Below, in pieces: positions 1 through 64,000 of a DNA stretch of 64,000 nt. The stretch is from Octopus sinensis (taxonomy: Eukaryota): positions 54,684,001-54,748,000 of the forward strand of contig NC_043004.1 of the NCBI RefSeq assembly GCF_006345805.1, given 5' to 3'. Numbering within the stretch: position 1 is the first letter of the stretch; each line of letters starts with the position of its first letter. Made by a program: the position numbers and the translations under genes. The notes under the pieces were generated by a model. That model was not told the DNA's origin, ran no database searches, and saw only the letters and a list, made by a program, of their open reading frames with translations.

Positions 1-396
1 CTGACATTTGAAAACAAATGTCGCTATAGACCTTCAATGACAACGTAGACCATTAGACAAAATTTTCACGAAATACCCGTTAGTGAAGATCATTTAAGTT
101 TTCTACCATCAATTTTTAAACAGTGTTAGAGACAAATGTATGTTTTTATTACTTTAGCTTTTGGTTTTGATGTATCGAATTTTGTTTTACTAGGCTCTGT
201 TTCAGTTTAGGAAATTCATCCTTCCTGTTTTGCTAATTAAATTCATTAAATTATGAATGATTTTGCCTCATGGAATCACTTCCTGTTGAACATTACAGCA
301 ATTACAGAAATGCTTCATTACATTAATTACATTACGGCAATGCTTTCAAGACAAATTGGACCGGTAGGATTTATCAAAAGATTGAGTAAAACGTAC

Positions 397-494
397 CTTT
401 TGTTCACATAACTCATAAAATGTACAATTTTTGTCCTAAAAAGTTCCGTCTTCGGTGTCCTTCTTCCTCCTACCTTTTGTTGACATTGAGCTTT
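397..494 (-). other. Candidate spliced exon (98 nt) of an unknown host gene
   Basis: Minus strand reads tttctttttctcag|AAAGCTCAATG...GAACAAAAG|gtacgt: polypyrimidine-AG acceptor and AAG/GTACGT donor. One frame is open (KAQCQQKVGGRRTPKTELFRTKIVHFMSYVNK). No homology recognised. Confidence 0.25.
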
Positions 495-940
495 CTGAGA
501 AAAAGAAATTCAAAAGTAGAAATACTTTTTGACAGAAAATTATTTTGTATCTACCTGTTCACATTGCTTCAAGTAATGTATTTGTTCAGATTTTGACAAC
601 GCTAAAGTATTTGCGCAATATTTGTAAAAAAAAAAAAAAGGAATTCTATTGCAATATGTAACCTTTATTTATCTTCAGTTGTGTTTTTAGTGATAGCAGG
701 CGATATGAATCTATGACAGAATGTTCTCCAGTTTCACAAAATACTGAAAATAGAAACATATTACGAAAGGTTAAAAGTATTGTTAAAAGTAATATAAAAT
801 TGGTAATTGGTTAGTTATTAAAACTTTCATTTCTTTTTAAATATGTTGAATATTCGTTTTAGCTTAAACATTTAGATAAAACTATTTAAAAGCTCGATGT
901 TTTGAAAGTCACTTTCATAACTAGTATGTGTATATGTAAT

Positions 941-1006
<66 letters not shown>

Positions 1007-1264
1007 CATATAATTATTTGAGAGAATATTATTCCTAACTTACAGGGAAAAATTCAATTTAGAAATACTAAATCAAATTTCACAAAATATAATATATATA
1101 TAAAAAAATTAGAAAAAAACACCTTTTATCAATTCAAAATGAACAATTAAATTACACCATCTAGAAAATTACATATAATAGAAATATTAAAATTAAAATA
1201 ACAATAATATACCGATGATTAAGCAAATTCAAAATAATAATAATATATATATATATATATATAA

Positions 1265-1317
<53 letters not shown>

Positions 1318-2039
1318 GCACATATACATATATATATATATGAGTGTGTGTATATATATATATATATATTATGTTGCATGTTTCAAGCTAGACAGCACGT
1401 CTGAACTGGCTGAACTGGTTTGATGCGATTGATTGACTCAAAAATTAAGTGGTTTCTCTTAAGTTAATGATATAAATCTGACTTGTACAGTGCAGAATAT
1501 TGAAATATTGATTAAATTTTATGGCGAACTAGATTAATAGTATATTATCATAAGAGAGTCCATTAAACTGGTAATAGTAAATGTACATAGGTGATAGTGA
1601 AATATTTTAATATTGCAATTACTAGTTAGCAAAATATCGAACCAGAAATTAACCAGAATTTTTTCCAGACACCGGTGGTCGTGTAGATATTACAAGTTTC
1701 TTTGGGGACGGCAGACTTGGTTCTGCCGGGGGCTACAGATTACCAACTGAAGATAAAGCTGCTTTTACTAGGATTAATAAAACTAGATGGGGAGAACATT
1801 AGCAAAGAGTACAACTATACTATATATAATGCCCTACATAAATTGACGATTAATGTTAACCATAAAACCTTTATATATAGGACTGCATGTGCAGAGAAAG
1901 TATAAATTCCGATTGTATGTACACGACATAAACACAGTAAACATATGACTGATGGCGTAGTTAAATCTAAAGATGATAAAGTCAGGAGGATGAAGTCTAA
2001 GCCAATTCGGGAAATATTGTCAAACAGATGCTATCATTT

Positions 2040-3254
<1,215 letters not shown>

Positions 3255-3422
3255 TGGAGGAAATTATAAGTTATGAGGCAACTTTCATATATCAAAGTTA
3301 CCAACCCTCAATATAAGTACAGAGCTACATTCTTCCAGTGTAGAAACCAATCAACCAATTTACGAATAGTTTGAACGAAATTGAAGTTTTCCTACGTCTT
3401 ATATGATACGTGGCTGACTTGC

Positions 3423-3505
<83 letters not shown>

Positions 3506-3517
3506 TATATTATATAG

Positions 3518-3586
<69 letters not shown>
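3423..3586. repeat. (GATA)n microsatellite abutting the 3' end of a Tx1 fragment
   Basis: Directly visible tandem GATA. Confidence 0.95.
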
Positions 3587-4019
3587 TGCTTCTTTATTAG
3601 CCACACAGGGCTGCACACAGACAGGACAAAATTACAAGGTAGAGCTTTTCTTTTGGGGTAAAAGAAGGGGTTTTGGTTTTCGATCAAAAGGGATCGTAAA
3701 TGGAAAGAAAGAGGACAAAAAAGGGGGGGGATAAAATATTTTTTTTAAAAGGGGGGGGGGGGGAATTGATCAATAGGGATCGTTATCACAGAAATGTCAG
3801 TATGAAGTGTAAAGGGGAGGACAGGTGAGGTTTACCCGTGGAAAGAAAAGCCTACGGAAAAGACCACGGTAACCTCGCTCAATGAAGTCACATGTTATAT
3901 TTCTTCTTTTTTTTTTGCAAATAAGCAACTCTCTGTATTAATTTTTACGGTTCATAGAACCATAGTCAAGGTGGCTTCGTCATTCATACGTGCCATCCTT
4001 GCTACATTCACCCATCTTT
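3587..4019 (-). mobile_element. Tx1-clade LINE, 5'-truncated 3' fragment (copy A)
   Basis: Encodes the ORF2 C-terminus [21 protein letters not shown], nearly the same as copy D (37037-38218). The 3' UTR matches 36647-37036, with AATAAA followed by (TATC)n. Flanked by (GATA)n and (GGAT)n. Confidence 0.9.
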
Positions 4020-4259
4020 GGATGGATGGATGGATGGATGGATGGATTGATGGATGGATGGATGGATGGATGGATGGATGGATTGATGGATGGATGGATT
4101 GATAGATATACATATATATATTAATTATATATAAATTTATACACGCACACATACACACACATAGATTAAAGCTTGTTTTTACGTACAGTTTCAATAAAAA
4201 CAATTTTACATTAATAAGATTGGTTACTCTGTACTTTTGTTGAGTACAAGTTTATCAGT

Positions 4260-4363
4260 CTTAAACAAGATTGTTGTTGACATTTACTTCAAAGTTTCGG
4301 CCAGCTAAACCATCGTCGCTGGCCGAAACTTTAAAGTCACTGTCAACAACATTCTTGCTTAAG
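4260..4363. repeat. Imperfect inverted repeat (~46-bp arms, 12-nt spacer) containing the 3' half of a hammerhead motif
   Basis: cttaaacaagattgttgttgaca..aaagtttcggccagc / gctggccgaaacttt..tgtcaacaacattcttgcttaag. GAAAC-TTTAAA-GTC at 4325-4338. Confidence 0.75.
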
Positions 4364-4375
4364 AATTATATATAT

Positions 4376-4770
4376 TCTTTTACACTTTTACTTGTTTCAG
4401 TCATTTGACTGTGGTCGCCCTGAAGCACCGCCTTTAGTCGAGCAAATCCACCCCAGGACTTATTCTTTGTGAGCCTAGTACTTATTCTATCGTCCCTTTT
4501 GCCGAACTGCTAAGTTACGGGGACGTAAACACACCAGCATCGGTTGTCAAGCGATGTCGGGGGGACAAACACAGACACACAAACATATACACGCACACAT
4601 ATATATATACATAAACGACGGGCTTCTTTCAGTTTCCGTCAACCAAATCCACTCACAAGGCTTTGGTCGGCCTGAGGCTATCCTAGAAGACATTTGCCCA
4701 AGGTGCCAAGCAGTGGGACTGAACCCGGAACCATGTGGTTGGTAAGCAAGCTACTTACCACACACCCACT
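4376..4770 (-). mobile_element. tRNA-derived SINE, family 1 (octopus-type)
   Basis: Minus-strand head ..GTGTGTGGTAAGTAGCTTGC..GGTTCCGGGTTCAGTCCC (A/B-box-like), internal (TG/TA)n, tail TGACTGAAACAAGTAAAAG. Matches copies at 6925, 10350, 18398 and 23048. Confidence 0.85.
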
Positions 4771-4779
4771 GGTTATAGT

Positions 4780-6240
4780 TATGTATATGTTTGTTTTTAT
4801 TTGTGTTCACTAAGTGTGTGTAAATTACGCTTGAGGTTGTAAATTAAAAATTTATTTTTGACAATAATAAGATTAGCTAATAAGATTTGAGTTAGCTTGA
4901 TGGAGTATCCAAATTATCAAATGTAGGAATTTCCTTCGATAAAAAGAGTTAGAGATCCGGCTTATGTACACAGTAGAAGAGATATTAGTGTTGACTATAG
5001 CATTATAGACAACGTTTTTATCTAAGCAGTTCCTTTCGGGCGGACAGATGACAGCACAAATGCAGGATTAGATGGAATATGTTTAATGGTGGGAAGTGTT
5101 TACTGATAAGGTTAAATTTTGATCAAGCTTAGAAGTAGATTAATAAATTTTAGAGTATTTTTGTTGAATGGTATATCGTCCTTATCGCCCGTGAAATTTC
5201 AAAGTAGTTTTTTACACTAGATGTAGTTACATGGATATCGTATGAGGCGCGAACCACGTTGTGTTTGTTATACTGAGGTGTGTTTATAATCTACCTATGG
5301 GTTTTGGATAATGCATCGTTAAGGTAAGCTGTTACCTCTGTCGATATTTATGTATTGTTAGTTTATGGGAGATAATGTGTTGCTTAATTTCTTTGAGTGT
5401 TTAGAATGAATGTGTACATAGATCACTTACCAATTAGATTTATAGTATTGATACTCAAGAAAGTGAATGCCGATTAATGAGGTCTACCTCAAAAGTTAGC
5501 TCTAGTGAATTCTAAGTTTCGAAGGAGATTTGAATATTTCAGAATATTTCAGTTGGTATATACTAGAAAGCTTTTATCCTAGTACAAAACTTCATCAGCC
5601 TTCGGAAATGCATTTTCGATGTAATGTGAGAAGTAGAATTGGATGAAGCCACCAGTTTCTGCTAAATCGTTAACTCTCATACTAACATATGGAGCGCTTG
5701 AATGCTTGATAATCTAGACTTGGTAATCAATTTCTTGGTCGGAAGTGGCGTGAAAAGTATAGTATAGTCATGTACTTTCATAAGGAGTATTTTAAGTCGG
5801 GTTGGGGTGGTTATTAAATTACAACTAAAGATCTACAGTATTCGCTTATTTGATATTGTTTTGAACCACTCGATGACTTTTAGTAACAGTGATGCCTTCT
5901 TAACGTTTGAAATTACCCAATCTAGAATTCTCTTATTTAGCCATCCTATGACCATTTTTATGTAATTGGTTGTCACATAGGAAACCTACAGTTAATATTA
6001 TCTGTATGATTCTTAAAGATGCAGTATGGTTATGGAAAGTTCAAAGGCTTGCTTTTGTTTTCTGTTGTCTCTGTAATGTTCGGATTTGGTTATTTACGTT
6101 AGGGGTTTATGCCATAGGGAATGTTCTTGCTCTTTTTTCTTTTAGTCCATTAATGTTGAACTTGTAGAAGTTTTTGTTGATTTTGTGTAGAGTTTGTATC
6201 TTCTCAGAATTGACGCATATCTTCTCATATTCACTTGTGT
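4780..6240 (-). mobile_element. Heavily decayed Penelope-like retroelement RT remnant
   Basis: Manual minus-strand translation gives VHDYTILFTPLP (~5740-5776; cf. PLE RT FDFxxLYTxIP) and DKDDIPF (~5166-5186; cf. YDKRDDFxF) in the expected order. Many stops and frameshifts. Confidence 0.5.
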
Positions 6241-6307
6241 AAAGGTATATATGAATACTATAGACAGGTACGTATATATATATATGTACATGTGTGAATC
6301 TATGAGT

Positions 6308-6347
<40 letters not shown>

Positions 6348-6752
6348 TGTGTGTGTGCAGACTTGCGTATCTGTGTGTAATTGTATAGAATGACGCAAAG
6401 ATCATTGACAGTTGTAATGATAAAAAGAAAGTAAACTGAGGGATAAATATGTAAGTAGATAAATAAATACGATAGATAGATATAGAAATATGTGCAAAGT
6501 GCTTCTTTCAGATTCCCTCTACCAAATTCGCTCGAAAGTTTTGGGTTGGTCTGGGACTATGGTAGAAAATATTTGCCCAAGTTGCCTCGCAGGGTTCGCA
6601 TTCGAAGCCATGTAATTGAGAAGCAAGCTTCTTACGACACACGTATCTCTGTTAAACGACACGTAATATACTTACTGGTATGATTATTTAATAACTTGAA
6701 AACTAAAGAGAAAAACAAAATACTAAGTAGTATTAGATAGATAGATAGATAT

Positions 6753-6829
<77 letters not shown>

Positions 6830-6924
6830 CAGACAGAGAAAAAGAGATGTGTATACAGACTAATATATAAATATGTAGGATGATAGATTAAAAGAGACAT
6901 ATAAACATAAATTTGACAGCCACA

Positions 6925-7086
6925 GGCGTAGGAGTGGCTGTGTGGTAAGTAGCTTGGTTCCGGGTTCAGTCCTACTACGTGGCTCCTTGGACAAGTGTCT
7001 TCTACTATAGCCTCGGGTCGACCAAAGCCTCGTGAGTAGATTTGGTAGACGGAAACTGAAAGAAGCGCGTCGTATATATGTATATG

Positions 7087-7148
<62 letters not shown>

Positions 7149-7321
7149 TGTGTCTGTGTTTGTTCCCTGCAACATCGCTTGACAACTGATGCTGGTGTGT
7201 TTACGTCCCCGTAACTTAGCCGTTCGGCAAAAGAGATCGATAGAATAAGTACTAGGCTTACAAAGATTAAAGGCGGTACTCCAGCATGTCCACAGTCAAA
7301 TGACTGAAACAAGTAAAAGAG
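6925..7321 (+). mobile_element. tRNA-derived SINE, family 1
   Basis: GGCGTAGGAGTGGCTGTGTGGTAAG head, GGTTCAGTCC B-box-like motif, internal (TG)n, GACTGAAACAAGTAAAAGA tail. Confidence 0.85.
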
Positions 7322-7727
7322 AGAGCCATCGTTTTAATATTTTGTATTGTTCAGGAAAAATTTGTTAAGTGATACCTTTGTAACTAAGCGCATATAAGTG
7401 GTGACTATGTGTATATCTGTTTGCATGCGAAGTGTGTTTCTAAGACTATATGCAATGTATATGTATTGAAATTCAACAACGTTGCAGTGAGCCATATCAA
7501 AAATTTCTTTCAATGTATAGAAAACTAGTTTTAAATATTTGATCATGAATTTCCATTGTAAAACTGCAGAGACTAATTAATCATAGAAAATTTGGTTTTT
7601 AATATAAATACAGAAATAATTTATTCTCAAACGCATGATAATACTAATACGATAGCATGAGCAGGATAAACTATCCATATATTTCAGTTACTTTCATCGT
7701 AAGCTAATAAAAATATTTTTATTATAT

Positions 7728-7918
7728 TGGTTTCAGTTTCCGGCACAAATCCAGCAATTTCGAGGTAGGTGGTAAGTAGATTTCAGGTATATCGCCTCCA
7801 GGGTCGTACTGATACTTATTTTATCAACCCCGAAATGATGAAAGGCAAAGTCGACCTCGGCGGAAATTGAACTCAGAATTTTGCTCATTAAGATAACAAA
7901 TCTCTCAGCTCGCCACCT
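7728..7918 (-). mobile_element. SINE family 2, degenerate
   Basis: Shared core ACCCCGAAA(G/T)GATGAAAGGCAAAGTCGACCTCGGCGGAA..GAACTCAG, also at 15380, 49630 and 63955. Confidence 0.7.
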
Positions 7919-8049
7919 TAAGTATTTCTATTATATTAAAATAAATGGTAACTACTTAATATTTTGTTTTCCCTTTTCTTTTTATATTTATGGTGTTATT
8001 AAATAATCTAATCATACCAGTAAATATCTTACGCGTCAATTAACAGACA

Positions 8050-8215
8050 AGCCTATGTGGTACGAAGCTTGCTTCATAAATACATGGTTTCGGATCCAGT
8101 CCCTGCGTGAGACCTCGGACAAGTATCTTCTATTAGAGTCCTGAGCCGACCAAAATTTTGTGAGTGGATATAAAAGACGGAAACTGAAAGAAGCCCGTTG
8201 CATATACTTGTCCAG

Positions 8216-8254
<39 letters not shown>

Positions 8255-8465
8255 AGATAATATATGTATATGTATGCATATGTGCGTGAGTGTGTGTGTT
8301 TAGGCTTGACAACCAATGTTCGCTTGTTTACGTCCCTGAAACTTAGCGGTTCGGCAATATGTTAACGATAAAATAAGTAGCAAGCTTAAAACAAGTAATG
8401 CAACCTAAACTTAAGCCAGTGTCCTGGCAAGGCGGTTATCCAATAACTGAAGGATAAAACAAAGA
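8050..8465 (+). mobile_element. SINE family 1, diverged copy
   Basis: CATGGTTTCGGATCCAGTCCC..GACGGAAACTGAAAGAAGCCCG..ACTTAGCGGTTCGGCAA blocks shared with family 1. Confidence 0.7.
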
Positions 8466-9313
8466 TAATCTCTACAACATAAAAGCATAACAATGAAATT
8501 TCGAAACTTAATACTAAAAGTGGTCTGCAAGCCCTAAGTGATTTATGCATTAATAGTGGATTAATCTACATAACCTTTTTACTATTTAAAGAAAGAACTC
8601 TACATATGGGCAATTTCATGATGGTTCTTAATGGCACTAGACATGTTTTTCATGCAGCCGTAGCTAACCTTTATTTTGTTGTTGTTGAACAACTGGTGGA
8701 ATGCATACTAATGTCACCAAGTAATCAAACGGCAACAAATTCCACTAGCTATTACTAGCCAATAGAAGAGCTTCTCTGTTTTGACTCTAGCTAAAAGAAA
8801 TAGAGATAAAAAAAAATACCCATTAAAGGTGGAAAGACACTTTGAGTAACGTTAGCTAAGACTTTTTAAAAGTCGAGATGGTCACGCTGGAATTGCGTTT
8901 CACTTCAAGTCTGCTTAGTTAGAGTTAGTTTTCAGCAGAACAACATCAAGGACAACCATTTAAAACTTTAATGATTAAATATATATAAAAAGTTGAAAGA
9001 AATGAATGAGTTTAAGTTAACAGTAATATGACGTATAACAGTCTAAAGTCAACGATAATCAAATTTTGAACTGTTTATTGTCGGTTTATTGCAGATATTC
9101 ATTAATGGATATTATGGGTGTATTCGTAGTTGTAAAAGAAAATGTGTCTACAGTTGTGCTTGTGCATGTAGACTGCCAAAATTTAAATTTACACAGTAAA
9201 TTTGATTACACCCTCTAGTAATCATAAACACACCGTCATATAGATATGTGTATGTATATACATATACATACATGTATAAACACACCACACACACATATAT
9301 ACATATATATAAA

Positions 9314-9361
<48 letters not shown>

Positions 9362-9476
9362 ATAGTAATTATATCACATACACTTATATGCAACTTACAT
9401 GCACACATATGCACACACACGTACACACACACGTATATATATACACACATACACACACACACACGAAAATAAACAT

Positions 9477-9508
<32 letters not shown>

Positions 9509-9596
9509 TGTATGTATGTATGTATACAGATACATGTATCACTCTCAAGTTTATATGCGCTTCATTACCCACAAATCTGCATTAGCAAGCAATATA

Positions 9597-9761
9597 GCAA
9601 GAAGCAGCAGCAGCAGCAGCAGAAGAAGAAGAAGAAGAAGAAGAAGAAGAAGAAGAAGAAGAAGAAGCAGGAAGAGAAGAAGAAGAAGAAGAGAGAGAAG
9701 AAGAAGAAAGAGAAGAAAGAAGAGAAGAAGAAGAGAAGGAAGAAAGAAGAAGAAGAAGAAG

Positions 9762-9790
<29 letters not shown>
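9597..9790. repeat. (GCA)n/(GAA)n trinucleotide repeat
   Basis: Directly visible. Confidence 0.95.
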
Positions 9791-9792
<2 letters not shown>

Positions 9793-10349
9793 GACAAATC
9801 AAATAAACTGTAAAGCTATTTATCATGGTAATTCAAGCAAAGAGTGAAAAAAAATCATCCTTCACAGCATCAGCAAATAGATCAACATTATTATAACATT
9901 AAACAGAAACATTTGAGAGGCAAAATCACTTGTGTCTAATTCTCTTTACCAAACAACTTTACAATAAACATCAAAACCTATTGGTTTGTTAAATCAACAG
10001 CAACATGGTTCATTGAAAGTTTAGATAGAAACCAGGAAGCTATCAAAACCTATTTATTATGAGAAGCCACAAATAATTGAATGTCATCTGCCTGGAGACG
10101 TCCACAGAAACAATATGGAAGAAAAAAGTGAGATTTCTGCTCCGTTGCTGATGTTGAAGGCAATTTCCTCTCGCTGACATAAACTCCTCTTATGTATCAC
10201 TGAACAACTCTTATATCTGCGCTATATATCTCGAGATATGGATAAGTAATGCAGACAGACAAGTAAACAGATGCACATATATATATATATATTGTGTGTG
10301 TATGTGTGTGTGTGTGTGTGTATGTGTGTGTGTGTGTGTGTGTGTGTTT

Positions 10350-10759
10350 CTTTTTCATTTGTTCTTTTATTTGTTTCAGTCGTCCGACTGCGACCATGCT
10401 GGAGCACCGCCCTCAGTCGAGCAAATCGACACCGGGACTTATTCTTTGCAACCCCAGTACTTACTCCATCGGTCTCTCCCACCGAACTGCTAAGTGACAG
10501 GGACGTAAACACACAGCACCAGTTGTCAAGCGATGTTGGGCGGACAAACACAGACAGGCAAACACACACATACACACACATATACATATATATATATGAC
10601 GGCCTTCTTTCAGTTCCCGTCGACCAAATCCACTCACAGGGCTTTGGTTGGCACGAAGCTATAGCAGAAGACACCTGCCCAATGTACCACGCAGTGAGAC
10701 TGAACTCGGAACTATGTGGCTGGTAAGCAAGCTACTTACCACACAGCCATTCCTGCGCC
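10350..10759 (-). mobile_element. tRNA-derived SINE, family 1
   Basis: Full-length match to family 1 (minus-strand head GGCGCAGGAATGGCTGTGTGGTAAG). Confidence 0.85.
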
Positions 10760-10796
10760 TATATGCGTATATGTTTCAGTCATTTGACTGCGGCCA

Positions 10797-10838
<42 letters not shown>

Positions 10839-11389
10839 ATCCTGTAGTCAATTCACTTAACTGCTCAAAATTATCATAGTCTGCTCCTCTAAAAAAGACA
10901 GACAAATTAAATGATCTAGTCCTTGATACACTACTCCTATTTCAAACAAAAGAGACGGGATTGCTAATGCTGTAATGCCTTAGTCCATAGTCTACAGGAT
11001 TAGACCTGACCTATGGTTAAATAAAAACCATGAACAACAATAGTTATAAATCAAATATAAATTCCTCGTTAAGTGTTGATGGTAGACAGCATATGTTATA
11101 TCCAAATATCGAAGACAACATTTCACGTGTTAATCTATAAATGATATTTCTTGATATATTATCTTCTGCGTATTGTTTTGGTGTATTTTTATATATCATT
11201 TAGTCTGTGGCCATTCGACACGGCTATCAGATATCAGTTTACACACAGATAATAAATAGATCGCTATTATTCTGAAGCTCCGATTTCAGCAATTGATGTC
11301 AATGTTATTGTTGTTATTGTTCTTGGTATTGGTAATGGGATAGTAGTGGCAGCGCTTGATGTGCTTCTGTTTATACTACTACTGCTACT

Positions 11390-11770
11390 GCACGTCTATT
11401 TTAAGTAGTTTACACTCTTTCTTGTCTTGGATCGGCTTCACTCGGCCTGGCCTGGCTTTGGAAGCGAATAGTTTCGAAGGGGGGTATCCATGTCAGATAC
11501 AGGCTTACTGATGCCCGATGAGCCCAAGAGAGAGTGCATAGGATGGTGACCTGGTTAAGATTGGTCATAGTCTCCTTGCTTACCTCCCCTTTGTCTTGTC
11601 TCCAAGGATGTCTTCAAAGAAGACCGTTGTCTTGGGGATAGACAGAAGGCTTCACAGACAACAGCAAGAACACTCACTGTGAACCCTAGTATTGATCAAT
11701 GTGGCAGGCGCCGAGGGATTTCTCTCCAATCTTACAATGAAGCGTACTGACCCATTAAGGAAAGCATTTT
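11390..11770 (-). mobile_element. Decayed RTE-like LINE 3' fragment
   Basis: Minus-strand remnants resemble the RTE C-terminus (GQ..RF..KSL.ACHID; LCTLSLGLIGHQ resembling the terminal Cys/His motif). Frames are broken. Confidence 0.35.
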
Positions 11771-11789
11771 AACTGAGATACTTTTTAGG

Positions 11790-13030
11790 GCAGTGGATTG
11801 GTAAAAAGGTTAGAACATCAGAGAAAAAAAAACGCTGAGTTCAAATCCCACTGCTGTCAGTTTCGTGGTTCCTCATTTCGAGGTCTATTAAATAAAATAT
11901 CATTTAAGCACTTGGTTGTTTAATCCCCACCCTCAAACATTTTCTTCCCGTTCCTAAATTAGAAACCATTGTTATTGTGGTAAGTCTTTTAGGGGCGATG
12001 ATTCATAGAATCATTAGAGCGTCGGGAAAAATGCCTTGCATTATTTTATCCGGCTCTTTACATTCTGACTTCAAACTTCACCGGGGTCAGCTTCGTCGTT
12101 CATCTGTTCGAGGGTGATATGATAAAGTTCATTTAAGTACTAGGGCCGATAGCATCGACTAATTACCGCTCCATTCATAATTATTAGCCTTGAACCTAAA
12201 TCAGGAACCAGTATTAAAAACGGCGAATTGGTAGAATCGTTAGCACGTCGATAAAAAATACCTTATGGTATTTCTTATTACACTTTACTCTTTGAGTTCA
12301 ATTCATACCAATTTTAACTTGACCTTTCATCCCTTGCACGTTAATTTCGCGAGCATACTGTTCTGTTGATCAACGGGAACCCTCGCCTTCGTAACCGACG
12401 GAGTGTTAATTAATTATTTCTCTTTCTATTTAAAATCATTTTTAAGGTACATTTTATTATTATAAGAACCGTTTCTGTTTTCAATCTTCACATTCTGATT
12501 ATTCTATTTACAAGATCTTTATATTCGGCATGTTTCTTATACGGTAATTTGCTACTCATAATCATCGGAGAGCGAAACGCTCTTTACAAACGCACGTTTG
12601 TGAGATGATAGTGATTTGTAAGCAGTTTTGAGTAAGAACCGGAAAGAGAAGTATGAACACATGAACACACAATGCGCATGTGCACACTGAATTCGTAAAA
12701 CAAAAGAGAACAAAGTGCATGTCAAGATAAAACGGAAGAGAAGAACAAAAATGCAACATCAAACAAGCTATATGATGGTCTGCATGCTAAGTCTGACAAC
12801 ACAATCTGACAGCTTTGATGCAATTTTCTTGTATATATTGTTTTACCAGGCCAAATGCTTAGCGTCATTTCATCTATCTTTACCATCTGAGTTCAAACAC
12901 TGCGAAGGTTTACATTGCTTTTCATTTTCTTCGGGGTGATAAAATAAGTATCAGTTGAGCACTGGGTCGATGTAATCGACTTAACCCCTCCTCCGAAATC
13001 GATGGCCTTGTACCAAAATTTTAAACTAAT
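11790..13030 (+). mobile_element. Cluster of diverged SINE family 2 copies
   Basis: Repeated GAATCGTTAG..GAGTTCAAA..CTTTCATCC..GGGTCGATGTAATCGAC-like blocks at ~11790, 11995, 12220 and 12855-13030. Confidence 0.6.
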
Positions 13031-13274
13031 ATATATTGTCTTTTATTGCAGCTGATATATCAACGAAAAGACATTCCTTGTCCTGATGGTTTCTGGTAAT
13101 CATGTATTTTATATGCTTTGAACCGGTGATCAAGTCGTTCTCTGGAAACTTGTGTAGTGTTCATTGTATCTACTCTTTATTTTGGAGCATTTTTGCTAAT
13201 AACTACAAATCATTTCATGATGAAGGTATAATTAAAAGTATATAAAGCCTCTAGTTCTGACATGCTTGTATATA

Positions 13275-14130
13275 CAGGCTGCGGTGAAGAAACTGTTGTC
13301 TAAATTACACAAAAATGAAAATAACACTGACATCTCATTTTAACAGATATATTTACCAAAATTACATAAAAAATATCTTGAAACACTAAAGAGTACATTT
13401 ATTCAATAAATTGCCATTGGTTTCAACCACGGCCTCCAAACGATTTCGGAATCCCCTGCAACTCTTCTGGATTGTTTCCTGGTTTAATCTGGTCAGTGTT
13501 GCCATAAACCTTGCCTTCAGTGTTAGAAAGAGATGTATTGGTCTCTCACTCAACTAGGCCCCACACAAAATAATCAAGGGGATTGCAGTCTGGGGAGTTA
13601 GGTGACCGGATGTTAGGGGTGAGGAGGTCGAAGAAATTGTCTAACAGCTATGACTGGGTCCTCGTGCTTGTGTGACATGGTACAGAGTCCTCTTGCCAGT
13701 CATAGGGTCTTCCAGCAGCCACCCTCTTGACCCAGAGCAGCACTACCTCCTGCAGGCACTTGATGTAGGCTTCCGTGTTGAGTGTGAGGCCATGTTGGAA
13801 GATGAATGGTAGCATAACGTCGTTATCATTAGTGATCACTCTAAACACCATAATGTTGACTGGATGTTTGATATTTATCACTTTCAGTACATGTCTTCAG
13901 ATTGCACTGTCCTCAGATTGATACCCAATCACTCTGAAATGTTCGAATTCTAGCTTCCAGTACGAATGCCAAGCAACACAGTATGTCTATTGTCAGACGT
14001 CTGGCAAAGTGAATCACGTCAAGGTGCTGTTTTTTTCACATATGGTGCCCAACTGACCCTACTATACTGTGTAACCGACAAATCAAAAAGATACAATATA
14101 AAGTTGCGACAATTTCTTCATCGCACACTA
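13275..14130 (-). mobile_element. Tc1/mariner-superfamily transposon remnant (DD..D type, maT-like), internally deleted
   Basis: TIR-like ends ta|CAGGCTGCGGTGAAGAAACTGT and ACAATTTCTTCATCGCACACTA. Minus-strand motifs WQEDSVPCH and PNSPDCNPLDYFVWG (third catalytic residue D). Confidence 0.8.
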
Positions 14131-14229
14131 CATATATATATATATATATTATATATATATATATAATATTATATATATATATATATACATATATGTATAT
14201 ATATAATATATATATATATATATATTACA

Positions 14230-14282
<53 letters not shown>

Positions 14283-14297
14283 TATATATGTATATAC

Positions 14298-14402
<105 letters not shown>

Positions 14403-14551
14403 AGTAGTTGAATGAATTATCCTAGTATGGATAATTCGGTTAACCGATACCTGGGTAGCAAATTCACGTCAGAAAACACGGTTGAAGCTACATGCCAAGG
14501 GCAGAGATCACGTGCTTTTGTGTGGAAATTTGTGTGTTTTTTTTACTATAA

Positions 14552-14909
14552 ATAAATGAAAGAATGGAGTCGAACGACGATTTAACAAAATTCCTTTATT
14601 CTCGACATATGTTTCAAAGACTGCATATTCTTAATTCCGAAGGAATAGGGGGTGCATTATGCCGCCTTCTCATCAAGAAAGACAAGGAACTTATGTCAGC
14701 ATCATGACGAACAAGACTTTTTTGTTCGTGTGTGCAGTCATCTAAAAATTTTTGTTCGTCATGATGCTGACATAAGTTCCTTGTCTTTCCTGATGAGAAG
14801 GCGGAATAGTGCACCCCTTATTCCTTCGGAATTAGGAATATGCAGTCTTCGAAACATATGTCGAGAATAAAGGAATTTTGTTAAATCGTCGTTCGACTCC
14901 ATTCTTTCA

Positions 14910-14914
<5 letters not shown>
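14552..14914. repeat. Long inverted repeat (~160-bp arms, ~40-nt spacer), Penelope-like fold-back terminus
   Basis: Arms are reverse-complementary with about 6 mismatches. Mirror ORFs 14614..14814(-) and 14652..14870(+). (TA)n at the right end. Confidence 0.9.
14786..14866 (+). ncRNA. Type I hammerhead ribozyme motif (PLE-type)
   Basis: TTTC-CTGATGA-GAAGGC[..]GTCTTC-GAAAC-ATAT-GTC/GAGA: intact core, 6-bp stem II, palindromic stem III ACATATGT, 4-bp stem I. Predicted cleavage after 14862. Confidence 0.75.
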
Positions 14915-14941
<27 letters not shown>

Positions 14942-15249
14942 ATAGTAAAAAGTGAAAAAGATTTTATTCGGCCAGAAGGAGGAGCAGTAGGCACTCGCCC
15001 AAGACGCAACGCAGTGGGACTGAACTTGAAACCAGGTGGCTGGAATGCAAACTTCTTACCACGCAACCATGTATTGTCTTTTGATCAAGTATTCGTCACT
15101 ACAAGAAATGTGAGTCATTATTTCTTCACCACCTCCAGCACCAGTACTATCTCATGAACCACAACCATCACGACTAATTTTGCCATTACTCAAGCACCAA
15201 CACCATCCTTTTCAGCACCACCATGGTTACTACAACACAACTTGTGGCT

Positions 15250-15500
15250 GTAGCGGCAGACGAAATGCCTATTTCTTTACTACCCACAAGAGGCTAAACA
15301 CAGAGAGGACAAACAAGGACAAACAAACGGATTAAGTCGATTTCATCGACCTCAGTGCGTAACTGGTACTTAATTTATCGACCCCGAAAGGATGAAAGGC
15401 AAAGTCGAACTCGGCGGAATTCGAACTCAGAACGTAACGGTAGATGAAATACCGCTAAGCATTTCGCCCGGCGTGCTAACGATTCTACCAGCTTGCCACC
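15250..15500 (-). mobile_element. SINE family 2
   Basis: Minus-strand head GGTGGCAAGCTGGTAGAATCGTTAGCACGCCGGGCGAAATGC..GAGTTCGAATTCCGCCGAG (B-box-like). Confidence 0.8.
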
Positions 15501-16069
15501 TTACTAACTTCTACTACTTCAACTACTATTACTACAATTATTATTACTACTGGTATTATTACTACTACTACAACTACTACTACTACTATAACTACCATTA
15601 CTACTACTACCGACATACTACTGCCACCGCATCCAACACTCCATCGCCACTATCATCATCACCACTGCTACCAACTCTACTACGACGACTACTATCTGTA
15701 CTGATCCTACTACCTCTGACATCATGATGCGCACGCCCATCTCGTCATACGTAACCTTGAGTGTGCTCTCGTTAATTTATTTCATATGACAGTTATGACG
15801 TCAGAGAAACATGGACGACTCTTCATCAATGCATACACACACATTTTTACATATATGCACACTTAGTACACACTCATTTCTATACGGATGTGTGTATATG
15901 CATATATATGTATATGTATATGTGTGTAAGTATGGTTGTACAAGTATATATATATATATATAAGGGTATATATATATATATGTTTGCGTGTGTGCATGTA
16001 AATACATATATGTATCTATGTATATAGATACATATATATATATGCATATACATAAATGTATATGTATGC

Positions 16070-16106
<37 letters not shown>

Positions 16107-16215
16107 CATATGTGTATGTTTATATATATATATGTGTGTGTATATATATATACGTGTGTAAATATATATACATATATACATAGATGCATCATATATATAT
16201 ATGAATATATATATA

Positions 16216-16285
<70 letters not shown>

Positions 16286-16859
16286 GTGTGTGTGTGTATG
16301 TATGTATATGTATATGTACATTCACACACGTAGTCATTACACCAACGTAAACTTACATAATATTCATGCATACGCACTCACATACTCACCCGCACGGCTC
16401 TCTCCTACACAAGTAACGTTTACACATGCACATGCACTCATACACATACTCACACATACATGCATCACATAGATGCGCACATAAACACACAGAGACATTA
16501 CATGCACAATGCAACGTGAATGAATTAATCTATGAATGAATGATACCTTGTCACAACCAGCAACGTGTGTCCGTGTACGCACGCGCGTGTGTGTGTATTT
16601 GAAAATGCTTGTAAATATATTCTCATTACGACATAAAGATGAAGCCATACTCTGGTAGATATGACGATGATAATGCTATAGTTTCTTACAGAGGGACACA
16701 CGCACACAGATTGGAAAAGGGACAGATAAAAAGAGAAGAGATAAAGAGATCGTGAATAAAAAACAAAAGAGAGCTAAAATGCTACAACCATTTTGAAATC
16801 GACTACCGTCATTGACTACGTCAAGTAAATTGTTACGTAATATGTTACCATTGGTTACA

Positions 16860-17640
16860 GAATAGGATATGAGTGACGGATAAAAAGCTTGGACAATTAT
16901 GATATGCTCAGCAATGGACATTGTCCACCCCAGTCCATTAAATTACCAATTCATTACTTGTCTCTTGCTGTACCTTCATCAACAAGGCTCTTTTTCACAA
17001 CATTGCAGGACCTCCATCCCTCAGGCATACAAAGCTTTGTACGAGTACGAGATCGTCAAACAGTCTTCATTCCGTAGACATTACATCAGTTCTATGAAAA
17101 AAAAGCGACTCTGTTCAATACCAGAGTCTCGTATCATCTCATTATTTCACTCACCAACATCAACGGGCATGTTTCAGCTCGGTTTCCCTTTCCTACAACA
17201 GCATCTAGCTAAATGCTATGACCCACAAAATTAACTGGTATCCTACTGGATAACTACTATCCGAATCGTTGATTCATTCTGGTACGAAAGTCAAATCTGG
17301 GAACGACTCAACGTTGTTGTGGACATATCATAAATGTTTTCATAGTGTCCTCATTGTTATTTTTCCTGAGCGCTGCTTGCTTCTCAAATTTTAATTGGAT
17401 GGATCCAGTATCCCATCCCAAGTGCCATAGCAGTTAGACAAGGGAACGGCAAAAGCAAGACGGCATCTGTCTTCCGGTCCCAAAGTGGCAAGTCTCTAAT
17501 CTGGGTTGCGACTTGAAGCGACATTTCAACACTAGAGAAACCAACATCATACGTAGGCACCGTCACTTGACAAATGGGGAGGACGACACTGGTTGTTTAC
17601 CAATAGGTTTCTTTTCAAACCGAGAGCAGCTTATTCATTC
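16860..17640 (-). mobile_element. Old decayed RTE-like LINE fragment
   Basis: Fragmentary minus-strand similarity to the post-RT region of RTE elements (PFPC..G.G..WIH-type Cys motif). Very diverged. Confidence 0.3.
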
Positions 17641-17945
17641 TCAATAGGATAGAGTTTGCCATCTGTAAAAATGTGATCTGCACGCACAGGCACAGACTCA
17701 CACATATATGCATACACACGCATACACAAACACACACACATACGAACAGTCACACAATACACACAACACGCTCACACGCGCTCATCACAACACACTCACA
17801 CACGTACATACACACACATATATTTCCACTCGCATGTGCACAACCACAACACACACACATACAATTATTTTATATAAATGCACTCCCACCCACACATATC
17901 TATCTATACACAGATACAACCATGCATAAATGCATGGATGTGTAC

Positions 17946-17979
<34 letters not shown>

Positions 17980-18197
17980 GTACACATGCGAGTGGAAATA
18001 TATGTGTGTGTATGTACGTGTGTTTCTCCTTGTTTCTCTCCGTGTTTCTTTTCTGTGTATCTTTCTGTTGAAGAGCGTAGGCCCGAAACGTAAAAGACTT
18101 GTTTTATTTATATTCCTGAGCGCCATACTTATACAATTGTTTGTATGTATTCCACCTGCCTTCGTCTTTTGTTTATTTTCATAAAGCTTCCCGTTAT

Positions 18198-18246
<49 letters not shown>

Positions 18247-18295
18247 GAATGAAACAAGTAGGAGATAAATGTTAAAAAGCTTATATAATATATAT

Positions 18296-19260
18296 ACTAT
18301 CAGAGACTCCCGGCGTTTCCCGGGAATTAAATTTTTCCTTACATATTGGAAGAATAACAATAAAAATAATGATATAGGCGCATGAGTGGCTGTGATAGGC
18401 GCAGGAGTGGTTGTGTGGTAAGTAGCTTGCCTACCAACCACATGGTTCCGGGTTAAGTCCCACAGTGTGGCATCTTGGGCAAGTGTCTTCTGCTATAGCC
18501 CCGGGCCGAACAATGCCTTGTGTGTGGATTTGGTAGACGGAAAGAAGCCTGTCGTATATATGTATATATATGTATGTATGTGTATGTATATGTTTGTGTG
18601 TCTGTGTTTGTCCCTCTAGCATTGTTTGACAATCGATGCTGGTGTGTTTACGTCCACCGTCACTTAGCGGTTCGGCAAAAGAGACCGATAGAATAAGTAC
18701 TGGGCTTACAAAGAATAAGTCCTAGGGTCGATTTGCTCGACTAAAGGCGGTGCTCCAGCATGGCCGCAGTCAAATGACTGAAACAGGTAAAAGAGTAAAA
18801 GAGTAAAGAGTATAATAATAATAAACGAAAATTCAAAGTTTACCATTTTTATGGAAAGAGATCAATTCTACCACATACATTATGTGAGAGCTTCTGGATA
18901 AACAACATTCTTTGTTTTCTGGTTTGGAGCTTAGACAAATAAGTCTTGCAAACTACCGACCCTGGAGCAAGCAACAAAGTTGACCATGAGAAAAGAAAGC
19001 CATTAGATTTCAAAGACTGACCTTGAGCTGTATTAATAGATATTGCAAAGGAAAGTCGCACTGGGAATTGTGTTCGCTTGAAATCAAAGGACATGTCTGT
19101 TGGTTTGATTGGAATGCTTGGAACAAAAACCTCTTACCCAGAGGCACATCCAGGGATGTCTGAGGACAAATTATTCATACATCACAATTATGGAAGTAAT
19201 TGGTGAAACCGTTTTCGCATGAAAAGTGAATATGCACACATCTCTATTTTATATATTAGA
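18296..19260 (-). mobile_element. Internally deleted Helitron with a Pif1-helicase C-terminal remnant, interrupted by a SINE
   Basis: 5' TCTAATATATAAAA at 19260. FKRTQFPVRLSFAISINTAQGQSLK helicase motif (ORF 18849..19094). 3' hairpin CCCGGGAAACGCCGGG plus ..ATAG (degenerate CTAG) near 18296. Confidence 0.75.
18398..18810 (+). mobile_element. tRNA-derived SINE family 1 nested in the Helitron
   Basis: Complete head GGCGCAGGAGTGGTTGTGTGGTAAG and (GAGTAAAA)n tail. Confidence 0.88.
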
Positions 19261-19833
19261 TATACACACACATGTTTATATATGTATATATATTTATACA
19301 CAAACATGTTTATATAAGTATATATACATATATATGTATATATGTATATTATAGATGGTCTAGTATGGGTATATATTGTTGTAAAATATTCATGTAATGC
19401 AGCGTGAAAATTTTAATTTTAATTTTACTGTATTAATTGACTTATATTTCGTATATAATTATTTACAATATGTATTTTGAATCCACTCTCCGATTTAAGG
19501 TTTTCTTCGATTTTACAATATGATGAATTTATATTGAATTCATTTATTTTGTTCATTGCATGCTTAAGACCGTTAATTGAAAGGACCAATGAAACAAATC
19601 CACTTTTAAAGGTGTATCCTTTAACTAGTTTTGATTATATCGTTATTTCTGTTCCGTTTTAACAAAACATAGATTGCATATCCGATTTGGACCACCAAGA
19701 GCTGCAGATATGTTCTGATCTTCGTGGATCTTAAAATGTCTTTTGAGGCCTACATTAGATTTTCAAACCTTCTGGCATACATTGCATTGAAAGGTGTGCA
19801 CAGACATATAGGCAGAATAGTTGGTGGAGAGTC

Positions 19834-19877
<44 letters not shown>

Positions 19878-19895
19878 CATACATACATAAATATC

Positions 19896-19941
<46 letters not shown>

Positions 19942-19982
19942 TATATAGATATATATATATATATATAAATACATACATACAT

Positions 19983-20020
<38 letters not shown>

Positions 20021-20054
20021 TATATATATAATATCTATATATATAATATATATA

Positions 20055-22560
20055 CTAGCAGTAATACCCGTCGTTCATCGGATAATTACTTTTACTCTTA
20101 CTCAGGAGTCACATTCATAGTATTATTATATAATAATTACTCCTCCTGTATGTGTGTATTCTATAAGTGAAAAACATGTAATAATTGAAGTAGGACAAAT
20201 ATCAACTTCATACATGAACTTTTATTTGTTTATTATATGACAATAAAAAGTGAGTTGCATGTGTTACTCTATTTATTAATACAGTAATGGCAATTATATA
20301 ATATAGTTCATTTAAATAGGTTATTTACTCATTCTTGAATGTAATGATAGTAATGGGAAATTAAGTTATTGAAGTATCCATGCTGCATTAAGAGTGAATA
20401 TTTCTGTATAGACAATGTTTCATATTTATTTTGGGCTGCATAAACAAAAGGATTTGCTTTTGCTCCCACACCTGATGGCTCTACATAAATTTGGCCACGT
20501 GAAAAGCATGGTTCTTCAAGTTGCAACCCAGCAATTTTTAGTGTTTGGCTCTGACTTTAATTAATGCTCATGGCAAAAAGAACTTGAATATGAAACTGTA
20601 ACCGCTTAAATTGGAATGGGAAATCAGATTGTATAAAGGTTATGCGAGGAAAGAAGATGGTCTCACATTTGCCACAACCAGTGAGAATATTTGCCTCATT
20701 GCAGTTCCTCATAAGTTTGTGCACAATTGGACTTGTACCATTGCATAATTTCGGTTGAGACAAATTACGAAATAGCACAATAGGAGTCCCTTTTTCCAGC
20801 TGAAAACAATGTGTGGTTGTAGTGAGCTCAAACATTTGATGGGTGAATACTTCTCCGGAGGTTTATTCAGTAGCATATCATTAATGCTATTTGCAGCAAC
20901 ATTTTTGGAACCAGAATAGCTCGCTCACTATATTGTTGTTAGTATGAAGAACATTTGGAAAGATTTCACTAAATCATCGACGAAATCAACTGAATTCCAT
21001 ATTGGATTGAGTGTAAGAAACTGTTCTTCAATTGCAACTCACCCTTCACCGAGTTTGAAAAGCTGCTCTGAAAATAGTTCAGCTGATTGATCTTTTCAAA
21101 GTCTCAATCTCATATTTGTCGAAAGTTGAAGTGTTTTACATGGTACCATAATACAGAAGACTTTATTAAAGCATTGAGCTCATCCACTTTTGTTACTCTC
21201 GGAACAACTGATAGTGTTCGTCGGAAGTTTCCTGACAATAATACTGTGACATTTCCCATAATAGAATTAAAATTTCTAAATGTTCTGTCTACAGCTTCAA
21301 AAGCTTTTTTGTGGGCCATGGTACATTCGTCCCAGACCATTAGGTGACATCTTTGTATTAGTTCACCCATTCCAGAATTTTAAGATATATTATAAAGTGG
21401 ACTTCTTTGTTAGATAAATCGAAAGGTAACTTGTATGTTGAATGGGCAATTCGACCTCCGGGTAGTAATGTTGTTGCAATCTCAGAAGCAGCTGTAGCTA
21501 AAGCTATTTTATTTTCTTGATGAACTGTTGCCAGGGGGAGTTTAATTACAAATGTTTTCTCCGTACCTCTTGGAGCATCTAAGAAATAAAGTCCTCCTGT
21601 GTTATTGTTAAAACTTTCAATGATAGAGAATATGCATGACGTTGATCAGATAGAAGCTTGGGAAGATTATCATTTATGTACATGGTCAGTTCCTCTATAT
21701 CATAGGAAATTTCTTTCATATTTTCAGTGGACAGACTGTTAACATCCCCTCTATTAGTTAGTGGGTTACCTAAATTTTCTATAGATTCACTTCCCATCGA
21801 AATAATTTGATCTTGTATTTCAAACAAAGCCATATTGGATATAGCATCAGTGAAACCAATATCTAACTCAGGATTACTCAAATGAACTTGGTACTTGAAA
21901 TCTTCGGCAAGATCATTTCTGAGCTTATTCTCTGGTTCAATAGGATTACTTCACAATTTTCGAAAATAATAGCAAAAAGACCTCTTAGATTCTTTGGAGT
22001 TTTTGATATTGAAGTTTCTTCCAGTGTTGCTTCCCATTGCTGATCATTTTCAAGCAAACCTAACTTCAAACACGCTTCTCGACATGTTCTGCTAATCTTA
22101 CCATCAATTTCGTCCAAACTTTCCCTTGGATTTGATCTTCTTTTTACATGAAGTAAGCATTCTGAGATGAAAGCATTTATTTTCGTTCGGATGTACAGCA
22201 TATACTCTACCGATTGTTGTACCAAACTTAATCCCAGAATGACCTTGAACCTTCATATCTATTTTGTGTCTATTCCATTTACTATTACTCCATGTGTAAT
22301 AAGAAGGAACTTCGTGATATAGCAGCGTTTGTTTTTTTTTGGGGGGGGTGCAAAATTTTCCCCCACCCCCACCCTGGCAAAGATTGAAAAAGGCTGTTAA
22401 AGTAGTATCCTTTAGATGTGAAACTTGATTTACAGCTGTCTCAGCAGTGAAGTAAACTCTAAATGCACATTTTCTAAATGCACAGAAAGCAGTTGAATAG
22501 CTGGGTGACGTTCATGAATTGGGAATTGAAATCTGCGCCAAAAGGCCTCATTACTGCTTT
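20055..22560 (-). mobile_element. Decayed autonomous-type Helitron (Rep-Pif1 helicase pseudogene), 5'-truncated
   Basis: Minus-strand motifs in order: FPIHERHPAIQLLSVHLEN, DTTLTAFF, LLYHEVPSYYTW, TCREACLKLGLLENDQQW, degenerate Walker A FLDAPRGTEKT, WDECTMAHKKAFEAVDRT, RNLSQPKLCNGT, FKRLQF..FAMSIN. 3' end has a hairpin plus CTAG at 20055-20058. Confidence 0.9.
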
Positions 22561-23047
22561 TATATATCTCTAATTGATATTGTTTAACTTGATAGGCTGT
22601 ATATCCAAGGACAATTGAAATATTCAGTTTTGAATCTTAACCGGGGTGAGACTACTACTACAGATTTGCTGTTTTACTTTCATTTTGACAAACAGAAATT
22701 CAATTTTATGTATATAGATACATACATATATATGTGTGTGGTAGGGGTGTATGTATGTATGCATGTATGTATGTGTGTGTATATATATATATGTACATAT
22801 ACATATATGTGTGTGTGCGTGTGTGTGTGCGTGTGTGTGTGTCTGTGTGTGTGTGCGTGTGTGTGTCTTTTACTGGTTTCAGTCATAGGACTGCACTCAC
22901 GCTGGGATACCCCACTTAGTAAAAGGGACATAAACACACCAACACTGGTTGTCAAACGGTTGAGGAGGATAAACACAGACACTCATACATGAATAACTAT
23001 GCACACACGCTTACACACACTTACACACACATATATGTATGTATAAA

Positions 23048-23392
23048 TATTCTTTTATTCTTTTGTTCTTTAATTTGTTTTGGTCATGACTGCAGCCATG
23101 CTGGAGCACCTCATTAAGAGGTTTTAGTCGAACAAATCGCCCGCAGGAGTTATTCTTTGTAAGCCTAGTACTTATTCTGTCGGTATCTCTTGTTACGGGG
23201 GATATAAACACACCAACATCGGTTGTTAAGCGATGGTGCGGGGAAAACATATGCACAGACACACAAATATATATATATACGACGAGCTTCTTTCAGTTTT
23301 CGTCTACCATATCCACTCGCAAGGCTTTGGTGGACTCGAGGCTATAGTTGAAGACACTTGCGCAAGGTGCAACGCAGTGGGACTGAACCCGG

Positions 23393-23394
<2 letters not shown>
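23048..23394 (-). mobile_element. SINE family 1 (head truncated by (TG)n)
   Basis: Shared family 1 body. A further partial copy lies at 22866-22980. Confidence 0.8.
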
Positions 23395-23470
<76 letters not shown>

Positions 23471-24775
23471 TTGTGTGTGTGTTGTGTGTTTGTTGTGTGT
23501 GTGCTGTGTGTTCCTGGGTGCGTGCATGTATGTGTTAGTATGTATGAACATTTGAGTGCAGAAGATGAATGCATGTGAAGGAGTGTGTATTTAAGTACGT
23601 GTCTTTGTAAAAATCACTTGAAAGACAATAGACAACAGCATTCAGTGAGTGTGTTTGTGCGTGTGTGTGTGTTTGTGTGTGTATGCGTGCGTGCGTGTGT
23701 GTGTGTATAAAATTCAAGATTCAAGCATATCCTTAATTAGTAAAGCACCAAGTTTGAGTCAGTGATATCGCTATCGTGTACAAACAATATTTGAAGAACA
23801 AATACGTAATTACTAAATTAAACACGGGTTTATACTCTGGTTGTGTGTACAATCACAAATGGGTGACTGAATATGCAATGAGTCTCAAGGTTGCACAAAG
23901 GCTGCACATTGGTACAAACACTGCACCAATTGTACTGCATTCAACAAACTTCAGATCCACGCGAATTGCAGGCTCCAGATAAGGTGAATAACAAACAAAT
24001 AGTTATTATTTGTGTGTGGTGTGTGTGTGTGTGTGTGTGTGTGTACAGATATATACGACAGACTTCTTTCAGTTTCTGTCAACCAAATTATCTCACAAGG
24101 CTCACAAGTGAAGAATGAAGTTATAGGTATTTTCAACTGTTTAAACACCATATGGGTAATAAATCACTTTACAAGTTGGTAAACGTGGATTAGAACCACG
24201 ATTATGTTGCAGCGATTATATAACATTCATAATATAACGACTGATTCAGTATCATTTAATTATAACCAAAAGGATAAAAAATAATAGGAGTATAATTTGT
24301 ATGAATTCATCTATAAACAGCATTACATGATTTAGTGGGAGGTGTTTATGTTATTACAGAAAGGAAGAACTTCCGCTGAAAGTTAAAAATTAAAAAAAGT
24401 GAAAATGACAGTTTTAGTGAATCAATTGATAAGATTATTTTATAAGTTGAATTCATTAATGTAGGAGGCAAATCATTGATAAATCTTCGTACTATAGAAT
24501 ATGTGGAATAGGACGCAGATTTATCAACATTTATCAGTGTTTTCTCTCTTCAATCAGACAACTGACAGATTATGCAGACTAATTAATGAACTTAACATGA
24601 AATGATCTTGACGAGTGAAACACTAAATGTCTCGTCTTTACCATCAGTGCACGGTCGTAAATCACACACCCGCAGAACAAACAGTGTGCTCAGAGGCGCC
24701 ACGCAGTCATGACCGCGACGACGTTGTCGCAGAGAATGGCCAGTGACACTCGCTGCAGCAGTCACTCCATTTCAT

Positions 24776-26398
24776 GGGGCTCATTTCTCAGATGGAGCTC
24801 ATTTCTCAAGATTTTGCGAAAGAAATCGGTTGTGCAGAGTCCGAGAATACCTAAGGTTCCAACGGGGACCGATACAAACTGATAACGGTCGGTCAGGCCA
24901 CTCTATTTAATATTTAAGTGAGCACTATTTCGACAGCATGTCTGTCTTCCCGGGGTTCAATATGCAAAATGAAAAATACACAGAAGTGCAGAAATTCAAA
25001 ATTTTGTTTGTATTTCAAAAGCATTGCATGAAAATTGCCAAAATATTCCGGAAAAATACCCTTCTTTCAAATAAATATTTTCTCGTCCTATTGTACCCTT
25101 TAAACCTAACACAAGTATAAGAAAACTATTAACTAGTACCTCTAATTGTAATCAAAACTGTATTGGAGTTTCTGAACGGTGTAGCCCTAAAAAGAATCGC
25201 AAGATAGGTAAACAACGTTCATTGCAACAGTATAAATTAGGGCAACAGTATGAGTCAGGTCTATCACAAATTATAACAGATATTTTATGGTTTACACTGA
25301 ATATGGAACCTGCAACTAATCCCATATAGGGCAGACAACTGAATGCACTGAACACGATTTATGTTGGTTACACAACAGAATGTTTTTTTTAATTTAATAG
25401 GCATACCTCAGACACAACACTACTACAACGAAAGTTGGCAACCATTTTACAGCAAACATTTGTAAATTTGGCAATGACCTGATAATGCATATTCTCAGAA
25501 AATATCACGACCTCGCTGCACTTTCAGTCCTCGCATGACATAAGGATAAATATATTTGTGAGTTACTAACGTCACGTCCGAGTTTAATGAATAAAATGAT
25601 GGAGAATTATATCAGACTAGCAGTATCGCCCGGCGTTGCTCGGGTTTGTAAGGGAAATAACTATATAAGCATTTTTAGAGAGTTATAGCCAAAAAATAGC
25701 AAAAAAATGCATTAAAAATGGGAAAAAAATGATGGTAAATTTTTTTTTTAATCGTTGACTCATCGTAGACATGTTTAGAGAGTTACTTCCCTTATATAAT
25801 AGCGAAAAAATGCATTAAAATGGAAAAAAATTATGGTAATTTTTTTTTAATCGTAGACTCATCGTAGACGCGCGCTAATACCCAGAAGGGCTCGATATGA
25901 ATCACGACTATAAAATACCCGCTTTTGGTTAAACTGCACCGCAAAATGTGGGAGTAGTTAGGAATCTAAATCGTAGGAGACAGACACACAACTTCACTTT
26001 TATATATAAAGATTTATGTAAAACTTTTTGACTACGGTTATTATTCTTTCCTTCTTTTTCTCATTTTTTTCGGTTTATCTTTACCCTTGTTCCCAGTTAT
26101 GAACGTGCGAAACTTGATGGCAGATTTTGGAAAAGAACGCAAGATGTTTCAGTCGAAATTTTGAATTTCTGCACTTCTGTTTATTTTTCATTTTGCGTTT
26201 TTCATTTTGAACCCCAGGAAGACAGATATGCTGTCGAAACAGTTCTCACGTTAATAAACAATGCTAAATAGAGAGACCTGACCGACCGTTATCAGTTTGT
26301 GTCGGTCTCCGTTGGAATCTCAGGTGTTCTCGGACCCTGCACAACCGATTACTTTCACAAAACCTTGAGAAATGAACCGCATCTGAGAAATGAGTCCC
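24776..26398. mobile_element. Non-autonomous DNA transposon with long (~230 bp) diverged TIRs (Mutator/foldback-like)
   Basis: 24776-25003 (GGGGCTCATTTCTCAGATG..GAAATTCAAAATTT) is an imperfect reverse complement of 26157-26398. No TSD or transposase is visible, so the superfamily is inferred. Confidence 0.75.
25617..26012 (-). mobile_element. Non-autonomous Helitron (~400 bp) nested in the long-TIR element
   Basis: A|TCTTTATATATAAAAG...CCCGAGCAACGCCGGGCGATACTGCTAG|T: 5' TC, subterminal hairpin, 3' CTAG, inserted in AT without a TSD. Near-identical to 45407-45806. Confidence 0.92.
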
Positions 26399-27059
26399 AA
26401 TTAGGTTCTTGATTATAGAGGGTGGGTACTTAGGAATTTGTTAATATATAGTAGTCTACAGTTGGGTTTTCTGAGGCGGAAATACCTGATGGTGCCTTGG
26501 TGTGATGGCAAAGAAATTAACTTAAAACGAGAAACTGAGCAGCGTCATACACAGCTTTAACTGTGAATAAATAATATTATTCCACTAAGATTACTGAGCA
26601 ATTTTTTGACGAACTGCAACACATAGTGTGAATCCGCTAATCACAGAGAATCATATAAAACTGCTTGGTTTTGTTCATTCGAAAATTTTCAATTTCCGTT
26701 CAGTGTTCACACACGCGTTGTCGTAGCGCTAATTTAATTTGTTTGAATTATTTATAAACAGCTTCTATGATAAATGAGTAGTTTACCGTGGGTGGATGTA
26801 CCACATGGAGCGCGTACGCTGTTAAACAGACACACGCACCTGTTTCTATTCCCGCCTTCTGTTTTTCTCTCTCTCTTTCTTTCTCTCTCTTTCTATTTGT
26901 CTTTCTCTCTCTCTCTCTCTGTCTTTCTCTCTTATTTAGGCTAACTTAACATTTTTCTCACAGCTCGTTTAACTTTTGTATTTAACTTTTGAATTACGAA
27001 AACAAATAGTCGAGTAGGTCAACACACACAAAACCACATGTACCATCGTCAACAATGTC

Positions 27060-27060
<1 letters not shown>

Positions 27061-27126
<66 letters not shown>

Positions 27127-27405
27127 ATAGTAGTAGTAGTAATAGTAGTAGCAGTAGTAGTAGTAGTAGTAGTAGTAGGAGTAGTAGTAGGAGGAGGAGG
27201 AGGAGGAGGAGCGGGGGAGGAGGAAGAGGAACGGAGGAGGAGGAAGAGGGACGGAGGAGGAGGAAGAGGGACGGAGGAGGAGGAAGAGGGACGGAGGAGG
27301 AGGAAGAGGGACGGAGGAGGAGGAAGAGGGACGGAGGAGGAGGAAGAGGAAGAGGAGCGGAGGAGGAGCGGGGGAGGAGGGGGAGGAGGGGGAGCGGAGG
27401 AGGAG
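27061..27405. repeat. (GTA)n followed by a purine-rich GGAGGAGGAAGAGGGAC minisatellite
   Basis: Directly visible 18-21 nt units. Confidence 0.9.
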
Positions 27406-29129
27406 TTTTGTTGTGAAAAGTCTTGTTTCATGGATCTCTAAGATTACTAAGATTACTTGAGGAAAACTCTATTTGAGACAAGAAAACTATCCCCTTCGAT
27501 GTATTTGAACGTCCATTTCATTTGCTCTGAAATAGAGAAGAAGGTTTGTTCATAGATATGGCTACACGTTTTCGCAAACGTAGATTTTGATATGTTTATT
27601 TAGTGTTCAAGATCACCACGGAAATAGCAAGAGGAGATGCACGACACAAAAATGGTGGTAACGAATACAGCCAACCGAGTCCTAAAACTTTTGAAAGATA
27701 AACAGAAAAAAATGACAATTAAACACACATATTTATAAACTCAGGAAGTCTCAATTTGACAAACGAAAACACTACCAACCCATACTTAATAAGATGGCGT
27801 AGATCACGAGTTCTTCATGATTCTGCTCAACGAAGATGTGAAGATTTGGACGAAGTATGTTACAAAAGACATTGCCTCTTTACCCAATGGATTTATCAAG
27901 AAAACTCTGAAGAGCAGGACGGCCTATTTCTGTGATTTCTTTAAGGACATTAGTGAAAAGCTTGAGCATGATCACCCGCAATAGGACATATGAAAACGTA
28001 TTTGTTCTTTAAGACAGATCATCGAGCAGAGAGATTGGCAGAGATGACATGACACACACCGGCCCACAAGCTGGCTCTGGAAACTAAAGAATACGAGGTT
28101 CTTTACTATAGATATTAGCAGGGAGGTTGGTTCACAGTAAATTAATTACTTATTAATTTACTGAAATTATCTTCACTTTGAGAGAAATGTAAACAGGCGC
28201 CTAGCGATAATTACAACCGACTTTAAACGAGAAGGGAAGATAAACTCAAACAAATAGCATATTTCGACTATTAACATACCGTTAAGTAAAATAATTTATT
28301 TTGAATCGTATTTAGTACACCTTTCTTTATCAAGTACCACTAAACATTCTGAGTTATTTCTACTCCAAACTCGTTGTTTTATATGTATAGGGGCAGAAGT
28401 ATGTGATTGCAGTCATTCATACATACATAAATAAATACATACAAACATAAATATAATCCTTAATAGTTTATTCTATCATGGACCTAAGGTCTGAAATTCC
28501 GAGAGAGGTAACATCAGCACTAACACTTCACTGAAAATCAAGGTTCTCAAATTTATCAACCGCGGAAAGATTAGAAATGCCAAGTTAACGAGATTTGGAG
28601 TCAGAATATAAAAAGCCGAAATAATTACGCTCTAATGTCTTCTGCCATTCAACCGGCCTTACATACTCTCTAACTATACACTAATATATTCCAATGTTAC
28701 ATCTTATTAATCATAGTGGTGTATTTTCCAACACAAGAACTCGATAAATATAGAATTATAAATTATTTAGACTTGCAACACAAATCTATAGACGGAAAGA
28801 GTAGACGGAAAGTGATGATTTTTGTTATACTATTTAAGAAAATATGCGTGACCTTACCGCGTAGCATGTCCTTCCCCAACAGAGCCGTATGTTGAGAGAA
28901 CTATATTAATCATCAAGCAAATTAATACAGTTCTAATTCTTCTATATCTTATTATGAGGTGTAAAAAGACAGAATCTCTTTCTTACAAGGAATTACAGAA
29001 GTTGAATGTAAAACTACCCTGAATAGGCAAATGTTTCCCAACTAGACTCTGCTATTCCCAAACTGATGATAATCTCTCAAGAGGACAAAAATCCATCTCG
29101 AAATACTCAATATGGAGTTAGCATTCAAA

Positions 29130-29218
<89 letters not shown>

Positions 29219-29491
29219 ATATATATATAAATATATATATTAAAAATTAAGGGTAGAAATTGATATTAGTCAATTAAAACCAGTGGTCTAGCACATAAAA
29301 AGAATCCGAAGATTAAAATATTTATATATACCAATTAAGGACTGAACACGAAAAGGTGGACAGTCAACATGCTAGATATAGACGTCAAATCGCCATTCTC
29401 CACAAAGATTTTGTTCTCAAATAAAAATAAAATTCAGCACGACCTAAAGCAATGGATGAGACAAAAGAATTATACTAAATGGAATAATTAC

Positions 29492-29551
29492 CTACGTACT
29501 GCAGTTTCAGTTATTAATATCACAAGGATATCTGTAACTTCATCAGCGTAG
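29492..29551 (-). ncRNA. Type I hammerhead ribozyme (mirror copy)
   Basis: Exact reverse complement of 29583-29642. Confidence 0.8.
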
Positions 29552-29582
29552 TTTGTTATGAGCATATTATGCTCATAACAAA

Positions 29583-29642
29583 CTACGCTGATGAAGTTAC
29601 AGATATCCTTGTGATATTAATAACTGAAACTGCAGTACGTAG
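29583..29642 (+). ncRNA. Type I hammerhead ribozyme (PLE-type)
   Basis: CTACG-CTGATGA-AGTTA[cagatatccttgtgatattaa]TAACT-GAAAC-TGCA-GTA/CGTAG: perfect 5-bp stem I, 5-bp stem II, palindromic stem III ACTGCAGT. Predicted cleavage after 29637. Confidence 0.85.
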
Positions 29643-29988
29643 GTAATTATTCCATTTAGTATAATTCTTTTGTCTCATCCATTGCTTTAGGTCGTGCTGA
29701 ATTTTATTTTTATTTGAGAACAAAATCTTTGTGGAGAATGGCGATTTGACGTCTATATCTAGCATGTTGACTGTCCACCTTTTCGTGTTCAGTCCTTAAT
29801 TGGTATATATAAATATATATATATATTCATACACACGCGGTCACGCACAAGCACTCACACGCATACGCACACACATACGCACAAGCATGCACACACACAC
29901 ACACACACATACAATTAGATAGACATAAAGATATATAGATAGATAGATACATACATACATACATACATACATACATACATACATACAT

Positions 29989-30274
29989 AAGTTTCTTTAT
30001 TGGCCACACAGGGCTGCACACAGATGGGACAAGTTACAAGGTAGAGCTTTTCTTTTGGGGGATGAAAAAAACAAAAAACAAAAGAAACAAAAAAAGGGGG
30101 TGGCGTCGGTTTTCGATCAAGTGGGATCGTAAAAGGGAAGAAAAGAACAAAAAAAAATAAATAAAATAAATAAATAAAATAAAAAATAAAAAATATAAAA
30201 ATAAAAAAAAGAAAAGGAAAAGGAACAAAAGAAAAGAGAAATGAAAAAAGAAGAAAAAAGGGGAAAGAAAGGGG

Positions 30275-30276
<2 letters not shown>
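29989..30276 (-). mobile_element. Tx1 3'-UTR-only copy (B)
   Basis: Ends with CAGCCCTGTGTGGCCAATAAAG like the other copies. Very similar to 38753-39044. Flanked by (CATA/GATA)n and (GATA)n. Confidence 0.85.
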
Positions 30277-30349
<73 letters not shown>

Positions 30350-30370
30350 GTACGTAGGCAGGTAGGTAGG

Positions 30371-30461
<91 letters not shown>

Positions 30462-30486
30462 GTAGGTAGGTAGGTAAGTAGGTAGG

Positions 30487-30573
<87 letters not shown>

Positions 30574-30874
30574 CTTTTTATTGTAGCCACACAGGGCTAA
30601 ACACAGAATAAAAATGGACGAAATACAATGTAGAATTTTTTCTTTTCGAGGTGGGATGGGTGGGGCACAAAAAAAAACAAAAAAAACACGTTTGATCAAT
30701 AGGGATCTGTGGGTTGTGTGGTGTATAAAAAGGCAATATATATATATATATATAAGGTTCACAGTTTACGTGTAGCCTTGGAAAGAAAAACCTACAAAAA
30801 AGACCAAGGTCACCTCAGACAATTCGAAAAAGAACACATGAGTAAGTCGCCTTACTTCTCCTTGTCTCTTTTGG

Positions 30875-33800
30875 TTACAGATTTATGCTTAAAATAGTGT
30901 CGTCTTTCATACTGACCATTTTTGCCACTTTTACCCACTGTTTATTAAAACATCCGTTCGACAAAGCCTTCCTCTCTATTCTCATCCTCCTTTTCAAGTG
31001 GTACTTGAAAAAGTTGACGAGAGACTGACCAGAGAGGAAGGTGTTTGTTTGCAGTCCTTTCAAACGCGTCCACCACACACATTCTTTCGCCATAGCCATC
31101 AGCGTAACGAAAACCGTTTTCCTTTCCCGTTTAAAGGAAGGTGGTGGAACAATATTCACAATAGACTCGGCCGATAGGCGAGCCTGACCTACACGTGACA
31201 ACAGTTGTTCGACGAAGGACCACAGCTCTGAAATATCTGGACACTGCACGAGTGCGTGCAGAACGGTTTCGTCGCTCTGACCGCATCTCGGGCAGGTCGG
31301 TCCGGTGATGGTTTTCGAACCGTGTCTGTAGCTCTTCTCTCGAACAGGTAGTGCGTCTCGATAGCACTGCCAAGCCAGGGATTTCTGGAAGTTATCCATA
31401 GGCCTCGGCCCGAACGTCGTCCTGAACAGGCGGGTTAGGAATTCTTCGTCGACGCCCAGGTTTGCCCCGAGTGTGTCGTCGGACCTCCCCTCCACTAGTC
31501 CTCTATAGAACGCTTTAGTCGTTTGTAAGTTGCACAAGTTTGACCCCGGTCGGCAGAGCTGCTGTAGAGCTTGGCGACACTCTCGGTGCCAATCGCCCAG
31601 TTTCGGTCTCTTTTTGATCCACGTTTGCAGTTCGGTCAGTGAGACGAGCGGCGGGAAGTCGCGCCTCACAAACGGCGCCCACACCTGTTCACCGTCGTCA
31701 ATGAATTTCCAGAGATGTCGCAGTCTCAGCGCATGCCTGCGCATCATCAACCACGACATGCCCAGTCCTCCATTCAACGGATGTTGACAGCAAATGGACT
31801 TCCTCACAATCGGAACGCCATCCTTCCACAGGAAGCGGAAGAGTATGCGCTCCAGTTTGGTGATGGTGGCGTCGGGACAAGGTACGACGGTCAGGCGGTA
31901 ATCGATGACGGATGCGATGTACGCGTTCGCCACCTCCGCCCGGCCTTTTAGAGACAGCTTTCTCTCGGCCCATGTTTGGCTGAGAGCGACCACTCTACTC
32001 GTGATCTCGTCCCAGTTCTTATCCATTTGGAGGTCGGACTGAACCAGACCCCGAGCAATTTAACGGTCCGTCCGTCTAGCGTCCCACTACTGAGCCGCAG
32101 TCGGACGGCATGGGCTTGCTTTTCCAGGTGCCGAGTAGCAAACCCACTGACTTTTCCGGGTTAATCTTTGCTCTCGTCACCGTTTCGTATTTTCTTAGTG
32201 TCTCGCCTATCATCTTGATGTGTTTGTCGCTCGACACTATGACGGTGACATCGTCCGCATATGCCGACACGCTCGTCCCGCAACCCAGTTCCCGTGGGAT
32301 GCCCCTCAGTGTCGCCAGCTTCCGCAGTAGCGGCTCGAGAGTCAATACATACAGAAGCGCCGACAGGGGACACCCCTGACGGACCGAACGCGTGATGTCA
32401 AACGGTTTCAACAGGTGACCGTTCACCCGAATCACCGATCGTATGCCGCTATACAAGGCAGCGATCCAACCGCGGAAGACGGGACCGAAGCCAGCCGCCC
32501 TGAGGACGGCCGCCAAGTACCGATGGTCGACCCTATCGGAGGCTTTAGACTGATCCAAATTTATCAGCGTCCCACCCATGCCAGGATCTTTAACTACCCT
32601 GTCCACAATGTAGTGCATCAGATGGAGGTTGTCATATATGGTTCTGCCCGGCACGGCGCATGTTTGCGCCCTGTCGACCAGTTTACCAATGACAAGCGCC
32701 AACCTCTCGGCTATTACTTTGGCCAAAATTTTCAAATCTGCGTTGAGCAGAGTGATGGGCCTGAAATTATCTATAAAATTCCCCTTGTTTGGGTCTTTCT
32801 TCAGCAACGTTACTACAACTCGGCTCACGAAACCGGGGATTCTCCTGTTTTGTTGCCAGATGCAGTAGACTGATGCCAAGAGGTCGCCAAACAAGTCTGG
32901 CATTCGACAATACAGCTCGTAGGGTAAACCATCCAATCCAGGCGACTTATCCCTCGCGCAGCCCGCCATCGCATCCCACACGTCAGCGGCTGTGATGGGA
33001 CTTTCACAACACACCGCTTCTCCTGCCGAAAGCCACGGCAGGTCGGTCAGGTAGGCACTGAAATCCATCCCGCGTTCCGACCCACCACTCGCACCAAACA
33101 GTCGAGCAAAGTGCTGTTGAAAGGCCTCACACATCCTTTCGGCTTCGAGTAAACTGCATTCCTGTTGATCTATTAGAGACCGAATGGTGGCTCTGTTGCC
33201 ACGCTGCGCCTCCGCTACCCGGGCCTCTCGCGCAGCTTCGATCCCTTCGTTCCTTAAGGCACGCATTTTAGCTCTGACGACGCAACCTTCGTGCTTGGCG
33301 TTGAGGTGTTGGTCGAGGGCCATCCTCGCAGCCAGCACGTTGGTTGCGCTGCCAGTGGTAAGTGCCATTTCTAGTTTCTTAACCAAGTCTCCCTCTACTC
33401 TATTTCGTTCTATCGCTAATTCCTTGCTAAACTTAATTGATTCCGATTTTATTGCCATTTTCAGGGCGTACCACCAGCGGTTGTTACCGACGGCTTCCGT
33501 CAGCGCCCTCTTAATTAACTCGCTGATCCGGTTCCTGTAGACCTGTCGCGCTAACAGCGACGTGTTCAGTTTCCAGTAACCGGGACCCTGCCTATGTGTT
33601 TTATCTAAGTCGAGCGTACACGTAACAAATTTGTGATCTGTGTAGCTGACTATTTTAAATTGTGGACATCCTACACTATCCCTATCCGCTGTCCTGCATA
33701 GAATTCTATCTAGATAAGATCTCGACGATCCGACGCGGTTTGTCCAAGTCCACGTTGGCACGTTCGGATGGTCGAGTCGGAACCTGTCATACAAATGGAA

Positions 33801-34320
33801 ACGTCTGAGCAGGTCTTTGAGGCTCTTACACCCCCTTCTATTCCTATTCCTTCCCACATAATCTAGATGCGTGTCCAAGGTAGCGTTACAATCCCCTACT
33901 AACAGTAAAGGTCTAGACGTACCCAGGAAAACCTCTAGACGTCTGAAGAAATCCGCCCGACCCATTAAGGACGGTGCATAAACTGCCATCAGACGGAATG
34001 CACACCATTTCTGCCATCCACGTCCAAGACAACCAGCCTACCCTCCGGGTCTAGGATATTGCTCTTATTTTTACATTTAGACTCTTTCGAAAAAGCACCG
34101 TGGTACCTCCACCACCCATGTTCGGCAGACATGGAGAAAAATAAATGTCAAATTGATTGCCAAACATGGACTCGAGGGCCCGCGGCTTACTGAGTCTGGT
34201 TTCACTGATAGCTACTATATCCACATTCAGTGACTTGATGTCGTTTAGAAGGTAACCTTGCTTCCAAGCCGATGCCAAGCCACGCGCATTCACACAACCT
34301 AATTTAAGCATACTTGACAT
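30875..34320 (-). pseudogene. Tx1 ORF2: APE endonuclease + reverse transcriptase + Cys-rich C-terminus, disrupted
   Basis: CVNARGL..AISETRL, GDCN, SYLDRIL, TDHK (APE). KSPGLDGLPYELY, NFRPITLLNADLKILAKV, DQSKASDRV, RQGCPLS, AYADDV (RT). CPRCGQSDETVLHALVQC. Broken at ~34051 and ~32076. Confidence 0.92.
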
Positions 34321-34377
34321 TTACGAAAATTGTGTTTTACACACTACATTAGGAGAGACAAGAGGCAAGAGGGGAGG

Positions 34378-36257
34378 TCACTTACTCATTTTAGAAGTTT
34401 CATTTTTTTCTTCTTCTTTTGTATTGTTTTTGATGAGGTGTTTGTATAGTTTTTTCGACAGGTATCGTTGAAACCCGCCTACCGCATTCGGAAATATTGT
34501 TTTCAGTATGTGGTGTTTTGCTTGTGTTATGTGTAAAATTCTGATGTGTTTCGGTGGTGTGGTGTGCGGATGATTGTTTGTCTTAAAGTCATCTTCACAG
34601 ATGACCGTGCTGGATGTGATGTAGTCCATTAATTCTTTATTGTCTGTGTCTATTGCAGTTAGTTGTGTGTGTGGTTTTACGGTTTCATTGCTTTTTTGAT
34701 TGTCTAGGGGGATGTTGTCCGGAGTTAGATATCTCCCTGCTTTACTTCCTTGTTTGGTGGATTTTTTGGATCTTTTCCTTTTACCCCCTGTGGCTATTTG
34801 CCATTCCGTCGAACTTTCGTCGTCCGACGTATCAGTAGAAGGTAAAGGCAAAGCATTTGCATTACTATGTATGCTTGTAAAAATTGTTGATGTTTTGTGC
34901 GGTGTTTGTGTTGTTGTGGTGTTAGGGGTAGAATTTGTCTTCTTGTCACTGTTTTGTCTTTTTAATTGTCGTCCTCGGTGTGGGTGTTGGTCTATTTTTT
35001 GTTGATTCAACATGCTTAATTGGTTGTGATGTCAACGGTGATTGTGTTGGTACTGTTTCTTTTCTTGGTGATGTTGTTGGGGTTTGTTTACTGGTTTGTT
35101 GTTTTTCTTGGCATTGTTCCATAATTGAGTGTGTTGGTGTTGGTGTTGGCAACAAGGGTTTTTTTATTTGTTTTCTGATTTGTTCTTTCTTGTTTTTTCT
35201 GTAACAGAGCGCACTTGGCAATTAAATGTTCGGGGCTGCCACAGTTGTAGCATCTAGGCTTTTTGCCTTCTGCTACAACATATAGGCATTGCCCATTTTC
35301 CAAGTGGATCTTATCCGGTAGGCTCTCGATAGAGGCCCCCTCAATCTGTATGGTCACCACTATTGTCTTCCCACCCCAAATGTCGCCAAGGTACACGGCG
35401 GTTTCCAAAATGTTGATATTTTTTAAATGGTAACAGATTGTCCCTGTTATCCATTTGTTAGGAATCTCGGGAGGTACATTTTTAATAGTGAGTCGACTTA
35501 CTCTCTGGTTTTTATAGTATGGGACCATGATTATTTCATCATTTCCCAGAGACTCAGTAGAGTGAGCTTTTGTCACTTCCTAGTTAGGGAAGCGGACCAC
35601 TACTGTGTTAAACTGGGGACCCCAGTTTATATATTCTTTTTCTTTCATTATGTTTTTTAAGCATTTTTCTACATCCGTTTTTGTAATCTGTTCATTCAGT
35701 TTTTTGTTTTTTCTTATAATTTTATAAATAATTGTCTTATTTTCTATTTCTTGCTTTATGTGTTGAGGTGTATGCAGCTCTAAATCTTGTCCACGAGTTG
35801 TAAAGAGAGCTCTTGCTTCTATGAGCTCTTCATTTGTAAATGTTACAATCTCCTTCTTCTGGCGAAGAGTGTCAGCGAAATTTACTGGTGTTGTTGATTT
35901 TTTTGTATTAACATCTTCACTATTAGATAGTTCATTTTTATTGTTGTTCTTGTTGTTGCTGTTGTTTTTGTCAATAGTTTTCGTGTGAGTTTTATTTTTA
36001 TCATTTATGTTGGTCGTGGTAGTGGTAGTGGTGGTGGATGTGGTGGCGGTAGCAGTAGTAGTCTCGTGGTTGCTGTTGTTAGTGGTGGTGGTGGTGACAG
36101 GGCTGTTACCGCACGTGGTTGCAGCGTTCATTCCACCGATATTCATGTTTGCACTTTGCGTGCGTACGTTCTTTTTTTCTCCTAGCGTTTCCAGACTAGG
36201 AAAATGCTGTTCCATAAAAGAACGCGACCAGCGTTCTACAATACAATTTCTCGACAT
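34378..36257 (-). pseudogene. Tx1 ORF1 (gag-like, CCHC zinc knuckle), disrupted
   Basis: CYNCGSPEHLIAKC = CX2CX4HX4C. In-frame stop at 35580-35582 and frameshifts in the T/P/K-rich linker. Collinear with ORF1 pieces of copy F. Confidence 0.85.
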
Positions 36258-36450
36258 TTTCTAATGTCGAGAAGAAAATTACAGAAATGAAATGGGGTTG
36301 AAACTGCCCCTGGGGCGAATTCCTCCCTTGGAAAAGCACTCAAACGAAAGTTGGGTGCCTTACACACCTTATTTGCAAAAATGTACACAAAATATGGGCT
36401 ATAAATAGTCAAAATAAACGATTAATTCGGAGCCGAAGTGACAGCACGTC

Positions 36451-36451
36451 C

Positions 36452-36486
<35 letters not shown>

Positions 36487-36545
36487 CATACATACATACA
36501 TACATAAATACATACATACATACATACATACATACATACATAGAC

Positions 36546-36626
<81 letters not shown>

Positions 36627-36646
36627 CATAGATAGATACATAGATA
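36451..36646. repeat. (GATA)n/(CATA)n spacer between Tx1 copies C and D
   Basis: Directly visible. Confidence 0.95.
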
Positions 36647-38569
36647 TGTTTCTTTATTAGCCACACAGGGCTGCACACAGATAGAACAAATTACAAGGTA
36701 GAGCTTTTCTTTTGAAGGTATTAAAAAAAAAAAAAAAAAAAGGAAGGGGGAGGTTCGATCAAAAGGGATCGTAAAAGGAGAGAAAGAGGACAAAAATAAG
36801 GGGGGTTAAAAAAAAAAAAAAAAGGGGGGGAGAGGAAAAAAAAATGATCAATAGGGATCGTTATCACAGAAATGTCAATATGAAGTGTAAAGGGGAGGAC
36901 AGGTGAGGTTTACCCGTGGAAAGAAAAGCCTGCGGAAAAGACCACGGTAACCTCGGTCAATGAAGTCACATTTTATATTTCTTTTTTTTTTTTTTTTTTT
37001 TGCAAATAAGCAACTCTCTGTTTTCGATTTCTGGGTTCATAGGACTATGCTCAAGGTGGCTTCGTCATTCATACGTGCCATTCTTGCTACATTCACCCAT
37101 CTTTTTTTAAAACATTCGCTAGACAAAACTTGCCTCTCTACTCTCACTTTCCTTTTCAAGTGGTACTTGAAGAAGTTGATGAGAGATTGACCAGAGAGGA
37201 AAGTGTTTGTCTCCAATCCTTTCAGACGCGTCCACCAGATACATTCTTTCGCCATAGCCACAAGGATGATGAAAATAGCTCTTCCTTCCCGTTTGAAGGA
37301 AGGAGGCGTGACAATATTGACGATAGACTCAGCTGATAAACCGACTCGTCCCACACGTGACAGCAGTTGTTCGACATAAGCCCACAGGTCGGAAATTGTT
37401 GGACACTGAACGAGTGCGTGCAGAACGGTTTCGTCGCTCTGACCGCATCTCGGGCAGGTCGGCCCCGTGTTTCTCGAGCCGTGTCTGTAGAGCTTATCCC
37501 GAACGGGTAGCGCTTCTCGGTAGCACTGCCAGGCCAGGGATCTCTGGAAGTTGTCCATGGGCCCTGGCCCGAAAGTCGTCCCGAACAGGCGGGTCAGGTA
37601 CTCCTCGTCGACGTCCAGGTTCGCCCCGAGCTCGTCGTCGTACCTCCCCTCCACTAAACCCCTATAGAATGCTTTGGTTGTGTTGAAGTCACTTAAGGTC
37701 GACCCAGGACGGCAGAGTTGCTTGAGAGCAACGCGACACTCGCGGTGCCATTCGCCCTTCCTCGGCCTCTTTTTGATCCACGACTGCAGTTCGGTCATGG
37801 AGACGAGCTGCGGGAAAGCGTGCCTCACAAACGGCGACCACACCTGTTCACCGTCGTCTACATAGAGCCAGAGATGTCGCAGTCTCAGCGCGTGTCTGCG
37901 CATCATCAACCACGGCATGCCCAGCCCTCCTTTTAACGGGTGTTGACAGCAAATGGATCGCCTGACCATCGGGACGCATCCTTTCCACAAGAAGCGAAAG
38001 AGGATGCGTTGTAGTTTGGTGATGGTAGGGTCGGGACAAGGTACGACGGTCAGGCGGTAGTAGATGACGGACGCGATGTACGTGTTCGCCACCTCCGCTC
38101 GACCTTTTAGGGACAGTTTCCTCTCGGCCCATTGCCGGGCGAGAGTGACCACCCTACTCGTTATCTCGTTCCAGTTCTTCTCCACTTGGGGGTCCGGACC
38201 AAACCAGACCCCGAGCAACTCAACCGGCCGTCGGTCCAGCGTCCCACGACGGAGGCGCTGGTGGACGGCATGGGCTTGCTTCTCCAGGTGCCTAGTCGCA
38301 AGCCCACTGACTTTTCCCGGTTGATTTTCGCTCCTGTCACCGCTTCGTAGTTTTTCAGTGTCTCGCCGACCAGCTCGATGTGCTCGTGGCTAGACACTAT
38401 GACGGTGACGTCGTCCGCGTATGCAGACACGCTCGTCCCGCATCCCAATTCTCGCGGGATGCCCCTTAGAGTCGCCAGCTTCCGCAGTAGTGGCTCAAGA
38501 GTCAATACGTATAGAAGCGCCGAGAGGGGGCATCCCTGACGGACCGAACGTGCAATGTCGAAAGGTCTC
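36647..38569 (-). mobile_element. 5'-truncated Tx1 copy (D, ~1.9 kb)
   Basis: ORFs 37037..38218 and 38161..38505 (AYADDV; CPRCGQSDETVLHALVQC). The 3' UTR is the same subfamily as copy A. The 5' end is fused to (GATA)n. Confidence 0.92.
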
Positions 38570-38702
<133 letters not shown>

Positions 38703-38752
38703 GTAGATAGATAGGTAGGTAGGTAGGTAGGTAGGTAAGTAGATAGATAGAT

Positions 38753-39044
38753 AAGTTTCTTTATTGGCCACACTGGGCTGCACACAGATGGGACAAGTTA
38801 CAAGGTAGAGCTTTTCTTTTGGGGGATGAAAAAAACAAAAAACAAAAGAAACAAAAAAAAGGGGTGGCGTAGGTTTTCGATCAAGAGGGATCGTAAAAGG
38901 GAAGAAAAAAACAAAAAATAAAAAATAAATAAAAGAAAAAAGAAAAAAAGAAAATAAAAGAAAAGGAAAAGGAACAAAAGAAAAGAGAAATGAAAAAAGA
39001 AGAAAAAAGGGGGAAAAGAAGGGGGAAGAGGAAAATAAATGATC
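38753..39044 (-). mobile_element. Tx1 3'-UTR-only copy (E)
   Basis: Nearly identical to copy B. Separated from copy F by only ~11 nt of ATAGATAGATA. Confidence 0.85.
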
Positions 39045-39055
39045 ATAGATAGATA

Positions 39056-42000
39056 ACTTTCTTTTATTAGCCACACAGGGCTGAATACAGAGGGGACAAA
39101 TACAAATGCAGAGCTTTACTTTTCGAGGGTGGCAAAACAGAAAATAAATGTAAGATTGCGATCAAAAGGGATCGAGAGGAGGAAAAAAAAGGAAAAGAAA
39201 TCGTGTATCACAGAAACAATAATAAAAACATTGATAAAACAAGATTGAGTTCATCCTTGGGAAGAAAAGCCTACAGAAAAGACCACGGGAACCTCAGTCA
39301 GGGAGGAAATAACCACATGAGAGCAAAATGCTCTCTTTCTTTCTTTTTTACGATCTACAGGATCATGCTCAAAATGGTTTCGTCACTCGCACGCACCATC
39401 TTTGCAACATTCACCCATCTTTTTTTTAATCTTTCGCGAGACAAAACTTCCCTCTCCATTCTCACCTTCTTTTCAAGTGGTACTTGAAAAAGTTGATGAG
39501 CGATTGGCCAGAGAGGTAAGTGTTTGTCTCTAATCCTTTCGCTCGGGCCCACCACACACATTCTTTCACCATGGCCACCAGTACGATGAAAACTGCCTTG
39601 CCTTCCCGGTTGAGGGAAGGTGGCGGAGCAATCCACACGATAGAGTCGGCCGATAGGCGGATTCGTCCCACACGTGACAGCAGCCGTTCGGCATAAGCCC
39701 ACAGGTCTGAAATGGTTGGACATTGCACGAGTGCGTGCAGAACGGTTTCGTCGCTCTGACCGCATCTCGGGCAAGTCGGTCCAGTGTGTCTGGAACCGTG
39801 TCTGTAGAGCTTATCCCGAACAGGTTATGCTTCTCGGTAGCACTGCCAGGCCAGGGATCTTTGGTGGTTGTTCATAGGTCCCGGCCCGAAAGTTGTCCTG
39901 AACAGGCGGGTCAGGTGTTCCTCGTCGACGCCCAGACTCTGCCCGAGTTCGTCGTCGCACCTCCCCTCCACTAATCCTCTATAGAATTCCCTTGTTGTGA
40001 TGGAGTCGCACAAGTTCGACCCAGGACGGCAGAGTTGCTTGAGAGCAACGCGACACTCGCGGTGCCATTCGCCTAGCCTCAGTCTCTGCTTGATCCATGA
40101 CTGTAGTTCGTCCAAGGAGACGAGCTGCGGGAAAGCGCGCCGCACAAAAGGCGACCACACCTGTTTACCGTTGTCTATGAAGCGCCGGAGATGTCGCTGT
40201 CTCAGCGCATGTCTGCACATCATCAACCACGGCATGCCCAGCCCTCCATTTAGCGGGTGTTGACAGCAAATGGATCGCCTAACCATCGGAACGTTTCCCT
40301 TCCACAAGAAGCGGAAGAGAATACGTTCCAGTTTGGTGATGGTAGGGTCGGGACAAGGCACGACGGTCAGACGATACTCGATGACGGATGCGATGTACGC
40401 GTTCGCCACCTCCGCCCGACCTTTTAGGGATAGCTTTCTCTCAGCCCATTTCTGGGTGAGAGTAGCCACCCTAGTCGTTATCTCGCCCCAGTTCTTCTCC
40501 ATTTGGAGGTCCGGACCGAACCAGACCCCGAAAAATTTAACCGGTCCGTCCGTCCAGCGTCCCACGATGGAGACGCTGTTGGACGGCATGGGCCTGCTTC
40601 TCCAGGTGCCGAGCCGCAAGCCCACTGACTTTTCCCGGTTAATTTTTGCTCCCGTTACCGCTTCGTATTCTTTTAGTGTCTCGCCGACCAGCTCGATGTG
40701 CTGGTAGCTCGACACTATGACGGTGACGTCATCCGCGTATGCAGACACGCTCCTCCCGCATCCCAGCTCTCGTGGGATGCTCCTCAGCGTCGCCAGTTTC
40801 AGCAGTAGTGGCTCAAGAGTCAATACATACAGCAGCGATGAGAGGGGGTATCCCTGACGAACCGAACGCATGATGTTAAAAGGTCTGGATAGATGACCAT
40901 GTACGCGATGCCGCTGTATAAGGCAGCGATCCAACCGCGGAAAACTGGACCGAAACCAGCCGCTTTAAGGACAGCCTCCAAGTAGTGATGGTCTACCCTA
41001 TCGAAAGCTTTTGATTGATCCAAATTGATCAGCGCCCCACCCATACCAGGATTCTTAACTACCCTGTCTATGATGTAGCGCATCAGATGGAGGTTGTCAT
41101 GAATACTTCTACCCGGCACGGCGCATGTTTGCGCCTTGTCGATTAGTTTCTTGATACAAGCGCCAACCTCTCGGCTAACACCTTGGCCAAAATTTTCAAA
41201 TCTGCGTTGAGCAGAGTGATGGGCCTGAAATTATTTATGACGTCCCCTTTGTTTGGGTCTTTCTTAATCAGTGCCACTGCTCCTCGCTTTACAAAAGCAG
41301 GAATACTCACGTTTTGCTGCCAGTTGCAGTAGACAGCTGCCAAGACGCCTCCAAACAAGTCTGGCATATGGCAATAAAGTTCGTAGGGCAGACTATCCAA
41401 GCCTGGTGACTTGTCTCTCGCGCAGCCCCCCATCGCATCCTGTACGTCCGCAGCTGTGATAGGCCTTTCACAAGACTCCACCTCTCTTGCTGAGAGTCGT
41501 GGCAAGGCATGCAGGTAGGCACTAAAGTCCACTCTGCGTTCTGACCCACCACTTGTCCCAAACAGTTGGGTGAAGTGTTGTTGAAAAGCCCCACACATCC
41601 TTTTAGGCTCGAGCAATTCGCGCCCCTGTTCATCTATAAGAGACTTGATGGTGGCTCTGTTGCCTCGTTGCGTCTCCACCACTCGGGCCTCTTGGGCGGC
41701 TCCAACTCCTTCGTTCCTCAGAGCACGCATCCTAGCTCTGACAACGCATCCCTCGTGTTTGGCGTTGCGGTGTTGGTCGAGGGCCAATCTCGCCGCCAGC
41801 ATGTTGGACGCGATGCCAGTTCTAAGTGCCTCTTCTAAAACCTTAACTAATTCTCCCTCTATTCTATTTCGGTCTAATGCTAGGGCTTTACTGTATCTAA
41901 CTGATTCTGCTTTAATTGCTTTTTTTAGGTCATACCACCATCTGTTGTTGATGATGGTACCCGTCAAAGCTCTCTTAACTAATGTGCTGATCCGGTCCCT

Positions 42001-44570
42001 GTAAACCTGTCGTGCTGTAAAAGACGCGTTCAGTTTCCAGTAACCAGGACCCTGCCTATGTGTCTTATCTAAGTCAAGTGTACAAGTCACAAACTTGTGA
42101 TCTGTGTAACTGACTATATGAAATTGTGGACAACCTACACTATTTTTATCTATTGTCCTACAGAATACTCTATCTAAGTATGATCTGGACGACCCGATGC
42201 GGTTACTCCATGTCCACATTGGCACATTCGGGTGGTCCAGTCGGTACCTGTCAGACAGTTGGAAACGTCTGAGCAGGTCTTTCAGGCATTTGCATCCCCT
42301 TCTATTGCTATCTCTGCACACGTAGTCTAGATGCGTGTTCAGGGTGGCATTCCAATCCCCCACTAAAAGTAAAGGACGAGACGTCCCCATGAAAGACTCT
42401 AGACGTCGAAAGAAATGTGGTCGGCCTGTTAAGGACGGAGCATAAACTGTTATCAGTCGAAAAGCACACTAATTGACATCGACATCCAAAACGACCAGAC
42501 TACCCTCCGGGTCTAGGAAAATTGCTCTTACTTTGAGATCCAGACTCTTCCGGAGAAGCACCGCGGTGCCACCTCCGCCCATTCTCGGTAGACACAGAGA
42601 AAAATAAATGTTGAAATGTGTACCGAAACTGTGCTGGAGTGCCCGCAAGCTGTGGAGTCTGGTCTCACTGACGGCTATGATATTCAGATTTAGTGACTTG
42701 ATGTCATTTAACAGGTAGCCTTGTTTGCAAGGCGACCCCAAGCTACGTACATTTATACTGCCTATTCTGAGCATGTTCCGATAAAAAATTGTGTTTTACA
42801 CACGAAAAGAAAGTGCAAAAAAGGAAAGAGAGAGAGAAAAGGTTGCTTGTTGTCCGAAAGTCCTTTGTTTTTCACCTCACAGTCTTCTTCCATGAGGTTT
42901 TATATAGTTTCTTTGATGAATATTTTTGAAATCTCCCTACTGCATCAGGGTAAAGAGATTTCAGGGTGCTGTATGTGTTCTGTGTTACGTATATTATTTT
43001 AATGTATTGTGGTGGTGTTGTGCGTGGGTGGTTATTTGTTTTTATGTCGTTTTCAGTTATGTTGGTGTTTGACCTAATGTGTTCCATTAGGTCGTGGTTG
43101 TTTGTGTTTATGGCTGTCAACATTGTTGGGGGGTTTGATGATGGTGTGTTTGTGTTGATGTGTTTGTTTTCTGTGGATGTTTTTGTTTCGGGAGTGATGA
43201 ATCTTCCTGCTTTGTTTGTTATCTTTTCTTTTCTTTTTTTCCCCTTTTTCTTCTCCCCCCTGTGGCTATTTGCCAATCTTCTGTGTCTTCTTCGTCTAAT
43301 GACAAATCAGAAGAATCAGAGCTTGGGAGGGGGAAAATATTGGGGTCTATTGTAGACTGTGTTGATTTTGTTGTTGGTGTTGGTTGGTGAGCGTTAGGTT
43401 GTGGTGTATGCGGTTTTGGAGGTGGGGGTGTGAGTATTTTGTGTTTGAGTGATTGTAGGTATTGTGTTGTTTGGGGTGTCAATTTTGTGGGGATTTGGAG
43501 TAGTAATTGTTTCTTCAATAATTTTGACAGATGTCCTTGGTTTGGGAGTTGGTTTATTCTTGGTTGTTGTTGTTGGTGTTGCTTATGTTCTTAGTGCAGT
43601 TGGTGTGGTTGTTTGGTTGGTGAGGTGTGTTTTTTTTATTTTCTGTAATTAGTCCTTTTTGTACAATTTGTGGTGTGGGTAGTAAAGCTGGCTTTTTTGT
43701 TTTTTCCGGCTGCTGTTGTTGTTGCTGTTGTTTTCTTGCGGCATCTTTGCAATCTTTTTTTAGGTGTTGCTCACTGCCGCATATGTAGCAACGTGGTCTT
43801 CTGCCATCGACGACCACATACAACTTGTGGTCTTCTGATACACATATCTGGGTGGGTATTTTCTTTATGTCCTCTTGGTTTATATGTAGTAGAAATTCTA
43901 CTTTTTTTCCACCCAGTTTTTGTGCTCCGTGACCGTAGTTTCTAAAATTGTGAAGTCTTCCATTTTCACACATAAGGCCTTTACTAGCCATAGATTGTTA
44001 GCTATTTTTGGGACATTGTTTAAAGTGATCTTAGTCACTTTCTGTCCACGATAGCTTGGTGTTAGTTGAAGTTCATCTGAATGAAGAGTTAGCGTTGAGA
44101 AACGTCTTGCTAACTCTTCGGATGTGTGCAAACTTGTTCCACCAGGTCACATACTCTTTGTAGTTCCAGATGGGTTTCAAGCATTTTTCGATTTTGCTTG
44201 TGTTAGCCTTCTCTGGACTTTTTGTTTTCTTATTAATTATTTTATATATAATAGTTTTTTTTTCATCTTCTAATATTTCTTGTGGTATGTTTATTTTTAC
44301 TATACCATCTACTTCCGTTATTAAAATATTCGTATCTTTTATTTGTTGTGCAGTAAAATGTACTGTTGTCTTTTTTTCTTTTATCCCCTCGGCGAAATTT
44401 GTTGTTGTTTTGTTATTGTTGTTGCTGGTGGTGATGTTGTTGTTGGCTGCAGTTGGTAAAATCGGTGTATTTGGTTTGATTGTGCAAGTAGGAAGGGGTG
44501 GAAAATTACTTGCATAGTTTATCCCTGTATTCGAGCAGCTTTTGTCAATTTGTTGGGTGGTCACAGTCTT
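39056..44570 (-). mobile_element. Near-full-length Tx1 copy (F, ~5.5 kb), a different subfamily from C
   Basis: ORF2 pieces 39355-42774 (GSINVRSL, SETRL, GDWN, DQSKAFDRV, RQGYPLS, AYADDV). ORF1 pieces 42872-44570 with CYICGSEQHLKKDC. 5' end abuts AGATAGATAG. Confidence 0.92.
39355..42774 (-). pseudogene. Tx1 ORF2 (APE-RT), multiple frameshifts and stops
   Basis: Consecutive ORF fragments collinear with copy C ORF2. Confidence 0.9.
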
Positions 44571-45406
44571 AGATAGATAGATGGACAGACAGACTATATA
44601 AATTAAGAAATGCATAAGACGTAATTGATATTCCTACGCTTTAATAAACTCTTTTCAATTAGGTGTATGTGTGTGTAGGAATGTGTGAGTGTATGTGTAT
44701 GTGCACGCGTGAGTGCGTGTATGTGCATGCGTGAGTGCGTGTATGTATGTATGTATGTATGTATGTATGTATGTATGTATGTATGTATGTGTGTGTATGT
44801 ATGTATGTATGTATGTATGTATGTATGTATGTATGTATGTATGTATGTATGTATGTATACATGCATGCATGTATGTATGTATGTATGTATGTATGCATGC
44901 ATGCGTGTATGTATAGGTAGAACAAACAGAATAGAATTCGACACCTGAGTATAAATCTACTATTATTCAGTTCGGCAGCAGTTGCAAAGCGACTCAACGA
45001 CGGAGAGCTTTGTGCATGGCACTAATTACGCAGGTATTAATCACGGTGTCTCAAAGAGCATGGCACTAATCACAAGTTGTTAATCACGGAGACTCGGAGA
45101 GTGGTCTTCACGTTGTATAAGCGTTTATCACTCTAATCCAATGACGCACACTATAATCCTACATCTCTTTATTGTGACCTTATTTGTCATTTGTCATTCC
45201 ATCTACTGCAAGTCCTATGGCGATGGATGAGTGATGACGAATGTTGACCCAACCAGTTGAACACACACAGTTACAAAGCAGCAGGACTGAACAGTCTTCC
45301 GAGGTGTCATGAACGGAAAGTCAGAAATTCCATTGACAATGAGGAAGCACAAGGAGAAAATGAAGCATTCACCAAGTATATATTGTACATAAGAGAATAT
45401 ATATTA

Positions 45407-45806
45407 TCTTTATATATAAAAGTGAAGTTGTGTGTCTGTCTCCTACGATTTAGATTCCTAACTACTCCCACATTTTGCGGTGCAGTTTAACTAAAAGCGG
45501 GTATCTTATAGTCGTGATTCATATCGAGCCCTTCTGGGTATTAGCGCGCGTCTACGATGAGTCTACGATTTAAAAAAAATTTACCATAATTTTTTTCCAT
45601 TTTAATGCATTTTTTCGCTATTATATAAGGGAAGTAACTCTCTAAAAATGTCTACGGTGAGTCAACGATTTTTAAAAAAAATTACCATCATTTTTTTTCC
45701 ATTTTTAATGCTTTTTTTTTTTGCTATTTTTTGGCTATAACTCTCTAAAAATGCTTATATAGTTATTTCCCTTACAAACCCGAGCAACGCCGGGCGATAC
45801 TGCTAG
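45407..45806 (+). mobile_element. Non-autonomous Helitron (~400 bp)
   Basis: A|TCTTTATATATAAAAG..hairpin..CTAG|T. Near-identical to 25617-26012. Confidence 0.92.
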
Positions 45807-46206
45807 TGTGATATAAAAAAAATTAATGACTATTATAATATAGAGTGTCTAGAAAAATCTGATTGCATATTCACATTTTATATCTCCCTTGGCAATTCTA
45901 GCATTAAAAATTGTCGAAGAAATTTTTTGTCATGTGAGATAATTTAATTATAGATGTAATTAAAAGTAATTATGACAGCTATTAATAAATTATATTGTGA
46001 ATTAAACTCAGCATTTAAAGAGCAAATAACAATATGCATATAAAAGAACTTTAATTTTCAAAGAATATTCAAATGTGCATTAAAATATGCAGTAACAGTA
46101 GTACATTAACAATGCTAATTCTTAAGGTGATTAAGAAAGACACATTTAGCATTACACGTGATTATATATATATCACACGCATATACATGTGTACGTCTTA
46201 TATCTG

Positions 46207-46278
<72 letters not shown>

Positions 46279-46303
46279 TAGATAGATAGATAGATAGATA
46301 GAG

Positions 46304-46368
<65 letters not shown>

Positions 46369-46429
46369 CTTTCATACATACATACATATAAATATACAAA
46401 CATACATACATACATAAATACATGCGTGC

Positions 46430-46469
<40 letters not shown>

Positions 46470-46540
46470 TAATAATAATATAATAATAGTAGTAGTAATA
46501 ATAATAATAATAATAATAAAATAATAATAATAATAATAAC

Positions 46541-46596
<56 letters not shown>

Positions 46597-46610
46597 TAAT
46601 AATAATAATA

Positions 46611-46655
<45 letters not shown>
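46207..46655. repeat. (GATA)n, (CATA)n and (TAA)n microsatellites
   Basis: Directly visible. Confidence 0.95.
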
Positions 46656-46656
<1 letters not shown>

Positions 46657-46769
46657 TCTTTCTACTAAAAGGCCTGAAATTTGCGAGGAGGGAACTCAAT
46701 TACATCGACCCAGTGTTACGCCGGTACCTAATTTATCGATCTCGAAAGGATAAAAGGCAAAGTCGATCT

Positions 46770-46837
<68 letters not shown>

Positions 46838-46884
46838 GAAGAAGAAGAAGAGAAGAAGAAGAAGAAGAAGAAGAAGAAGAAGAA

Positions 46885-48630
46885 TATAAATCATCTCATT
46901 TACATGGATGATTTAAAGCTCTTTGCAAAAAATGACCAACCACTCAAGGGCTTACTAGCGATTGTTAAACAATTCAGTGATGACATCAGAATGCAATTTG
47001 GCCTCGATAAATGTGCAAAAGCTACCTTTATCAAAGGAAAAATGACAGAAACATCTAACGTTTACCTTGACCAGCAGAATGTCATAAAAGAGTTAGACCC
47101 AGCGGAGAGTTACAAGTACCTAGGGGTAATTGAAGGGGATGGAATAAGGTATTTGGTGATGAAGGAAAGGATCAGGAGAGAATATTATCACAGAAAAAGA
47201 GAATACTCAAGACAGAGCTGAATGCGAGAAACAGGACCGAAGCGATCAATGCATTAGCCATACCAGTCGTGACTTGCAGTTTCAATATTGTTAACTGGTC
47301 AATTACTGAAATATGTAATCTCGACGGAAAAATACGAAAACTGCTGACAATGCATAGAATGCACCACCCTAAGGCAGATATAGAACAACTTTATCTGCCA
47401 AGAAAATAGGGAGGCTGTGGACTTTTACAACTAGCATTAACAATGAAGATTGCCACAACTGGCCTAGACGCCTACCTGAAAAAGCTGAGAAGTGGATGTT
47501 AAAACTTGTCTCAAAACATGAAAACAAGAAAGTATGATACTCAGTAACAAAACAAGCAAAGGAATATCTAATTCCGAATACAACAAATTCCAGAATTAGA
47601 CTACTAGAAACAAGCGCAGAAAAAGCTAATCACATGAAAACCCGTGCTTAAACTGCTGCCTTAGATATTCTGAATGATAAATGGCAAGAAAACCCTTCAA
47701 TGGCAAATACCCAAAGAGAACTAATAATGCCGATGTTGACAGAGTCCTGACCCATCAATGGCTTCTGGCTTAAAATCAGAAAGAGAAGGGTTTATCATAG
47801 CAGCCCAAGATCAATGTCTAACTACAAGGAACTACCAGGCCATCATATTAAAGAACGGCAGTAGCCCAACATGTCATGTATGTCAACAACAAAATGAAAC
47901 CATTGATCATATTGTCTCCAAGTGCAGTCTTCTTCCGCCTACAGACTATCTCAACAGGCATGATAGAGCTGCACAATATATTAACTGGGTAATTTGCAAA
48001 AGCCTGGACTTGCCCCATTGATAAAAACTGGTGGGAACACAGACCACCTCCAGTGCTTGAAAATGACCACGTCTCACTCCTCTGGAACTTCACCATTGAA
48101 ACTGACAGAAAGATAGATGCGAATAGGCCAGACATCATATTGAAATACTTCAGACAAAAAACATGCCTCTTCATTGATATGACTGTCCCAATCAATATAA
48201 ATGTATCTGTCAAAACCTACCAGAAACTGAGCAAATATAAAGATCTTGAAATAGAAATCAGCAAAATGTGGAACCTGAAGACTAAAACAATACCTGTTGT
48301 CATAGGTGCCCTGGGAATGAAAGCAAAATGGGCTGATTGCTACCTAACTCAGATACCAAGAAACCCAAAAATGGCAGAAATTCAAATGATATTGCTCATG
48401 GGAACTGCTCATATCCTATGCAAAATACTTTCTATGTAATCTCAAGTTTTAAAACAAACATAATTTTCGTACGTTTTTTTTTAAATATTCACTAGTACAA
48501 TACTAAGTACAAAACCAAATAAGTGGCAGCCTAGGCATAAGACCAGCATGAACTTACAACTTGTTGTCTCTTGAGGTCTCTGGGTGAGACTTGGAGCCAG
48601 CTTGTGCAAATGTAAAACAAAAGTCAAACA
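46885..48630 (+). mobile_element. 5'-truncated, decayed R4/Dong-like LINE (RT end + restriction-like endonuclease)
   Basis: NHLIYMDDLKLFAK, FGLDKCAK, YKYLGV. CHVCQQQNETIDHIVSKC, RHD, RPDII..FIDMTVP, KLSKYKDL, PVVIGALG (RLE motifs). The 3' UTR ends in TGATAATGATGA. Confidence 0.85.
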
Positions 48631-48675
48631 TGATAATGATGATATATATATATAAGTAAGTATGTATGTATGTAG

Positions 48676-48723
<48 letters not shown>

Positions 48724-49126
48724 GAGTGCATTATTACACATTAAATGCCACACGCTAGGAGGGACTCAAAGTCAAAACTACTAAAATAAACAAACACATC
48801 GTACGGAAACCAGTTCTCGAAGCAAGTCATTTAAAAACAGAATTTAGCTGCATGTCACACTGTGATTTCGTAATCAGTGCAGTTTTATGCACTTTTCACT
48901 TCTCAGTGCAAGCATAATTCAAGATATATAATGAATAAATAAAAACAACATACCAGACGAACAGCTATCGTATCCAACGCAGCATGTAGGAATATTTACC
49001 CCTTATACATCTATGTAAATGGCGGGCTTTTTCGAATTGCATTTCGGTAACAACGTGCTTAATCGGAATAAAAATTCATTATTGAATATACTCCGGTTAA
49101 ATTTACAATTTAAAAATAGGATAAAA

Positions 49127-49268
49127 TCTTCATAAGAATTTATCAAGTAGTTAGCGTGAAAAAAAACTATCAACATATAATATAAATAAATAAATTTAAG
49201 GAAAAGATTGATGGTCTTTTCTCTTATGAGGTTTTTCACGCTAACTACTTAATAAATTCTTATGAAGA
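49127..49268. repeat. Inverted repeat, ~37-bp arms
   Basis: TCTTCATAAGAATTTATCAAGTAGTTAGCGTGAAAAA / TTTTTCACGCTAACTACTTAATAAATTCTTATGAAGA (1 mismatch), shortly followed by (TA)n. Confidence 0.85.
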
Positions 49269-49364
49269 ATAAATTCTTATATATATATATATATATATAT
49301 ACATACATACATACATATACATATATATTTCGGCGCGTGTCAAGCGAGAATTAAATAATAATCT

Positions 49365-49752
49365 TTTCTACTATAAGCACAAGACCTGAAATCTTGGGGG
49401 AGGGAATTGGTCGATTACATCGACACGAGTGTGTAACTGGTACTAATTTTATCGGCTCCCGTGAGGCAAGTCAACCTTGGTGGAATTTGAACTCAGAATG
49501 TAAAGACGAACGAAATATCTATTTCTTTACTACCCACAAGGGGCTAAACACAGAGAGGACAAACAAGAACAGACAAACGGATTAAGTGGATTATACCGAG
49601 CTCAGTGCGTAGCTGGTACTTATTTAATCGACCCCGAAAGGATGAAAGGCAAAGTCGATCTCGGTGGAATTTGAACTCAGGACATAGAGGCAGACGGAAT
49701 ACCACTAAGCATTTTGCCCGGCGTGCTAATGATTCCGCCAGCTCAGCGCCTT
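49365..49752 (-). mobile_element. SINE family 2 (composite of two copies)
   Basis: Family 2 head and core; the 49520-49752 part matches 15270-15500. Confidence 0.75.
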
Positions 49753-50057
49753 CGAGAATTAAATAATAATGTCGAACGATACAGCGTTACATAGAAAATA
49801 TTGGTGTAAAGTCATATATACCCTATTTGATTCTAGCCGAGCATGCAGAAATAATGCCGGAAGAAAACTTTCCATGCAGACATGTGTAAAATTTTTTGGT
49901 AAAGGAATTTTGAAATATGTCATTGGATCGTAGAACCTATGCGTTTCCTAGACGTTCCGCTTCGACATCTGCGAAAACCAAATCTTCCATTCACACCCAG
50001 AATAAAAAAGAGGTTATTTACTTATATATACACGCACAAACACAAGCACACACACAC

Positions 50058-50120
<63 letters not shown>

Positions 50121-50933
50121 TGTGTCTGTATATATATATATATAATTCTAGGTGTCGAGAATCAAACCAAAAACAGTCTACGTCAAAGGATGGCACTACC
50201 TAGAACCCAGGTCAAAATTCGAGAATGCAGAAAAATAATATTCAGCGAACACATCGACACATTTTCCCCCTCTATAAATTCAGGGTCGATGCAACCTGTA
50301 GTAAGCGCATTAGGAAAGAGTCACAAAATGTAAACCCTTTTGAATGCGTCCACCACAAATGACACTATTACAAGGGCGTTAGAATGATATCCACGCAAAT
50401 ATATTAAAAACGATATATTCAGAACAGTCACTACCAATGAATTTATTCAGAACAATTCCAGTCACTACTATTACAACCACAACCGTCACCTTCAGGTCAA
50501 TTGACCATCTAATAAGATTCCACCATTCTACTACTGTCATACTACTCCAGCATTTTTATTATTTTTTCTCTTCTTCTTTTCTCCTTCTTCTTCTTCCTCT
50601 TCTTTTTCTTTTTCTTCGCCACCGGCTACTTTCTCAGCTGCTACTGTTGCTTAAACAATCAAAACCAAGAATTCATATCAAATATTAGGACTACTTCTAC
50701 CTGCTACCAAGCCCTCGGAAAAGTAAAAAAGAAAGACAGACAGACAGAAAAAAAGGAAAATGTTGCTTGCATTTAAAAACTATGGAAATATTTTTTAAAA
50801 CATTTCACTTAATTTTTCCACAATTTAATTGTTTTTCATGCTTTACTCTAAGTTGAAAAAGTCGCAAAGTGTGAAACCGGTACTAAAATGTTATTCATGA
50901 TAACATTATTTTAGCATTTTCTACCCCGTCTTA

Positions 50934-50966
<33 letters not shown>

Positions 50967-51086
50967 TGTATGTATGTATGTATGTATTATTATACACACA
51001 CACACACATATATATATATATAAGGACGGTGTGCAATTATATAGAGAATTAATCATGTCTCGGTTCTGGTGGACGTTATACGTTAT

Positions 51087-51163
<77 letters not shown>

Positions 51164-51167
51164 TATC

Positions 51168-51210
<43 letters not shown>

Positions 51211-51419
51211 ATGTATGTATGTATGTATGTATGTATGAATATATGGATGGATGCATGCATGTATGGCTGTATGGATAGACAGATAGATGGACGTACGTAT
51301 TAAGGAACATGGCATGATATTTTGCGCTAAATCCTTATTACCCTGCTTCTGCTAGATATTAATATTAAATTGGGGATTTTATCATCAAGAGGCAGACTGT
51401 GTAAGTCTACAGTTTGATG

Positions 51420-51654
51420 TCTTTATATATTTAACGTCTCTTTTTCTGTCTCCCACACTCTCATCATCTCTTTTTTTTTATCTCTTACTCTCTGTTTTAT
51501 CCCCAACCTCTCTATCACTCTTTCGCTCCCTTTCCCTTAACTCCTTTCACCTTTGCTCTCAGTATTCTCCTTTCTTCATCTTTCTCAATTTTTCATTGCC
51601 ACTATCTTTCCGTTTTCCTCTTTATGTTTCTCTCTCTCTCTCTCTCTCCCTCTA

Positions 51655-51722
<68 letters not shown>

Positions 51723-52400
51723 TTAATTCTTCATTCTCTCTCTTCCAGCTTATTCTTCTCATGCTTTCTCTCTCAATATAGCTACCAGCTTCGCCCTCCT
51801 CTTTTCTTCTCTCTAAACTCACATACGCTTCGCATTTCCTTTGCTCTTAATATCTCTCACCACTGTTTCATTAGTTCTATTTCTTCACTTTTTCTTATTT
51901 AACTTTTTTATCTCCTTTCAATTCTGACATTCTCTCACTCTCTCTCTCTTTCTTTCTCTTTTTTTTCTCTCTCTCTCTTTCTCTTTTTCTCTTTCTCTCT
52001 CTTTCTCTTTTTCTCTCTCTCTCTCTCTTTATCTCTCTCTCACACACACACCTACGTGCCCTTTTTATCTCACGGAATTTTTACTCTCTCCATCACTGTA
52101 TTTTCTCTTTTTCTCCATTTAATATAATTCTATCTTTCCATCTTAGTGCATGTTTCTCTCTCCTTCCTTCCTTCTCTCCCTCTCTCCTTCTCTCTCTCTC
52201 TTTCTCTCCCTCTCTCTCTTCCCCTCTCTCTCTCTCTCTCTCTCTGCCATAATAGCTATTAATCTCTATTTTATTCTTTTAAATTACCCTTCGTTTCCCT
52301 GTAATTCACTATATCCACCTGACATTCCAACACGCTTACTCTCTTCCTCTTCCTCTCCTTCTCTGCTTCATACTCATTCTACTTCTCTTTCCCCAACTTC
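51420..52400. repeat. Polypyrimidine (TC)n low-complexity tract
   Basis: Directly visible. Confidence 0.85.
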
Positions 52401-53846
52401 CATTGCACAATGAGACAGTTTTATGATATTTTATTCCCGGCCATTAATAACGAAGAATTATAGCAAATATTCGCCAAATGGATGGTTGAAATGGTTCCAC
52501 TGAGAGGTGTTATCCTGTAAATTAGCAAGGATTTTATTAAATAAGAATTTGGGTGTGGATTTACGCCAATATCACCATTCCTTCGTGGAATAACGTCAAC
52601 ACAACGAATATCCCACAAACGACCATTAATTTTTTAATTAAACCATTCCGGGTTTCATCTTTTACTATCAGCAACATCAAGCAGATAAATGTAGTACATA
52701 AATTCTTGGTTATTAAATATGACTGATTTTCCTCTGGAATGCTCCTAGTTTGATCATATATCTTGTGAAGATATGTAAACACATATAAATGGCGGAGCAA
52801 TTTAGAAATATGCAACGCAATAATGAGGTCCTGGGGTTAGCTCCCATTGCGTAGTATTTTTAGGCAAGTGCATAATACCGTTGTCTCAAGTCAACCCAAG
52901 TCTTGTGGGTGAAACTCATTAGATGAAAACATCGAATAGATTGTACCTGTAATTAAAAACTCCGCCCTTATCACTCTGTATCTCACGTTGATTCTACAAG
53001 TGAATTACATTAAGAATGATTCTCCCTATGAGCAACTGGGACCACTTATGTGTTAATTTAACGAATAGAAGGCTGAACGTTGAGACTGACGGAAGAACCG
53101 TCGCATTTTCAGCTACCGGCAAATGCTATCCGGTACTGACAGCCTCAACATCACCAATACCAACAAAAGTAACTGTCTCTACCATTGCTATTATTACAAT
53201 TATTACTTACTTGAAGCACCAACTGCCCCACCCACCAATGCCATCTAAACGGATACCAGAGTCGCAAAGACCATTCACCACCCGTCATTAGCACTTCTGG
53301 GCAGCAATTTGTCATTTTAGAGATAACACCCAAATCTCCTCTCGAGCCACACACTGCTGAAAAAGTTTGTCCGACGTATATTATTCTAGAATAAAAGACG
53401 GAATGGTCATAACTAGAACGTGATTTGACCATAGATTGATTTACTTTATCACGGCTAAATATCAACAACAACAGTACCTGGAATAGCAACAACAGTCTTC
53501 AGAAGCCACTATCAACCTCCTTCGAGCAATAAACAAGATTCTACATAGAGATAATTGCAAAACGATGGTTACATGAACTTGTGCAGCTGACCGAGGATTG
53601 AACAACACTACTACTTATCATTGAAATAACCCATCGATGCATCCACAGCCTATTAACCATGAAGACCAAAATATATACATATACACAATAGTGACATCAA
53701 TTCGTTCTGTTATAGGCACAAGACCTTAAACTTAGAGGAAGTGAGCTGGTCGACTCCATCGTTCCTAGTGCTCAACTTGTGCTCATCGACACCGAAAGTC
53801 TAAATGACAAAGTCGACCTCAGTGACAATTGAACTCAAAACGTAAA

Positions 53847-54095
53847 TAAATAAATCTCGAGCCATGCCAGACTCATAAGGTCCGGTTTCCTGGTTTCAGT
53901 GGCGTAGAAATTCCCCACCTGGACGGGACGCCGGTCCGCCGCAGAATTACTCATTTTTGCCAGCTTAGTGGACTGGAGCAACGTGAAATGAAATGTTTTG
54001 CTCAAGAACACAACGCTTCGCCCGGTCCAGGAATCGAAACCACAACCTTACGATCATGAGTTCAACACCCTAACCACTTAGCCACGCGCCTCCAC
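53847..54095 (-). mobile_element. tRNA-derived SINE family 3 inserted into a family 2 SINE, with a 14-bp TSD
   Basis: Head GTGGAGGCGCGTGGCTAAGTGGTTAGG..GGTTTCGATTCC (A/B boxes) and (TTTA)n tail. ACTCAAAACGTAAA is duplicated at 53833-53846 and 54096-54109. The host SINE spans ~53708-54175. Confidence 0.85.
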
Positions 54096-54675
54096 ACTCA
54101 AAACGTAAAGACGGATAAAAATGCCGCTAGGTATTTTTGTCCGGCGTACTGACGATTCTGTCAGCTCGCTGCCCTACTTTGTAATAATACAGATACAGTA
54201 GGGATTTGCCCTTGTAATATAACGGGTTGGAAACCTTCAGTTATTTGAGATTACCTACACAATAAGTAAGCAATATCTCTACAGGAAATCTAGAATTTGA
54301 AAACATGCAAAGCTTGAGAGATAAAATCAGTTAAGGTAAGTTCCCATGTATAAGTAAATCTAAGTATCTTTTAAAAGAATTTCGAGAAATTCAGAGTATT
54401 AGACAGGTAAAATACATTTAGAGAAAATCACATCTTTAATTTTAGAATTCACCCAATAAAGCAGATAATTGTTTCTGTTCTAATAACATATTTACATATC
54501 ATATTAACATATTTAGATGCTGAAAATATTGAAATTAATATTTCTAAAGTTTAATATTAATATTCCAAAAGTTTCCAAAGTTTTCAAGGCAATCCAAAAT
54601 TAGTTAATTTCAAAGTGAACTAGAGAAATATTTCCAGTACACGAACGCTTACAAAAACAACGCTAAGAAGAAATA

Positions 54676-55069
54676 TCTTTATATATAAAAGTGAGGTTGT
54701 GTGCTGTCTGTCTCCTACGATTTAGATTCCTAACTACTCCCACATTTTGCGGTGCAGTGCAACTAAAAGCGGGTATCTTATAGTCGTGATTCATATAGAG
54801 CCCTTCTGGGTATTAGCACGCGTCTACGATGAGTCTACAATTAAAAAAAAAATTACCATCATTTTTTCCCATTTTTAATGCATTTTTTTCCTATTATATA
54901 AGGGAAGTAACTCTCTAAAAATATATTATTAAATCTCAGAACGTAAAAAGCTACAGTAACAACCCCCCCCCCCACCTTTGTGGTCGCCATATTGAGACTT
55001 TACATCTCTAAAAATGCTTATATAGTTATTTCCCTTACAAACCCGAGCAACGCCGAGCGATACTGCTAG
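54676..55069 (+). mobile_element. Non-autonomous Helitron, variant of the same family
   Basis: Same 5' TC start and hairpin+CTAG end, with a different internal segment at ~54920-55000. Confidence 0.9.
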
Positions 55070-55306
55070 TTTTACATATAATAAAACGTAACAATTTTCT
55101 GTCAGTCACTCTTGGAGGAAAGGAGGGCAAAACAACATACGGAGTGATGTTAGTGACAGTCAGAGGCAGTAAAGCATGCGGGCAGCCTTCATAGATTTTG
55201 CTCTGAAAGGTGCTGGCATTATAATCAAAACAAAACTGAATTTTATCGCAGATTGTATGTACTTTATCAGTTTCAAACAAACAAACACACACACACACAC
55301 ACACAC

Positions 55307-55338
<32 letters not shown>

Positions 55339-55424
55339 TAGCTAAATGAAATTAAAAGTTTAGCAATTTGTTTTCAAAATATTATCGTTTACTTAACATA
55401 TATATAGATTTTATGTGAACAAGA

Positions 55425-55458
<34 letters not shown>

Positions 55459-55949
55459 GTGTGTGTATATATGTATATCTAACATATATATATATTAGGT
55501 GGGACTGAACCCGGAACCATGTGGTTGGTAAGCAAGCTACTTACCACACAGCGACTCCTGCCCTATATGTAAATATTATATATATATATATATTATATAT
55601 ATATTATATATTTATATATATATATGATATATATATATAATATATAATATATACATATACATATATATATATATATTATATATATATCTTATATATATGT
55701 ATATGTATATGTATATGTATAGTATAATAATACATATTATAGATATATATATACATATATACACACACATACATATATATTATGTAGACGATATTTTCAT
55801 TCAATGCAGTACGGCCGTATCTGGTTTCGATGTATGTACATTTATTTACTAGATTGCGGACATTTAGCAATGGTTTCTTCCCTTGTTTTGATATATTCTA
55901 ACAAGTTACCCGGCCTTGATCGGGATTAAAATGCCACAGTTTTTCATTG

Positions 55950-56205
55950 TTTTACTTGTTTCAGTCATGTGACTGAGGTCATGCTGGAGCACCACCTAGT
56001 AATTATTCTACCAGTGTCTTTTGCCGAACCGCTAAGTTATAGGTATGTAAACACAGCAACATCGGTTGTAAAGCAATGGTGGGGGCACAAACACGCGCGC
56101 GCGCGCGCACACACACACACACTAATATACACGTATATTCCACAGTGCTCTTTCAGTTTCCGTGTACGAAATCTACTCACAAGACTTTGGTGGGACAGAG
56201 GCTAT
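55950..56205 (-). mobile_element. SINE family 1 fragment (a separate head fragment lies at 55499-55562)
   Basis: Shared family 1 blocks. Confidence 0.7.
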
Positions 56206-56218
56206 AATGTATATATAT

Positions 56219-56251
<33 letters not shown>

Positions 56252-56270
56252 GATATATAATAATATATAT

Positions 56271-56301
<31 letters not shown>

Positions 56302-57316
56302 GATATATAGATATATATTTATAAAACAAAAATATAAAAAAAAAGAAAGATATATATTTATAATATAAAAATTAATCTATACTTTATAACTTAGCGTACA
56401 TGCGATTATAGCTAATTACGGTGTAATCAGTAACCGTTATGTTGACTATAGAAAAAACCGGTGTTAAATACTGAGGGTACCTAGTGAAATAACATCCGAT
56501 ATCGTGATATATAAATATATGTATCTTTAAAACAAATATTTTATGGAAATATGTGAGTGGATCTATTTTATTATTTTTGAGGCATGGTTGTAATTTCGAG
56601 GGACTTGATGGCTGCATAGTTGGGATTATTCCTCTCTTATTTATTTATCTATGTGCTAGAAGTTGTTTGTGGATATGTATGTGTATAAGTGTATGTGTGT
56701 GTGTATACATATTATTATGTATGTATGTGCGATTGATCTGTGGATGTATGTGTGCGTATGTGCGATTCTTGACTAACTAACCGTAAAATTTCTTTTGTGA
56801 TTCAAATTTCAAACTATAAGCCAATCGAATTAATCTAGAATAATCAATATCAAGCGGACGGAATAACCAAACTCATAGATATGTCGATTTTGGAAGGATG
56901 TACTTGGTGCAGACATAACTGTATCTATTATTATTATTATTATTATTAATAGTAATAGTAATTTTTATTGACTTTTAAAGGTTTATAATTTTATGAACTG
57001 AACTATGGTTTTTTATTACTTTTCAGGTATAGGTCTGATTTTAATTTAAATAGTAGTGCGCATATATTTTCCTATGTGTTAGTTTTTAGAACTATTAGCC
57101 AAATATGTAAAATAACTGTGCTATTATATTAATATATATACTGATATATATTTTGTTTATTTTTTTTTGTTTTGTTTATCTGCATTATTGTATCAATGAG
57201 TATATATATGTGTGTAGTGTAGCAATATGGAGTTTATGCACAAGTTTTTATATTTTACATTTTTATATTTATATGTATATGGATAAAAATTTTTTTCACA
57301 ATTATATAAATTAAAT

Positions 57317-57427
57317 TCTCTGAAGAGGCCGTGGGGCATCCTTGTTAATGTCTCATTTATACCTGCCTTTATGGGCTTATAGGTTAAATGAGGCATGATT
57401 GCCCTTACTGCCGAAACAGCTGTCAGA
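57317..57427 (+). ncRNA. Type I hammerhead ribozyme motif with a long stem II (PLE-type)
   Basis: TCT-CTGAAGA-GGC[long hairpin]GCC-GAAAC-AGCT-GTC/AGA: intact core, palindromic stem III ACAGCTGT, 3-bp stem I. Predicted cleavage after 57424. Confidence 0.7.
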
Positions 57428-58542
57428 TATGATATAATTACATATTATATTTTATATTTTATATTCTATTTCCTTGTCTATTTATATTTAACAATATATT
57501 TTGTATAATGCATTTACTGTTATGTAATGGGTAATAAAGTATGATTGGTATCATCTGATGGTTGAGTTTTATTGATTTAAGTATGTTTCTCATTTTCTAA
57601 TTTTGTAGTATTAATTTACGGTAATATTTTTACCTTTGCCCATATAATACAGTAGATGAACTAATTGCTTGGCAATTTTTAACATCTATGTATTAGTCTT
57701 GTTGGGTACCTCTCTAGCAGTATATTGGATATATGTTATCCCATGGTGGGTTGAATTTTCAACCCCTATCTCATTTTATAACCTATATATATATATATAT
57801 ATATATATTAAAAGAAAAGTGGTGGGGGTTGACGTGCAGGTGTACTTGTAAACATTAACCGATTTGGCTGGTATTTCTAACACGTCCTGCTACCACTGAA
57901 CAGTTATTTACGAATAGCTGTTACTTGGTAGCAGCGCGTGCTACACTAACCCTTACCAGTGTGCGCAGTAAAAAATCTGATTAAAAACAATCAAGAATTT
58001 TCAAACGCTGTGGTGGGGCCCTTCATATCATTAATAATATCTGATACAAGTTACCGCCCCTTGTATCGTCCGACATGTTTGTTTATATTCGCGAGTTTTC
58101 CGTGTTTTATTTAAAAATAGATGAATCTTCGTAATTTTTTGCCTACTTCATTTATTTTGGATATATTTCTCGTTTTCATAATTTTTGTTTTAGAAATTTG
58201 GCGTCATTTACTAGGAGAGGTGCGCTTCTAAAGAAGCGCCGAAAGTTGTACGCTTACTTTTGCACATACGTAGTGGGTTTAGATGCTACGCGAATTGAGA
58301 GTAGTCTATTTATGTTGGAGGAGCGGAATTTCGAAGAAAAAATTATAATAAAACGCTTCTTAAGTCAAAGTGAACACACATGTCAAATTTGGCGAAATTC
58401 GGTTGAAAATTGTAAGAATAAAAGTGGTTCACACAACACACAGACAGACAACTTGCCTTTTAATATATATGTATGTATGTATATATGTATTTATGTATGT
58501 ATGTATGTATGTATGTATGTGTATGTATGTATGTATGTGTGC

Positions 58543-58575
<33 letters not shown>

Positions 58576-59849
58576 TGTATGTTTGTATGTATGTATGTAT
58601 GTATAGGGAGAACTATAGTGAAAGTAATGGAGTAAATTATGAATATCGACAATAGTGAACAGGAAAATATTTCAGTGGCAATTTTGTATTACAAATACAA
58701 ATACGAGACAAACCCGATTATGTAATGCGCAGATCTGCTGAGTTGAAAAAGAAAATTTACGATTGACTAGGGTTATTCATGCGAGTAGTAAACAAAATAT
58801 TTCTTTATTGGAATTTTAAAATCTTGAAACAAATTGCAAGCGAGATAACTCCAATAAAAATCCATTAACTGAAATTCTATATTTAATGATTGATTTTATT
58901 GAGCACTTATAATCTCGCCATCACAGTAGAGTATGCTTCTCTGAAGACGTTTAAAAATAGCGAAACAAGTTTTTTTAACGAGTTGTTGTCTAAAATATTT
59001 AATTTCCTTTATTTTCTTTAAAGTTTCACTTGACTGATTTTAATGAAGTTGTGTATCTTCGTTGTTTATCATTTTACATTTATATACTTCTAGAGAGAGC
59101 TTTTAGTACTAATTACATGAATAATTTGTCCATATTTGTCACGACTATATTTGCACTTAATATGCAGAAAGTTTTTCTGAGGTACTTCACCTTCTGCTAT
59201 TATTGTCTGACCTACAAATTTAATGTATGTGAAGTGTGACTATTTAAAGAAATTATGTGATAAAGACTATTACGTTTTTGTATAACATATCGGAGATATC
59301 ATACCATACGAGATACGTCTCAATTCTCTGTTCTGTTTTGTTTTTAATGGTCCAGTCAGTGGAGGAAGATCACCAGCCTTTACAATTTTCACTGTCAATT
59401 AAACTGGTGGGACAGAGGTAGGGAGGAAGTTATCTCCAGACAGGAAAAATATCCAAGCACTTGGTGGTCGTATCAAACAGGATGGATTAGATTTGCCATC
59501 GTCACTTATGTGATGTAGAGATATGTCATAATATTGTATAAATTTGTTATGCACATCTTAACTGCCGTATGCTGTTAGATCATGTATGACACATAATCCT
59601 GTACAGACATATCATAACATACATATTGCTTACACAACTCTTTAATACATATATGCCAAGCATTAAATATTGTATTTATCGACAAGAAATGATGGAAGGA
59701 AAATTCGAACACGGTGAAATTTGAACTCCGATCACAGGAACGACTAATATAAAGCAATTTATCCGACGTTCTAAAAACTCAAATAATTGACCGCCGATTT
59801 AATTACCTGATTCATATTTTGACTGTCTTTAATCATAGGTTCCCTCAAG

Positions 59850-60065
59850 GAGACGAGCTGGCAGCATCGTTAGCACATCGGACAAAAAGCTTAGCAACAT
59901 TTCTTCCGGCTCATTACGTTCTGGGTTAAAATTCCGTCATGACCGATTTTGCCTTTCATACTTCGGGGTCGATAAAATAAGTACCAGTTGAGCACTAGGA
60001 CCAATGTAATCGACCATAACACTCTCTCAAAATTTCACACCTTATGTTTTTAGGAGAAAGAATTA
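59850..60065 (+). mobile_element. SINE family 2
   Basis: GAGCTGGCAGCATCGTTAGCAC..TTTGCCTTTCAT..GGGGTCGATAAAATAAGTACCAGTTGAGCAC. Confidence 0.75.
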
Positions 60066-60695
60066 TGGGTCTGCCACATCAGAATTACTTTGAGGCCAAA
60101 CAGCAAGTAAAAAAAAAAACAGCATTTTGTTCAAAGATGAAATTTCAAATAATCGAATGTCATTCATTTTCAAACCGCACAATTCACAACCTAAAATGAG
60201 AAAACAGAATATATCAATTTAAACAGATGGAGAAACAGAATAAAATTTACTCTAACCATCTCTCTTTAACTCTCTTATTTCGTGATGGATGAAAGGATCT
60301 AGCGGTCAGTTGCATCACTAATATATATAATATATAATGATATGTGTTCTCCATTCTACTCTTTGTCTGTCTGCCATAGAAATATTTTCAATTTTGTTTA
60401 CTATGTTATTGTCAATATCAAAGAGGAAAATGTGCGACATAAAATGCGAGGAAATTTAATAGCAGTGAAACGCTTAAGCTGGTTTCATAATACATTTACA
60501 TATATATATATATATATATAGATATATATATATATATATATATAGAGATGAGAGAGAGATAGAGAGATAGAGAGAGATGGATGAGAGTTATTATATATGT
60601 GTGTATATATATATACTTGGATGTATATAGTATACATACTATATATGATGTATATATAATATATATATATTATATATATATATAATATATTATAT

Positions 60696-60730
<35 letters not shown>

Positions 60731-61054
60731 CTTATATATATTATATATATATGTATAATATTATATATCCATATTACGTATTTATACATATATACATATT
60801 ATAAATATATATATGTGTGTATACATATTAAGTATATGTAATATATATATATATATGTCTTCCGTTTTTTCATATTTATTTGCAAGATCTATGAAAGGAC
60901 ATTATGGACAGAAATAGTTATATTTTATACCGAATTATGCTGTCACTATTTTTCGCGTATCTTTTCATTGCTTCATTTTAATATATTACGTCAGTCGTAA
61001 TTTTTTTCATGTGATCGTTTGTTGTTGATAAAAGGAAAGTTACTGTCGGTCATG

Positions 61055-61800
61055 TGATTAGAAATGATGATCATCATCATTATCATCACCATCATCATCA
61101 TCATCATCGTTATCATCGCAGTTATGATGTTGAAGATCATTATGATCACATTCATCAAGAATATTAATGATGATGGTAATGATGAAGGCGATAGTGGTGT
61201 GGTGGCGGCGACGACGACGGCGGTTGGGGAGGAGATTGCAATGATGACAATGATGATGATGATTTTGATGATGATGATGTAAGTGATGAGGATTGGTTGT
61301 AGGGATGATGGTAGTGAGGATGATTATAATAGTAGCGCGGAGGAAGAGGAGAGGAGGAGGTAGAGGAAAGGAGGACAAAAAGGGAGGGAGAATGAGAGGA
61401 GAAGGAGAGGAGGGGAGAAGGAGAAGGAGAGGAGGGGAGAAGGAGAAGGAGAGGAGGGGAGAAGGAGAAGGAGAGGAGGGGAGAAGGAGAAGGAGAGGAT
61501 GGGAGGAGAAGGAGAGGAGGGGAGGAGGAGAAGGAGGAGAAGGAGGAGGAGGGAGGGGAAGGAGGAGGAGAAGGAGGAGGAGGAGGCGGAGAAAAGAGCG
61601 GAAGAAGAAGAAGAAGGAAAGAAGAAGGAAGAAGAAGGAAAAGAAGAAAGAAGAAGAAGAAGAAGAAGAAGAAGAAGAAGAAGAAGAAGAAGAAGAAGAA
61701 GAAAGAGAAGGCGGAAGAGGGGCTGGATGAGGTGCAGCAGCAGGAACAGGTGTGGAAGGAGAGGCAGGAGAAGCAGCCGGTGCAAGAGCAGGTGGTGAAG
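61055..61800. repeat. Compound low-complexity tract: (ATC)n/(GAT)n, purine-rich GGA/GAA repeats
   Basis: Directly visible. Confidence 0.9.
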
Positions 61801-62179
61801 GAAGGTGCTGCAACTTATTATCATGCATGCGTTTCCGTGGTTTTCTAGTTATAGTTCTTGTTTATACAACCACAGTTTTCTTGCTTTTGCCGTTGAGGTT
61901 ATTATTGTCCATATTGTAATTATGATCGTTGCGGGTATTTTCTAGAATGCTCTCATTCTAACAGTTATCATTGTTGTTGTTATTGCAGCTGTTGCTGTAG
62001 TTGTTGTTGTGCTTACTGTTGTTACCTTGATGTTGTCCTAGGTTTGTTGCTCTTGTTGGTGTTGGCGGCTTCAATTATTGTCACTGTTATGAAACGTTGT
62101 CGTTTCATCTTTTTGTTTTTTGTTGGTGACCATCCTTTAGAGGTCCCATTTTTAGAGGGCAGGTTTTGATTTGAGAAAT

Positions 62180-63070
62180 AAGGTGGTATGAAAAAGTTCC
62201 CGGACTAGTTCTGTAGTGCACCAATTGATAGCAGCCCACAGTTGCGGGTGCATTGAGAGCTAGCAGTGGTCTTCATGAGGCAGTGTGCCGAATGAGATCA
62301 CAGTGTTTACTTCGCAAGCTCTGAAATTTGTGTTTTTTTGTGAACACGTGTATGCTGTAGTCTGCGATTTTGACATGGACAAGAAGTTGGAGTAAAGAAC
62401 CAACGTGAACTTTTGGATAAACTTGGAAAGTCCGATACAGAAATATTGAGAATGCTTCTGCAAACGAACGGCGATGAGGCAATAGGTCGTACGCAATGTT
62501 TCGAGTGGCACGGGAGATTCAAAAGCCGAAAAACGTCCCTGGAACAAGATGAGCAATTCGGAAGACCTACCACGGGCATTACCCCCGGAAATGTATCGTA
62601 CATGGAGAATTCTTCCCCCGGGTCAGACCTGCGTCGTTGCGAAGCGTCTGAGGGGGCACATTCTGCGAAAGTGACTGGATCTGTAGAGCGCGAAGAATAG
62701 GCTACGTTACCGAGCTCTTCTCATTCGTGAGTTTCTCGCCAAAAACAACGCGTTATCGCTTCTGCACCCGCCTTATTCGCCAGATTTAGTAGCTGCGGAC
62801 TTCCAGCTCTTCCCGCATAAGGAAAATGCGGTTCAAAGGTCACCGTTTTAACATCGTTGTCGAAATCCAGAGAGAATCGCAGAAGGTCTTCGACTCGCTA
62901 ACGGAAAACGACTTCCAGGCCGGATTCCAAAAGTGGCAGAAATGCTGGGACCGGTGTGAATTGCTGTGCAAGGTGACTGTTCCGAAGGAGATGATGTTAG
63001 AACTTAGGTAAATAAGTTATTTTTTTGTTAAACATAACTAGTCCGGGACCAGTTATGTTTTGTATGACTA
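62180..63070 (+). mobile_element. mariner-type transposon remnant, internally deleted
   Basis: TIR cores TCCCGGACTAGTT (62198-62210) and AACTAGTCCGGGA (~63036-63048). HTH-like LGKSDTEILRML..CFEWHGRFKS..GRP. HPPYSPDLVAADFQLF motif at ~62765. Confidence 0.85.
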
Positions 63071-63417
63071 CGCGAGTGTATATGTGCGTGCGCATGTGCA
63101 TGTGCATGAGCGTGCATATGCATTTGCTCACCGTATACATGCGCACAGATGTGTATGTGCGGGCGTACATGTGGACCCGTGAGTGTGCACGTGTACACAC
63201 ATGCGCACTCACTCATTCAGACTCCAAAGGCCAAAGACTAGCCACACGCTTGAAACTCAGAGTACCAATAATTCTGAATCAAATTGTTTTCATCTCCACA
63301 TGTAATCCAATAAATGTGTTGAGTGCCCTTCTTTCGCTCGTGTATATATATATATAAATTATATATATTACAACACACACACACACACATACTGTATATA
63401 TATATGTATATATATAA

Positions 63418-63481
<64 letters not shown>

Positions 63482-63582
63482 TATAATTAATCAATATAGG
63501 TGGCAAAAATTTTGTAGATTTTTTGCCACCAGCGGCCTAGTGGGAAAAAATTAAATAGTCATAGACCATTTTTAAGTTCAAC

Positions 63583-63671
63583 ATCACAATCAAGGAACGG
63601 CCATAATAGGCCATTTTGGCTGTTATTTCTAGTGGGTGAATGGCCTATTATGGCCGTTCCTTGATTGTGAT
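63583..63671. repeat. Perfect inverted repeat, 33-bp arms, 23-nt spacer, abutting (TA)n
   Basis: ATCACAATCAAGGAACGGCCATAATAGGCCATT / AATGGCCTATTATGGCCGTTCCTTGATTGTGAT. Confidence 0.9.
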
Positions 63672-63682
63672 ATATATATATG

Positions 63683-63759
<77 letters not shown>

Positions 63760-63889
63760 TGTAATATATATGTAAATACATATATAAGTATATATATATG
63801 TATATAAATATATATGTAAATACATATATAAATATAGATATATGTGTGGTGTATATCAATAACAAATATTATTATCATCATTATTTCAA

Positions 63890-64000
63890 ATTTTTGCCAC
63901 AGTGATAAGTCGATTACATCGACCGCCAGTGTTCAACTAGTATTTATTTTAACGACCCCGACAGGATGAAAGGCAAAGTTGACCTCAGCGGAATTTGAAC
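63890..64000 (-). mobile_element. SINE family 2, cut by the window edge
   Basis: GTCGATTACATCGAC..ACCCCGACAGGATGAAAGGCAAAGTTGACCTCAGCGGAATTTGAAC. Confidence 0.75.

Follow-up and report, generated by a model that had tools for sequence, protein, structure and literature searches.

A stretch of 64,000 nt from the Octopus sinensis genome (contig NC_043004.1, positions 54,684,001 to 54,748,000; hereafter the window) contains a perfect palindrome with a type I hammerhead ribozyme motif on each strand. The question raised by this locus is whether the palindrome is a mobile or functional unit in its own right, as a first-pass annotation of the sequence had suggested, or the outcome of the way in which some other element inserts. 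We find that it is a truncated, two-headed copy of a hammerhead repeat lying inside a (TA)n run, and very probably an ordinary product of Penelope-type insertion. What moves is not the palindrome but a non-coding repeat of 507 nt, arranged in tandem, each unit of which has one hammerhead. The features of the locus are as follows.

29132..29239, no strand: (TA)n target run, left
29240..29573, minus strand: left element arm, unit positions 501-507 plus 1-332, ending 3′ at site B next to (TA)n
29240..29317, minus strand: tail, the stretch between sites A and B (unit positions 250-332), in one arm only
29318-29566: left arm of the palindrome, 249 nt, 100% complementary to the right arm
29551-29492, minus strand: type I hammerhead motif identical to that on the plus strand, predicted cut at 29497
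29561..29573, no strand: 13-nt hairpin at the palindrome centre, 6-bp arms and 1-nt loop
29561..29816, plus strand: right element arm, unit positions 501-507 plus 1-249, ending 3′ at site A next to (TA)n
29568-29816: right arm of the palindrome, 249 nt, with 1 nt between the arms
29583-29642, plus strand: type I hammerhead motif, predicted cut after 29637
29817..29826, no strand: (TA)n target run, right, short

The geometry first described for the locus is confirmed: two identical 249-bp arms, 100% complementary, meet at a single nucleotide, and (TA)n borders both ends of the element. Beyond the (TA)n runs, the sequence is not mirrored between the two sides. An unpaired left extension of about 80 nt had also been noted, and it is present (29240-29317); it is, however, not an unrelated piece but more of the same repeat unit, and corresponds to the Penelope 'tail', because family copies stop at either of two sites that lie 83 nt from each other. 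The outer ends of the locus thus follow a B+A pattern. Both arms are shorter than one whole 507-nt unit, and the left arm region is 98% identical to a natural tandem of that unit (locus L009). The 13-nt hairpin at the centre is native to the unit, of which it is the longest self-complementary site, and the exact fold-back centre of the window palindrome occurs once in the genome.

Searching the 2.72-Gb genome with one arm returned at least 43 matches at 97-100% identity, many of them about 507 nt apart (40 of 975 candidates scored). The first-pass annotation had suggested such a search to count palindromic against single or tandem copies, and had thought a young mobile family possible; the young multicopy family was there, and inversions were found at 32 of 49 loci, each with its own junction. 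That the family is young, non-autonomous and non-coding is borne out by 97-99% identity among 41 full-length matches, and the absence of a real ORF by a longest ATG-started frame in the unit of 60 aa, on the antisense strand. The repeats, with a GC content of 34%, sit in TA microsatellites at many genomic places, and tandem units in natural loci number up to about 5 per arm. Exact copies of the 3′ half of the ribozyme amount to 173 in the genome, and a 24-mer adjoining site A gives 1804 matches, sister subfamily included. This sister subfamily, at about 78-81% identity, has a different hammerhead; a third subfamily, found via a read motif, comprises 4 loci at 72-84% identity, with no ORF of 150 aa or more. 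Judged by sequence features, this is a non-LTR retrozyme family: it has tandem units, a hammerhead in each unit, no coding capacity and low GC. The frame expected of an autonomous Penelope-like element (an ORF with RT and GIY-YIG between pLTRs) is absent from the unit, and the signature of Penelope-type mobilisation is present in the form of 5′-truncated tandems, head-to-head inversion, a one-sided tail and a microsatellite target. We are highly confident in classing the window locus as an inverted insertion of a retrozyme by Penelope-type machinery.

Each arm hammerhead consists of stem I (CUACG/CGUAG), CUGAUGA, a 5-bp stem II with a 6-bp extension, GAAAC, ACUGCAGU and GUA, so that a complete type I motif lies 16 nt from the centre on both strands, as originally reported. 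The Rfam check that had been suggested for these motifs returned no hammerhead at gathering score over the window; at E ≤ 10 there were 28 matches, mostly to microRNA-hairpin models, with the hammerhead family absent, and the ribozyme call hence rests on the core motif and covariation. A motif scan of the 49 loci gave 95 matches, 84 of which have all stem I and II pairs and fall into three main types. In the window, a locus-private G-to-A change converts a stem II U-G wobble to U-A; across the main subfamily, one stem II pair is C-G in 56 units, U-G in 26 and U-A in 2, the last being the window arms. Related subfamilies show compensatory changes in the hammerhead stems. Among 6 ribozymes from three subfamilies, a set of few and related sequences in which the sister subfamily's stem II is misaligned by one bulged U, 6 pairs have changed on both sides (0 of 500 shuffles), 91.7% of alignment cells pair and stem I is unbroken. 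Because the stems covary across subfamilies, the hammerhead fold is likely to be under selection as RNA at the family level.

Secondary structure predictions have a single hammerhead copy folding stems I and II without stem III, and two copies pairing into a double hammerhead that shares a stem III of 8 bp (−35.1 versus 2 × −14.0 kcal/mol), in keeping with the earlier proposal of a Penelope-type hammerhead that would act as a dimer through a self-complementary stem III. The proposal that the whole transcript folds into a long hairpin likewise agrees with the fold predicted for a 591-nt RNA of the window element (265 pairs, −444 kcal/mol); in read-through RNA of this copy both ribozymes are predicted to be hidden within a long duplex. 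The circular 507-nt unit has a predicted fold with z = −3.7 against 40 shuffles. None of the sequencing runs listed as containing the sequence is recorded as RNA. In runs guessed to be RNA, a 242-nt contig crosses the cut site and a join leads back by 507 nt, but tandem DNA would look no different.

To define the insertion pattern of the family we took the first 100 of the 173 ribozyme-half matches, in coordinate order, which correspond to 49 loci, and mapped all 49. Head-to-head inversions account for 32 of these and single-orientation copies for 17, with no tail-to-tail case. The 3′ ends fall at site A (about unit position 238-249) or site B (about 322-332), 83 nt apart, both running into (TA)n. 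Single-orientation loci end at A in 11 instances, at B in 5 and elsewhere in 1. Of the 32 inverted loci, five were excluded because one outer end lies away from both sites; in the remaining 27, where both outer ends are canonical, every locus pairs one A with one B (15 B-A and 12 A-B), a result with P = 7e-9 at even odds. In 11 of the 27 the A arm is longer than the B arm, and at L081 it holds unit parts absent from the B arm; the A arm is therefore not simply a copy of the B-arm cDNA. A second sample, in which 17 of 30 fetched loci were mapped and 14 new sites were classed by eye, yielded 13 inverted loci, 11 clearly A+B and 2 ambiguous; one locus of this sample, L124, could be an A/A exception. 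At the opposite end, 2 of 81 5′ ends lie near the ribozyme cut, against 3.7 expected, and a clustering of 5′ ends at unit positions 485-507 (9 of 81, P = 0.011) was lost after scan correction (P = 0.12). Inversion is the usual outcome of insertion, and the view of the palindrome as the mobile unit finds no support, given a centre that is unique, junctions particular to each inverted locus and arms that fall short of a unit. These data come close to the refuting case that the annotation itself had named, an incidental inversion.

A MITE or fold-back DNA transposon was also considered and does not fit the asymmetric A+B ends, the junctions that all differ or the 17 of 49 loci that have no inversion. 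Two irregular structures were observed alongside the census. The right arm of L072 (3163-3760) contains a tandem array whose repeats, about 223 nt long (unit 197-421), are shorter than the unit and span sites A and B without the ribozyme; it possibly derives from a small circle or a repeated template jump. L006/L013 (C8730) and L008/L016 (C13), outside the 49 counted loci, are the same inverted locus on two contigs, probably a haplotype duplicated in the assembly.

The junction of every inverted locus differs from the others. In most, the joined unit positions are unrelated, and a few bases overlap or have been added as filler at the join. At 7 of the 32 junctions the two arms stop no more than 10 nt from a common unit position (P = 3e-4); these near-palindromic junctions include L087, whose arms are separated by 152 nt, and two loci with irregular outer ends. 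Near-perfect centres are seen at L098, L062 and L120, and L093 is a 1.65-kb palindrome (97%) with two ribozymes per arm and a duplicated fold-back of 37 nt at its centre. L007 and L068 have a fold-back extension of 1-4 nt at the same hairpin that forms the centre of the window palindrome, which is perfect because its join fell on this 13-nt hairpin of the unit.

Sequence variation provides evidence on the template. Divergence is 0.54% between units within an arm, 0.46% between opposite arms and 1.65% between loci. Locus-private substitutions covered by at least two units number 99: 9 are found in all covering units, 6 of these in both arms, 86 in a single unit and 4 in two units of one arm. 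The shared private variants fit one unit haplotype that would have been read repeatedly, as from a circle, and they also fit the transcript of a young uniform array with its parent outside the sample. Patterns at L112/L115 (one locus of the sister subfamily), where a variant is found only in the second ribozyme from the junction and on both arms, and at L092, where two units share a block of variants, are inconsistent with a single monomer circle.

These observations lead us to propose that the window copy arose in one insertion event, in which a Penelope-type RT/endonuclease primed from both target strands at two internal sites; we give this reading a probability of roughly 0.7. Tandem or circular unit RNA would be bound by a Penelope-like protein, probably a dimer, which would nick both strands of the (TA)n run, one strand priming at internal site A and the other at site B. 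Each cDNA would then extend over a variable length, up to several units, until one cDNA end snapped back at a short inverted repeat or paired by microhomology, becoming complementary to the other cDNA, and fill-in would leave a head-to-head insertion. The one-of-each rule, the longer A arms and both junction types are all accounted for if both strands prime and the cDNAs are joined by snap-back or microhomology. Counting against it are the lack of a parent element among the 40 GIY-YIG loci compared, the 5 inverted loci with one irregular outer end, the possible exception L124, the irregular members of the near-palindromic set, the variant patterns at L112/L115 and L092, and a tail of 83 nt where published tails measure 30-40; in addition, the available text of Frangieh 2024 (PMC11167929) describes no start-site difference between strands in vitro and leaves the pairing of start sites unreported. 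Since the window copy has a single ribozyme on each strand and lacks a whole unit, it would be a dead end and is likely a dead by-product.

Priming from one strand only is the main competitor. Here the cDNA would start at B, fold back and copy itself, and the endonuclease would cut the intermediate at TA-rich site A, so that the one-of-each rule would stem from cutting and not from a second priming; in a variant, antisense RNA would prime itself, as Arkhipova 2013 (PMC3846280) proposed. For the window locus alone this fits well, since the B arm contains the entire A arm, the arms are identical and the centre lies on the hairpin. Site A, moreover, is an internal TATATATA; Craig 2021 (PMC8557442) attributed the tail to resolution by the endonuclease, and the accessible account of Arkhipova 2013 attributes junction palindromes to self-priming. 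The family as a whole speaks against it: in 11 of the 27 inverted loci the A arm exceeds the B arm in length, site A is where 11 of the 17 non-inverted copies stop, and 25 of 32 junctions are not near-palindromic; in the RT + GIY-YIG family, none of 30 copies ends at an internal TATATATA. Single priming, which we nevertheless regard as unlikely, could be rescued if the B arm was trimmed later or the template was switched repeatedly.

A selected fold-back ribozyme switch or palindromic mobile unit, with the hairpin silencing the ribozyme or feeding editing or siRNA pathways, matches the geometry first described, the predicted 591-nt RNA hairpin and the intactness of both motifs. Such intactness needs no selection, because the arms are copies of a young family, and arms free of substitutions are common in young loci (L062, L065, L070, L072, L090 and L101). 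Given a centre unique in the genome, a separate junction at every locus and the lack of a whole unit in either arm, the suggestion of a functional fold-back ribozyme element was not upheld, and we consider it very improbable. Slightly less credible still is a library or assembly fold-back artefact, which the perfect identity of the arms might suggest, as polishing could have evened them out; no contig bridging the centre is among those listed in four sequencing runs, which proves nothing, the data being contigs only, and in 3 of the 4 runs contigs carry family letters and not window-copy letters at 29470-29471, uninformative on the junction. Against the artefact stand flanks that are unmirrored, ends that lie at the two canonical sites of the family in the usual A+B pattern, and a centre that matches a native hairpin used also at L007 and L068.

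Other hammerhead and Penelope-like elements were found in the genome, and the pairing of long and short ends in two of them counts in favour of priming from both target strands. The window itself contains, at 14402-14919, a second head-to-head hammerhead palindrome with 176-nt arms (95%) between (TA)n runs. It belongs to a hammerhead family that is unrelated to the 507-nt repeat and is represented by 358 exact matches to a 25-mer; a tail of about 140 nt extends the left arm, whose core also has one altered base (TTGATGA), and the core of the right arm is intact. Long and short ends are paired in 6 of 6 inverted pairs of this family (30 fetched of the 358 matches, with 110 nt read downstream), and likewise in its copy at 14402-14919. 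Among autonomous elements, L162 (2032-4374; G000:C1:207475531-207477873) holds a young element with a 781-aa RT + GIY-YIG frame, an upstream 479-aa frame, 98-99% identity among several copies, (TA)n targets and at least 300 + 300 pattern matches; its tail is about 30 nt long, short and long ends are paired in 2 of 2 readable inverted copies, and a motif scan detected no canonical hammerhead. A second RT + GIY-YIG family (L168, 2745-5069; 775 aa) has a minimal hammerhead-like motif in its 3′ region, as seen in L171, and at L175 (1-2091) two short-ended copies of the autonomous element lie tail-to-tail about 370 nt apart, the rarer geometry. We take these GIY-YIG elements to be Neptune-like, from their linker motif and not from a tree. 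Site A was likened to the internal TA run of the autonomous element, a comparison rejected on the 0 of 30 copies ending there, and blastn of the 507-nt unit against 40 GIY-YIG loci (150 of 5029 candidates scored) gave no match to an autonomous parent. Several long LINE frames, up to 653 aa, occupy the minus strand of the window at 30875-42468 and are, by their motifs, presumably L1/Tx1-like.

Several features of the family have counterparts in published systems, cited here from the accessible portions of the papers. Non-LTR retrozymes are defined in Cervera 2020 (PMC7229834), which puts Penelope-like elements forward as candidates for mobilising them, and Li 2026 (bioRxiv 10.64898/2026.07.22.740005) links the two by phylogeny. 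The octopus family resembles metazoan non-LTR retrozymes in its tandem non-coding units, each with one type I hammerhead and low GC, and in its dispersal as monomers to multimers alongside Penelope-like elements. Its 507-nt unit compares with 150-450 bp in Cervera 2020 and 51-972 in Li 2026, and it is set apart from these retrozymes, as described there, by insertion into (TA)n, a pair of fixed 3′ ends and inversions that are frequent. Li 2026 discusses arrays growing locally by unequal crossover, whereas here, on DNA sequence only, they look as if made at insertion.

The likeness to Penelope-like insertions (PMC3846280, PMC8557442, PMC4209133) extends, in the accessible accounts, to head-to-head 5′ inversion, junction palindromes, microsatellite targets, a tail often on one end only and facing hammerheads on opposite strands. 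In Arkhipova 2013 the pLTRs lie head-to-head, with palindromes at their junction and a tail that one of them may carry; Cervera 2014 (PMC4209133) reports pairs of minimal hammerheads, one on each strand at a distance of 100-700 bp, and dimer dependence. Differences are the lack of an ORF here, a tail of 83 nt against their 30-40, and an end asymmetry that is strict (27 of 27) where theirs is given as 'often' or 'optional'. In Frangieh 2024, a Penelope-like protein cuts and extends both strands and two internal starts bound the tail; the octopus family parallels this Poseidon PAc system in having two internal starts downstream of the hammerhead that define a tail, an AT-rich target and extension of both strands. 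In both, copies end away from the ribozyme cut (here 2 of 81 5′ ends lie near it), but the Poseidon PAc starts are described as lying in a stem-loop that is AC-rich and lacks homology to the target, and both sites are TA-rich here. Chlamys MRC1 (Craig 2021) is similarly non-autonomous with multicopy head-to-tail insertions; the Chlamys non-autonomous elements belong to a clade without canonical hammerheads and resemble an autonomous family at their 3′ ends, whereas no such partner was found among the loci compared here. In the main texts of the open-access literature we found no report of twin priming or paired start-site counts in Penelope-like elements, nor of octopus hammerheads associated with Penelope. 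For Penelope-like elements, facing hammerheads, tails and inverted insertions are already on record; new here are the strict one-of-each count and the private variants common to all units of a locus.

The family matters more than the palindrome, and the end-pairing rule is the useful result. Craig 2021 listed the formation of tails and of tandem and inverted structures as an open task, and mobilisation of retrozymes by Penelope-like elements has so far only been proposed. A short, young family with two well-separated 3′ ends supplies a countable rule, one end of each kind, and its 507-nt substrate can enter the existing in vitro system directly. A stricter form of our proposal, in which one Penelope-type dimer acts on one small RNA, probably a circle, at two fixed sites, with both enzymes circling the template and a snap-back join, is put forward tentatively, the odds being close to balanced and tilting slightly against it. 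If it is true, the tail, the head-to-head inversion and the tandem arrays would be the work of one mechanism, the insertion signature would show retrozymes using Penelope enzymes, and most new copies would be a source of hairpin RNA against their own family.
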